DNA from: Octopus vulgaris
Taxonomy: Eukaryota
Direction: 5' to 3'
Length of the DNA stretch: 64,000 bases
Assembly: GCA_951406725.2 (NCBI GenBank)
Contig: OX597815.1
Location: 131,688,001 to 131,752,000, forward strand
Shown here: positions 1 through 64,000 of the stretch, one piece after another
Position numbering within the stretch: position 1 is the stretch's first letter
Layout of the letters: every line of letters starts with the position of its first letter
Translations under genes and position numbers: made by a program
Notes under the pieces: model-generated
Databases searched by the model: none
What the model saw: only the letters and a program-made list of their open reading frames with translations
What the model was told of the DNA's origin: nothing

Positions 1-1550
1 CTATTTTTGATTCCATCATTTATGACTTGTACTAGCATTGGGTATATTAATTAAGGCGCTAAGACATATATTTATACATTTAAAATCCAGTTGTATTAAT
101 TTAATCGATAAGCTTAGGAACTTTGTTTATCAATATTATTTGGATTTTATATTATATTGAGTTTGATTGTTATTATTATTATTGTTATTGACTGGATTTG
201 TAGTGGACTGTCGGTTGTAGCTGAATGTCTTCATAGTGTGTTGTTCATTCGTTCTAATATTTTCGTACCTTTCTTTAATTTGTGGGGCTTAGATGTTTTT
301 CGTACTTTTCATTAGTAAATTGTTTTCGCCATTTTCATTGATAATTTATTTAATTTGTTTACACTAAGACTTCACGGGTTTAACTTTTATAAGTACTAAG
401 ACCTATATATTTTTTTACGTTTAAAATTCAGTTATATTATTTTCATCGACAAGCTAAGTAACGGTTTTTGCTTATAAATATTATTTGGCTTTTGAATAAT
501 ATTGGGTTTGATTATTATTGTTATTATTATTGTTATTATTATTGTTGTTGAAATATTATTATTTATATATATATTGATAGTTATAAGTTATGATAGTTAT
601 TAATTACGATATCTATTTATTAAGAATGATTTATTATTATTTTTATAAACGGATTTAACGTATTACATATAATTTAATTTGAGAATTAATTTTGTTATAT
701 AATACATTATTTAATAACTAGGCGGTATATTTATCAAGTAGTGTTACATTTAAGTAAATTAGTTCTGATATTAATTGATATTTTGGTCAACTATATTATT
801 GAGTGATATATTAAATCTATAGATACTACATATATATCAATTTTATTGTTAGTTTATATAATGGGTGTGTCTAAATTCTAACCATTTCTTATTTTTGATT
901 CCAGAATTTTTGGCTTATACTAGCATTATGTAAAGTAATTAATTTTAAGTTTTAATTGCTTAATGGGTAGTAGACTGTATTTGGATGTTTATTAAATAAA
1001 TATATTAATAATTTGATTTAATGTATATAGTTGAAATTGTTGTATATAGTTTTCACTTAATGTATATTTTGTATCTTATATATATATATATTAAATATAT
1101 TAAAGAATATATTTATTTTTAAAAGATTATTTACGTATATTTATTAATTAATTATTTTATTATTGTAGTTATTTTTCACCGGATGAGTGGCTATATTTAT
1201 ACTGAAGTGATTTTACTACTACTACTAATATTTTTACTATAATCATTTCTTAAATATAGCCAGGAAACATGTGTCTTTATTCTACCAAATATATACGTTT
1301 TATTGATTATTTTGCACATTACTTAATCATCGGTATATTTTTTAATCTTATATTTAATATTTCTATTATATGTAATTTTCTAGATGGTGCAATTTAATTT
1401 TTCATTTTCAATTGATAAAAGGTATATTTTTCTAATTTATATATATATTATATTTTGTGAAAATTGATTTAGTATTTCTAAATTGAATTTCTCCCTGTAA
1501 GTTGGAATAATATTCCCTGAAATTATTATTAAATACACATATAAATGTCT
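1..1550. repeat. Very AT-rich decayed repeat with diverged internal copies (about 1-190, 393-545, 887-945); probably an old PLE pseudo-LTR region
   Basis: Recurring blocks such as atttttgattcca...actagcatt and ctaagac...taaaat(c/t)cagtt; contains a degenerate HHR at 1177-1278. Confidence 0.4.
1177..1278 (+). ncRNA. Degenerate type I hammerhead relic
   Basis: CGGATGA-g-TGGCTATATTTA...TAAATATAGCCA-g-GAAAC-atgt-GTC; perfect 12-bp stem II, core U4 mutated, stem I lost. Confidence 0.55.
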
Positions 1551-1635
1551 TTTTTTTTTTCAGCCAATTGTTTACGTTAAGTCACTCTTAATGGAGCATA
1601 TAGTATCAGCATAAATAATATATAATTATAGTTAT

Positions 1636-1685
<50 letters not shown>

Positions 1686-2739
1686 ATACAATATATAATT
1701 GGTGATGGCAGATAACACATCAAAATACTATTGTAGCATTAGCCCTGAATAATGCCATCCGACAATATTATGTCATAACTAGTAATATATTGTTTGAACA
1801 TTACATACATTGACTCTGCTTTTGTTTCTAATTTAATGAAAACCAATTGATATTATCTACCTAACTACCTAAGTGTGCGTCTGTATCAATCTAGAAACTG
1901 CATTGTTGATGTAAGTACGCCAGTTTGCATGTGTCTAAGTGTGAGAATGAAGGCATGTTTGTACCTGTACAGAAACAAAGTTTATAAAATATAAGATAAA
2001 AAAATGCTAGACTAGTACACTAATATATATTCATGTGCGTAATTTTCTTCAGTACCTGTTATTAATCTAGTTACATAAAAAAAGTCTGTTGAAGTAAGTG
2101 AATTAACCAGTCTCCTAATCTTCCAAGTTTATATGATTAATGTTCAAATTCCAATGCCAAAATATTATATTGACGTACCCTTTAACATGACTTAACATTT
2201 TTATTGCATATAGTCTATTTTTCTCGGCTAAACTCATTCAATTTGTCCTCTCCATACGATCCCTTTCTTTGTCTCGTGTTTGTGTTCGACATCATTTTCT
2301 ATTTGTACGTTCCCAATATGCTTTTTAATCTTGGCTAGTGCTGGTGTTATCGAAGACTGACTAAGTAACCTGATCCTTGACTTCAGTTTCAAATGTATTT
2401 GCAATTACTTTCTACATCTAAAATGCCAAATAGAAATGAGAAAAGCCTGTATATTAGAATACTCTGCTTGTTTGTATAACATACAGGACATTTCTGTATC
2501 CTGGAATCCAATTCATGTTACATCTGTTGGGACAAAGTTTTCTTAACCGCCTTATAAAGTGATGTTGCCTAGAGAACAACACTTCGTTTGCATACAAATA
2601 AGATATACGAGGATGTGTTAATGCTTAATTAAAGAATTCTATTGCATTGATATGCAAGTTCTTGGGCAACAAAGCCGCCTTCAATCCCGCAACCAATCAG
2701 CGTCACCGACCAATCAGGAGCAGCCAGCGTGCCTATTGT

Positions 2740-3528
2740 GACAATATAAAGACTCGGCAAGGTCAGCAAGCTTGGAAAATGGGTACCACATGAATTGACT
2801 GAAGCGAACAAACAAGCACGTATCACAGCATGTCAAAATCTGCTCTGGTGAAGCCGAAGATTCGATTGGTTGGAGTCAGTAATCACTATGGATGAAAAGT
2901 GGGTCCTGTACTCCAACGTGAGGCGCAGATGATTCTGGTGTAGCAAAGGTCAACAGCGAACACCTTCGCCAAAAGGACCGTTTGTGCAAAACAAGGTGAT
3001 GATCTTAGTTTGGTGGGATTGCCGTGGTGTGATCAAGCTGGATCTTTTCCCATGTTATACCACCGTTGACAAGGATGTTTACTGCAAACAAATTGACCAT
3101 CTAAAGATCGCGCTGGCCGAAAAACGCACAAATTCGAAGACGATATTTTAGCACCAAGACAACGCGCCAGAACATCGTGCAAAGAAGACATCAGAGAAGC
3201 TGAAGGAAGCAGGCTGGGAGATTATGGTGCACCCACCGTATTCTCCTGACCTTGCCTCTTCCGACTATCACTTATTCTCTACCTTGCAACGCGCAATTGG
3301 CGATATAAAGTTCGAAAATGAAGATGTGAAATCGTTCCTTTGCCACGTTATTGATTCAAAGGCACGCGATTTCTGGATGAAAGGATTCAAAACTTTGCCT
3401 GAAAGATGGCAAAAGGTGATCAATAACGAAAGTGATTACATTTTGGATTGATTGTTCTTTGCTGATCTTTTAATTGTTAATAAAGTGATATGTTAAAAGT
3501 GTCCAAGAACTTTCGTACCAAACTGATA
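2740..3528 (+). mobile_element. Mariner (DD34D) transposon, 5'-truncated, transposase pseudogene
   Basis: Motifs KLGKWVPHELT, ITMDEKWVLY, HQDNAPEH, HPPYSPDLASSDYHLF; 34 residues between 2nd and 3rd D; in-frame stops; mariner-like right end ctttcgtaccaaactgaTA. Confidence 0.95.
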
Positions 3529-4184
3529 CATGAAGGACATTTTCCTCAACATATGGTATTTATCATCATCATTTTCGTTATCGCGGTAATTGTCGTCAAG
3601 ACCGTTGTTGTTACTATCATTCTCATCATCATCGTCGCTGCTGTTGTCGTCATCATCAGCATTATCTGTTTATATTTAGTACCCTTGAATTGTCTAAGTT
3701 GAACAAGGATGTGAAATCTTGATACGGCGTCTTTATCATTTTTATGACCAGCTGTAAGAGTTTATATTGCTATATTATCGACCTTATCAATACACGTAGC
3801 AATGTTTTGTCTTTCATGTTATTGCTGGGTAACAATCTTTTGAAAGGAAATAACATTGTTCATGAAAGGCTCTAGATCGATGAATCGCACATATATATCA
3901 CTTATACAGGGCGGAAATGTTTAACAGAAACTAATGTTGATATCAGTGAATTTATAAATCCCTAGATTTCGTTGACATTTTAATATGAATGCATTGTGGT
4001 GACCACAAGAGATTCATGTAAAATTAATAAGATAGAGCGGAAATAAGCACTTCAGCGAAAAAAGTCAGTATTTCAGGCTCATATTTCAGACATCTCAACA
4101 CGTAAAAGCGTTATCCGTCGGGAATATTTATGAAGTAAACAAATAAATAATTCATATATTATAAGGTAATTATCAATTCGCTCT

Positions 4185-4675
<491 letters not shown>

Positions 4676-7235
4676 GATTTACAAAACGGATGATAAAACA
4701 TTTTAATCATCATCTAAACTATTGGATTACATGGACATGGAAGATGCAAAATATGTCTCCGTTGTAATGATTTAAAGAGCCATCCTGTCCAACATTTGTT
4801 GAAAAATGTAAGCGAAACAGAAAATATAGGATATTTTATTTGTATTTTGCGTTTTCGATAGCAGTGGAAAGCATTGCCTTTTATATGTTTTAAAATGTAG
4901 GGAAATACCGGAAACAATAATTATATAATACAGCGTAAAGTTTTGTCTTTTCACAAGTTAACAAATAATAGGAAACAAATAAAACAATACACGGTTTGCA
5001 AAATTTTGATAGCTTTAGCTTCCCACTAGAATTTGCAGGGCTTGTGATTTGAAAGAATTGAATTTCAAACACTACATTAATCTCTATATGGATTTAGTAA
5101 TTGAATGCTGATCTATATCTCCCAAGCCAACTCCAAGCACTGTGTTGAATTATTCACATAGCTATCATGTTCTTATTTAGTTCCAGGTCAGTTGTCACTG
5201 ATAGACCTGTGATCAAATGTGTTCCAAGTATGACCTTCATGTTTATAAATCAGACATAGGGTTTTATTCTCCTGTGTGTTACCCTATTTAGAATGTAAGG
5301 CGCCGTTTAAGGAAGATATGACTATTAGCACAATCCTGTTGGGTGAATACATAGACGGTCCTTAAAGTTGTTGGAAAGTATTAAAATAGTACAATGTTTA
5401 TAGAGATATCGAAGCATTATTGGAAAGAATGGAGCTACTTTAATTCAACTGAGGATTAAAACTTCCTTAAAGTCTGCTATTTGCAGATACTTAAATTATT
5501 TACTTTGCAGTAATTGCTATACTGTCTGAAAGTGATTGTTTTACGTTATATATCAATGTATACTGAAATACAAACAGATGTGTTTACATTTAATCGAAAA
5601 GAGTTTTCTCTGTTGGATATCTTTTAAAGATTAATGAGGATGTCTTACTGTGTTATACAACGTGCTTTCTAGTTTAAGATGGTTGGGACGAAATGTTAAC
5701 CTCAATTGTTTTCGAATATAGAAAAAGAAAAATAAATAATGTGAGCTATTAAGTCTGGGTTCATACCATTGTATTTATTTTCTAGAGTCCAATAACGAGG
5801 CGTGGGTGTATAATTTAGATTTACAACAATTTATAGCTCAGCGAAACATTATCGTAAACAAATAGATTAATAAAAAGAATAATTTATCGGAATTCGATTT
5901 GATTAATTTTCCAATACTAATTAAAATACATTCTACATCTATTATCTTGATAAAAGAGAATTCAGATGGTAGATGAACAGGAGGTAGCCAGTTCGCAGCT
6001 AGTGTATTTTCCCCGACGTTGCATTTTAGTCTATGGCTAATACAAATATATTTCACATCAAGTCATTGCCGATAATATAATTAATTTATTGCAGTAAGTT
6101 CTGTCTGGGATGACATCGGAATAAGTTTATTATTATGTCTTTCGTGGAAACATCAGACACCAATACATATACCCAAGAGAAATATTCACCTTCCATCTAC
6201 TTAATACTGCAGGAACAAAACCTGGTTATCGGCTCTATATATTCGGGTGATTTGTAAAACGTTTTCCCTAAGATATGTAAAGGTAATCATACTTGCTTGA
6301 GTCAGAAACAATTTGACCACATAGTCCCCACATCCACGACTTGTAACTCGTATTACAAGTCCTATAGGGATTTCAAGGAATGTAACTCGCAGAAGGCAGC
6401 GAGCTGGCAGAAACTTTAGCACGCCGGGCGAAATACTTAGCAGAATGTAACTCGCAACACCTTTTAACCACAATTGCAAAGTTGTTGGTGTCACTAGTGT
6501 GCTAGTGAAATAATGACAGTACTGCGTAAAAAATCAATATTTCTATTTTCAGTGCACTTTAGAGTGGTATTCATTCGAAATCAACGTTATGGTCGATTTT
6601 ATATTTGCAGGTATTGCAGATCAGTTATCTTGAAAGTTTGCGTGTGCATACGATAGACAGAAACTCTACATAAAACAGAAAACTCTCTCCAAATCGCATA
6701 GCAATAAAAAAAATGGCGTTCAGTAACAACTAATAAATATCTGAGATTTGTTAAAATAATAACTTATTTAATTGGAATAGTGATTAGTTCTATAAAATAG
6801 TTTAATACATTTTCTTGATTGTTTATTCTAAACTCATATTCTGTGTAAGTCTAGCAGTCCCAGAAGTGTCTGGCTGCTATGTGACTTAGATCCCAAGGAG
6901 TTTTAACATAAAATGTACGGGTGAAAGCAGGCTTTATAGCGGTTCTTAACAGTTCTGCCGTCCTTAATAAGGGAGATACATTTAAGTTAGTAATATAATC
7001 TAGACATGCCCCAAAAATGATGACAATGCAAGTGACTATTGAAATAGATTTGATGATCAGTTACATCGATTGGAGTTGACATGTGGATAAGCAAACAATG
7101 ACAGCAACGACAACTCTTGATCGTCCTTATTTAGGAAATACATATAATTAACAAGTCATAGGTTTCCATTTTGATATCATAATTCACCTGAGTTCAAGTT
7201 TATTACAATAGTACAGTATAATAATAAATAATAAA

Positions 7236-7468
7236 TGCGCCCTTTTAATGGGCCCGGTTTCCCGGTTGCTATGACGTATGTGTTCTCCAGCTGGACGGGA
7301 CGCCAGTCCATCGCAGCGTTACTCATTTTTGCCAGTTGAGTGGACTGAAGCAACGTGAAATTAAGTGTTTTGTTGAAGAACACAACGCGTCACCTGGTCT
7401 AGGATTAGAAAATACAATCTTACGATCATGATGCTGACAACCTAACCACTAAGCCACGCGCCTCCACA
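7236..7468 (-). mobile_element. tRNA-derived SINE, family C (V-domain-like)
   Basis: Minus strand ggaggcgcgtggcttagtgg (A box) and gcgatggactggcgtcccgtccag; homologous to 24012-24560 and 36330-36510. Confidence 0.85.
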
Positions 7469-7750
7469 AATAGTACAGTATAGTATACTGAGTATACACT
7501 AAAATAATTGCTAAAGCCATTTCTTTCGAGCTTTTAGTTATTTGATTTTAGTATGCTTTGGTTATTACATTAAATCACTAGTGTTTCGTTCAGTTACTAT
7601 AATGTATTATAACACACCAACAGGCAGTATTTCCAACACTCTGGATTAGGACGACTGTCAACAATTTGTCTGGTTTCCCCACATTACTTTGCCTACTGAC
7701 ATTATTAGGTTGCTTGGCAGTGTGTTTGAGGAGGGTTAAAGCTGAGTCAC

Positions 7751-7800
7751 GACGGCTGATGAAGACTCAAGAAAATGTTGAAACATACGTATACATGTGG
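7751..7800 (+). ncRNA. Degenerate hammerhead-like motif in a probable solo PLE pseudo-LTR
   Basis: CTGATGA-a-GAC-tcaagaaaat-GTT-GAAAC-atac-GTA; stem I does not pair well. Confidence 0.45.
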
Positions 7801-8380
7801 TTCAGTAAAATGTGTTTCATCTTAACAACAGAAGTCTGAGGCTAAAGAAGACAAATACAGTCTATCATCTATTAGAGCAACGAAATAGTTTTATTACAAT
7901 TACCTAACTACGGGGTTTCAGTAAGTGATGTAAATGTAGCTGCAATTTATATAGATAAAGAAGACGGATACGGGGAATAATAAGACAGAATCGAGAATAT
8001 ATATATAAATGGTAAAGACTAATTTTCAAACATGTTCACGTTATAAAATGTAAATAAACACCTAAAATAGAAAAATCGATATTTCTGTTCTACTACAGTT
8101 CGCCGATGATGGACCAGAAATTTCAATCTAATGATATCAATAGACATTTGACTACGGCATGATTATCAACAGGAAATCGAAGTGTCATCAAGCCTTTTTT
8201 GGTATTAATCGAGAGATATAAATTCTATCGAGCAATCTACATATATAACAACGTTCCATCAAATTATATTTATATTATTATTTTCGGTGCTACTAGCTAT
8301 ATATGCTCATTACATCCCATCCAGCACATATACACAGGCACACACACCCACACACACAGAGATTAACTGACATGTATACG

Positions 8381-8450
<70 letters not shown>

Positions 8451-8540
8451 AACATTTATACAATATATGGACATATTTGCATGCACATTCATATATACAT
8501 TATAAATATATACAAGCATGTTTATATATATATATACATA

Positions 8541-8590
<50 letters not shown>

Positions 8591-8772
8591 AATATCTATG
8601 TACATATATATATATATATATACATTAAGATATGTATGTGCATATATATATATATATATTCAGATAAATATGGAACTTAAGTTGAGGCACCAGAATTTAG
8701 TACGGTATTATCCATACAATTTCAAAATAAGGTGATTAAAATCAAAATGAACAACAAGGATATCCAGAGGTA

Positions 8773-8866
8773 ATGCAGTACAATCGTTTCATGCAACTCC
8801 CGTTAATTGAACAGTGCAATCATTTTATTACATCAATTTTAAAATGTAGAGCAATCTTCAGCTCCC
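8773..8866 (-). ncRNA. Degenerate type I hammerhead, left inverted pLTR
   Basis: Minus strand ggag-CTGAAGA-ttgctct...gagttgcat-GAAAC-gatt-GTA-ctgcat. Confidence 0.55.
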
Positions 8867-9826
8867 AAAGACATAGAATTTAGTTAAATTAGAACAGAGG
8901 GACACATTAGTATAATTATACCTAAAATCTCCAAGAAGCTAAGGAGATAAACAAAGAACATGTTGTACCGACAACAGCATAGCCGTAAATAAAATTTTCA
9001 AGAAGACACTGCTGCCACTGATGTTTTGTTTTTTAATCACTAAAATCATGATGAAGTACATATACAATTTAGTAACTTCAATAGAGAAGATTTATAGAAC
9101 ATATGTTATAATTCAAGAAATTAAAAATTGTTTATTTACTTAATTAGCTTGTGTCTTTAATCATTTATACCTAGTATTAACTAAAAGAAAAATGAATGTT
9201 GTAGGGTATGCTATCTACGCACTAATTTTAAACTATGAGGTATATTATACATTTTAAAACTCAAGATCAATAAAGTGATACTTTCTATAATATATTTGAA
9301 ATCTATATTATAAATCTTCATTTAATATTAGTATATGGCTAGCTTGTCCTTTTAGCAAAAATTATCTTTTCAACTAATACTAGGTTTCAGCTCTGATAAT
9401 TGTAAGCTAAATAAATTAACAAATTTTAGCTCATAAATTATTATACATTTTCTAGAAATACTTGCTATTAGAGTTAATAATGTATGAATATTTTATTATT
9501 ATATTATGGTTTTTAATGCTAACTGATCATTTTATAATTGGTGCTATTGTAATTTTTATAGCGGCCTTAAATAAATCTAATCCTTGTACCCCTATTAACT
9601 CATACACAACTTCTATAAGCAATAATAAATCTCTGAACGAGATGTAAACAGTAAGCGCTCGACAAAGTATACTAGCCATCTCAATATGGCTAACCAATAG
9701 GGGTGGGTGTTACTGTAGCTTTTTAGCCACAGGAGATCATCGTCTCCAGCTGGCTTTAGACACAATTACTGTGCCCTTATGATATTTGCAAAGGGAGGTC
9801 ATCCCCTCTCGTAAACCTAAGTGATA

Positions 9827-9871
9827 CGCATGGACTGCACTTTCGAGATTATTGTCTCTTGTCAACACACG
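9827..9871 (-). ncRNA. Type I hammerhead, U3-A8 variant, stem III C15.2 changed to G
   Basis: Minus strand CGTGTG-TTGACAA-GAGA-caataa-TCTC-GAAAG-tgca-GTC-CATGCG. Confidence 0.7.
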
Positions 9872-9904
9872 GTAATCACCGGTTTTCGATGAGGAGATGA
9901 TTAC

Positions 9905-9949
9905 CGTGTGTTGACAAGAGACAATAATCTCGAAACTGCAGTCCATGCG
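9905..9949 (+). ncRNA. Type I hammerhead, U3-A8 variant, apparently intact; predicted cleavage after 9943
   Basis: Stem I CGTGTG/CATGCG (2 GU pairs), core TTGACAA, stem II GAGA/TCTC, GAAAC-TGCA-GTC with palindromic stem III. Confidence 0.85.
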
Positions 9950-10262
9950 TATCACTTAGGTTTACGAGAGGGGATGACCTCCCTTTGCACATATCATAAG
10001 GGCACAGGAATTGTGTCTAAAGCCAACTGGAGACTATGATCTCCTGTGGCTAAAAAGCTACAGTAACACCCACCCTTAGTGGTTAGCCATATTGAGATGG
10101 CTAGTATACTTTACGTTGTCGAGCGCTTACTGTTTACATCTCGTTCAGAGATTTATTATTGCTTTCAGACCGTTTTTCGAAATCAGTGACAATAGTTACT
10201 TGGAAAAAACATTAAATAGATAGTCGCAAACAGGTCTCTTCTCATCGAAAACCAGTGATTAC

Positions 10263-10307
10263 CGTGAGTTGACAAGAGAAAATAATCTCGAAACTGCATT
10301 CCATGCG
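10263..10307 (+). ncRNA. Type I hammerhead, U3-A8 variant, tandem copy with G16.2 changed to U
   Basis: cgtgag-TTGACAA-GAGA-aaataa-TCTC-GAAAC-tgca-TTC-catgcg; 358 nt downstream of the 9905 copy. Confidence 0.7.
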
Positions 10308-12003
10308 TATCACTTAGGTTTACGAAAACTTCTATAAGGTTATACCGGTATCTCCACAACTTAAAATTAGTTCAATTTTATTAACTCAGTATATAGTTGA
10401 CATGTTCTTTGACCTCAGTTGCCCCCCCCCCCCCCCGCCTTATTAAATACCTGTTAATTCCATTTGATCAATTTCAATGGAAACCATATAATATGTTAAT
10501 ATTTTAGATAAGTAATAAGTATATAAATATTAATCTATTAATCTATTTCTTTGCAATTTCCTTTTCCTCCCTCTATTGTGGTAAAAATTTGGTATATACT
10601 CATAATATTCAAAGACGTGGTATCATGTATTTACAATTTTCATTCTTAGTAATCTTCTTGATTACCCTAAAATTTTAACCTTATACAGTATGACGATATT
10701 GTTTGGAATGATCTTTAAAAATACTTGATTTTCTCTTTCTTAATTGGCTCTACTCTCCTGATCTTATTATTTATAAGGACCTTCATATAAATAACTTTTC
10801 TAAACAAGTACCACTAAGAAACTATAAATATCATGTAGGGAGTAATAATAATAACTTCTTAAAACTATAAAATAATCCTAAATTAAAAAAATATTAGTGT
10901 AAAATAGAATTGTTCCATAACTTAAATATTCCTTTACCCGATACCAAACATCAGTCTTTTAGAGATATTAGCTAAATAAGTAAATATAATTTTCAGTCTA
11001 ATATATTTTGAATTATTATACTTTTTTTTTGTAAAAAATCTTCTCTATTGATGTTGACAAGCTACATATACTTTACTATAGTATTAGTAATTAAACCACT
11101 TTATTCCTTTTCTATGGTGCTCTGCGCTTGATTATTTAATTTTATAATTAGTCTTTATTTATTTATAAAAGTATTCTAAGCTTTGTATCTCTATAAATTC
11201 ATACTTAGCTTACATAAGACTATACTGATATATTCCTTACTCATATAAAAAAAAATGCTCAGGTTTAGAAATTTATTAATATATAGTTAGCATGTTCTTT
11301 TACCTCAAAACTCTTTTATTAATACCAGTAAATATCATCTTATACCATCTGATGAGTTAGTATTTAAGTATACAATATGTAGAAATATTAAGCTATTCCT
11401 ATATACTTTCTTTTCCACCCTCTATTGTTGTAAAAGTTTGATATATACTCAAAAGTATTCATAAATTTGTATCCTTATGTTACAATACTCTTCTGAATAA
11501 TCTTTTGAATAACTCTAAACTTTAACTGTATACAATATAGCAACATTGTTTTAAAGTACTTAAGTGTAGTGCTACATGATAAGACTTCCCCTGTTTCATT
11601 ATCAATAGTCTGCTAGTGGGTGACCCCTTAATTATCAGCTAACATCTTGTTTTAAGTTTTCACTTACTAACCCTCATAACATTGCTTCTAATAAATCTTG
11701 ACTTTTATGACTATACCATCTAGAATGTCTGTCTACTACCTCAACTCTGCCCCAAACAGATACTGCACTCTGTTTCTCTCAGCTTTGAATGTACAAGGGA
11801 TTTGATAAAGTAGTCTATAAATTAAAAGTAACCGCTTAAACAAAAAAAATCAGTGGCAAGCAGTGTCTTCTTGAAAATTTTAGTTACGGCTATGCTGTTG
11901 TAGGTACATGTTCTTTATCTAAAATCCCCAATTTCTTGGAGATCTTAGGTATAAATATACTAACGTATCCATATGTTCTAATTTAACTAAATCCTATGTC
12001 TTT

Positions 12004-12100
12004 GTGCTGCTGAAGATTGCTCTACATTTAAAATTTTTAAATTGATGTTATGATTGCATTGTCCAATTAAATAGAGTTGCATGAAACGAAGGTACTGCAT
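12004..12100 (+). ncRNA. Degenerate type I hammerhead, right inverted pLTR
   Basis: gtgctg-CTGAAGA-ttgctcta...tagagttgcat-GAAAC-gaag-GTA-ctgcat. Confidence 0.6.
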
Positions 12101-12132
12101 AACCTCTGTATATCCTTGTTGCTTATTTTGAT

Positions 12133-12215
<83 letters not shown>

Positions 12216-12733
12216 ATGCATGTATGTATGTATGAATATCTCTATACGTACACACATGTACATATACACACACAGATATCCGTATCCGTTACAGACTAAT
12301 AATTGTAAACGTCGATAAATTGTTGATAAACGGAAATTGTTATTTCATTTGTAACTTGTATGTAAAACGCAATAATGCAAATTGAACACTTTATATTAAT
12401 AGTGAATGATTATGATCTGGTTGAATGCCCGGGCCTCACTTTCTCTAGGTTTGAGTTTATGCGTAAGTACGAGTGTGACCGTGCTTTTGAGTTATAGACT
12501 CTGTTATAAGTAAGCATTTGATGTACATAAATGTATTTTAGCGTTAATTAGCTTTAACTTATTTGATCCCATACCACTTGAAAGTATAAGCCTATGTATA
12601 CACACACTTGTGTGAATATCCACACATACACACACACACGTATACATGCATACATACATACATGCATTCATACATACGATACATATATATATATATACAC
12701 ATACATAATGCACACACTGACACACATACACAT

Positions 12734-12781
<48 letters not shown>

Positions 12782-12887
12782 GGAGAAAGATAGATTCATT
12801 CACACATGCATATATAATAACATACGTAATTGTGTGTATATATATATATATATATTATATTAAATTAGAGACAATATATATATATTG

Positions 12888-13515
12888 TAGTTTCAGCTTA
12901 GAGCTGTGGCCATGCTGGAGCACCGCTCTTTTCCTGTACTCTTATTATTGAGAGCCTCCTGTAATACATGTCATTTAGTGAATAAGGGAGTTTGATGTTG
13001 CTACCCTCCGTTGCACCTCTTCCCGCGAGGTAGGTTCATCTAGGACTCTCGACAGGAAGAAGTTCAGTTTCGATTTCAAAACACCTACATCCACTTTGTG
13101 TAGGTCCCTCAGGCACTTTGGGAGAATATTAAAAAGTTGTGGGACCCTGAAACCCAGGCTATTGCAGTAACTGCCCCTGAAGCGTGATGGCATTGCTGGG
13201 ATCTTTGGCACTGCAGTGACGGCCTGTTCTAGCATTGGTGTAGCTTTGAATGCCAAAATTTGGTACAATTCCTTCCAGGATCTTCCAGTTGTATATTATT
13301 GCATATCTCGCTCGCCTTCGCTCCAGGGAGTAGAGTCTTAGCTGCTTCAGCCTTTCCCAGTAGCTGAGGTGTTGCAACGAGACGACCGTCTTTGTGAAGC
13401 TTCGTTGGATTGCTTCAAGGTCTGCTGTTAATTTTACACTGTTGGGTGACCATAGCTGACAGTAGTAGCCCAGACAGCTGAGGACCATCATGGTTTCCCA
13501 CTCTCTGGTCCTGGA
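12888..13515 (-). mobile_element. CR1-type LINE 3' fragment
   Basis: YCQLWSP, LYSLERRRARY, PQLFNILPK motifs; close match to 31762-32410; same 3' tail. Confidence 0.92.
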
Positions 13516-13571
13516 TGTACATATATGATGTGTATGTACGTATCCATGTTTGTATGTATCTACACATCGAC

Positions 13572-13615
<44 letters not shown>

Positions 13616-13619
13616 GCAC

Positions 13620-14190
13620 ACACTAGCAGTGCAATTTCTCAGCACCTACACCGCACCACACACCAACACACAACATCATGACACACCACACACCACAACA
13701 GCACATCATATCACACCACATCACACCACACCATATCACACAACATCCCACCACCCCGCACACACTAGCCCTGACCTCTTCCCAGCAGCCACAGCATCAT
13801 CCGCACATCCACACATTACAGACGCATACACTTACACACGCACACATCCAAACGTCATGGTCACCAACCGCTATCCACACGCACACAGTTACACACTCTC
13901 ATATACATACGCATGTGTACCTTCATTTTGGGATCACCAATACTTTATTATCTCCCTTTCTTTCTAGCTGTCCTGCCTAACCAACTCTGTCCAGCCAGCT
14001 GCCATGATTTACCGGAGCCTCTAGATCTTTTTTTATTCTGATTATTTTATCGTGGTCCTATATGTTGAAGAGCCTAGGCTCGAAATATAAAATACTTTCT
14101 CATCTTCCTAAGCATTAAACTAATACACCTATTTGTTGTTTATACACCTGTCTTCGTCTTTTGTTTTTCAATAAATTCCAAATATATATA
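13620..14190 (+). mobile_element. Probable PLE pseudo-LTR fragment with (CACCA)-rich tract and minimal HHR-like motif at 14057-14095
   Basis: tgttgaa-GAGC-ctag-GCTC-GAAA; same family at 26200-26235 (+) and 40860-41040 (-). Confidence 0.55.
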
Positions 14191-14201
14191 CTTATATATA
14201 T

Positions 14202-14260
<59 letters not shown>

Positions 14261-15237
14261 CATACGTGCACATATATTTCTAATAACATTCAGTGTATTC
14301 TTGATAGGTAAATGTTTTCTGAACATACATGTGCAGTTAAATTTTGAATTATATTTGTTTGTTCGATGAATTCTTTTCATTTAATAACAGTATCATCTCT
14401 CTGTTTCTTTCTCTCACTGTGTGTCTCTCTGTCTCTGTCTGTCTGTCTCTCTCTCTTGCGCGCGCATTCTATTGGCACAACCAAACACACTAACCTACAC
14501 ATATGCAATACACGTACATAGCTAAATGCCTATGGGCATTGAATGTGTATGTGCCTGTACGTTGATATTTGCTGGAATATATAAGAAGTGAAATATGTTT
14601 CGCTGTGCTTACATTTTCTAAACAATAAACATCGCAATGTATGCTCCAAGAGAACTATTAATGATATTCATTTCAGCAACCAGCTACATGGGATTGAATT
14701 ATATTTGCATCCTGTGTAATTAAATATTTCGTTTACCAGCAATTTATAATGTAAACATGTATTTGTTTTGTAAATATATCTGATACAACGCACTAATTTC
14801 CTTATTAGAAATTAGAAATTCCTGTTTTCCTGGGGGGTTATTGAAAATTTATTGTACTTTCTAACACAATGAAAGCTTGATATACTTATTAAAATATGAG
14901 ATTTTTTTGTATGTACCACTGCAAGTAGTTTTTTTACACTACTTTTAAAAATCAGCACTATTTGGACGTACATTGTGAAATTAACTTTGACTTATAATAT
15001 GATGTATGTGTTCTTTCCAATTGTAAATATTCGTGATTTTCGTGTATATTATTAGTAGTTGTAACATAATATTGTTGTAATATACATACATACATACATA
15101 TATATATATATGTGTGTGTAATTATGGAGTTGGTTTCATTATGTTACAAGACACATCGCTCTGGCTACGCGGTTAAACGAACACCAGCACTTTGCATGAT
15201 GAAGGACCGGGACGCCTAATAACACCTAGTAACACAC

Positions 15238-15320
<83 letters not shown>

Positions 15321-15689
15321 CACACATATAGCAGTATGTATGTATTTATGTATGTATGTATGTATGTATGTATGTATGTATGTATGTATGTACTACATCT
15401 TGCATTCTTAATTATCTGAAATCTGCTTGTAAAGAAGGTGCTGATTTTTATCAAAGGTACAAAGTTCTATCGTTGGGATGTAGATACAATAAAATGTTTC
15501 TGTTGAACTTGAGAAAAGTTTTGCTTATTTTACTGTTCCATTGTATTATTAACATGAGGCAAGTTGATTTTTCCCCAGAAAACCCTCGCTTTTCAAGTTT
15601 GTCCCTACTAACACTAAGGTTACGTAGTGAAGAAATCAATAATTCTAATTGATACACTTACACGTATTCGAACAAATCTTTTCTCCTTT

Positions 15690-16030
15690 ATTTTCTCATT
15701 CATTAGACCACGGCTATACTGGGACACCGTCTTGTAAATTTTAGCCCAATGAATCTATCCCAGTACTTTCAAAAAATTCTGTTACGTACTTCTTTCGTCT
15801 CTTGCGCCGCTGAACTGCTAATTTACAGAGAAATAAACCACCCAAAACCGGAATCAAACGCAAACACAATGACAAAGGCGCTGTCTCACACATGTACTAC
15901 GGGCTTATACACAGTTCCGTCTACCAAATTTATTCACAAGTCATTGATCGACCTGGGGAATAAAACTGGATAGTGAACCACGTGATTGTAAAGTAAGCTT
16001 CTTTACAATAGAACCATGTATGCGCCTAAA
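15690..16030 (-). mobile_element. Degenerate SINE family A copy
   Basis: cagttccgtctaccaaat...cacaag matches family A. Confidence 0.7.
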
Positions 16031-16119
16031 TACCTATTATGATTACAAGTTGCAAATTAAAGACTATTTTGTGAGGTAACGTGAGCACTGATGGCAATAT
16101 ATTGGTTTCTAATATTGGC

Positions 16120-16314
16120 ACAAGCTCAGCTGCTTTGGGTAAGGAGCTAAGTCGATTTCATTTACCCCCAATATTCAACTAGTAATTGTTTTATCGACCC
16201 CCGATGCATGAAAGCAAAGTCGACCCTGATGGAATTTAAACTCAGATCGTTAAGGCGGATGAATTGCCGCAAGCATTTCGCCTGGAGTGCTAACGCTTCT
16301 GCCAGTTCGCCGCC
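16120..16314 (-). mobile_element. SINE family B copy
   Basis: Minus strand ggcggcgaactggcagaa...gtcgactttgctttcat...ggggtcgataaa. Confidence 0.85.
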
Positions 16315-17268
16315 TTTCACTGGCGTCACTATATTACAGTTTATATCCAAAGATATATACTGACATTCAGTGCTTCATGCAGATTTCCAATATCCATAAT
16401 TTCCCTGTCCTCAGGTTTATATCTTTGAGCCTAGAATTAAAATATATATGGTCAGCTAAAGTACTGTTTTCCTTTTTGTTCATGATTTATGGATTCGCGT
16501 TTATATATTACCCTCATGCAATTAATGAACGGTCGAATAGTTCAAGTGGTGGCTTTTCAGCTGATCAATGCTTGTCTACACTTAAGATACATCTAAATTT
16601 TTCTGATACCGAATTCCTGGCTGCAATGTAATAAGCATCGAAGAAGGAATGATACAGAAATTCGACGTCAAAACTAATCGTGTTACTAAATCTGAAATAC
16701 ATTTTTTTCTGGATATCTTCATTTCGTATCAGAGTATTTCTTTCCGATATCTTTACTAAATGTATTAATAATCTCCATAGCTAGGGAGTCGCTGCAATTT
16801 ATCACTGCATTTTCTAGCATCTTTCCGTTGCAATCTTATCATATTGCTGCTAAACTAGGAAATAATATTAGAAAGGATTCGAATATTATTTTTCCCTTAC
16901 TTGGCACGCTAAGAGAAATATGCTTTACTTAAGAAAATAGCAGGAAAAGGAAAGAGAGAAGGGGCGAGAGAGAGAAAAGGAAAGAAGGAGAGATATGTGT
17001 GTATATGTGTGTGTGTGTGTGTGTATGAGCGCGTCTTCAGTTTTATGTTAGAGAATGTTGCAGCTATATATGTTTTTGAAAAGCTAACCTAAGTCCACGC
17101 TCGTATATACCAGGTCGAGCAGAATTGGCGCTGCTGATTTTATAGTCAAATACTTCTAAATATCAGTTTTTTGTTTTTTTTATTTTTGCCTGATGTACAA
17201 GCAACTGTGAGAGTCCAAGCAACGGTAGATACTCTTATCATTATATCGTCTATTATAAAGGTAACGTT

Positions 17269-17329
<61 letters not shown>

Positions 17330-17872
17330 ATGTATATGTATATCTTGAGAGACAGAGAGACAGTGAAAGAGAGGGAGATGCATACATATATATATATATA
17401 TGTGTGTGAGTGAGCGCGCGCGTGTGTGTATGTGTGTGTGTGTGTGTGTGAGTTGCGATAATTAATACAAACCAAACAGTAATATTATGAAATCAGCGAA
17501 TATATTTATTTCAGGTCTGCGTAATGTATTACAGGAAATACATCCATTACGTAAAACCATCTTCAGTCAAAATATTTCACAATATTTTCCTATGATTTTT
17601 GCAGTATAAGGTATTGCGTAAAGGATACATTTTCTGTTAAATATTACGCAGACCCGAAACGTACGTATTGAAATGATTTCTAAATATGACTATTTAGTTT
17701 GGTTTCCTTCTTGCAAATTATATTGTAAACTAGCCAGTCCAGATTGCAATTATGCTGCTACTCAAATAACGATTTGGAGCAGCTTGTTCATATTCCATGT
17801 ACTCATACTTCGTATTTTGTGTTGTGCACGTTTCATGACGTCCTGTGCCCACATATGCATATATACATACAT

Positions 17873-17928
<56 letters not shown>

Positions 17929-17988
17929 ATGTACGTATATGATGTACGTATGCATATACGTATGTATATATGCATATATGTATATATA

Positions 17989-18039
<51 letters not shown>

Positions 18040-21000
18040 GTATATACATGCGTGTGTGTGTATACACATACATGTGTGAGTACTTTTGGTTTATCAACCA
18101 TTGAAATTCCGCTAATTAATTCAAAGTTGCACCATTCATATATCCACGGTTTGCCTATGAAATGTTAGAAAGACTACAGTTGTTTATTTATATTAAGAAA
18201 ATAGAAATATTATTTGAGCCTTTGGCAATAAATTGATAGCCCTCAGACATTTTTTGTTGAAACAAATGTAAGTGAATGGATGTACGTACCGTTGAACTGG
18301 TTTAGAATGAATTTTTCCATTGAAAATAAAGGTTTGAAACTTCGGATGATTCGTTGTTTAGGTAATAATAGTTGTCCCGAGGAAGAACACAATTTTGGCA
18401 TTGGTTTGTAATTAGTGAATGTATATTTTTGTATAGATTTATTTATTCTATTAGGCGGGATGACGTTTAAGTATTTCATTCGCGGAAATGCCGTTCATAA
18501 TGTATTGATAAATCGGAGCCTACTGCAGAAGTCTTACACTCACCATTTCCTAATTCTCCGCCTTACCCTTCTATTATTTCTATTTCATTTTATTTATTTG
18601 CTTTTGAAAATTATAGACAAATGCAGTTTTGAATCATTTATATATGGTTTTTCCCGGGCCTTCGGTCAGTGTAGATTATCGAATCAGCGACCCAGCAACT
18701 TTTAGTCTAGAAGTCTAGAAGTTGTCGGTTACATTCGGCAAAAAAGGTCATGAGTATAAACACTTTAATCAAATTATATATGTGCAGTATTGTATATATA
18801 AGTCATGGAAAAGGGGATATCACTTAAAGATATGACTCAAAGGATACACGTCATTGATTGGTTGAAATTAACGAAATACGAGAACTTTAACGTGAAATAA
18901 CGTCGTAAATATAAGTTTTTATCAGAAATGCTAAGAGTAAAAGACGTTTTATATGACACATTCTGCCAGTGTTCGAAGTTTGAAAGTTTTTAAATCTGTA
19001 GGTCAAAAGGTACAGATTTCTTTCAAGATTTGAGATCCAATATCTCCGTAAAAATTCACTTAGATGAATAAATATCTATTTATCTTTAAATGTTTCCCAG
19101 CATGCCAGTTCTTCAATATCGACCTATTCAATTATAGGGAAGTCCTGACTATTTAACTAACTCAGGACAGAAATATTATTAATCATATATATATTTTCTC
19201 AAACTATTTGCTTTGAACTTGAATTTCTCTTTGAGATAACGAATTAACCGAGTATGTTTGCCTGTGGTACCATGAAAAACTATAACGAAATGATTTAATC
19301 ATCAGTTTCCTCAAAATTATTCATTATATAAGGAAGTAAAAATTGCGCAGCGCTACCATTCAAAGAATGTTTAGTAGAATCAGTATACAAACAGTAATTC
19401 AAGTTCCTTTCCATCGAAATATTAATTGGATATTTGGAAATACAAAAGAAGACATATGTAATATATAAGTAAAGATTTGTAACATTAGCAAATAGATTCA
19501 CTTATTTGAGAATGGTATTTGAGAATGGTCACCGTTTGAAGCATACTATTTAACTACCATTTTAGTTAATCCATATCGGAAGGACGAAATGCAAAGCAGA
19601 CTTCGGTGGGATTTAGATAGGGAATATAAAGGGCTGTAACTAAATACAGGTTATTTGTCCTGTACTCCACGAATTTTGTCAATCCAACATCCTCATATGA
19701 TAATGAAAACAAATACATACTAAGAACAAAAACGACACAATAGCGTCAGATTTTGTGCAATACTTTTTAAGTGAAAAGGTAAGCAGGTTACATAAGACTC
19801 ATATACAATTCATTGGGTACAATATATGCATATATTTACGTTCCCATTAATATTAATCATGCGCCTAGTTAAATGTCAACAACAACATTTGATTGAGTTT
19901 TATCGGTAGCTAAATATCATTTTATCAAGTTCAAACCTTGGTTTATGGATTTGTAGATATTACAATACACCAATTTCATATACCGTCAAATATTCCATTC
20001 AAATGGATAATAGTCGTAATAGGGAATATCTGAACAATAGGAGAATTCTATTCATTATTCAAAGAAAACATTTCCGATATAACTAAAGGATAAAATAGGA
20101 GACGTATAGTTATTATAGAAAATTATATTTTTCATTTTATGAACACCATGCACCATGTTCATGGCAAGTTCAGCAACAAACCCAACTATTTGCTCGTAAA
20201 GAAATTCTCATTTTGATGAGATAGACATCAAAAACGTTTGACGTCAAAGAATGCAGCTGTTTCATAAGAAATTCATTATGTGTACGCTGTCACGTAAACA
20301 ATTATTACCTCCATATCTGATCCCTTAGTTTTACTGTCACTTAACATTTCTGATTTAGGTACAAGGTGAGCATTTATAAGGCGTATGGGTTACCTTAAAG
20401 GCAACAGAAGCTTAAACATGGCAAAATAAAGTAGGTTTTGAAAATAGTAATTGAAATTAGCTGTATGACAAAGTTCTTAATGGGAATATGTGAAGAGTGT
20501 CTATAAATAAATACTGAAATATCTGGGGGGGTTTTCTTTCTACGAATTATGATTGCAACAGTGAAATCTGATTACTGGATGCATATATATGTATTATAGC
20601 AAACCAATGCAGGCAAAGACAAGAAAAAAATGTGATGAATGTGTCCCCAAAAACCTGGACACTTCTTGGTTGTTTAATTTTGAAAGTTATAATTTTCAGA
20701 ACATAGATCAGTATTTGAATTATTTTCTTTGTTATATGTAAACAGAAGTTTGAGTGTTGAAGCTTTACTTTTCTTTTTTTTTTTTTGGTAAATAGCAGAA
20801 ATATTTCGTTTCTGGATTTGGTTTGCAAGATTCTTTATGTGAGTTCGTGTGTTGAAGCATATTCTGTTGTGTCTGGGGAAAGTAATTTTATTTTTGTGCC
20901 TCATAATTGAACACACTCACCGGTAAAATTTCCACTTATTTCTTATTTTTATTTTCCTAAAAATTTCGTTGCGTCTTGCAACCTTTTCAATAGTCTTGAC

Positions 21001-21635
21001 TCTGTCCGTTAGTTACACTGCGTTCTTTTTTTGTTTCTTTGTGCGCATGTGTGTGGATCAGTGTGTGTGTGCCTATGCATGTATGTATGTATGTATGTAT
21101 ATATGTGCGTGTATGCATATGTATACATGTATGTATGTGTGCGCATCTGTATGTATGTATTCTGCATATTCATGTGCTTGCATATCCGTGTTTGTTTATT
21201 TTTTATGTATATGTGTGTGTGTGTGTGTGTGCGTGTGTTTGTATATGTATGTACCTCTGTCTCCATGTGTGTGCATGTCTGAGTGTGCGTGTGTGTTTTG
21301 CAACTATGTAACGTGTTTGTATGGATGGATGTGCATCTCCATATGTGTAGACACGTGTCTCATATGTTTTCATACCTGTGAAGTAAAGTGTGTGTGTGTA
21401 TATATGGTCATGTGTTTCAGTCCCCACTTGCGTATGTATGCTTATCTGTTCATATAACCAATGTATCTATCCTTCTGTTTGAAGATCTCTTTATTTTAAT
21501 ATCCATATGCTGACATACGTGTACATATACACATATATACATACACCCCACACATACATACATCTATCTACATAACAGCCCATTAACTATTCTACTCTAC
21601 CTGTGTAAACTGTGGGTATGGACGTATGATATCTA

Positions 21636-22810
21636 CTATGTATATTTCCTATTTAGTATTGGGGAAGTTCCATTTATAAGGTCGTGCTCACCTATTTGTC
21701 TGAGTGTTAGGCCTTTTGGGTGATTGGATAAGATGCAGATGTCAAGTTGACCCAGGTTGCCTCCATGTTGGCCTTTGGTATGTTGGTAGACATATTGTCT
21801 CAGATGTTCATTTTGTCGTTCTGCATTGCTCCTAGATGTCTCCCCTATGTATGTCTTGTTCATATCTTTACAATCACCTTCTATGCATATTATGCTGTAA
21901 ACTACATTTCTAGTTCTACAGTTAATGACAGGGCTAACCCTACATACCATGCAGTTATCATTGGTGCATATGGTATTCTCAAATGGGTACTCCTATATAA
22001 TTGTGATCTGACGGGGTTCCCTGGCTTTTCAACAATATTAATGTTGAGTTTGGTCTCCTTTAGAGCTTTTCTAAATCTACGGGCTAGTTCTGCATGGGCT
22101 GTGGCCTCTACAAACATCACTCTTTGATATTTGTCAGTTTTATACCACGTGTTCGCCCTGTTTGCTTTGTCACAATTTCTTTGTATCCTATTCGATTGTT
22201 TGTTTCTATATCTAGGGCAGGTACCACAGGTATCATTACGTTATTTAATTCCTTTCTAGCCCCCCACCCCACCCCTGTATACTCGAACCCTATCTTTCTG
22301 ATCATAACCAGAGAACTGCATGCGGTGCATGTAATTCTGTATATGCTTTTCGTTTCACAGAGTTCGCATAGTGGGTACACATTGTTTATTATTCTTACTA
22401 GGTCTGCTATTAGTATGTTAATTTTCATGATGTGTGACAAAACTGAGTTCTTGTGAACAACGTATTTTGAAGCTATGGGTTTCATGTAATGGGAATGGAG
22501 GAGCTGCACTCTATTGTTCATAGTCTCTAACCAAATTTCAGTATCAATTACAGGGAGACTATTGCTGGGGTGCTTAGTGGGGTAATCTACAGTTACCTTG
22601 ATTCTTTGGTGGATGGAGTTAGCTATTTGCTGGGTGCTCTCCATTATGTTCTTCTCAGTTTCTGCACTACCGCCACTAGAGTTGGTCCTAACTATGCTAT
22701 CAATTTCATCTACATATCTACTGTAGAGTAGAAGAGTTGTGGACTGTTCTGCTAAATTTTGTATAAGTTTTCTGTCCCACCAGGTCATGAAGAGGCCGGT
22801 CACATCTCCA
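21636..22810 (-). mobile_element. Penelope-like element, RT C-terminal half plus GIY-YIG endonuclease, frameshifted pseudogene
   Basis: YSRYVDEI (RT YxDD-like), LPVIDTEI, HYMKP; NVVYSIIC...TYIGETSRSNAERQNEH (GIY-YIG). Confidence 0.9.
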
Positions 22811-23338
22811 GAAATATTATCTTTCAGCGTTTCATTCGAACGTTCTAGACTAGATAAGATAACCCAATAGCCTCACTTACCAACACAACCCGACCGCAGA
22901 CCAACCAGTACTTCAGTGACGTCTGCTTCTTGGAGACGTGTAGTAGTTTTCCTATTCCACTCAGAGCCACGTAACTCATTCGTATTTTTTTACTACTTTA
23001 TATCGTCTGTGTGTTCACATCAGCCACTTCACTAAGCGCTTTATCTACTCCTTTCTCCCTTGAATGTCATTCTACCGGATTCTTTCATTTCTTGTGGTTA
23101 TTGTGCGGTGTTGTTTCAAGAGGAAATCCAACCCTATCGATGTTATCGGTTTCCAGGGAGCTATGAAGCCCTCAGGTACAGTCCCTTCGTGTGATCATTA
23201 ACTGTATAAAAATATTTTCCTTATAAAAGAGAAACCATTATTTTTGTGTCTCAAAACTTCCATCTCCGTTCAATATTTAATACATGACATGAAACATGAC
23301 GTAAATTGCTAAAAATTTTTCATCTAAAATATATTAGA

Positions 23339-23722
23339 CTAGCAGTATCGCCCGGCGTTGCTCAGGTTTGTAAGGGAAATAACTATAAAGCATTTTTAGA
23401 GAGTTATAGCCAAAAAATAGCAAAAAAATGGAAAAAAAATGATGGTAAATTTTTTTTGAGAGTTAAAAAAGGTGGAGTTGCGTCCCCTAGACAGTCTGTG
23501 GTTTGGGTTTCTGATTCTCGACCCCATGTCGAATTTATCGATTTTTTCAGAACTGGGGGGAACTTTTCAAAATTTTCGCTGCGTTAGTTTTGAATTATGA
23601 CATTGGGCTATGTGTGTGTCAAGTTTCATCAGAATCGGTTGAAAGCCGTGGTCAGAGTGAGGGTACGAGAAAACAGACACACAGAAAACGCACAGACAAA
23701 CTGCCGTTTATATAGAGAGAGA
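23339..23722 (-). mobile_element. Non-autonomous Helitron-like element
   Basis: Minus strand starts TC(TC)n-TATATAAA and ends in a GC-rich hairpin plus CTAG|T; homologous to 30178-30574 and 40262-40580. Confidence 0.75.
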
Positions 23723-24011
23723 TATAATATTAGATATTATGCACAACTATTTTACAGAGAAATAACGATACGGTGTCTGTGCTCATTCTGTCTTTAGTGA
23801 TTTTTAACTGAGTTAAAATGAGATTACTTGGAGTGCATGATACGTTATATAACCGGTCTTAGTTTTAGTGGTATTTCCGATTGCTATTTGTAATGTCCAC
23901 TATCAAATAAAATTTCTGATGAAAAGATCTAGAAAGAGACAGAAAAGTTTTACACTTGCTTCAATTCATTACTAGTGTTCATCATGTTTACTATTTAATT
24001 ATTATTTTTTT

Positions 24012-24560
24012 TGCGCTTTTTTCAAGCCTAGCCAGACTCATTGGCCCGGTTTCCGGTTTCTCATGGCGTATATCTTTCCCCCAGCTGGACGGGACGCCAG
24101 TCCATCGCAGAGATTCTCAGGAAACAGGAAGAAAGAGTGAGAGAAAGTTGGGGCGAAAGAGTACAACAGGGGTTAACCCCACCACCCCCGTTGGAGCCTC
24201 ATGGCGGTTTTAGGTGTTTTCACTCAATAAACACACACAGTCTGGCAATCGAAACCGCGATCATCCGACTACGAGTTCGCTGCCCTAACCACTGGGTCAT
24301 TGTGCCTCCACTTGCACCCTTTCAAAGCCTAACCAGGCTCATGGGCCCGGTTTCTCGGTTTCAATGGTGTATGTGTTCCCCAGGTGGAGGGGACGCCAGT
24401 CCATCGCAGCGTTACTTATTTTCGCCAGCTGAGTGGACTGGAGCAACTTGAAATGAAGTGTTTTGCTCAAGAACACAACGCGTCGCCCGGTCCAGGAATC
24501 GAAACCACAATCTTACGATCGTCATGCTGACATGCTAACCACTAAGACACGCGCCTCCAT
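24012..24560 (-). mobile_element. Two adjacent family C SINEs (24012-24312, 24313-24560)
   Basis: Two heads ggaggc(a/g)c...tggc...agtgg and two gcgatggactggcgtccc domains. Confidence 0.85.
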
Positions 24561-25559
24561 ACTATTTAATTGTAATCTCTATATTAAAAGATTGTAAATA
24601 CGATTACCTGAAGACAATATATCATATCTTTCTTCATTAAACTTACGAAACCATTCGTTATACAATTACATCAAGTTAACCTTTAAAACTATTTCTTTTT
24701 GAAATAACATATTTTAATGATGTGATACATATTTCAAACTGAAAGTTTTTCATGCTGAAGTTATTAGATATAAAAAATACTCCCAGTTGGTTATCATTTA
24801 CTACTTATGCCGAATTAACATGCATTTCAAATGGTTCAATGATCTTACTTGAAATCCAAACTGGAGTATATTAAACAGTGTTATGCTTCCATATTTCCCG
24901 AACGTAAAAAGGAATATGATTTATATTTGCCTCGTATTACCTGCGCATTTTATACTTGTATATAAATTTTATTTTCAATACGCAGATCAAATGAAACTTG
25001 AGACGTATGAATCGTTATCAAATTTATTTTGATTAAAACAGAAATTTACGTAAGATTTTAATATCGTCACAGAAATAAGTACAACACTATTAGTACGCAT
25101 AAGAACTAACTGGAAGTTAGAACAAATTTCAACCGCTTACAATAACATAATAACCATGAAAGCGGGGAAAACTGCTTTCTAAAAATTCAGAACATTCTCA
25201 TATAAACACATTACATATTTATCAATATATATACGAGCATATGATGTAATCTATTACGTGTATATAACACTAATATAAATGTAAAGTATGATTTCGTTTT
25301 ACTTAACTCTTGATGGAGACAAAAAAACAGCACTATGCTATTGGCATATTTTGTATAATTATATCAGTAGTTCCATTTTTGATGGAGAGTTCAAACATAA
25401 CTGCGTTTTAAAGTCAAGAGCATTATTAAAGAACTGTATAAAAAAAATATCTTTAAGATTGTTTTTAATTCCGTGGCAGACCGTTCGAAATCTACTGATT
25501 TCGATTCTCACCAGCATAGTTGGCATGCAATTTAAGGTATATATGTATATATATTTGTG

Positions 25560-25616
<57 letters not shown>

Positions 25617-25663
25617 GTACAGAGAGAGAGAGGGGGGAGAGAGAAGAAGAGATAGATAGATAA

Positions 25664-25726
<63 letters not shown>

Positions 25727-25727
<1 letters not shown>

Positions 25728-26140
25728 TGGCTGTGTGATAAGTAGCTTGTTTACCGACCACATGGTTCCGGGTTCAGTCCCACTGCGTGGCATCTTGGGC
25801 AAGTGTCTTCTGCTATAGCCCCAGGCCAACCAATGCCTTGTGAGTGGATTTGGTAGACGGAAACTGAAAGAAGCCTGTCGTATATATGTATATATATATA
25901 TATATATGTGTGTGTGTTTGTATATGTTTGTGTGTCTGTGTTTGTCCCCCTAGCATTGCTTGACCACCGATGCTGGTCTGTTTATGTCTCCGTCACTTAG
26001 CGTTTCGGCAAAAACAGACCGATAGAATAAGTACTGGGCTTACAAAGAATAAATCCTGGGGTCGATTTGCTCGACTAAAGGCGCTGCTCCAGCATGGCCG
26101 CAGTCAAATGACTGAAACAAGTAAAAGAAAGAAAAGAAAG
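25727..26140 (+). mobile_element. tRNA-derived SINE family A, full length
   Basis: A box gtggctgtgtg, B box ggttcagtccc, internal (TA)(TG) tract, tail gctccagcatggccgcagtcaaatgactgaaac. Confidence 0.93.
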
Positions 26141-27424
26141 AAATAGATGCTTGATCGCTAAATCCACACATTTTTAAAATTCTCTCTATTTATTTTCCCT
26201 TATTCCTTTCTGTTGAAGAGCGCAGGCTCGAAAGACTTGAGTTGTAACAAATTAGCACCAAGTCAAACAAACAATATCAAAGTCATACTGTTTTAATGAT
26301 CACGACTTATTGCATATTGAAATTATTTTCCCTTACATGTAATTGTGTGACGATAGCAAGACATTAATGAAATGTATTTAGCTGCTATTACTAGGAGGTA
26401 AAGTGGCCTCGTAATTATTCCCTCACTGTCTCCTGCTGCACACTGTATATGATGGCAATGTGATAAGTATCGGCTTACAGAAATTATAAATTTTACCTTA
26501 GATCATATGACGGTAATTAAATCTTAATGCATTATGTTCGGGCATTAATCCATTGTATTCATAAGTATTACAATTCTTTGATGAAATTAAAATTACGTGT
26601 TTCTCTCAGGAAATGATGCTTTGTAAGATTACAAATAGATAATTACTGATTCAATATTTGTCACCTTTGCAAGACGTATATTTTAAGAAGCTCTATAAAC
26701 ACCATTATATCACGTTTGATTTACTTTAAATTCTATTCCGATCATACATGTTGGAGAGCCAATACATCTAATTCTACATATGTAGTCTTACTTTGTCTCT
26801 AAATAGATTGATCAATGACATAAGTAAATAGAAGATCAGTGAGATATAACAGCATATTCTCTCTATATTTAGTTACGTAACGAAATTAAATATTAAATAA
26901 TCTGATAATACAAGGACACTATCTTAAAATTACAGAAACACAGAATGAATTAAGATAAGAATGCAAATGAATGCAACGATAAGCATATTGGAAGTTTTAA
27001 TCTCAAGACTGTGATAAAAGTGGGTGAGATTACAAACCTAAGACATTTCTTGCATATCATATGAGGGAAACATTACTTTCAATTATCTGCATCATTGATA
27101 TCGAAGATGATATTAATAAATTCTTATTTAAAGACGAAGCTCGAAATTTAATAACGATGGCAAATAACTGATTATAATGCTATATTGCTATCACTACTGG
27201 AAGGTTACTAATTTTATCGAACATGCACAGATGATAGACAAAGCTGCCCTCGGTGGGGTATGAAATCAGAATGTAAAGAGCTGCCACAATTACTACAAGG
27301 ATATTTTATGCAGGGATATAACGACTCTTCCAATTCATTTGACTAAACTCTGGAAGGCAGTTTTTCAGCGTGGCTGCAGTTCAACGTGTATATGTGGTTT
27401 TGTGAAAGTGTATGCCTGAATATG

Positions 27425-27458
<34 letters not shown>

Positions 27459-27477
27459 TATGTGTATATATATATAT

Positions 27478-28028
27478 GTCAGGTCACTTTCGCGTGCTAC
27501 TGGTAACATGTAACCCAGTACAACATGTTGCATAGTCGGGTCGTCGGCGACTAAACCGGCAACCCCACGAAGCTTGCTTAGTGAAGAGGGTGTTTACTGG
27601 ACACCCTGCGGGATGAAAAACAAAACCCGTCAAAGGGCGGAGGAACTCATGAGAGTCAACGGCCATCCAATAAATGTCTTAAGGCTGTATCATGCGCGGG
27701 GACATAGAAATAATCGGACTGAATACCCGATCGCGCGGTTAAACCATTGGGTGTGAAGGACTCCTAGCCATTGTTAGGGCATCCTTCTAGGAGAACGTAA
27801 CTCAGGTAACTGGGATAACTCCGACATAAAATCTGTGGCTCAGTGGTTACCGATGATGTTGACTTGTTCTTCTTTTCGGATTAAGGCTGCTGTTGCTCAG
27901 TGAGTGGGATTGACTCAGTGCACAGGCTTTCCTCACTTAAAAAAATCTTCTTGCGCAGGCATTGCACGATAACAACATTGATTAATCTTCGTGCAATGGC
28001 CATACCCGATAACGAGGGGGAAGCCACC
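27478..28028 (+). mobile_element. ~550-bp non-coding retroelement, probably an RTE-derived internally deleted element
   Basis: Second near-identical copy at 47316-47870 (-); ctaggagaa(c/g)gtaactc resembles RTE 5'UTRs (recalled, not searched); microsatellite flanks. Confidence 0.7.
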
Positions 28029-29724
28029 ATATATATACATATATTCATACACACACACACACAAATACACACACACACACACACAGACACACACATACAC
28101 ACATATATATATACATACACATATAACTAGTAATGTTTGTCGCCAGTTCTGCATGGCTAAGGCGATAGTAGAAAACACTGGCCCAAGGTGCTACGCACTG
28201 GGATTGAATACGGAACCATGTAGTTGGTAAGCAAGCTATTCCTCAGACGTTCTTACAACTTTGGTCGTCGTAATACTCTGCCTTCATTTGTTTAATAAAA
28301 ATTCCTCCTCCTAATGATTTTGCTTTAATTTCGTGATAAACAATTATGATGCAGAAAATGCCAGCTATCACGTAGAGAATGCATGCTTCCAAATCCTGTT
28401 TTCTGATTAGCTAAAATTGATTAAACTTTAAACCTGAGTAACATTTTTCTGCAATTTTTCTGGGACAAATAAATAATAAAATCAGATTAAAACTCGGAAA
28501 AATTTTCAATATATCAAAATTGAAAATTTTAACATAATTTTTAAATCTCACATTAGAAGACCCTACAAAAGTAGAGAGACATACAGTTATATGAGGTCAC
28601 ACAAACAGTCACAAACACACACATACACACACACACATTTACAAACATACAAACAGTTGATCACGAGTTTAAAATGGTGTATAGTAGACATCTGTACGTA
28701 TGTATGTATGTATGTATGTATGTATGTATGTATGTATGTATGTATGTATGTATGTATGTATGTATGTATGTATGTCATTTTTCAGTTTTATTTCAAGATT
28801 TCTTTCCAATAGAGAAAGAGCGGATCTCTAACTTAGATTCAAGGCTCTTTCATTCAAATCTCAACATCAAGATGAGGGTATTTTTGTATATAAGTATGTA
28901 TGTATATGTGCAGATTTGTATGTTTTGCTTTATGTATGTATAGTCATGCACAGAGTTGTATATATAGACATGCTCATATATATTTAAAGAATAAACTTTT
29001 TTACAGTTCCAGTGATGTAGTCTTGGAAGCCTAATTTCTCAAGATTGGTATTTGGACAGTGTGTTAAATATGCCAATGACCCAATAATTACAGGTATAAA
29101 TTTGAACTTGTAATCTGAATGGAGTAGCTGCATCGGGTTATGTGTGTATATAATATATGTATGTATGTATGTTGTACGTATGCATGTAAGTTGTACGTAT
29201 GTATTTATACATTTATATATACGTACGTGTGCGGGTGTATGTCTTTTCTGAGTGTTTTTATTTTGCGATGGACATCAGAAAAGGCACATACTCCCTCTCT
29301 CCTTAAAGCTACGTATTCATCATTCCCACCTTTCCGTGTGTGTGCGTGTGTGTATTTGCATGTGTGTGCATATGTGTGTAAATGTGCTGTGTCTATGTAT
29401 TTACAAAAGTATGCATGCAGCGTGATGTGTATACGACAGCTGTATTAACGTTACATCGCATTTCTATTCAATATTTGTCTCTTACACAACGCTGTTCCCG
29501 CGTTCCCTGATATGTATCCCCCTCAACCTGCTACTGCGTTTCCTTCCGACTGATACCCTTTGTACCCCTCTCCTTTTCTTATGAAATACCCTCAAACACC
29601 ACCCCTGGCGGGCATATTGTAGATTTTTATTGTAATCCAATTAGTCTATTATTGATCTGAATGCTAGTGTAAAATTATATATATATATCGGAGTAAATGC
29701 GCTTGGCACTGTTTATGTAAAATC

Positions 29725-29876
29725 ACAATTTAGGTTAGTTGAAATATGTTTGTCACATATTTCAAATGCTAAAGGCAAATACACTGCATTTCTCATGGAG
29801 AACTCCACAGTAACTGCTGTGTATTTGCCCTTAGCAATTGAAATATGACAAACATATTTAAACTAACCTAAATTGT
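29725..29876. repeat. ~150-bp imperfect foldback palindrome
   Basis: acaatttaggttagtt...tggag-aa-ctcca...aactaacctaaattgt. Confidence 0.85.
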
Positions 29877-29894
29877 CAATATAAATATTATATG

Positions 29895-29974
<80 letters not shown>

Positions 29975-30177
29975 TACGCTATATGTAAACAAGGACAAGT
30001 TTATTTTTCAAGCGCTTAAATGTACTGTAGAACAAGGAGAAAGATATATTTTTCAACGTGTAAATACTGATAGAACAGCATATATACGATAAAATCCTTA
30101 CAGATCGGTTCTATCAGTATTTGCCAGTTGAAAAATTCTTTCTGCCTGTGCTATATATATATATATATATATATATA

Positions 30178-30574
30178 CTAGCAGTATCGCCCGGCGTTGC
30201 TCGGGTTTGTAAGGGAAATAACTATAAAGCATTTTTAGAGAGTTATAGCCAAAAAATAGCAAAACAATGCATTAACAATGGGAAAAAAATGATGGTAAAT
30301 GTTTTTTTAAATCGTTGACTCATCGTAGACATTTTTAGAGAGTTACTTCTCTTATATAATAGCGAAAGAAATGCATTAAAATGGAAAAAATGATGGTAAA
30401 TTATTTTTTAAATCGTAGACTCATCGTAGACGCGCGCTAATACCCAGAAGAGCTCGATACGAATCACGACTATAAGATAGCCGGTTTTGGTTAAACTGTA
30501 CCGCAAAATGTGGGAGTAGTTAGGAATCTAAATTGTAGGAGACAGACACACAACTTCACTTTTATATATAAAGA
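30178..30574 (-). mobile_element. Non-autonomous Helitron-like element
   Basis: CTAG-cagtatcg-CCCGGCGTTGCTCGGG hairpin end; other end ttttatatataaaGA. Confidence 0.75.
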
Positions 30575-30599
30575 TATATATATATATAAGCTATATTGT

Positions 30600-31740
30600 A
30601 GATGGGGCAATTAAAAAAATTAATGATGTCCTACATACATATACCGACACCAGGAGACCTTAAACTAAGGCCTACTGTAGCTGGACACTACCCATCTTCG
30701 CTTATACCTGATGGGATAAAACATGCCAGAAAAGTAAAAGACAAACAGTTAATGATGTCAAACAAAATAACACAACCACTCTAGAATTATTACCTAAAAT
30801 TATTACCTACATACAACCCCAGAAACAACGAACCCTATAAGACTATTATCCAAAACCTTCCAATACTACATAAGGACCCTAATCTATATGAAATGCTAAG
30901 CACCCATAAACTTATTAAAAATAACAAACAGCCAAAATCACTGAAGTGGACACTCGCAAATAGAAAATTATACTAAAAAGTAATGGAAGCAAGAGTTAAA
31001 CACTGTGAACGACCAAACTGTGGAACATGTTACAACATAATTGGAGGTCCAGAATTCTATTTTAAATAAGGACAAATATTTGAAATGAAAACTGACTTCA
31101 CTTTCGCCTCTGAAAACCTCATCTTCGTTATGTTCCTGTTGCAGTAGGAACTATACAGGTTCCACAGGAATATTCCTAAGACGTAGGTCTACACAACACA
31201 AACAACAAATTTATCACCCACAATACCGTAAAATACCTCTTAATGGCCACATATGACAGATGTGCTAATGAACGCCAACCACAATTCACAATATAACCAC
31301 TATACCAATGCACGGAAAAGGCCTCAAATAAAAAATAACTAAACCAAGAGGCTACATTTATTGAAAAATACAAAACAGAATTTAACATGAATATATAATG
31401 AACTTCAAAAATAAAAAAAGGCAGCCATAAAATAATAGAAGAAAAGATTTACGTCCCTTTAGCTCAGAAATACTGTTTTCCCTTATTTTTCTCTTTAGCT
31501 AAAAAAACAAAACATTATCCCCCTTGAGTTGTACTCTCGTGCATAACAAGCAAAACTATTGCATACCTACACAGGATTAATCAAAACCTTATGATATCAT
31601 AACATTGAGTCATGATTAGTAACGCGTAACCGGTTGACTCTGTACATAGTACATATTGTAATGGACTAAACAATCTTTATCTACTCAAACAGGATTTCTG
31701 TACTTTTCAATTGAAAAATAATTATACATATAAATATATA
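30600..31740 (+). mobile_element. Internally deleted Penelope-like element (RT start, linker, GIY-YIG, pLTR)
   Basis: DLKLRPTVAG; TYNPRNN...KQPKSL; CERPNCGTC; ASENLIF; related to the 52500-54260 element. Confidence 0.8.
31607..31640 (+). ncRNA. Minimal hammerhead relic with A3-U8 core
   Basis: GAGTC-ATGATTA-GT-aac-GC-GTAA-CCGG-TT-GACTC; perfect 5-bp stem I; A13 mutated to U. Confidence 0.6.
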
Positions 31741-31761
31741 TATATATATTTTTTTTCTCTC

Positions 31762-34500
31762 TAGTTTCAGTTCAGAGCTGCGGCCATGCTGATGCACCGC
31801 CGTTTTGTGCTATACTGTTATTGCGAAGAACCTCGTCTAATATGTGGCAGTTGGTGAAGAATGGAGTTTGATATAGCTACTCTCATTTGCACCTCTTGCC
31901 GTGAGGTAGGTTCATCTGGGACTCTCGACAGGAAGATGTCCAGCTTTTATTTAAAAACCGCTACATCTACTTTGTGCAAGTTCCTCAGATTCTTTGGGAG
32001 AATATTAAAAAGCTGTGGGCCCTTGAAACCCAGGCTGTTGCAGAAGCTGGTCCTGAGGCGTGATGGCATTGCTGGGATCTTTGGCACTATGCAGTGTCGT
32101 CCCGTTCTAGCATTGGTGTAGCTTACAATGCCAAAATTTGGCACAATTCCTTCCAGGATCTTCCAGACATATATTACTGCATACCTCTCCTGTCTTCTCT
32201 CCGGGGAGTAGAGTCTTAGCTGTTTCAAACTTTCCCAGTAGCTGAGCTGTTGCAAAGAGACAATCTTCTTTGTGAATCTTCTCTGGTTTGCTTCAAGGTC
32301 CGCTGTTAATTTTACAGTGGTGGGTGACCATAGCTGTGAGCAGTAATCCAGGCGGCTGAGGACGAATGTCCGCCAGCGGACCATCATGGTTTCCTTATCT
32401 CTGGTTCTGAATGTTCTTAGGATCCACCCAGCCAGTCGTCTGCACTTTGTCGCCATCCTGGTAATGTGCACTTGGAAAGAGGTATCATCACTCATGTCGA
32501 TACCCAGGTCCCTCACAGACTTAGGCTCTGGGATTGAAATTCCCTGTGGACCGGTGTATCCTGTAAGTTTAATATTCAGTTTTGGATGCAGGTAGCGCAG
32601 GGCCTGGAATTTTTAAGCATTAAACTGCATATTATTATCCTCAGCCCATCTGTAGATTGGGTCCAACTCATGCTGCAGGTGTGCAACATCGCTGGGGTTG
32701 TGTATTTTCTGCGAGACTTTCGTATCGTCTGCATAGCTGTTGTTTTTGTAAAATCTCAGAAAATAATTAAAAATTCACATTTTTTATCAAATTATTTTGT
32801 TATATTTTTCTATCTATCCGGGCATTTGAGGGCATATCTGAGAGGGCCACTATAAAAAGCAGTGGTCCCTGCGGAACACCGCTCACTATTTGTGTGTTCA
32901 TAGAGGTGGCTCCATTAACCACTACTGCCTGACTCCTATCTTTCAGGAAGTCATGTAACCACACTCCAAGTTTTCCAGCTATGCCGAGGTCACGCAGTTT
33001 GTGACATATCATACCATGATCCACCTTGTCAAAAGCTTTTGCAAAATCAAGGTAGATTACATCCACATTTGATTTGTTGAGTAACTGCCTCAACACCCAG
33101 TCATAATGTTGTAAGAGCTAGGTCAAGCAGCTCCTATCTGGTCGAAAACCATGCTGGGTATCACTCAACAAGTTATTTTCCTCAAGGAATGCGATTAGTT
33201 TCTTTCTGACTATCCGTTCCATGACTTTGCTGATGTGTGAAGTCAGAGAGATAGGCCTATAGTTTTTGGCATCTCTCTACTTCCCCCTTTATGTATTGGG
33301 CATATTATTCCCTCCTTCAGCTTGCTTGGCAGTTTGCCATTCGCTACTAAGCTCTGGAAGAGAATCTTGAGGGGTTTTGCCAGGGCATGCTTACACGCTT
33401 TGTGGAGGATGGCTGGGAAACCATCTGGACCAGCAGCTGAGTTTGTCTCCACTTCATCTATGGCTAGTAGGACATCTTTTTCGCTAATGTCAATACGTTC
33501 TATTGTAACCGCCTCGCTGTTTATAGGTGAAGCGGCAAAAAAGTCCACTGGTTCGTTCACTTGTCTGTGTTCCAAAAGAGTGGTAAAGACATTTTTGAAC
33601 TGGTCATTCAGCATCTCACTGATCTTAGTTGGACTGTCTGTGAGGGAGCCATCTTTTTGGAGGAGGGGTCCTATCTTGTAGTGCACTAAGACTGCTTCTT
33701 TCACGTAATGAAAGAAGGCCTTTGATTTGATTTAATATTTTTTATAACCCAAGCTTCTTTGTCTGCTTTCTCCTTCACATAGGATAGTTGCAGCCTTTTT
33801 TTGATCTCCATCAGTGTTGTTTTTAGGCGGGACGTTTCGCTACTTTTGGGATGTTGGTTGAGTTGATTTGCAGCCTTCGTCCGTCGTCTCATGAGGATCT
33901 TCCTGTCTCTTGGAATATTGCTCCTATTTGTTTTGGCCTTGTGCTCTGGGACATATTTCTGGCATACGGCTTGCACAGAAGACATGAAACATTCTAGTTT
34001 CATATCAATGTCTGGTGTGCAGAGACATTCCGGCCAGTCCTCTCTGAGGATCTCTTTTTGGATCGATTTCCAATCTGCTTTATGGAAGTTCAGATTGGAG
34101 AGATTTCGAGTGCTTCTTTAGGCTGTATGTCTCTGGTTACTTTTGGCCCAAACATAGACAGCTCTATTATTTCTGAAGTGTACTGGGTGGCAATGGGGTT
34201 CTCTGCTGTTTGTGTGGTGGGTTGGGGTTTCAGCTTTGGTTGTTTTGCCTTTTCCTCCTTTTCCCTCATTTTTGTTTTCGGTCCTTCCTTTTTTCTTCTG
34301 CTTTTCTAATTTTTCATTTCTTTGTTGGACCACTGGTACAGGGAGGCTTCCGGCTTCTGCTCCCTTGGCTCCCCTATCCTTCACTACCTGGTCGTTCACC
34401 GGGGTAGGTGATCCATTTTCCTGAGGAACCCCTGGATCACAGAGACTTCTGGCTTCCTTCTCTTTTTCGTCCCCTACATCCTCATCAGCCTTGCCACAAT
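31762..34500 (-). mobile_element. CR1-type LINE, ORF2 reverse transcriptase pseudogene plus a probable 5'/ORF1 remnant (34140-34500)
   Basis: SAAGPDG, DVIYLDFAKAFDKVDH, SGVPQG, YADD, RDLGI, RLDYCSQLWSP; frameshifts and stops. Confidence 0.95.
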
Positions 34501-34536
34501 AATTTTCAATTATGTGATCCAGTGTTTTGATGTGTG

Positions 34537-34581
<45 letters not shown>

Positions 34582-34980
34582 TCTTTTACTCTTTTACTTG
34601 TTTCAGTCATTTGACTGCGGCCATGCTGGAGCACCACCTTTAATCGAGCAACTCGACCTCGGGACTTATTCTTTTGTAAGCCTACTACTTATTCTATCGG
34701 TCTCTTTTGCCGAACCGCTAAGTAACGGGGACATAAACACACCAGCATCGGTTGTCAAGCAATGCTACGGGGACAAACACAGACGCACAAACACACACAC
34801 GCATATATATATATACATATATACGACGGGCTTCTTTCAGTTTCCGTCTACCAAATCCACTCACAAGGCTTTGGTCGGCCCAAGACTATAGTAGAAGACA
34901 CTTGCCCAAGGTGCCACGCAGTGGGACTAAACCCGGAACCATGTGGTTGGTAAACAAGCTACTTACCACACAGCCACTCC
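34582..34980 (-). mobile_element. SINE family A, full length
   Basis: Reverse complement of the 25727 and 39799 copies. Confidence 0.93.
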
Positions 34981-35227
34981 TGTATTATATTAAATTAGAG
35001 ACAAAACCACTATTAGGCAAATCAAACAATGAAAAACTTAAGCCAATACATAATATTATTTAATTAATATTATTTAAATATATAACAAAATTATTAAAAA
35101 AATATAATTAATATCACATTAATAAGTTTCAAAATTAATTCCTTTCTAGAAGGCACTGGAATATCCTTCAATGATGAATTCCAAAATAGCGGTTCTATCT
35201 TACCTCTAAATATATATATATATATAC

Positions 35228-35315
<88 letters not shown>

Positions 35316-35349
35316 GTGTGTGTGTATATGTAAATTCAAAAGAAATATT

Positions 35350-35785
35350 TTCATGAACAGCGACTGCTACCATCCACTGTGAGTCATTTTAGGGGCAGCA
35401 GCTCAGCTGAACGTTCAACATACTACTGTCATGGCACTCCCACATTCTCCTTCCTCTTCTCCTTCTCCTCCTTCTCCTTCTCCTCCTCCTTCTTCTTCTT
35501 CTTCTTCTTCTTCTTCTTCTTCTTCTTCCCTACCAAACATTCACAGCGACCTCGAACCCAAAAGATTAAACAAGAGAGACAGAGACAGGCAAAAACAAGG
35601 AAAATGCTACTTGTATTCGAACTCTATACAAATATTCTTTAAAAAAAAATTTCTTTTAATTTTTCTAAATTTAATTGTTTAATTGTTACTGTTAAAAAAG
35701 TCTCAATGACTGAAACCAGTACTGAAATGTTTTTTTATAAAATTATCTTAGCATTTCTATCTTTACTTTTTTTCCACATATATAT
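35350..35785 (+). mobile_element. Solo pseudo-LTR of the 51830-54595 PLE family with (TTC)n tract and mutated HHR (35689-35724)
   Basis: Homologous to 51830-52260 (-) and 54262-54595 (+); HHR core TTAAAAA has lost G5. Confidence 0.88.
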
Positions 35786-35799
35786 ATTTTTTTTTTGTG

Positions 35800-36625
35800 G
35801 AGGGGGCCAGTCGATTAGATCGACTCCAGTACGCAAATGGTACTTAACTTATCAATCCCGAAAGTGTGAGAGGCAAAGTTGACCTCAGCGGGATTTGAAC
35901 TTCAGTCAATATATTGCTGCCATGCTGGAGAGCTGCATTACTGGAATTTAGTCGAACGAATCACTGTTATAATTATATTTAATTTTTCATCGAACCGCTG
36001 AGTTATAAGAACGTAAACACACCGACACCAGTTGCGAAACTGCAGTGGGTGACAAACGCAGACACAAAGACATGCACGGGCGCGCGTGCCACACATGCAC
36101 GGGCACATGCGCGCGCACGCACACACAAAACCATATGCATATGAGTGCTTTTTTCAGTTTAATTTTACTGAATCCACTCATAAAGCTTTGGTTGACCTGA
36201 GGCTATAGTGCCACGCAGTGGGACTGAACCGGGAACCATGTAATTTGTAAGCAAACATCTTATAATACTACTACATCTGCGCCTATAAAATGGATAAAGC
36301 TCATACAGACTTTTCCTAGTCATACAGACTCATAGGCCCAGTTTCTCAGTTTCCGTGACGCATGTATTCCCTATTGGACGTGACGCCGATTCGTCGTAAG
36401 AATTACTCGGTTTTTCCAGCTAAGAGGACAGAGGCAACATGAAATGAAGTGTTTTGCTTTAGAACATAATGCATTACCCGTTCAAGAAATCAACACCACA
36501 ATCTTACTATCACAGGTCGTAAGAGGGTGGTTCACATGGTCGACGTTGCTAGGATTTGAACTGAGAATGTAAAGCCGGAAGAACTGCTGCAAAACCTTTT
36601 GTTCGGTGCGTTAGCGATTCTGCTT
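35800..36625 (-). mobile_element. Cluster of degenerate SINE fragments (B, A, C, B)
   Basis: Recognisable family-specific motifs in succession. Confidence 0.7.
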
Positions 36626-37490
36626 CTTGTATAAATATATATATGTACGCAGGTATTTGAGCAGATAGTTTCGCACACACATACTGACACGTTTATAGCG
36701 TTAAACTCTGAGTAAATAAGCAAGTCTTCAGACGTAGTCACCTACATTGTGGTTGCTTGTTTACGAAGACATAGTGCAATGCTTCTGTTGAATACTATGT
36801 GTTTGATATAGATTCTTGGGCTTTGTACTTTGTGAATCAGAAGAAAGTATTTACAAAAGTATAATACTATAACGGAAATATGAATCGATAAATACAATGT
36901 GTTTTCTTCAATCATACTCACCATAATAATTGCAATTCTATTCATTCCGAAATTCAAAATTTCTAATTTCATATAACTCTCCAGAGCGTTATAGTTTTTG
37001 AATGAATTTAATGCCATATAATTTCATTAAATTTGTTAATATTAGTCTAAAGATATGTCCAATAACAAAGAAGATTAATGGATGTATCCAAAGAAGTTCT
37101 TGGTTATGATCCAACACAAAAGTAGGCAATTCTTTGAAGGGAAGAAGACTGAATGCACCTCAATATGTAACTGGTAATTAATATTCTACCTACGATTAAA
37201 TAGACTTTAGAAAAGTGAGAAAAAAGTTTAAGTAGGGATTTTCTAGCTATGCAATTGATATATTTCCCAATCTGCATTAATCCATATAAATATAGATGAG
37301 AGAATTCTTCAGAAGACGCCCTCGGTGTTTGCAGATACGTTGCAATATTCAGAATCGATTGTATAATTGAAATTGTAGGAATATGTGTGCTCGTCTGAAA
37401 TACGCGTTCACATACATGGATAACATGTCTGTCGAACGTTCGAACTTAGTAAATCGAACACATTGTTAGATCAATTAGTGATTCATTCAA

Positions 37491-37885
37491 GGCGGCGAGC
37501 TGGCAGAAACGTTAGTACGCCGGGCGAAATGCTTTGCGGTATTTCGTCCACCGCTACGGTCTGAGTTCAAATTCCACCGAGGTTGACTTTGCCTTTCATC
37601 CTTTCGGGGTCGATTAAATAAGTACCAGTTACGCACTGGGATCGATATAATCGACTTAATCCGTGTGTCTGTTCTTGTTTGTCCTCTCTGTGTTTAGCCC
37701 CTTGTGGGTAGTAAAGAAATAGGTATTTCGTCTGTCTTTATGTTCAGAGTTCAAATTCCGCCGAGATCGGCTTTGCTTTCATCCTTTTGGGGTCGATAAA
37801 TTAAGTACCAGTTGCTTACTGGGGTCGACTTATCGGCTGGCACCTCCCCCAAACTTTTGGGACGTGTGCCTAGATTAGAAAAGAA
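37491..37885 (+). mobile_element. SINE family B with duplicated central domain
   Basis: ggcggcgagctggcagaaacgttag head; two copies of gagttcaaattcc...ctttcatcct...ggggtcga...aagtaccagtt. Confidence 0.9.
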
Positions 37886-38448
37886 TTATTGATTCATTCG
37901 ATTTTTTTAGCACTATTTCAGTCTTAGAAATCGAATATTTCAAACCTTAGCAATACACACAACATATGAAATTTCCTGAAGAATTTTAAGATTTGTTTTA
38001 CAAACATTTATTCGTCAATGTATATAAATTATTTAGAATAACTGGAAAGTATATTCTAGTTTAGTATACCTCTTATTAAGATAAATGGGTCTCAGTATTA
38101 TGACAGATTTTATATTGACGCAACTTATTTCCTGTATTAAAAATTGGTAGTCTCGCGTATTATTTGAATGTCTATAACAAATTTTAATTCGAATTTAAGA
38201 GAAATGAAATGAATTTGAGATGAACGGTCAATGGCTGGTGTTGACGACATACGAATTCTAATGTTCCAATGACTCTTCTAATAATAGATACGAGAACAAT
38301 GAAACTATAAAACGTGTGGTATTATTTCTATAATTCTCTACTCCAAACTCTTATACAACACATGTATTTGTTCGTCTACTCTCAGTTTAAATGTCGTATT
38401 TTCTTCTACCGCAAGTGTACGTAAATACACATAGTAGTGCATAGAAAT

Positions 38449-38489
<41 letters not shown>

Positions 38490-38663
38490 CGGTCTTATAA
38501 TCTGTGTACGTACGGTAGTATATACGTGTGTATGGATGGATGGATGGATGGATGTACGAACGTACGCATTATATACAAGATACTTTTAAATGCACAGACG
38601 TAGCTAATTAGCAAGTATGCTTTTCAAACACACGATTCCAGATTCAGTGTGTGTGTGCGTGAA

Positions 38664-38758
<95 letters not shown>

Positions 38759-39082
38759 GTATGTATGTATATATATATATATTTATATATATATATATAT
38801 ATATATGTAAGTATGTATATATATATATATATATATCTGTATGTATGTATATATATTAGCGTCGTATTTTTACGTTCGTTATTTCCAGTAAATATCGGTA
38901 CTTAGTTGTGCCATTTATTTACTAATTTGTGTATTTTTCCCTCACGGGCTACGTTTTACTGGAAGGCAATACTTTGTATTGCATTACTGATATTTTGAAA
39001 CTTCTTCACCGTTTCTCGTACTGTTAGCGTTCCGTATTTCAGTCGAGTGTGTGGTAACATCGTAGATTTCGTCTTGGTATAT

Positions 39083-39147
39083 GTTCTGAAGAATAACAAA
39101 ATATGGTAGAGACATATCTTGCAAAACCTGAAGCCTGCAGGTACCAC
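39083..39147 (+). ncRNA. Type I hammerhead, unit 1, degenerate
   Basis: CTGAAGA...ACCT-GAAG-CCTGCAGG-TA-CCAC; 5' strands of stems I and II damaged, A15.1 changed to G. Confidence 0.6.
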
Positions 39148-39505
39148 ATTATCCATTTTCCGGGTGTTTCATCTTTCAGATGTTCTCCCTGGAGGTAAGA
39201 CGGTTTTTTTCTATTTTGTTGCACACAGGCATTTTTGCTAATACATACGCAGTGAAGCTACACATTAGCGTCGTATTTTTACGTTCGCTATTTCCAGTAA
39301 ATGTCGGTACTTAGTTGTGCCATTTATTTACTAATTTGTGTATTTTTCCCTCACGGGCTACTTTTACTGGAAGGCAATACTTTGTATTGCATTACTGATA
39401 TTTTGAAACTTCTTCACCGTTTCTCGTACTGTTAGCGTTCCGTATTTCAGTCGAGTGTGTTAGTATTAATGTGGTAACATCGTAGATTTCGTCTTGGTAT
39501 ATGTT

Positions 39506-39575
39506 TGGCTGAACAAGGTAAAGCAAAATATGGGTGAGAGACATATCTTGCAAAACCTGAAACCTGCAGGTACCA
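39506..39575 (+). ncRNA. Type I hammerhead, unit 2, G8 changed to C
   Basis: TGG-CTGAACA-AGGT-aaa-GCAA...TTGC-aaa-ACCT-GAAA-CCTGCAGG-TA-CCA; palindromic stem III ACCTGCAGGT. Confidence 0.75.
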
Positions 39576-39765
39576 CTTTATCCATTTTCCGGGTGTTTCA
39601 TCTTTCAGATGTTCTCCCTGGGGGTAAGACGGTTTTTTTTCTCTATTTTGTTGCACACACGCATTTTTGCTAATACATACGCGGTGAAGCTACACATTAG
39701 CGTCGTATTTTTACGTTCGCTATTTCCAGTAAATGTCGGTACTTATTTGTGCCATTTATTTACTA

Positions 39766-39798
<33 letters not shown>

Positions 39799-39800
<2 letters not shown>

Positions 39801-40208
39801 CGCAGGAGTGGCTGTGTGGTAAGTAGCTTGCTAACCAACCACATGGTTCCGGGTTCAGTCCCACTGCGTGGCATCTAGGGCAAGTGTCTTCTGCTATAGT
39901 CCCGGGCCGACCAATGCCTTGTGAGTGGATTTGGTAGACGGAAACTGAAAGAAGCCTGTCGTATATATGTACATATATATATATGTATGTGTGTATGTGT
40001 TTGTGTGTCTGTGTTTGTCCCCCTAGCATTGCTTGACAATCGATGCTGGTGTGTTTACGTCCTCGTCACTTAGCGGTTCGGCAAAAGAGACCGATAGAAT
40101 AAGTACTGGGCTTACAAAGAATAAGTCCCGGGGTCGATTTGCTCGACTAAAGTCCGTGCTCCAGCATGGCCGCAGTCAAATGACTGATACAAGTAAAAGA
40201 GTAAAAGA

Positions 40209-40210
<2 letters not shown>
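39799..40210 (+). mobile_element. SINE family A, full length
   Basis: ggcgcaggagtggctgtgtgg...gtaaaagagtaaaagag. Confidence 0.95.
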
Positions 40211-40261
<51 letters not shown>

Positions 40262-40264
<3 letters not shown>

Positions 40265-40580
40265 GCAGTATCGTCCGGCTTTGCTCGAGTCTGTTTCGAT
40301 CCTTTAGAATTGGAATTTTTGAAAAGTAAAAATTTTGCAATATGTAGCTTGTTATTCTCTTTAAGTGAACATTTTCTGGTTGAAATACACCGAAAATGGC
40401 GTATAAAATAGGTATTTTTTCTTGTCAATTATTTTTGGTGTTAACATGGTCCGATTTGAATTTTTTCTTCTCCGGAATTTAGATACAAAAACATTTGCTT
40501 TTCTACCCGTTCAAATATAAACATCTTGTGCAATACAAGGCGTATTCTATACGGAAGTTATCCGATTCTCATCTATGAAC
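40262..40580 (-). mobile_element. Diverged non-autonomous Helitron-like element
   Basis: tagcagtatcgtccggctttgctcgag end matches the 23339 and 30178 copies. Confidence 0.6.
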
Positions 40581-40629
40581 TATATACACATGTACACGCA
40601 CACGCACACACAAACATATTTATATGTAC

Positions 40630-40696
<67 letters not shown>

Positions 40697-40771
40697 GATA
40701 TATAAACACATATATATACATATATACCTATATTTATAAAATGACATATATATATATATATGGGTGTGTGT

Positions 40772-40840
<69 letters not shown>

Positions 40841-40947
40841 TGTGTGAGTGTGTGAGTAGTTGGAATTTAAAGAAAAACAAAGGGCGAAGACAGCTGTATG
40901 AACAAAAAGCATGTGTATTAGTTTGACGCTCGGTAAAAATGAAAGAT

Positions 40948-40983
40948 CTTTTACGTTTCGAGCCTACGCGCTTCAGCAGAAAG
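40948..40983 (-). ncRNA. Minimal hammerhead variant (A6C, extra A after A9, stem III ACGU)
   Basis: Minus strand CTTT-CTGCTGA-A-GCGC-gtag-GCTC-GAAA-CG-TA-AAAG; sister copies have GAGC/GCTC stem II. Confidence 0.55.
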
Positions 40984-41268
40984 GAATAAGAGAAAATAAA
41001 CAGAGTGATAATGAAAGAAACTTACAGATTTCAGCGATCCACGTGGTGAATGTGTGATATTTCTGGCTAGGGAAGCAATGACCAAAATTTTCTGTCACAT
41101 AGATATTTGAATCAAATTGACATGTTCATATTATACAGGTATTTTGAAATTTAAAAGAACATTAATCTAACCGGATAAGTATTTATTAGCATCTAAAACT
41201 ATTCGTTATCAGCTCTTACTAGAAACAAAATTTGCTTTGTGGCATTTTTATTAGAAAAAATGTTAAAA

Positions 41269-41650
41269 GGCGCAGGAGTGGCCGTGTCGTAAGTAGCTTG
41301 CCTACCAACCATATGGTTCCGGGTTCATTCCCACTGCGTGGCATCTTAAGCAAGTGTTTTCTACTATAGCCTCGTGAGTAGATTTGGTAGAGAGAAACTG
41401 AAAGAAGCCCGTCGTATATATGCATATATATATGTATGTGTGTATATGTTTGTGTGTCTGTGTTTGTCCCCCAACATCGCTTGACAAACGATGGTATGTG
41501 TTTACGTCCCCCTAACTTGGCAGTTCGGCAAAAGGGCCGGAGAGAATAAGTACTAAGCTTCCAAAGATTAAGTACTGGGATCGATTTGCTCGAGGAAAGG
41601 CGGTGTTCCAGCATGGCCGCACTCAAATGGCTGAAACAAGTAGAAGAGTA
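41269..41650 (+). mobile_element. SINE family A
   Basis: Head and tail match other copies. Confidence 0.9.
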
Positions 41651-41880
41651 TACGATTATAAAGGATGCAACAGCTTTCACAGATTTTTTTATGACATTTG
41701 CCATTCCTTGTCGTCTCATGATAATTCCAACAATAAAACGTCTGAAGCCTATGATGTCATGTGGTTTATATTAATTTTACAGAACATTAGATAAACGATC
41801 TTATGAAAAGTAAGTAATATAGTTTCAATTTTGTTTCTATAATTTTTAAGGCAAGCTTTGCTGGCTTGCTTCCTGGGATT

Positions 41881-41954
<74 letters not shown>

Positions 41955-42006
41955 GAGAGAGAGAGAGAGATATATAGATATATGCGTATATATATATGTA
42001 TATATT

Positions 42007-42054
<48 letters not shown>

Positions 42055-42263
42055 CACACACACACACACATATATATATATATCAAGCTTAATTTGTCTG
42101 TGTATGGCAGGTTTGGTGGCCTTCAGCTAACACTACTTCCTCCGAGACACTGCGGTGCAAGTTGAGCAACATTGAATGTATGATAGAAGAAGACTTGCTC
42201 CCACATTTAAATATTACATGTACATTTATATATTACATATATTACAAATAATGAAAAATCGAA

Positions 42264-42534
42264 TGAACGAGATGTAAACAGTAACTGCTCGACAACGTAG
42301 AAACTGCAGTCCGTGCGTATCACTTAGGTTTACGAGAGAGGGATGACTTCCCTTTGCAAATACCATAAGAGCACAGAAAGTGTGCCTAAAGCCAGCTGGA
42401 GACGATGATCTCCTGGGGCTAAAAGCTACAGTAACACCCACCCTTAGTGGTTAGCCATATTGAGATGGCTAGTATACTTTACGTTGTCGAGCAGTTACTG
42501 TTTACATCTCATTCAGAGATTTATTATTGCTTAT
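42264..42534 (+). mobile_element. Second locus of the 9.6-kb HHR element family, truncated inside the HHR, with a 36-bp inverted leader
   Basis: 42300-42534 matches 9932-10163; 42264-42299 is the reverse complement of its own 3' part. Confidence 0.9.
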
Positions 42535-42550
42535 AATAATATAATATTAC

Positions 42551-42766
42551 ATAATATGATATAATAAAATGATAGAAATATTAAATGTCCATTCTGAATG
42601 AACTAGTACATTAAAGTATGCTTTACAATTTGCAACTATGTAAATTGTAAAACATAACTGGCACCACTACGACATGAATCGGAAGATCGCATAGTTTAAT
42701 GCATGAAAGTACTAGTCCAATCAGAATGGGCATTTAATATTCTATCATTTTATTATATTATATTAT
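42551..42766. mobile_element. MITE-like element with ~58-bp terminal inverted repeats
   Basis: ataataaaatgatagaaatattaaatgtccattctga...actagtac versus gtactagt...tcagaatgggcatttaatattctatcattttattat. Confidence 0.8.
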
Positions 42767-42892
42767 ATTATTATAAGATTTTAAATAAAACGTGAAAATC
42801 AGAGTTGGAATTTCTTTGAGTAACACATACACACACGTACACATACATACATACATACATACATACATACATACATACATACATACATACAT

Positions 42893-42941
<49 letters not shown>

Positions 42942-43029
42942 CATACACATATAGAACGATGGATTGATAACAATATATATATATATGCAAGCAGACACAT
43001 ACACACACACACACATATAAAACATATAT

Positions 43030-43395
43030 GTTTCGAGCAAAGATTGGTCCAGGCTATATCTAACTTAATAGCACCACCTGAGAAGACTAGCTAAATCCCT
43101 TTTAAGTCTCGTTTTGTTGTATCATGATCCATTCGAGTAGGGAGTGAGTTGTATCCAGGTATAGGTTGCTTATCTAGTATTCGTTGAAGATATTTGTCCA
43201 GATTCCATATAAAGGTAATGGGATCCTTTTCCTCTTTGATCTGTTTCGGTACAATGTTAAATGGAGCAGTGTCTGTTGAAGAAAAGAAGTGCTGCAGTGC
43301 ATTTATGTGTTATGATCCTGAATTGGGTAGGAGACGTATGGCCCGTGGTCCTAGCCTTGAATGAATTCTGAAGCTAATGTTGAGGTCGTTTGGGC
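43030..43395 (-). mobile_element. 3' fragment of a second CR1/L2-type LINE subfamily
   Basis: Manual translation PNDLNISFRIHSRLGPRAIR...FNIVPKQIKEEKDPITFIWNLDKYLQRILDKQPIPGY parallels the C-terminus of the 32-kb LINE. Confidence 0.65.
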
Positions 43396-43399
43396 AAAA

Positions 43400-43495
43400 G
43401 GCGGCGAGCTGGCAGAAACGTTAGCACGCCGGGCAGAAATGCTTTGTGGTATTTCGTCTGCCGTTACGTTGTGAGTTCAAATTCCGCCGACTTTT
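43400..43495 (+). mobile_element. SINE family B, 5' fragment
   Basis: ggcggcgagctggcagaaacgttagcacgccggg. Confidence 0.85.
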
Positions 43496-45029
43496 GTCAC
43501 ACATCACTGCGTATGCTTTGAGGAAGCACGAACAGATTATGATATAGTGAAGGAGCTCAGAGTATATTTTAAAATAAGTGATATAAAACATCATTTGTGA
43601 ATATAAGCCGATTTATTTCTGACTGGAAGCTTATATTTTCTTAAAAAACAAAATCTGTCAAATCCAGTAAAAAATTCATCATGAAATGGAACAATGTAGT
43701 TAATGTATGGGTCAGTGTAAAGTGCAATCATAATACGCATGTTGTTCTGCGATTATCATTAATACTATTCTGTCTGGATCTATATTATGTTTCAGTTTCT
43801 CAGTTCAAATCTATCACAAAATTATCCAGACATAGTGACGTCGTTTATATATAAACGGTGTCCATAGCTGAGTTTACATTGGCGATTATAGTTTTGTCAC
43901 TTAGCACAAGCCGATTGCATGCTTGCATAAAACAGAAGAAATTCTCCTGATGTTCCTCTATTTCAAAATGGATGAAGACCCTAAGAAACTTTTAATGGCA
44001 TAACTTGTGGTTGCTGTTGAAATAGGAGCGAAATTGGACTCTAATAGAAGCCATTGTCTTATCAAAAAGGTAATATAGATAGGAAGATGAATTGCGTTAT
44101 TTACAAAAAGATGGATAGGTTAAGTCAGAAATGCCTTTGATAATTAATATGTTGCAACCCAGTTGCCTTGGAGCTCAACTACAACAACCGTAATGAAAGA
44201 AACGACTCAATATATCAATACATTTCTCGTAAGGATGAACAAAAACCTATAGGAAGATGTGTTTATTATAAATCGCAGTTTTTTTGTGAATGTTTGTTTA
44301 AGTGTTGATTTCTAACTCCAGAAAAATATAGACGGTGCTCCAGTATGACCGCATCCAATGAGCGAACAACTAAAATAATCTAATAGTTGAAATGAATATT
44401 AAATTCAACGTGGAACTGAAATTACTTCATTTGCTTCTGTTGATAACTGCGATAGCTTTTATAATTATGCGCTCTCTATATACAAAGACTACTTAAAAAA
44501 TTACCTATTGGATGTGTACAAGAATTTGATCGATTATTGAAGCATTTCCATAATTACAACTATATTTATTGCATTGTTCCCAATTTGAAAGAATTGATTA
44601 AAAATGGTTCCAAACTTTTATATATTCATATATATTTTATTGACCAATAAGTGCCGTGGCATTTCTATAAGTTTAGACAATTAAATTAATAAACAGGTAA
44701 ATTGCTCAAACGTTACCTCACCGGGGATTAAAATTATATTACATAGAAAATTAAATTGCTATTATAGCAAAACATAAAATAAATCGACGGAATACGTAGC
44801 GAAGTTGAAATGGTTCAGTAGGCGACTCATTAGTCAGTCCAACTTACGTGTCGTAGTTTCGAATATGGTATCAAACTTTCGAGCTATGAAGAACATAAAT
44901 TACCAATAAAATTCATGGTGATTCTTCATAGAGCAAAGATACGAGATTTGTTTGGAACGATTAACTTCTGTTGAGAGGTACCGAATACAAAGAGTAGAAT
45001 TCGTTTGCTTTACGCATATAAGCATATGT

Positions 45030-45465
45030 ATGTCTGCGTGGCTAAAAAGCGCGCAGTGCAACCACGTAATTCCGAGTTCGGTATCACTGCTTGGAAAGGT
45101 GAGTTCTACTCTAGCGTTGGGGCGATGGATATTTTGTGAGTGTATTCAAAAGAATGAAAGTTTTTGGAAACCTCTCCCTCTCCCCTTCTTTTTCTGTAAA
45201 TATTTATATGTGTGTGTGTGTGTTTGCGTTTGTGTGTGTGTTTTTACGTATGTATGATTGCGTGGGTATTTCACCATCTGCTGCTTCACAACCGTTGTTA
45301 GCGTGTTTGCATCCCCATCATAATACAGGGGATCTGTAAAAAAGCCGATACAAAAATATCAAATTGAAAAATTAATAAATGCCGAGTTCGATTTGATCAG
45401 TCGATCACTTCGAGATGGTGACATAGCATAGTTGTTATCCAGTGACAGACACAAGTGAAAGCAGC
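45030..45465 (+). mobile_element. Highly degenerate SINE family A copy
   Basis: Residual head (aaccacgtaattccgagttcg), TG tract and tail. Confidence 0.55.
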
Positions 45466-45922
45466 AAGGGGGAAATAATATCTAAACCCAAACCACTATC
45501 ATTATAAGCAATAAATACATCCCTGCTACAGGTTGGTATATATTGCATATTGCTAGAAAGCTCCACGCGAATGATTGATATAACCATATAATCCCTGGGT
45601 TATAAAGCATACCATTGAAGTTAGCTTTGAAGAAAACACGGCGCATTGGTGAGAAAGCTTTTTGAAGCACATAACAGTACGAATCCTCATATGACAAAGG
45701 AAAACCATAAATCAATTAACAATGAAAGCGAACTAAACGCTCCTTAATGTTATTGTGCTGTGGGTAGTAAAGGATTTGCGCTACACTCTAACTCATAATA
45801 ACTTCATATTATACTTGTACAAAGATAAATTATTTGGGCATGCACTCAATGTATCATTGGAGAGGAAACACATAATTTAATTACTGCTGAAGTTTAGTAC
45901 ATTGCTCTAACCACAATTATAT

Positions 45923-45976
<54 letters not shown>

Positions 45977-46093
45977 AATATAAGAGAGTGTTCACTATAT
46001 TGATCACTCTAGCACTAGTTAATCCAAGAGGTTTCAACCACGAAAAATACATGTTTCCCATGAAAGCCGGTACGACTGTTAGTTCACACGGAC

Positions 46094-46171
46094 CTTGGGA
46101 CAATTGTTTCGCTATTAATGAATTAAATGTAATATTACTTACAGTAATCCATTTGTAGCTCTTCAGCCAAG
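46094..46171 (-). ncRNA. Canonical type I hammerhead ribozyme, intact
   Basis: Minus strand CTTGG-CTGAAGA-GCTA...TAGC-GAAAC-AATT-GTC-CCAAG. Confidence 0.9.
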
Positions 46172-46187
46172 GCTATCTTATCGTTGC

Positions 46188-46262
46188 CTTGGCTGAAGAG
46201 CTACAAATATTATGTAAGTAATATTACATTTAATTCATTAATAGCGAAACAATTGTCCCAAG
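46188..46262 (+). ncRNA. Canonical type I hammerhead ribozyme, intact; predicted cleavage after C46257
   Basis: Stem I CTTGG/CCAAG, core CTGAAGA, stem II GCTA/TAGC, GAAAC-AATT-GTC. Confidence 0.92.
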
Positions 46263-46538
46263 ATAATCTGTATTTTTGTTATTTTTTATTTGCCCTGTCC
46301 GTGTGAACTAACAGTCGTACCGGCTTTCATGGGAAACATGTATTTTTCGTGGTTGAAACCTCTTGGATTAACTAGTGCTAGAGTGATCAATATAGTGAAC
46401 ACTCTCTTATATTTATTTTGAAAATATTATAATATGTTATAAAATATTATAATAATCCAGGTTTCTCGTAGCACTAGGCCACTTGGTGTGGAATAAATAT
46501 ACTATTAAATTAGTATCTAATTCTCTCACCCTTATTAA

Positions 46539-46589
<51 letters not shown>

Positions 46590-46748
46590 AAGTTGGTTTG
46601 TGAAAGCACGTGGTTGAATATATATAAAATAGTAAACAGTGAAAAAACTACAGAAGGCTTGTTTTAAAAGGTTAAAAAATATATATTTGAGTCAATATGT
46701 CTGAAGAATCTTATAAATTTTGTTTCTTACAATGACATAGTTTAGAAG

Positions 46749-46782
46749 AAATGACGGGTTTCGCGTTCAGCTTTTCAAATTT
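46749..46782 (-). ncRNA. Minimal type I hammerhead, U3-A8 variant, mirror copy
   Basis: Minus strand AAAT-TTGAAAA-GC-tgaac-GC-GAAA-CCCG-TC-ATTT. Confidence 0.65.
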
Positions 46783-46810
46783 GAAAAGCTGAACGCGAAA
46801 CCGGTCATTT
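46777..46810 (+). ncRNA. Minimal (34-nt) type I hammerhead, U3-A8 variant; predicted cleavage after 46806
   Basis: AAAT-TTGAAAA-GC-tgaac-GC-GAAA-CCGG-TC-ATTT. Confidence 0.8.
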
Positions 46811-46839
46811 CTTCTAAACTATATCATTGTAAGAAAGTA

Positions 46840-49240
<2,401 letters not shown>

Positions 49241-50551
49241 AAGAACATACACACACGCATTCACGCACACGCACGTGCACACATCATATACATATGTGTT
49301 TGTGTATGTATGTATGTATGTATGTATGTATAAAAATGCAAGACATTAAAATAACAGTGTATTCTTGATACATCCCCAAAGCTTGTTACAAACGATACAA
49401 ATACAGACACATTAGATGTCTACCCGACGTGTGTTTCTACTGCATAGATATCCCACTTGCATTATAATTTCATCCATGGTAAACGTATACATGCATCTTT
49501 ATTGAAGGTGTTTTACAACTACGAGTATCAATCGATGTAATTCGCCAGAACCTGAATAATACCGGAATATTTGTGAGGTACCTGCCCAGATTTAATACCC
49601 CTATTTCTTCGCATTATACACACACACACATACACACATCTATACATATATACATATATTTTATTTTTACGCATGTATATAGAAACAAGAAGCAAGAAAG
49701 ATTGAAAGAGTGTGTATGGGTGAAGGTGTGAAAAAAAGAAGTAAATAAAATTATAAGGACACGTGGATATTTGCTTCGGATAAGCATCCAAAGGATTCTT
49801 CTATTTCAGAGCTCGTGTTGAACCGTTTTGATGTATTAAGAAATTTAGTATTAAACAGAAATGTATTTGGTATACATCGGAGACTGTTACCTCTATCGCG
49901 TAAGAACATCATTAAAAAATTCGCAATAAAGTTAATTTTGTCCACGTAGAATATTAGTAATATTCTTCTTCTCTATGAAGTTTACAATAGAGTTTATTAC
50001 TCTCTGAACATCTAAAAATAAGATAGAATTATATTTAAGAGACCATAACTAAATGTTGTTATGTTATATTATTACAATGCTCCTCGGGGAATTTCTGAAT
50101 TACTTCCTTCATAAATAAGAAAGCTGTAAAAATCTCAAAGGAATATCAATAAATTCTATATTAAATATTCTCATAAACAGTTCTAAAATATATTTTAATA
50201 TAGTGCAAGACTATTTTCTCCATACTACAACACCAAGCAATATAAAATACGATTCGAATTTTCTGTTTCATACAGGATTTGAAATTTCATATTTAGTGTG
50301 AATTAAGAATATATAACGAATGCAGCTGAAATTCTCAAAAGGAAATATGTTTAATGATTATTATTTTATTTGTATGCATTACACAAAGTTTCGGTTTCAA
50401 TGGCTTGAACATAGCTAGATCACATCAGTGAGCAGACGATTACACGAGACAAACAGAATTTGTGATGAATATTTTAGAATTTGAGCTAAGATATAAGTGT
50501 ATATCTTAGAAATTTTAAGTGAATTACGCTAATATAGACTCTCTGTGTGTG

Positions 50552-50658
50552 TATATGTATGTGTAATGCGTGTGTATATGTATGTGTAGTGCGTGTGTAT
50601 ATGTATGTGTAGTGCGTGTGTATATATGTTTTGTTATCTCTTTCCTCTCTCTCTCTGT

Positions 50659-50715
<57 letters not shown>

Positions 50716-50806
50716 GAGAAAGAGAGGAAAGAGATAACAAAACATATATACACACGCACTACACATACATATACACACGCACTACACATACATATACACA
50801 CGCATT

Positions 50807-50819
<13 letters not shown>
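50552..50819. repeat. Near-perfect inverted repeat centred on a (TA)n tract, arms containing a 22-bp minisatellite
   Basis: ttttgttatctctttcctctc versus gagaggaaagagataacaaaa. Confidence 0.9.
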
Positions 50820-50851
<32 letters not shown>

Positions 50852-50856
<5 letters not shown>

Positions 50857-51545
50857 GGTGCAATGGGTATATTGTGGCCGTATTATATTATTAGTTTCGC
50901 GCATGCGCATTGTTTGATTTGGATTTTGTCGACTACATAGTATCATTGGGACAGCTGGGCACCGATTGTGAGAAAAACAGCAACATGACGTAATTCACTC
51001 TGCCACAAAGTTGGAAACGGCTTGGAATTCGTGTAGGAAGCTCCAATACGAAAATTGCAGAGTTTTGGATGTCAATCTGAGGACAGTGCAACGTGAGGAC
51101 CTGTACCGAGAGTGATAAAAATCACCTGTACCGAGAGTGATTACTAGTGATGGCAACGTTATGCCCCCGCTTCATCTTCCCACGTGGCCTCAAACTCAAG
51201 ACGGACGCATAATCATGTGGCTTGAAGACGTATTGCTGCCCTGCGTCAACAAGGTGGCTGCTGGAAGACCCTATGCCTGGCATCGGACCCTGTACCCTCC
51301 TACACCAGCAGGAAAATCCAGTCATGGCTCTCAGACAACTTCTGTGACCACATCACCCCTAAAATCTGGCCCCAGATTGCAACTCCCCTTGATTATTATG
51401 TGTGGAGAACAGTCGAGTGAGAGACCAGCAAAACTATTTCTTCCGCCAAAGGCAAGGATTATGGCAGTATTCCCCATCTTACAGAAGGAGACCGTCCAGA
51501 AGAGTTGCAGGTGATTGCGAAGTCGTCCGAAGCCCGTGTTTGAAT
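50852..51545 (+). mobile_element. Deleted Tc1/mariner-superfamily remnant, probably maT/DD37D-like
   Basis: TA-CAGGGTG start; frameshifted GRPYAW...WLSDNFCDHITPKIWP...DCN-PLDYYVW. Confidence 0.75.
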
Positions 51546-51724
51546 ACTTAAATCCTTAAAATGTTTTAGCCCGAAGGCCGCGGCCATGCTGGGGCACCAC
51601 CGCTGTTTAGTATTTCAAAATAATTTAATGTTTTTTTTTGGTAAATATATCTGTTAAATTGAGTTATCAGTGTTATTTTCACTTTTGTGTAATTTGGACA
51701 ATATATTGCACGCAACCTGGGTCT

Positions 51725-51760
<36 letters not shown>

Positions 51761-51885
51761 CTGTATGTATGTATGTATGTCTGTATGTATGTATGTAGAA
51801 GGTTGAAAAGGAACACACGAGTTGATATATATGGAAAAAAGAGACAACACAGAAAATGGTAAATTAATTTTATAAAAAAACATTT

Positions 51886-51921
51886 CAGTACCGGTTTCAG
51901 GCATTGAGACTTTTTCAACTG
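51886..51921 (-). ncRNA. Minimal hammerhead, U3-A8 variant, one stem II mismatch
   Basis: Minus strand CAG-TTGAAAA-AGTC-tcaat-GCCT-GAAA-CCGG-TA-CTG. Confidence 0.7.
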
Positions 51922-53213
51922 TAAGTATGGAAAACAATTAAATTTTGGAAAGATTAAAAGAAAAGTTTTTTAAGAGATTATTTGAATAGTGCTCAAATAC
52001 AAGTAGCATTTTCCTTGTTTCTGCATGTTTCTCTCTCTCTTGTTTCCTCTTGTGGGTTCGAGGTCGTTGTGAATTCTTCGTAGGGAAGAAGAAGAAGAAG
52101 AAGAAGAAGAAGAAGAAGAAGAAGAAGAAGAAGAAGAAGAAGAAGAAGAAGAAGAAGAAGAAGAAGAATGCGGGAGAGCCATAACAGTAGTATGTTGAAT
52201 GGCCAACTGCCCCGAAGGTGAACCGCAGTGAATAACAGCATTGATTGAATTCCTGAAACATCTCTTTTGAATGTTTTGGTTATAAAACTTGCGTAGGTGT
52301 TATTCTAAATAGCAACAGTGGTAAAGTTGGGAAGGAGGTGGCGAAGAGGAAGAAGAAGAAAGAGAAGGGACAATAAGAAGGAATGTAGGTAGTATGATAG
52401 CAGTAAGGTGTTAATGGTCAAGTGACATAAAATTGGATCGTTATGGATTATAGCAGTCACTGGAACTGTTTTTTAATGAATTCTTGGGAATCTTTTGAGT
52501 GCATCATTTTTAATATTTGCGTGTTATTCTAAGGCCGTGGTGGATATGTCGTTTGTTGTAGGCGCCTTCAAAAGGGGTCTATATTTTGTAATAAAGAGAG
52601 TCTCTTTACTAATTCGTTGGCTACAGGTTGTATCGTCCCTGAATTGGTAGAGGGGAAAAATTCTGAAGCTTGGATTTTTGTTATTGACACAAAGGTCTAT
52701 GAGTTGGCTGAATGCTATTTTTCTGTTTTGGGGAATTTTGATCTGAAATCTGAGCAGAGCCATTCTTTTACATAGACTGGTTTTTGTTTGCCCTATGTAT
52801 TCCTCTCGACACCCAGAGCAAGTTAGTGCGAATATGAAGTTCTCCGAAGCACATGTGAAGTTCATTTTCACTGTGAAACATTGTCCCTGAAGGAGAGCTC
52901 TGATCCCTCAATTGAATTGACGCATATCCCACAGTTACGTCTTCCGCATTTTTTACTGACGGCGTCTGTGTTGTCGTTGAGCGTATTCAGGCTTGTGTTA
53001 GGAGACTTTTCATAAATTTAGGCTGTCTCTTGCTTTTTATCAAGGCGTGTGTTTTTGGAGGATTAAGGTCATTCTGTGGTCCTTTTTTAGCAGGGGAATG
53101 TTTTGACGGATACTGTCAAAGGCTTCATTGTTGAAAGGGTTGTGCGTGATGTATGTTAGGGCTTTTGGTTGTAAATCCTTCTTTAATTTGAGATGGCTGA
53201 GTTCCTGGATGTT

Positions 53214-53393
53214 GAGCAGCAGGAATAAAGCCACTGATGAGTCTAGATTTGCTGTATTTCCTGACAGTGGTCTAGTGTAGGTCTGGAGACTTTGTGATCA
53301 AGAATTTGATGTGAAAAGATTGCAGCCAATAATGAAACATGGCAGCTATTCTGTGATGGTCTGAGGAGCAATTTAGAGCAATGGTTGATCAAA
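53214..53393 (+). repeat. 180-bp copy of the neighbouring Tc1 segment 55384-55563 inserted in the PLE
   Basis: Identical apart from 2 substitutions by eye. Confidence 0.93.
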
Positions 53394-54505
53394 TGGTTGA
53401 AAGCATACGTCAATTAGTTCCTGGTAATGAGTGGGTAGTTTCTGGTAATGAGTGTATCCTTTAGTTCATGAAATCGTGTGTCTCTGATGTTTGCATTAGA
53501 AACTATAGCACATATCCTTTTTGCTAGGTTGAAGGGGATATTCATTCTGATGTATTTGGGGAGGCATGAATTGAGCGGTAGATATTGCTTGGAGTCCGTA
53601 GGCTTATAGTATATATCTCTTTCTATTACGTTGTTAGATTTCTTAATGAGGATGTCGAGGAAGGGCAGTTGTTGCTGGCTATATTGAATGTTTACGTCAA
53701 GTCCATTTAAAAGTGCTTGGATTTCTTTAAGTTTCTCCGTATTTTCATGCCGAAGAATGAAACAGTCATCCAGGTATCTCTTCCAGTTATTTTCTGTGTA
53801 GGAGGAGAGGAGAATGGGATGCCGTATTTTTCTAGAATCTTACGATAAAGACTAATTTCTAGAAATACAATGACTAGGTTAGCAAAGGAGGGGGCCATTC
53901 TCGTACCCATCGCAGTCCCCGATTTTTTTGGTAGAAGTTGTCTTTGAAGACGAAGCAGTTATTGTCCAGAATGAATTTTAGCCCTTCTATCACGAATTCT
54001 TTTTTGATGCGATGTGGGAGTTCGTTGGCGTAATTCTCTAGCCAGAATTGAATTGCCTCTATTCCTAGATTGTGGGAGATATTTGAATAGAGTTTGAATA
54101 CGTCGAAGGATACTAGTAGGGTGGTTTTGTTTATTGTTTTAAGAAGGTTATTGAGCATATCCATGTCGTCCCTTATATAGCTTTTGACATGCTTAAAGAA
54201 TGGTTTTAAGAGGGTATCTAAAAAATTACTGAGGCGGTGGGTTTCACATGCAGGACCCGCATTCTTCTTCTTCTTCTTCTTCTTCTTCTTCTTCTTCTTC
54301 TTCTTCTTCTTCTTCTTCTTCTTCTTCTTCTTCTTCTTCTTCCCTACCAAGAATTCACAACGACTTCGAACCCGCAAGAGTAAACAAGAGAGAGAGAAAC
54401 AGACAGAAACAAGGATAATGCCACTTGTATTTGAACACTATGCAAATATTCTTTTAAAAAACTTTTCATTTAAGTTTTCCAAAATTTAATTGTTTTCCAT
54501 ACTTA

Positions 54506-54541
54506 CAGTTGAAAAAGTCTCAATGACTGAAACCGGTACTG
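54506..54541 (+). ncRNA. Minimal hammerhead, U3-A8 variant, apparently intact; predicted cleavage after 54538
   Basis: CAG-TTGAAAA-AGTC-tcaat-GACT-GAAA-CCGG-TA-CTG. Confidence 0.8.
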
Positions 54542-54592
54542 AAATGTTTTTTATAAAATTATTTTACTCTTTTCTACCTTGACCTTTTCCCC

Positions 54593-54723
<131 letters not shown>

Positions 54724-54724
54724 T

Positions 54725-54930
54725 ATATTAGTTGTTTTAGTCATTTGACCGCGACCATGCCTTTAGCCGAACAAATCGACCCGAGGACATATTCTTTGTA
54801 AGCGTAGTATTTATCTTATCGGTCTCTTATGCCAAACCGCTAAGTTACAGGGACGTAAGCACCAAAAAATTGGGTGTCAAGCGATCGTGTGGGGACAAAC
54901 ACAGATACGCACACAAATATACACATATAT
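54725..54930 (-). mobile_element. SINE family A, 3' half
   Basis: gtcatttgaccgcgaccatgc...gggacaaacacaga. Confidence 0.8.
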
Positions 54931-54932
54931 AT

Positions 54933-56050
54933 ACTCAGACATGGCAAAAGTAAATAGATACGCCGTTAAACATCATTTTATGTTTATTCTAACTTGTATA
55001 TGCATATATTGTTTTTATTAAGTGATATTTTTATGTTTCATGCTCTATGCGACTATTTAATCATGTCATGTCCAAAAGAATTCTTAGAACTGTCTGTATT
55101 TCAAAGCTGCCGTAGTTCTGAGGGTGGACATATGTTAAAATCCCTGAAAACCTCAGAGTCCCACTTTCTTCAGTTACCAAAGTGATTATGCAATTCACAA
55201 GAGAAAGGAAGGATTACGCATCATCTCGCCCAGATGAAACAGGGCCATCTCACAGGATCCTTCCCTTTGTTAAGAGATGTGTGGAGGACAATCCTCGTTG
55301 CAAGGCCTCTGGTAAAACAGAATAAGTTAATGTCAATTCCAGAATAGCAGTCAATTATCTCCACAAACTTGGTTACTATGGCAGAGCAGCAAGAATAAAG
55401 CCACTGATGAGTCTAGATTTGCTGTATTTCCTGACAGTGGTCTAGTGTAGGTCTGGAGACCTTGTGATCAAGAATTTGATGTGAAAAGATTGCAGCCAAT
55501 AATGAAACATGGCAGCTATTCTGTGATGGTCTGAGGAGCAATTTAGAGCAATGGTTGATCAAAGCTGGTGGAGTGTGAGGGCAACACAAACTCCGATAAA
55601 TATATGTCCATATTGCAGAAAGAACTCCTTCCAATCTTCTCCAGTGGTGATATGTTTAAAGAAGACTCTTTATTTATGGGAGATGGGGTTCCTTATCACA
55701 CGGCTAAAACGACCCAAGAATTGTTGGATGAGAATGGCATTAAAAAGCTTTCATGGTCAATCCAGTCACCAGATCTGAACCCTATTGAACACTTTGGTGA
55801 CATAATGGACAGGACATTTCATAAAAAGAACAAGAAAACATCTTCATAGAGCTTTGGAGATTACTGCATGAAATTTGACAATAAATTCCGCAAGAGAATA
55901 TTCGTCATCTCATTAGTAACATGACTATTAGGGTCATTGCATTGAACAATGCATAGGGTATGTGTACTAAATATTAAATGTTCACATTATTACAATTAAT
56001 AAATAATCTGACTATAAAAATTCAGATTTAGATATTTTTTAATGATTATA
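54933..56050 (+). mobile_element. Tc1-like (DD34E) transposon, decayed
   Basis: LHKLGYYGRAARIKPL, DESRF, FMGDGVPYHTAK...QSPDLNPIEH with 34 residues between D and E; stops and deletions. Confidence 0.9.
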
Positions 56051-56614
56051 AGGGTGATTTAGAGCAACACATACAACGGATTATCAATGAAAAGTGGAAT
56101 CAAGAGTTGTTTAACCCACCCAGGGGGCCCTTAACAAAAGGAGGGACATCCAGTGCTTGGTCAACCAGCTGTAATGAAGAACAACATATAGGACATAGTA
56201 ATTACAGCAACCAAATCGTAAATAACGTTCTCACGCATATATACATATACAGGCATATACACGCATATACACGCATACATAAATACATAGTTAATTTGTT
56301 ACGTAGGAAGATAGTCTATACAATACATCGCCTCTTGGATGTTAATATTAGAGTACAACATGAAGCATGAATATTGCTTGCTTATTTAACATTGTACATT
56401 TTGAAATTTACTCCTATTATTAGATGTGTACGTACAAACCGTATTGTAGAAATATATTTACATTACTTGTAATTATAATTGAAAATATTGTGAACTGCAT
56501 AGTAAATATAATTTATCTGACCAAAACTAAAAGTATACTGTTTGTGTTCATAGAAAACGAACCGTTCTGTGACTTACGAATCTGATGTTTCGTGATACTT
56601 GAAAAAGAACTCCA

Positions 56615-56784
56615 GATGTGGCTGTGTAGTAAGAAGTTTGCTTTCCGAATGCATGGGTTTGGGTTCAGTCCCATTGCGTGAGAACTTGGGAAAGTGTCTT
56701 CTACAATAATCTCAGGCCGACTAAAGCCTTAGTAGTGAATTTGGCAGGCGGAAACTAAAAGAAGCTCGTCGTGTACACACACAT

Positions 56785-56820
<36 letters not shown>

Positions 56821-57275
56821 GTAATTTAAAACAGGTTGATTCGGTTCCATATTATTTCTTTGAACTTCCTGGATTTCTCCAGTCGGTATTCCAGATGTTT
56901 GAGTGAATCGGGCTCCCGTGCTTGCAGTAGCACGGAAGCGAATTACTGTTTTAAATAATACATGTAACTCCTACGAAATATGTTAAGTGCTCTTTACCTT
57001 ATTTTGACCGCCCCCACATGTGTGTGTGTTTGTATGTCTGTGTATGTGTATGCATGTGAGCATGTATGTGTGTGCGTGTCTCACTACCGCCTGACAATCG
57101 GTGTTGGGAGTGTTTATATCTTCGCAACTTAGCAAATCGGTAAGAGATACCGTTAGAACAAGTACCGGACTCTCAAAAAAGTACTGTGGTCGTTTCGTTG
57201 GACTAAAATTCTTGAAGGTGGTATTCCAGCATAGAATACCACCTAATGACTGAAACGAATAAAAGATGAAAGATA
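56615..57275 (+). mobile_element. SINE family A split by an insertion (about 56820-57015) in its internal microsatellite
   Basis: 5' half 56615-56775, 3' half 57060-57275. Confidence 0.7.
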
Positions 57276-58093
57276 TTGAAAACATATTTATAAAAGAATA
57301 ACTTATGCGTCATGGTCGATTTCATGGAAGAGATGAAAAATGGAAGACACATATTTTCCATCCAGAATCATAAAAAACCTGGTAACATAACCTGGTAACG
57401 TATTTATTATTTTGCATCAAAACTTTCGTCTCATATGCGCCCTGATCACAAACACAGTTCCACTGCAATGTTTGTCCCATTGCTTAGGACTATATTGAAT
57501 CAAATTACCTAGAGAAAACTTAGCTGTAAACGAGAGATGTAAGTGGATACTTTCTCAATTGTTGTGAACAATTTGGTTATAAGACTCATAATTTACCTGT
57601 CGTGAAAATTTGCCATGGCGGGATGCTTCTAATGAATTCCTCCAGACTCACCACAGACGCAATCAGCGTCTACTAGTAAATAATCCAACAAGGCTTTACT
57701 TGATTCGGGACGTCATATACAATTATATACTATCTTTACTGTATACCTATTTTTTTAAATATTAAAACGTCTACGTGTTTAAGTTTAAAAATTTCGCTTT
57801 ACAACGTGGCTTGCAGTGGAAATGCAAACCACATTGTGTAAATATACTCCACTATAGCATCGGGTGGACTAATGCCCGGTAAGTGAATTTCGTGAACAGG
57901 AACTATGTATGTATGTATGTATGTATGTATGTATGTATGTATGTATGTATGTGCAGATTTGTATGTTTTATATATGTATTCTCATTCATATAGCTACATA
58001 TCTAGAGATGCTCATATATATCTAAATGATATATGTGCATATATGTATGTGTCTGTGAGTGTGCGCAAGTATGTATGAATATAGGCATATACA

Positions 58094-58163
<70 letters not shown>

Positions 58164-59679
58164 GTATATATCCGTGTATGGATATGTGTGTCTTTATGTC
58201 TGTGTATATCTCTCCTACCAGACCGTGCCACTTAGTGGTTTGACAAGATAACCGATTGAAATTACTGGAGATCATTTGTTCTACCAAACCCTTCAAGGCG
58301 GTAATCAAGCGCTCCAGCATGACGGCTGTCCAACGACTGGAACAAGGAAAACAAATCGATGATAATTTAAACAATGCTAATTTAATAATTTAAACAGCAG
58401 TAATTTTACAATTCATAAAATTTAATTATATTAATATTTACAATAAATTCATTTCTTGAATTTAACCATAAAAACATGATTCTGATTAATAACACCTTCG
58501 ATAATGGTTTCTGATTTTGGTGCAAAACCGTGATTCTAGTGTTTATTGAGCACATTTATAATTCCAATTACGATCAAGTCACACAAGATGCGGCTATTAA
58601 CATACGGTCTGATCAGTAAAATATCTATTATTCGGTTCTTAACGTTCTAGTTATTTTTATCAGTCTTCACCGAGCCAATGGTTTCTCTAGGTGGTCTCGT
58701 GTCTTCTCAAAATAGCAGCCGAATTTCACTCATATCCCGCCCCTACCATTTCAAAAAAAAAATGATGTAAAAGAAGATCGAACAAATGTATTACACTGTG
58801 TATTTCTAAAATTTGATATGTGAAACAGATTGTCTCGGTTTAAGCTGTAATGGTTTCAATATTCTGCTCGACCATGTCTTCGTTGTCGGTAGACTACAAC
58901 ATTGACCGTTAATCATTTAGAAATTTACTGACCCTAAGTCAAAATACTTCACTCTGAGGTTGACTGAAGTTGCATGTGTTAATATGTAACAATAAAAGTT
59001 GTAAGATAAAAACGAAAATGAATTACAAATTTAATAATGAAAAATAGATTCATGAAAAATTATGATTAAATAAGAAATGAGGAACAATTACAATTACAGC
59101 AATATAAATTACTTAATATTATTTAAAAATTGAACAGGGGTATGCAGCGTGGTTTGAATTTAAGCTTTGGCAAATATGAGTGCAGGTAGCTCCAATGTTT
59201 TTGTTGCTTTTGACCTCGTAAGTGGTGAAGAGTTCTTTCACTATTTGTCAGGTATTAGATAGGTGCATACATCTTGATTAACATGAAAAAGTCAAGTAAT
59301 GATTGAATGGAGCAGATACCTGACCAAAGCTCACTATCGTCATGAAAACTCCAGTGTTATGTGGGTGTTTAAATTATTTAATAAAGGAAGCAAACTCACT
59401 TTGATTAAGGTTGTACTCATGAAAATGTTAGTCTATTGGCTAATTCTGGAAAATACAAGAGAAGGCAATTCCGACATATACATTACTTTAAAATTATTTA
59501 AATTAAATTGAATTATCCGTTGAGCAATGTGTTTCATTTTAGGAGAAATACAAAGACAACTGGGAGCCTTTTACAGGTATAGAAGATTCTCAAATATTCT
59601 TGACTTTGTTACACCTGCAAATATTTATTCATTCAGCATTATCACTCACTGCTATCTAGTGTCTGGAAAGTATTCTTTT

Positions 59680-59888
59680 CCACTATAGGCTCAAGGCCCA
59701 AAATGTTTGGGGAGTGGGTGCCAGTCGATTAGATCGACTCCAGTACACGACAGCTACTTAATTTATCGACCCCGGAAGGATGAAAGGCAAAGTCGACCTC
59801 GGTGGAATTTGTACTCAGAACATAAAGACGGACGAAATACCGCTAAGCAGTTTGCCCAGCGTGCTAAACTTTCTGCCAGCTCGCCGCC
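59680..59888 (-). mobile_element. SINE family B
   Basis: atcgaccccggaaggatgaaaggcaaagtcgacctcgg...ctgccagctcgccgcc. Confidence 0.9.
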
Positions 59889-62582
59889 TTAGGGTCTGCT
59901 ATGTTGGGAAGACTATGCTGTGCACAGGATGACTAATCATACCGGAATATGTTTGGAGTTGTCATTATACTTCCAAAGATCAGATTCCTTCCGCGTTGCA
60001 TGCCTACGTTTAACATTCAATTATTTTTAATTCATTTCAATTTATTTCCATTTTACTGTTATTAGAATTGATCATAAAGCTAGTGGAGTTATAATATCGA
60101 CGCTGTTTTCAGTAATAAAGTAATTTTAACTATTTATTTTATTATTTATTATTTATTATTTATTATACCAACTATGTTAGAATACCTTCTGAATAATATT
60201 CTGATAAGCATTAGTGAGGTAAGTGGTATTAAATGGCTTCTAAAAAACGGAAACTGGGCTGAGTTCGGAACATTAGTGAAAAGTTACGTTTTAAACACCC
60301 ACATTGTCATGAAAATGACATTAGCAGATAAATACCTCTGATAACATTTAAATTGCATCAGTTTGATAAAATGACCATAAATGTTAACCATTTGTCTTTC
60401 AATACAGGTAATGTTTCATATCAATTACGTTAAAATATTTTAATTCCATAAGCTATAAAATTGTTATATCATTGATTTCATTCTTGAAACTTCAACTGAT
60501 TTTATGTCTTTAAAATTGCTGTTGGAGAATGTAATCTTGCTGAGATTAAGCAAAAGAAAAAAAAAAGACACTAATTTACTTTCGCTACTTTAAATGTTAT
60601 CTACTCAGAGCATTTGGTCGATTAAACTCTGAATAAAAGAGTATAATTATTTCTCTGTCTCTTTCGAAATGATGCTAATACTTTAACAAAATCGATAATC
60701 CCTTTCAGATCTCGTACGTGAAAACTTGATAAGGCTTATGTAGTTACGTTAAAAGTATTTCTATAACAAAGACTTTCTATATAATTGCACTTAATTTAGT
60801 AAGTTGAAATTATTCTTCATATCGTAAATTAATATTTTTTACAAGCACGCTAAGCCTATCAAGTTCTATCTCACTTGTTTTAAACGTCATTCGTATTTTT
60901 TCTTTTTTTTGCTAACAATATCATGCAGTAAACAAACTCAACATGCCTGCTACTTTCTGCCAGTTGTTTCTTACAAAAAGGATAAATGACGCACATATTA
61001 TTTAAGTTATACTTGATCCATACGTCCACCACAAATATATTATCAAGAATAGAGCTTCTTGAAAGTCTTTATTTCTAATCTAATTCGATTACTCAATTAC
61101 ACTCTTTTCATTTTAGTTATTTATGTAAACCTTAAATACATGTTATATTATTTTTTCTTCAGAACGGTTGTGATTAACTATTAAATGTTGAAAATAATAC
61201 CAACGTGCCAAAAGATCAGGTTTTCTTTTAAAAAAATGTATATCAGTCGCAGTCAAAATATTGGAAGAAGCTGTTTCACTTATGGAGTCTGAAGATATAT
61301 ATGCTCAAAGTGGTGGTCCGCGGACCGATACCCTTTCGCGAACCATCAGCTGCCGGTACGAGGCAAGTTTCCAGAAAAGAAAGAAACAATACCATAAAAT
61401 CAGTAATTTCACCTCATGCACTGCAGTAAACAACTTATCAGCTTATATAAAATTGTATTATTTGTTCACAAAATAAATATAAAATAAAACAAATCGTCAA
61501 CTTTTCTTATATTCATTATATATATATTGCTTCCGGTATAAATTGATATTACTAAGAAATATTACCGGCCCCTGGCACATTGAAAAAAAACTGCCAGTAC
61601 GCCCCATCAGATAGTTTGAGAAGCACTTCTCTAGATCACATTTCATGGAATAGATAAGCCAAATAAATTGAACAATATATATTTGGCACTACACAAGTAT
61701 ATTGTACTTTGCCGATACGTAAGCTATCAACACTAAGATTAAATTTTACAATTATGATATTGGAAGTTAGAACGGAAGAGTTAAAATTAACTACTAGAAA
61801 TCCTCTCCAATGCTTTACCATTTCTGCTAACCAAGTGCTTTTTGTCTCGAAAATACATTATAAAACGTTTTCTAACGATTATATGTGGGCATAGCTATAA
61901 AGATTCGTTAAGTTTGAACTAGCTTTTCGATGCGTAAATATCAATTCCCTTATCAATATAAACGTAATGCAAGAAAACACAGGCCATGCGTTTGTCAGAC
62001 AAATCAAAAAAATTGGTGAAATGTATTCATGTCACTGTATTTAAAAGCTTGGATTTTGACATACTGTTATGGGAATTGACAAAACGCTATCAGTTCTTTT
62101 TGCTTTTATAGTGCAGTTGGGAAGAAAAGCCATCCATGTTAGTGTTATCAATTAAAAATTACCAATCAGTACGTTTGCAGAAATCCGATTCTTCAGTTAC
62201 CTTAAATTTAGCAAAAGTGGATACTATTTGTTTATTCTATAAAGTACATACGTTGTAGCATCTACATTGGTCAGTGTGAAAACATCAAATTAAATAATAA
62301 AAAAAAAGAACAAATAAAAGTGGTATCTTTTTATAGTCTCGGACAAGTGCTAACATAATATCATGGCTTTGGAAGTAACATTTATAACTGGAAGAAGATA
62401 AAAGTTAGAAATCTGAAGCAAAGATCATGCTTTTGCAGCAAGAATACAAATCTACAAATTAAACAAATATATAATTTACTAAAAGCTCTCGTAGTACAAA
62501 GTTGGGGTCGGGATTTAAGAATTTATGCATGTTACATTGGTAAAGTATATTTCTACCTATTGATTTCATGGAAACCAAGCAA

Positions 62583-62742
<160 letters not shown>

Positions 62743-62861
62743 ATCTATCTATCTGTTTGTATATCTCCCTGTCTGTGTGTCTGTCGACCTCCATGTATAA
62801 CTATGTGTGTGCATGTGTGTAACTCTATGTATATATATATATATATATACTACTCATGCGA

Positions 62862-62892
<31 letters not shown>

Positions 62893-62895
62893 ATC

Positions 62896-62926
<31 letters not shown>

Positions 62927-62929
62927 CGC

Positions 62930-63320
62930 TGGAGTAGTTGTGTGGTAAGAAGCTTGCCTCCCAACCATGTGGTTCCGGGTTCAGTCCAATTGCATGGAAC
63001 TTTGGGCAATTGTCTGCTACTGTAGCCACGGGCCGACCAAAGCTTTGTGAGCGGATTTGGTAGACGGAAACTGAAAGAAGCTCGTCCTATATACAAGTAT
63101 ATATATGTGTATCTGTGACGTCCCTCCCTAACCATTTGACACCCGATGTTGGTGTGTTTACGTCTCCATAACTTAGTGGTTCGCCAAAAGAGATCGACTG
63201 GCTAAGTACCAGGCTTCAAAAATAAGTACTGGGGTCGATTCATTCGACTAAAATGTTAAGACGGTGCCTCAGCATGGCCGCAGTCTGATGACCGAAACAG
63301 CGAAAGAATAAAAGATAAAA
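62930..63320 (+). mobile_element. SINE family A
   Basis: B box ggttcagtcc, body and tail match other copies. Confidence 0.9.
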
Positions 63321-63338
63321 GATGTGTGTATGTGTGTG

Positions 63339-63394
<56 letters not shown>

Positions 63395-64000
63395 TGTGTG
63401 TACAAACATTATCTGATATGTTGGTACTGCTTCCTATTATCTTGAGATTATCGCCCCTTCTAATTGAGAGCCGATTACAAATACCATTCACATTTACCTG
63501 ATTTTCTCTAAATATACTAACATATTACGTGCGTAAGTTATTTGGAATACCTAATTCTTGTATGATGTGAAAATCGTTTGTGTTAATTCTAAATCATTCT
63601 GATGAGTTATTATTACGCAGAAACAAGATGACCGTAGCTAACTCCTTGCCTGTAAACAAGTTTCCTCTAGTCATTGCCAATGGAATATCTATAGAATCCA
63701 TTCTGATTTACAAAACTTATCTACTTTTCTTCGAGGAGCAATGTTTACGTTTACCGTCTCAAAAATCAGGTGCAGATATCAATGCAATATTTACTTTTCG
63801 CAAAAGGCACTTAAAGACCCCACAAATTTATCTGCGTTACATAATTTAATGGCAAGACCATCTGTGTTAATCACATGAGATCACAATTAATAAGCATGAA
63901 TGTAGATATTTTCGAAACCACCCTTTTATATATTAGAAAATTCCAAACAAGGCGAGAAGCCACTTAGTGTGAGGTGCTATGAAGAAGAAGTAATTAAGAT

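Follow-up and report, generated by a model that had tools for sequence, protein, structure and literature searches.

The insert under study lies at positions 9608–10338 of a 64,000-nt stretch of Octopus vulgaris DNA (the window) and consists of an element at 9620–10326 between two plus-strand copies of the 12-mer AACTTCTATAAG, at 9608–9619 and 10327–10338; the last three nucleotides of the left copy (AAG) also match the element end. With window positions 9898–10255 numbered as u1–u358 of a repeated unit, the element resolves into two head-to-head arms. Arm 1 (9617–9897, minus strand) comprises u340–u358 followed by u1–u267 and stops at the downstream end site of the repeat family, site B (u261–272). 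Arm 2 (9898–10326, plus strand) comprises u1–u358 and again u1–u70, stopping at u70, an atypical internal point and not the other family end site, site A. On its way it reads through both A (u216–223, 10113–10120, plus strand) and B (10158–10169, plus strand) and includes, at 10242–10255 of the plus strand, the unoccupied counterpart of an insertion site used in other copies by a two-ORF LINE and its derivative. A first-pass annotation had described a foldback of ~260 bp, and we recovered it as arms of 262 and 267 nt (9617–9878 and 9898–10164; 2.7% different over 262 sites) around a 19-nt loop (9879–9897), which is u340–u358 on the minus strand. There is no microhomology at the junction between the loop and arm 2. 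The arms have a rare allele at u150 in common, while their other differences are scattered and mostly private.

The element interrupts an older AT-rich host repeat (9300–10720) with 613 candidate places. After removal of the element and one 12-mer, the host repeat could be aligned to 13 of 14 paralogs with no gap over the site, and because these empty paralogous sites restore a continuous repeat, the 12-bp direct repeat is a true target site duplication, as first proposed. A contig that joined both flanks (run X6) differed in its junction letters and most likely represents a host-repeat paralog; the contigs assembled from other runs contained other family copies only, none across the focal locus. 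The host sequence at 9300–9619 and 10339–11500 is unclassified and AT-rich and has an internal period of ~400 nt. As also annotated earlier, the element has no real ORF: neither an RT nor a GIY-YIG ORF was found in it, the longest stop-free stretch is 72 aa, and the 17 ORFs of the window matched no Pfam family above the cut-off. Elsewhere in the window we observed a second, shorter head-to-head copy of the same family (42264–42535) and two decayed Penelope-like element (PLE) remnants, at 52569–54260 (minus strand) and 30662–31386 (plus strand), both unrelated in sequence to the unit.

Three U3-A8 hammerheads had been claimed for the insert. The two sense motifs and the antisense motif are there, each with the UUGACAA core, and the sense cores at 9911 and 10269 are 358 nt apart as described, but only the first copy is intact. 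Judged by sequence and fold, copy 1 (9905–9949, plus strand) is a type I motif with a 6-bp stem I, a 4-bp stem II, and a palindromic stem III of 2 bp with a 4-nt loop, and it is predicted to cut after 9943. Copy 2 (10263–10307, plus strand) is damaged by a C.U mismatch at 15.2–16.2, carried by its stem III ACUGCAUU, and by an A.A mismatch in stem I; copy 3 (9827–9871, minus strand, core 9865–9859) carries a G.G mismatch in its stem III AGUGCAGU. These changes are private or rare in the family columns, so the palindrome ACUGCAGU occurs once at the locus and not three times. Taking a type I motif to have a C/U-U-G-A-N-G/A-A core, GAA, NUH, a paired 3–8 position, and three stems, we recognized one in copy 1, in 68 of 95 sampled family-A motifs (a sample biased to intact copies), and in 11 of 32 family-B motifs; focal copies 2 and 3 failed this definition. 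Rfam hammerhead models at gathering score gave no match in the window or in loci L099, L184, L310, and L424. The 33-nt core is nevertheless above chance, since it has 47 exact copies genome-wide against none for the reversed control.

We searched the AT-rich and microsatellite-rich genome (2.8 Gb in 227 contigs) with the unit and obtained 2784 candidates. Exact matches of a 30-mer of the unit numbered 623 and those of an intact-core pattern at least 214, with none for either reversed control. The best 40–150 candidates were scored per search, and samples were chosen by similarity or exact motifs, which favors long and intact copies. The family occurs as dispersed monomers, dimers, and a ten-unit array (L099:1260–4881, contig C4) whose units differ at 0–4 sites and retain ten intact cores; the array stops at site A and has a 12-nt duplication on both sides. 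Two consecutive complete hammerheads, absent at the focal locus, where copy 2 is damaged, are present in this array and at L004. Besides the focal subfamily, A, we distinguished a subfamily B, ~74% like the focal unit, and a subfamily D (L298–L322) with 3030 candidates, top matches 97–98% alike, a U3-A8 core, and an ACAUGU stem III; more distant subfamilies also exist. Active RNA would more probably come from the young subfamily D than from the focal one. A non-coding unit of 358 nt, arranged in tandem and bearing one hammerhead, lies within the size expected of retrozymes (~150–450 nt), and the retrozyme-like unit proposed from the focal insert is, by sequence, well founded at the level of the family, with its monomers, its ten-unit array, and its conserved hammerhead. 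On such features the family qualifies as one of non-LTR retrozymes, and it is the useful part of the result; the focal locus is an ordinary decaying copy. Our literature search found no description of the 358-nt family, which Repbase entries or the supplements of PMC8557442 and of the preprint 10.64898/2026.07.22.740005 could hold.

The pairing of the motif is maintained among its copies. In an alignment of 45 motifs, 93.3% of the cells were paired compared with 84.0% after shuffling, and none of 500 shuffles reached the observed value. Position 3–8 was U3-A8 in 27 and C3-G8 in 17 of the 45 rows, and stems I and II contained two-sided changes; the number of pairs with a two-sided change (eight) was not above shuffles (186/500) in these 45 motifs from about four lineages. 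The stem III palindrome differs between subfamilies A, B, and D, in agreement with the dimer model of PMC4209133. The hammerhead and its palindromic stem III thus appear, across these roughly four lineages, to covary between subfamilies and to be kept through compensatory changes. The earlier idea that the palindrome allows the tandem copies to dimerize is in keeping with the family but not with the focal locus, where the palindrome occurs once and the tandem pair makes a poor dimer. A long rod around the hammerhead was predicted for subfamilies A (z −4.0 and −6.1) and D (z −5.2) and weakly for B (z −2.6 and −1.2); the antisense strand of A folds too (z −5.5), so the rod does not tell the strand.

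To describe how the copies are integrated, we compiled 90 loci and the array and dropped 25 overlapping duplicates. The resulting 66 insertions comprised 40 head-to-head, 26 direct, and no tail-to-tail copies, and 65 of them had an end at A (u214–224) or B (u260–273). All 30 head-to-head insertions with two canonical ends paired A with B; the focal copy (B and u70) is among the 10 of 40 with one canonical end. We then examined 32 further loci, including 13 selected for a pair of nearby opposite-strand matches; here 17 of 17 such insertions were again A+B, five had one canonical end, one was interrupted by a LINE, and nine were direct. Pooled, all 47 head-to-head insertions with two canonical ends had one end at u~218 and the other at u~266, the two sites being ~48 nt apart. 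Non-simple duplications of at least 8 nt bordered 23 of the 66 insertions compared with 2 of 300 mismatched pairs; at 25 non-simple sites the target duplications were 7–15 bp long (12 bp at the focal locus), and 29 of the 66 insertions adjoined (TA)n. The hammerhead cut site was read through in 57 of the 66, and 5' ends did not pile up there (4 of 106 ends at u44–50, none at u47). At subfamily-diagnostic sites, the arms of one insertion were discordant in 30 of 481 comparisons against 46% between insertions; tandem units agreed less (49/331), and some dimers, such as that at L003, mix haplotypes. Inner ends were unrelated in most insertions.

The A+B pairing of ends and the head-to-head inversion are the "tail" signature of PLEs. 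The foldback, found in 40 of the 66 insertions, is a by-product of integration and no special device. At the family level, the insertion signature is that of Penelope-like elements, and the earlier proposal of a non-autonomous RNA mobilized by a PLE gains support from these sequence traces. Counts of PLE-type end pairing did not turn up in our literature search.

In search of a helper, we looked for a coding PLE with a pLTR homologous to the unit and found none in 161 PLE-bearing loci, an incomplete sample covering several coding families; hence the helper is inferred from end geometry only. In this sample, the family members are also not simply the pLTRs of coding PLEs, one of the two outcomes that the first-pass annotation had named as refuting its own reading. 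One PLE family with an intact 781-aa RT and GIY-YIG ORF (L091–L097) also contains an overlapping ORF upstream and a U3-A8 hammerhead-like motif of its own. As a third PLE family has the U3-A8 core too, the variant is a common one in the genome. The further coding PLEs include older families and a near-identical young one (L098, L148–L177), in which ~100% identity between copies over 1.2 kb suggests current activity. This young family has only one 3' end site, at (TA)n, which accounts for 38 of 40 segment ends, and we take it to be Neptune-like from its motifs. A Hydra-type family with 16,423 candidates has the motifs RWK, DKT, and CxCX5C and a weak similarity to the 781-aa RT; it matched nothing in Pfam. 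Its ORFs (L288–L297, L258–L287) are ~950–1090 aa long with a long Asn-rich linker, and the family is larger than the under-3-kb Hydra elements of PMC8557442. One short and one long end were seen in 8 of its 12 two-strand loci, its two 3' ends being ~120 nt apart compared with 48 nt in the unit family. Set against the single site of the young family, this pattern points to a Hydra-type helper, which we regard as a best guess and not a finding.

Several loci considered as partners of the unit were rejected. At L098, a unit-like stretch starts ~600 nt past the PLE end and is absent from 39 other copies. At L200 (888–1737), a subfamily-B copy directly abuts, at its 5' end, a piece of PLE RT, possibly through a template switch. 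The case is single, and the unit is missing from 29 other loci of the PLE concerned. Separate neighboring insertions account for L281 and L049, as well as for L293, where a distant subfamily lies upstream of a Hydra-type PLE, and L316 and L089 contain old Hydra-type remnants with their own ends. The 1.9-kb spacing at L368 proved to be a LINE derivative, and PLE protein matches near family copies are incidental.

The LINE has a close relation to the unit. Two family copies are interrupted at u343–358 by LINE sequence with its own duplication. A hammerhead core followed 25–38 nt downstream of a 5.5-kb two-ORF LINE in 16 of 25 sampled loci and of its 1.6-kb ORF1-only derivative in 21 of 30, compared with 35 of 20,000 random positions; as the searches started from 3' ends of copies lying in units, and some composites may have multiplied as a whole, the fractions overstate the independent events. 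Several unit subfamilies serve as targets, which implies several independent insertions. The derivative had duplications of 10–18 nt in 14 of 21 loci, and the LINE inserts measured 5521–5540 nt in four loci. ORF2 encodes an APE-type endonuclease, an RT, and a zf-RVT domain (Pfam PF03372, PF00078, PF13966), and a zinc knuckle in ORF1 (PF00098) scored just below the cut-off. Full U2 genes directly follow 3 of the 25 LINE loci, copies at the 5' end of U2 snRNA genes were seen at L460–L464, and the U2 genes and the unit site have an ATCG...CGG-like motif in common. Where target specificity means that more than 20% of flanks are of one type, the LINE is target specific with 16 of 25. The insertions of LINE and derivative were seen at L004:512–1500, L368:1943–3611, and L388–L470. 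Tx1 LINEs targeting transposons or U2 are already known (PMC4494074, PMC4640811), and our literature search returned no report of a hammerhead repeat as a LINE target, although supplements and Repbase entries could hold one.

We consider it probable, with good confidence, that the focal insert is a decaying non-LTR retrozyme copy that was likely dead on arrival and that a PLE RT and GIY-YIG endonuclease likely inserted in trans. The enzyme would cut both target strands ~12 nt apart, and each nicked 3' end would prime a separate minus-strand cDNA on a shared source RNA, with one cDNA usually starting at site A and its partner at site B, before the two truncated cDNAs are joined head to head; in the focal insert, the arms would have started at site B and at u70, respectively. 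An RNA uncleaved at the hammerhead would serve as template, either a tandem transcript or a circle, and intact tandem copies elsewhere would supply RNA and self-cleave. Homogeneous multimers would fit a circular template, while mixed dimers would need a heteromultimer or a template switch. A Hydra-type PLE would be the most likely helper. Several of these steps have counterparts among PLEs: the Anolis element PAc cuts and extends both target strands, its tail is defined by two internal RT start sites, and its reverse transcription in vitro is independent of hammerhead cleavage (PMC11167929), and inverted 5'-truncated copies with a one-sided tail are standard for PLEs (PMC8557442, PMC3846280). 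The alleles shared by the arms may, instead of a common template, reflect conversion between inverted repeats.

An inverted arm could alternatively arise by fold-back self-priming of one cDNA, a reading suggested by PMC3846280, and not from two target-primed cDNAs. The shared alleles of the arms and the hairpin-like focal inner ends, only 19 nt apart, are as expected from such priming. A self-primed copy cannot outrun its template arm, however, and focal arm 2 has ~160 nt beyond the end of arm 1; since the arms run past each other's ends, fold-back priming alone cannot make them. With the outer ends A+B in 47 of 47 cases and the inner ends mostly unrelated, we consider self-priming unlikely. 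The first-pass annotation saw in the locus a cassette releasing the 358-nt unit, and an active cassette that gives a 358-nt circle and in which the foldback is a switch tied to editing or siRNAs would be in keeping with the intact copy 1, with a cut-to-cut monomer (9944–10301, plus strand) predicted to be strongly self-paired (z −5.5) with its ends brought together, and with the abundant circles of mussel retrozymes of 350–390 nt (PMC7229834). Two of the three hammerheads are damaged, however, among them the second of the two sites at which a unit would have to be cut out, which makes release of a unit unlikely at this locus. The stem III duplex with copy 2 is predicted to weaken from −11.1 to −7.6 kcal/mol, and even the hammerhead fold of copy 1 is not that of minimum energy (predicted −5.4 vs −9.9 kcal/mol). 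In a read-through transcript of the whole insert, copy 1 is predicted to be buried in the foldback (pairing probability 0.0). The claim that the foldback blocks the ribozyme is to that extent in line with the predicted fold, but a structure common to so many of the insertions is an integration by-product rather than a switch, and the arms are drifting apart through private changes. Read-through would produce long dsRNA here, as for many family copies, though any role for it would be hypothetical. The locus probably cannot release a circle and is most likely inert; that it works as an active cassette seems very improbable to us.

The other two alternatives concern the family and its helper. If the copies were 5'-truncated tail ends (pLTRs) of an unsampled coding PLE, there would be no independent 358-nt unit. 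Their architecture is the standard one of PLEs (PMC8557442, PMC3846280), only the best 40–150 candidates of each search were scored, and the subfamily-B copy at L200 is directly joined to a PLE RT fragment. Yet copies that reach further upstream run on into a preceding unit at a constant period, for up to ten units, the profile matches at L098, L281, L293, and L049 are separate neighboring insertions, and both the 39 other copies of the L098 PLE and the 29 other loci of the PLE family at L200, a single case, are without the unit. We find this explanation improbable, somewhat more so than self-priming. Mobilization of the repeat by the two-ORF LINE found inside many of its copies is hardly credible. 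The LINE is physically associated with the unit, and LINEs have been named as candidate helpers (PMC7229834), but it was inserted into the unit with its own duplication, whereas the unit copies stop at internal site A or B without the A-rich tail of the LINE and often adjoin (TA)n, a range beyond the targets of the LINE.

The family resembles both known retrozymes and the insertions of known PLEs. Like the non-LTR retrozymes (PMC7229834; 10.64898/2026.07.22.740005), it has a non-coding unit of a few hundred nucleotides with GC below 50%, a type I hammerhead with a 6-bp stem I, a 4-bp stem II, and a short palindromic stem III, forms from monomers to multimers, duplications longer than 4 bp, a self-paired monomer, and PLEs in the same genome. 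It differs in the U3-A8 core of subfamilies A and D and in its mostly head-to-head copies with PLE-type two-site ends, features absent from the examined sections of those papers; its circles are putative, and the 161 PLE-bearing loci contained no homologous pLTR. Eight of nine frog retrozyme dimers failed to cleave in vitro (10.64898/2026.07.22.740005), which weighs against our preferred reading. With the insertions of EN+ PLEs (PMC8557442, PMC3846280, PMC11167929) the family shares the head-to-head inversion, duplications of the 8- to 14-bp class, and AT-rich or (TA)n targets, and with Anolis Poseidon PAc the two internal 3' ends and a template uncut at the hammerhead. Unlike EN+ PLEs, it has no ORF, and its tail is ~48 nt compared with their 30–40; the end pairing is counted here (47/47 A+B), whereas those papers say only "often at one end". 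The minimal hammerheads of Schistosoma Cercyon PLEs (PMC4209133) likewise show U3-A8 core covariation, and dual hammerhead copies on opposite strands were noted earlier for these elements; the present family differs from Cercyon in its canonical-size stems, a real stem III, and a tandem non-coding unit.

The LINE resembles Tx1, Tx1-Mar, and Keno (PMC4494074, PMC4640811) in its ORF1 zinc knuckle, in an ORF2 with APE-type endonuclease, RT, and zf-RVT, and in fixed-site insertion in another mobile repeat and in U2 genes. Its targets appear to be different ones: a hammerhead repeat, where it lands 25–38 nt before the core, and U2 at its very 5' end. From its domains and targets we tentatively call it Tx1-like.

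Two testable additions emerge at the family level, the PLE-type end pairing and the LINE landing upstream of a hammerhead. The link between animal retrozymes and PLEs has so far rested on co-occurrence and pLTR similarity, and here the insertion scars themselves are PLE-type; the 47/47 end pairing makes the origin of PLE tails and inversions testable with the 358-nt RNA. The LINE target, if true, would be a new class for sequence-specific retrotransposons, possibly involving the borrowing of a ribozyme. In a three-tier arrangement, which we put forward as a speculation with more doubt than trust, a PLE would copy the retrozyme by two-site priming, and a Tx1-like LINE would land upstream of the hammerhead and borrow the flanking ribozymes. 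The PLE "tail" would then mark a two-primer reaction in which each nicked strand is primed at a different site of the RNA, and the LINE, also a user of U2, would cut its own RNA from read-through transcripts by means of the flanking ribozymes. We also observed that the inner junctions of the head-to-head copies at L001, L010, L027, L069, and L108 fall at u340–351, near the LINE target site and the base of an extended stem I.

Follow-up and report, generated by a model that had tools for sequence, protein, structure and literature searches.

Two opposed hammerheads within one insertion

The window analysed here is a 64,000-nucleotide stretch of the Octopus vulgaris genome (contig OX597815.1, positions 131,688,001 to 131,752,000 of assembly GCA_951406725.2), a 2.8 Gb genome rich in AT and in microsatellites. 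It contains two hammerhead ribozyme motifs on opposite strands, both lying within a single 574-bp insertion (45973–46546) of a 535-bp hammerhead-bearing tandem repeat in an (AT)n run. Pattern scanning of both strands placed the forward hammerhead at 46188–46262 (CTTGG-CTGAAGA-GCTA..TAGC-GAAAC-AATT-GTC-CCAAG) and a minus-strand counterpart with the same motif string at 46171–46094, 16 nt apart (46172–46187), in agreement with the positions given in an earlier note on this DNA. Each possesses the CUGANGA/GAAA/NUH core together with helices I and II, as expected of a type I hammerhead, and cleavage is predicted to follow 46257 (+) and 46099 (−). Rfam returned no matches in the window at gathering thresholds, hammerhead models included, and a relaxed hammerhead scan yielded only two further window candidates, both poorer.

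Monomer positions (m) are numbered from a natural unit (L010, 797–1331), in which the hammerhead occupies m172–249. The insertion is flanked by (AT)n microsatellites at 45918–45972 and 46547–46585, representing the left and right parts of the target site; family insertions end in such AT runs, and a target duplication is not readable there. Alignment to the monomer resolved an inverted arm (45973–46179, − strand; m164–404 lacking the 34 nt of m250–283 between 46093 and 46094), which terminates at the ‘short’ 3′ end of the family, m404, and a direct arm (46186–46546, + strand; m170–535, 98 % identical to the monomer), which terminates at the ‘long’ 3′ end, m535, and alone carries a ‘tail’ of ~130 nt (m405–535; 46419–46546, +). 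The arms are joined by a 6-nt spacer (46180–46185) that also matches a short stretch near m120 and may therefore be a templated insert. The element extends 129 nt beyond the end first proposed (46417), to 46546. It encodes no ORF of 110 aa or more and so has no coding capacity.

Two further details concern the arms. Read from the sequence alone, loop II includes a GTAAGT resembling a 5′ splice site, and a pyrimidine tract with CTAACAG lies ~100 nt downstream of it (m200–300; window ~46214–46315, +). Introns can occur in Penelope pLTRs. The 34-nt deletion at 46093/46094 removes a pyrimidine-rich tract and, by chance, gives the minus-strand hammerhead a helix I of 7 rather than 5 bp.

The claim that neither hammerhead has a core or stem defect stands for the cores, which are intact, but not for the stems: helix III is only 2 bp in both copies, closed by a palindromic AATT loop, and the forward copy lacks 3 nt of loop II. 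Helix III is predicted at +2.4 kcal/mol as a hairpin and at −6.4 kcal/mol as the 8-bp intermolecular duplex of its 8-nt palindrome; both ribozymes are thus of the dimer type, and folding predicts for neither a helix III stable enough for monomeric cleavage. The loss in loop II weakens distal helix II of the forward copy (forced hammerhead fold −6.5 kcal/mol, versus −15.3 kcal/mol for the family form), while the minus-strand hammerhead is identical to the youngest family form. A helix III of 1–2 bp with a palindromic loop is shared with the minimal, dimer-type hammerheads described for Penelope pLTRs (PMC4209133; review PMC6765202), and this arrangement is said to need a second copy (PMC4209133). 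Part of the same source describes dual minimal hammerheads on opposite strands ~100–700 bp apart in Schistosoma (PMC4209133). The window pair departs from the pLTR hammerheads of these sources in its long helix II, which has 4 bp and an extended AU-rich stem, and in its spacing of only 16 nt.

With one hammerhead per strand and no same-strand partner, the insertion does not contain the two or more consecutive ribozyme-bearing units of an ‘active’ retrozyme copy and, lacking a tandem unit, falls outside the definition of an active retrozyme as worded in bioRxiv 10.64898/2026.07.22.740005. The region folds into one hairpin of great length, whose −338.7 kcal/mol corresponds to z = −46 relative to 100 shuffles and whose arms are imperfect mirrors, the minus arm lacking the 34 nt just after its hammerhead and the plus arm the 3 nt in loop II. 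The earlier proposal is right that read-through transcription, in whichever direction, would give a long hairpin of dsRNA. The accompanying suggestion that self-cleavage competes with dsRNA formation is not supported: forcing the hammerhead fold within the hairpin costs 84–87 kcal/mol, these and our other fold energies being predictions that include neither tertiary contacts nor proteins, and PMC11167929 shows that a Penelope hammerhead can require its protein for cutting. Moreover, transcription of a head-to-head pair always yields the antisense arm first, and the 5′ strand of the ribozyme is then already paired upstream: in simulated folding of growing plus-strand transcripts, 12/13 and then 17/17 of its bases were paired in this way before the 3′ half existed. 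Transcripts starting in the spacer still favour another fold, by ~10 kcal/mol. Both ribozymes are therefore predicted to be trapped in the hairpin without cutting, and the description of the locus as the best candidate for active catalysis in the window is not supported: the locus holds dimer-type ribozymes without same-strand partners, and the hairpin is preferred by ~85 kcal/mol.

The 535-bp repeat family and its inverted insertions

Searching the genome with the plus arm revealed near-identical copies at 535-bp spacing (41 matches, with 40 scored of 1,857 candidates). Tandem 535-bp arrays occur at many loci, with up to ~13 units that are up to 99–100 % identical, and each head-to-tail unit carries a type I hammerhead, a family-level feature of non-LTR retrozymes. 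One 6.5-kb contig (L037, G000:C120) consists of ~12 near-identical family monomers throughout. Exact pattern searches, with a reversed control of 0 in each case, detected 808 m535 ends running into (AT)n, and hence at least 808 family insertions, 622 matches to the m404 end (some counted twice) and 2,351 hammerhead 3′ halves. The family shows a preference for (TA)n targets: the 808-end sample was itself chosen on an AT-joined 3′ end, but the opposite ends lie in AT runs as well (39/46), and only 45 ends depart from the pattern at the first base. Family contigs were also present in one sequencing run that we guess to be RNA, although contigs of this kind carry no strand, end or circle information. 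Among the papers listed in a literature search on hammerheads in octopus, none describes this family in its title or abstract opening; supplementary lists could include the repeat.

In a natural tandem pair, the minimum free energy structure is a cis double hammerhead (−175.4 kcal/mol), and folding the pair as two monomers costs 10 kcal/mol more. The trans double hammerhead is likewise predicted to be stabler than two monomers (−41.8 versus −30.6 kcal/mol). Subfamilies share an invariant core and helix III and differ in helix I by a compensatory C-G/T-A swap, suggesting that the ribozyme of the family is maintained. The double hammerhead of the tandem arrays is likely its working form, and cleavage by it would release unit-length RNA, circularised or left multimeric, to serve as template.

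Of the 808 m535 ends, we took 90 of the first 100 listed (contigs C1 and C2 only). From these we left out 2 whose flank recurs at another locus, 6 that extended past the sequence retrieved and 7 whose junctions were ambiguous, which left 75 resolved insertions. In 51 of these the 5′ part is inverted, as in Penelope insertions and as at the window locus. The earlier note described the head-to-head arrangement correctly but omitted that it is the usual form (51/75) in a family of at least 808 insertions. An automated first pass found hammerheads on both strands at 16/90 loci, 149–1,726 nt apart. The inverted arms, that of the window included, end at m403–406 in an AT run at 39 of 46 loci and at m535 at none (0/46; 7 unclassified), so in each insertion of this kind one 3′ end is long and the other short, with a tail of ~130 nt on one side only, against a published length of 30–40 nt. 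Both arms carry the same sequence variant at 24 of the 25 loci with hammerheads on both strands, the exception differing by a single base, which indicates that the two arms arise from one event.

The arms are mostly joined via a few bases of overlap, and near-symmetric junctions occur anywhere in the monomer: 19 of 51 have inner ends within 30 nt of one another, where 6.9 are expected, and 0 of 20,000 shuffles reached 19. The window locus at first appeared to be unique, but the back-to-back pattern that matched it alone was subfamily-specific; a wider search (43 matches) returned seven family loci, namely the window and six others, with gaps of 8–28 nt. Three of these (L208, L210 and L212) retain two intact cores each, 14–28 nt apart. 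Tight back-to-back junctions are also found at two of three control positions outside the ribozyme (10, 7 and 0 loci, two of the 10 being bare 20-nt palindromes that perhaps arose by chance). Given the six other ribozyme junctions and the control counts of 10 and 7, the 16-nt gap is not special.

A model of uniform, independent breakpoints predicts 1.0–2.4 tight ribozyme pairs, so the 7 observed are an excess, and 7/75 direct arms begin in m150–172 (p = 0.04, uncorrected, one of three windows). These two values and the empty third control could reflect a mild stop site or hot spot just upstream of the ribozyme, though none is required. A ribozyme-specific inversion hot spot, hinted at by the uniform model, was discarded as unneeded given the general symmetry of junctions and the control positions. 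Breakpoints are not enriched where the ribozyme would cleave (3/126 in m240–250).

Origin of the insertion and competing explanations

Our main reading, held with a probability of roughly 85 %, is that both hammerheads lie at the inner ends of a short head-to-head insertion of a 535-bp non-coding repeat, likely written by a Penelope-like RT-endonuclease and predicted to be trapped in its own hairpin. A Penelope-type RT-endonuclease would nick both strands of an (AT)n run. With the same sense RNA as template, cDNA synthesis would start from each nicked strand, at m535 for one and at ~m405 for the other. Both cDNAs would stop early and their ends would be joined head to head, often near the same template position; at the window insertion, the chance stopping points, m170 and m164, would both lie immediately 5′ of the ribozyme. 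Arms of several units would fit a circular or multimeric template, as has been proposed for non-LTR retrozymes in parts of PMC7229834 and bioRxiv 10.64898/2026.07.22.740005. Counting against the scheme, the searches detailed below found no mobilising partner for the family, and its ~130-nt tail exceeds the published 30–40 nt.

Much of this scheme has precedents in the published passages on Penelope. Cleavage and extension of both strands, with two internal start sites explaining the tail, are set out in PMC11167929; the inverted 5′ copy, the one-sided tail of 30–40 bp and (TA)n targeting in PMC8557442; and head-to-head pLTRs with palindromic junctions in PMC3846280, where self-priming on an antisense template is the preferred explanation. 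Such self-priming is a possible source of the symmetric junctions seen here. Classical L1 twin priming, in which the direct arm would begin at the site of the inverted arm's primer, is not the rule in this family: direct arms begin at positions scattered across the monomer. Pure cDNA fold-back fails at loci with widely different inner ends or with an inverted arm that exceeds the direct arm in length (e.g. L103).

The family shares with the insertion unit of endonuclease-positive Penelope elements, as described in sections of PMC8557442, PMC3846280 and PMC11167929, the head-to-head inverted 5′ copy, the one-arm tail and the (TA)n target, as well as a hammerhead in the repeat and two fixed 3′ ends such as two RT start sites would leave. 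Unlike that unit, it has no ORF, its tail is longer (~130 nt) and either arm may be a multi-unit array. With metazoan non-LTR retrozymes, as characterised in parts of PMC7229834 and bioRxiv 10.64898/2026.07.22.740005, it has in common a non-coding tandem repeat, one type I hammerhead per unit and dispersal as monomers to multimers; the same two sources propose that these retrozymes are mobilised by Penelope-like elements. The 535-bp monomer is above the 170–400 nt reported in the relevant part of Cervera 2020 (PMC7229834) and within the 51–972 bp of the bioRxiv account. Penelope elements are already known from the literature to have inverted 5′ copies, tails on one side only and hammerhead pairs on opposite strands.

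The most serious competitor to this reading, which we nevertheless regard as unlikely, is that the unit is the pLTR of an unsampled autonomous Penelope-like element and the locus its truncated end, with no separate retrozyme. The anatomy does match that of autonomous families. RT-endonuclease elements of the same anatomy occur in the genome, including one that lies 40 nt beyond the right end of the insertion, and this neighbour (46589–46836) is itself a pLTR whose relatives have an RT-endonuclease ORF upstream. However, the repeat forms long arrays of whole monomers that are free of ORFs, and an RT plus GIY-YIG ORF bounded by the repeat was not found. Searching with three Penelope proteins (tblastn) placed matches at only 3 of 136 family loci, 95–1913 bp away and in no fixed arrangement; no ORF consistently adjoins the repeat at the 136 loci, nor does any continue past m535 among the 30 of 45 atypical 3′ ends examined. 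In addition, the monomer bears no real similarity to the pLTR or flanks of two Penelope families, the relic at 52.5–54.4 kb and the neighbour at 46.6–46.8 kb. Adopting this alternative would leave the verdict on the locus unchanged.

That the inversion is an artefact of assembly at an AT-rich repeat prone to fold back is less probable still. Contigs from four sequencing runs do not bridge the junction, but a hole at such a place proves nothing either way. Where the left flank was compared across four runs, it is covered at a depth that is low and flat; three of these runs carry another base at one flank position and so probably derive from other individuals. The arms, on the other hand, differ by locus-specific deletions, are separated by a 6-nt spacer and use two distinct family-wide 3′ ends, and the anatomy recurs in 51/75 insertions; the window itself holds two further Penelope families that show it.

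Least probable of all is a selected device, either a switch that sets ribozyme against antisense or a spacer with a divergent promoter giving two single-ribozyme RNAs that dimerise in trans and cut: the two intact cores, the stability predicted for the trans double hammerhead, the retention of both cores at L208, L210 and L212 and the bidirectional pLTR promoter motifs discussed in part of PMC3846280 would all suit it, but the copy is young enough (98 % identity to the monomer) that intact cores need no selection, it bears two deletions, one of which weakens helix II, tight geometry also arises at non-ribozyme positions, and spacer-started transcripts favour another fold.

Returning to the head-to-head insertion, the locus is a real but ordinary, probably silent, 5′-inverted stump of a young Penelope-type retrozyme family; it is ordinary because the family is abundant and usually inserted inverted, and because the hairpin is predicted to block ribozyme folding here. 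Taken by itself, such a dead-on-arrival stump is of little weight. More tentatively, and with somewhat less than even confidence, we propose for the family as a whole that it is a retrozyme whose integration is carried out by a dimeric Penelope RT-endonuclease, priming on both target strands at two fixed RNA sites 130 nt apart and rolling on a circular or multimeric template on each side. If this is true, the family, rather than the locus, provides insertion-level evidence for Penelope integration of an animal retrozyme. Its at least 808 young insertions, strictly asymmetric ends and same-variant arms would then offer a ribozyme-only substrate for testing the origin of inverted and tandem Penelope copies. 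Independently of that proposal, the family is young and abundant and bears the Penelope integration signature (inversion, one-sided tail and AT targeting), which supports the idea that the Penelope machinery mobilises animal retrozymes. Inverted insertions, roughly two-thirds of those resolved, are further predicted to give rise to long dsRNA at any site of read-through transcription.

Other hammerheads and Penelope-type elements in the window

Directly to the right of the same AT run, 46589–46836 contains a second head-to-head Penelope end, with back-to-back minimal hammerhead cores of the U3-A8 variant (+46781–46806 and −46753–46778) that have a 2-bp helix II and almost no spacer. Three relatives (L252, L261 and L266) possess an upstream RT plus GIY-YIG ORF with a CxxxxCxxC linker and, following the description in part of PMC8557442, may be Neptune-like.

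A relic of a different RT plus GIY-YIG element lies at 21636–22872 (−), with a weak Pfam GIY-YIG match (E = 0.0017) below the curated cut-off. A minimal hammerhead candidate of the U3-A8 type is located at 9911–9943 (+), with a 6-bp helix I, a 4-bp helix II and a palindromic TGCA loop. Finally, a broken Penelope-like element at 51875–54552 has inverted terminal arms of 291 nt, each with a U3-A8 variant hammerhead core (+54509–54538 and −51889–51918) that starts right after a stretch resembling a 3′ splice site; its relatives elsewhere in the genome encode open frames of 780–810 aa.

Follow-up and report, generated by a model that had tools for sequence, protein, structure and literature searches.

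In the current study, we followed up a short palindrome in a 64,000-nucleotide stretch of the Octopus vulgaris genome (contig OX597815.1, positions 131,688,001 to 131,752,000; hereafter the window, whose numbering we use throughout) and found that it is the tip of a larger, lopsided insertion of 251 bp. This insertion is very probably a dead stump of a Penelope-like retroelement (PLE), or of a non-autonomous derivative of one, in which hammerhead-bearing pseudo-LTR (pLTR) ends stand head to head. The palindrome itself is real and of a known kind, namely, a head-to-head joint of two short PLE ends; inverted, overlapping pLTR copies with palindromic junctions are already described in the published accounts of Arkhipova et al. 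(2013; PMC3846280) and Craig et al. (2021; PMC8557442).

The palindrome occupies positions 46723 to 46836 and consists of two 57-bp arms with no spacer, the axis falling between 46779 and 46780. The two arms match at 55 of 57 pairs (the mismatches are 46736/46823 and 46756/46803), pairing outside these limits is at background level, and the score of 49 compares with a best value of 11 in 30 dinucleotide-shuffled windows; as RNA, the segment is predicted to fold at −82.9 kcal/mol (z score of −21.5). The spacerless 114-bp palindrome reported in the first-pass annotation of this DNA is therefore confirmed, and its coordinates are correct for the palindrome, although the element extends about 137 nt farther to the left than they indicate. 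At the center lies the self-complementary hexamer AAATTT (46777 to 46782), an overlap or microhomology common to both copies. The same annotation placed the axis in stem I of a hammerhead, which holds for AAAT but not for the last two T residues of the hexamer, which are U3 and U4. On the reading favored below, the axis falls in stem I because AAAT together with U3 and U4 happens to form the first palindromic hexamer from the element's 5′ terminus, and not because of any ribozyme action.

On each strand, descriptor and sequence identify a type I hammerhead motif of the minimal kind, with a U3-A8 core. The plus-strand motif (46777 to 46810) has a stem I of 4 bp (AAAT/ATTT), all of them A-U, followed by the core TTGAAAA, a 2-bp stem II with G10.1-C11.1, GAAA, a palindromic stem III (ACCGGT), and a GTC site that ends at 46806. 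The minus-strand motif (46782 to 46749) is the same apart from a point change that removes the palindrome from stem III (ACCCGT), and the calculated self-duplex energy of stem III is −8.3 kcal/mol for the plus motif versus −0.3 kcal/mol for the minus motif. The descriptor found four matches in the window, these two and a further pair at 46166 and 46193, and none in 100 shuffled windows, which bears out the earlier claim of U3-A8 minimal motifs on both strands at the level of sequence. A looser descriptor that allows G-U pairs in stem I adds a core at 9911, and Rfam at its gathering threshold returned no matches in the window.

The larger part of the insertion is a 197-nt copy of a high-copy, hammerhead-bearing repeat (46586 to 46782, minus strand), identified by contig depth, which we read as a 5′-truncated PLE pLTR with a tail. 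Its minus strand continues past 46723 to 46586, where it adjoins a (TA)n tract (46544 to 46585) that is either the target or derived from it. The last ca. 32 nt (46586 to 46617, minus strand), which are AC rich on the sense strand, correspond by their size and by the loose contig ends described below to the optional extension known in PLEs as the tail; the AC-rich end points lie 150 to 190 nt beyond the hammerhead core. The second copy is short, inverted, and only 60 nt long (46777 to 46836, plus strand); it has the same 5′ end as the long copy, and its 3′ side breaks off 30 nt beyond the GTC site. The long copy also contains a candidate 83-nt GT-AG intron (46648 to 46730, minus strand) with a GTAAG donor and a pyrimidine-rich acceptor, and the predicted removal of 46730 to 46648 would leave a frame that starts at ATG and stays open over 23 codons as far as the tail end, the frame being open with one of the two acceptors tried. 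Schostak et al. (2008; PMC2377424) reported that Penelope has its start site within the pLTR and that an intron of 75 bp follows 46 bp farther on. Among 12 of 32 rows, the indels of other copies between 46590 and 46730 (at 46661, 46679, and 46722) all fall within the candidate intron, as does a subfamily branch after 46684.

Contigs from 4 of 24 public sequencing runs (X1, X3, X7, and X8) aligned to positions 46590 to 47280 at 80% likeness. The aligned stretch begins inside the tail, which places the left junction and the empty site outside its reach; in X3, parts of the unique flank are without cover; and the counts of contig ends and joints given here refer to the rows listed. Summed contig depth in X1 was 35,000 to 785,000 over 46590 to 46829 compared with 46.5 on the single-copy flank, and the profiles of X3, X7, and X8 had the same shape. 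The segment from 46590 to 46829 is thus a very abundant repeat, thousands-fold above single-copy depth, a summed depth not being a copy number. Contigs extended to 46590 to 46595 in all four runs. Loose ends with (AT)n directly before 46618 were carried by at least 23 contigs in X1, at least 20 in X7, and at least 11 in X8 (none among the rows listed for X3), while other contigs passed 46618 and reached the end of the aligned stretch. These two 3′ end points, 32 nt apart, show that the tail is optional.

At the other end of the insertion, the right arm was joined to the flank in single-copy contigs of X1 (46799 to 47280, with one other letter) and X7 (46793 to 47280, with two other letters); these runs come from two studies, and X1 may be the source of the window itself. 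A contig bridging the palindrome center was absent among those listed for the four runs. The center was crossed at other positions by 4 of the 13 listed joints (46696-46777, 46714-46793, 46743-46786, and 46747-46782), each represented by one contig with a short side of 21 to 26 letters and each flagged as weak, and these may be other loci or deleted alleles. One side of each of the four always lies between 4 nt before and 12 nt after the start of the core. The sequence TAAG was found upstream of 46777 in one joint (X3) and in one loose-end consensus (X1; 10 contigs, agreement of 0.65). It would extend stem I of the family to 7 bp, and by eye the consensus possibly pairs further with the 3′ strand; stem I is probably longer in the repeat family than the 4 bp present at this locus. 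The loose ends at 46777 are no proof that the family starts there and are uninformative on that point, because the window itself turns at this position. We also considered whether the end of the right arm, 46836, is a usual boundary of the family, and rejected this, since the depth step between the arm and the next bin (summed depths of 104,761/103,824 in X1, 153,029/125,161 in X3, 17,422/19,535 in X7, and 5,904/5,206 in X8) is inconsistent across the four runs.

To the right of the insertion (46837 to 47280, plus strand) lies an old, broken remnant of a LINE-type reverse transcriptase that is 64% alike to a paralogue at 31870 to 33546 (minus strand), a piece of which (32803 to 33117) matches Pfam RVT_1 with an E value of 4.6e-06, below the curated cutoff. 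Insertion of the LINE into the arm was rejected, as the decay of the LINE (64% likeness to the paralogue) greatly exceeds that of the arms (96%). No target-site duplication was found at the insertion, the best left-flank match to the right junction being equalled by 38% of 500 random 800-bp pieces, and a look-alike at 46507 to 46539 was rejected as chance. The upstream part of the LINE was not found to the left of the cluster in 43000 to 45920 or 46420 to 46600, where scores were lower than the shuffle maxima, and the right end is without (TA)n. Decayed copies of LINE-type reverse transcriptases are present at 46837 to 49200, 31870 to 34100 (minus strand), and 12990 to 13520 (minus strand), and the remnant beside the palindrome is itself broken by a 620-bp repeat (47299 to 47922, 90% alike to 27428 to 28045) and by (TA)n. 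The window as a whole is AT rich (GC content of 0.22 to 0.44 per 2 kb), with many microsatellites and decayed repeats, and a tRNA scan of it returned nothing. Other inverted or mobile sequences in it include a 268-bp near-perfect inverted repeat, microsatellite-like and centered on (TA)n (50552 to 50819); two imperfect inverted repeats with spacers of 31 to 34 nt, in which no hammerhead core was found (29714 to 29887 and 30048 to 30136) and which are perhaps small DNA-transposon derivatives; and broken DNA transposons with Pfam Transposase_1 and DDE_3 matches (2933 to 3448 and 55559 to 55846).

Membership in the endonuclease-bearing (EN+) PLEs is likely, judging from the non-coding anatomy, which presents four PLE marks: a minimal type I hammerhead, an optional tail, a head-to-head inverted copy, and a dispersed repeat with AT-rich or (TA)n targets. 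The inverted copy is, however, cut at its 3′ side, unlike the usual 5′-truncated one, and the target-site duplication, which is optional in PLEs, is missing at this locus. The suggestion of PLE-type integration made in the first-pass annotation is supported by the inverted pLTR, the overlap, the tail, and the TA target. A Pfam search of the 120 longest frames (of 216 window frames that passed the filter) returned no PLE reverse transcriptase or GIY-YIG domain, the two domains of the ORF that defines this group, and further Pfam scans of 12 and 6 frames returned no PLE domains. Pattern scans yielded no family members in viral contigs (three scans) or in prokaryote genomes (one scan); 24 prokaryote pattern matches were rejected as chance, the best element match being 21 to 30 nt among the top 12 rows. 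In metagenomes, one pattern scan found no match and another found one (L001), which was rejected because it lies on a bacterial-looking contig with only 21-mer matches.

Three further inverted junctions are present in the window, and they belong to two other hammerhead families. The nearest is a head-to-head pair of C3-G8 hammerheads with a long stem II (cores at 46166, minus strand, and 46193, plus strand; region 45974 to 46418). The assignment of the palindrome to a different family from this upstream pair is supported, although the geometry that the two were said to share is similar (head to head) rather than the same, the upstream pair having a 12-nt spacer. One copy of that pair begins 7 nt before the core, and both arms share the 3′ end; the arms are not identical copies, because in the plus copy stem I is followed directly by 34 extra T-rich nucleotides and the loop of stem II differs. 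The other family is a second U3-A8 family, with cores at 9865 and 9911 separated by a 19-nt spacer and with copies that start 13 and ca. 32 nt before the core. In this family, the 32-nt stretch leading up to the core is predicted to form a duplex with the first 33 nt downstream of the cut site (−30.7 kcal/mol), and the longer copy begins at the foot of this 32-nt extended stem I. A third copy has its core at 10269 and is 3′ cut, and the segment from 9608 to 10338 contains all three copies (inverted, direct, and direct 3′ cut) inside a 12-bp target duplication (9608 to 9619 and 10327 to 10338). Copies cut at the 3′ side end 24 to 30 nt past the cut site in two families (10236 to 10326 and 46777 to 46836), which are two cases only, and contig depth for the 46777-46836 family is without a common end at that distance. 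Lastly, at 42264 to 42535, a copy of this second U3-A8 family begins inside the core at GAAA (42300), and before it stands a 36-nt segment of its own 3′ end in inverted orientation. This layout is classically two-ended and runs counter to the idea of junctions at the 5′ edge of the ribozyme, a position that the first-pass annotation had proposed and that holds for three of the four junctions in the window. These three lie 4 to 13 nt before the core, and none of the four lies at the cut site. At each of the three junctions outside the 46723-46836 palindrome, both arms end at the family 3′ end.

How might the head-to-head junction have arisen? We propose, as the most likely course, a PLE insertion in which two copies became joined at AAATTT, followed by later loss on the right, a route that, taken as a whole, we hold to be evenly poised between right and wrong. 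The element endonuclease would first cut AT-rich DNA, and reverse transcription would then start inside the RNA at the AC-rich tail; both steps are published for PAc, the Poseidon element of Anolis carolinensis (Frangieh et al. 2024; PMC11167929), and the tail is seen here. Some 200 nt of RNA would next be copied through the hammerhead, ending just upstream of it at the end point that we observe, presumably because the template RNA or its stem I ends there. The template was apparently uncleaved, since 27 nt separate the axis from the GTC cut site downstream of it. A second copy would be primed from the other target end and the new 3′ ends joined via AAATTT, either at insertion or afterwards, if two AAATTT sequences were at first separated by a short spacer that was then lost, and finally the outer right copy and any target duplication would be lost. 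Such a loss at the right end fits the missing target duplication, the missing (TA)n, and the missing upstream LINE, and the intact 3′ ends of the arms at the three other junctions are a prediction of two-ended priming. The four weak joints that cross the center at other positions also count in its favor. Against this route, plain two-ended priming would not produce a 3′-cut right arm, and because the arm does not end at a common boundary of the family, a further deletion has to be assumed; the center, besides, is unbridged among the contigs listed.

The chief alternative, and a close one, which we regard as possible but less likely, is fold-back or template switching where the RNA ends on its 5′ side. 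A single cDNA would extend to the 5′ hammerhead edge, the enzyme would turn onto this product and copy 57 nt of it, and the new strand would then be linked to the opposite end of the target. This would give, in one step, an inverted arm with the same 5′ end and a cut 3′ side, as observed, and it accords with contig depth, which places the end of the arm away from any family boundary. Self-priming has been proposed in print (PMC3846280), and fold-back priming or template switching was also the suggestion of the first-pass annotation, which has that precedent but is not singled out by the data, as annealing or deletion at AAATTT gives the same product. A spacerless product would, however, need a primer of 1 bp with a 4-nt loop or of 2 bp with a loop of 2 nt. 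At the right end there is no target duplication that would identify it as an original junction, and the arms of the three other inverted junctions reach the family 3′ end.

A non-LTR retrozyme, that is, a tandem hammerhead repeat spread via circular RNA with unit ends set by ribozyme cleavage, would likewise be short, non-coding, present in high copy number, and equipped with a type I hammerhead. Such elements are reported to derive from PLE pLTRs (bioRxiv 10.64898/2026.07.22.740005), and the other U3-A8 family does have direct-orientation cores 358 nt apart (9911 and 10269). We nevertheless find this reading improbable: the locus has no tandem unit, the unit is not repeated in direct orientation anywhere in the window, the GTC site coincides with neither end, and the optional tail and head-to-head overlap are marks of PLEs. 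Less probable still is an assembly or library fold-back artifact, for which one could cite the unbridged center among the contigs listed and the report that inverted PLE structures trouble assemblies (PMC8557442). The arms differ at two places and only one continues into the family, a read fold-back would have mirrored the flanks too, and the right arm is joined to unique flank in the two studies, although the window may itself derive from one of them (X1).

As for ribozyme activity, a transcript across the locus is predicted to form a single long hairpin (−82.9 kcal/mol) rather than a ribozyme, and the isolated 34-mer gives no hammerhead fold in ViennaRNA (z score of +0.98). A working ribozyme is therefore unlikely at this locus. 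The two motifs lie on opposite strands, which makes dimerization in cis impossible, and the minus motif has lost its stem III palindrome; with the modeled hairpin, this speaks against the earlier description of ribozymes on both strands where function is meant. A selected two-way ribozyme that cuts transcripts of both strands would account for the core nucleotides being kept on both, but it is very improbable, given the hairpin, a stem I of only 4 A-U pairs, the missing minus-strand palindrome, swapped-dimer models at only −2.5 (plus) and +5.0 (minus) kcal/mol, and the very slight cleavage reported for hammerheads of the minimal PLE type (Cervera and De la Pena 2014; PMC4209133).

Returning to insertion with joining at AAATTT, one speculative extension concerns the hammerhead itself. 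It may be that in PLE families generally the point where short copies stop and turn around is the 5′ base of stem I and not the cut site, such that a folded, uncleaved hammerhead (or a transcript start just before it) acts as a boundary at which the reverse transcriptase stops or turns. We offer this tentatively and incline somewhat against it. In its favor, the short copies of three unrelated families begin at distances of 4, 7, and 13 nt ahead of the core, and the longer copy at 9.6 to 10.3 kb begins at the foot of stem I. On the other side, one of the four junctions lies inside the core (42300), and the pairs were found by their hammerhead, which biases the sample toward junctions that keep it. 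If the idea is right, the hammerhead would have a function distinct from self-cleavage, namely, that of delimiting cDNA synthesis by its structure. By itself, the locus is one more dead PLE stump in a repeat-rich genome; it is also a data point on how PLEs make head-to-head copies and on the purpose of hammerheads that are barely active. Should junctions cluster at the foot of stem I genome wide, a noncatalytic role could be tested directly by counting, and the position at which the transposing RNA begins on its 5′ side would be known. We found no paper in the open literature that counts inversion axes relative to the hammerhead, although supplementary alignments may already show such junctions.

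Several published systems bear comparison with the octopus locus. The minimal hammerheads that Cervera and De la Pena described in metazoan PLE repeats include a U3-A8 variant with a palindromic stem III and G10.1-C11.1, act as dimers with low activity, and occur as opposite-strand pairs 100 to 700 bp apart (PMC4209133). The type I fold, the U3-A8 core, G10.1-C11.1, a short stem I, and a small palindromic stem III are shared with the locus described here, as are opposite-strand pairs and a preponderance of solitary, truncated copies. Stem II is 2 bp here, compared with 7 to 8 bp in the Schistosoma families of that paper; the extra base between positions 9 and 10.1 is lacking; and the two motifs overlap instead of standing 100 to 700 bp apart. 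Non-LTR retrozymes, as described in the preprint cited above, share the short non-coding repeat with a type I hammerhead, but they are tandem units with a hammerhead in each, whereas the present locus is inverted. In the Adineta vaga elements Pen2a_Av, Pen2_Av, and Pen3a_Av (PMC3846280), the inverted pLTR overlaps the direct one head to head by 15 bp, compared with 6 bp here, and an optional 31-bp tail is present on one copy, compared with ca. 32 nt here; the latter also fits the 30- to 40-bp tail in the general PLE scheme of Craig et al., which includes an inverted copy, palindromic junctions, and (TA)n targets (PMC8557442). Arkhipova et al. reported palindromes of 18 and 38 bp at pLTR 5′ ends as well as copies without a target duplication, and they proposed self-priming as the cause; the sections of their text on which we draw do not discuss where the junctions lie relative to the hammerhead. 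The palindrome at the 5′ end, the repeat of ca. 200 bp, and the AT-rich target are common to the rotifer and octopus elements, although here no ORF is left, the short arm is 3′ cut at 60 nt, and there is no target duplication. A further parallel is PAc, for which Frangieh et al. reported that AT-rich DNA is cut on both strands, that reverse transcription starts internally in AC-rich sequence and so defines the tail, that hammerhead cleavage is not needed, and that no RNA reads end at the cut site (PMC11167929). The PAc ORF starts at stem II, whereas our element is known from non-coding sequence, and the PAc mechanism was tested in vitro, whereas ours is inferred. The two nevertheless have in common a pair of 3′ end points in AC-rich sequence that define the tail, an AT-rich target, and a template that was apparently uncleaved.
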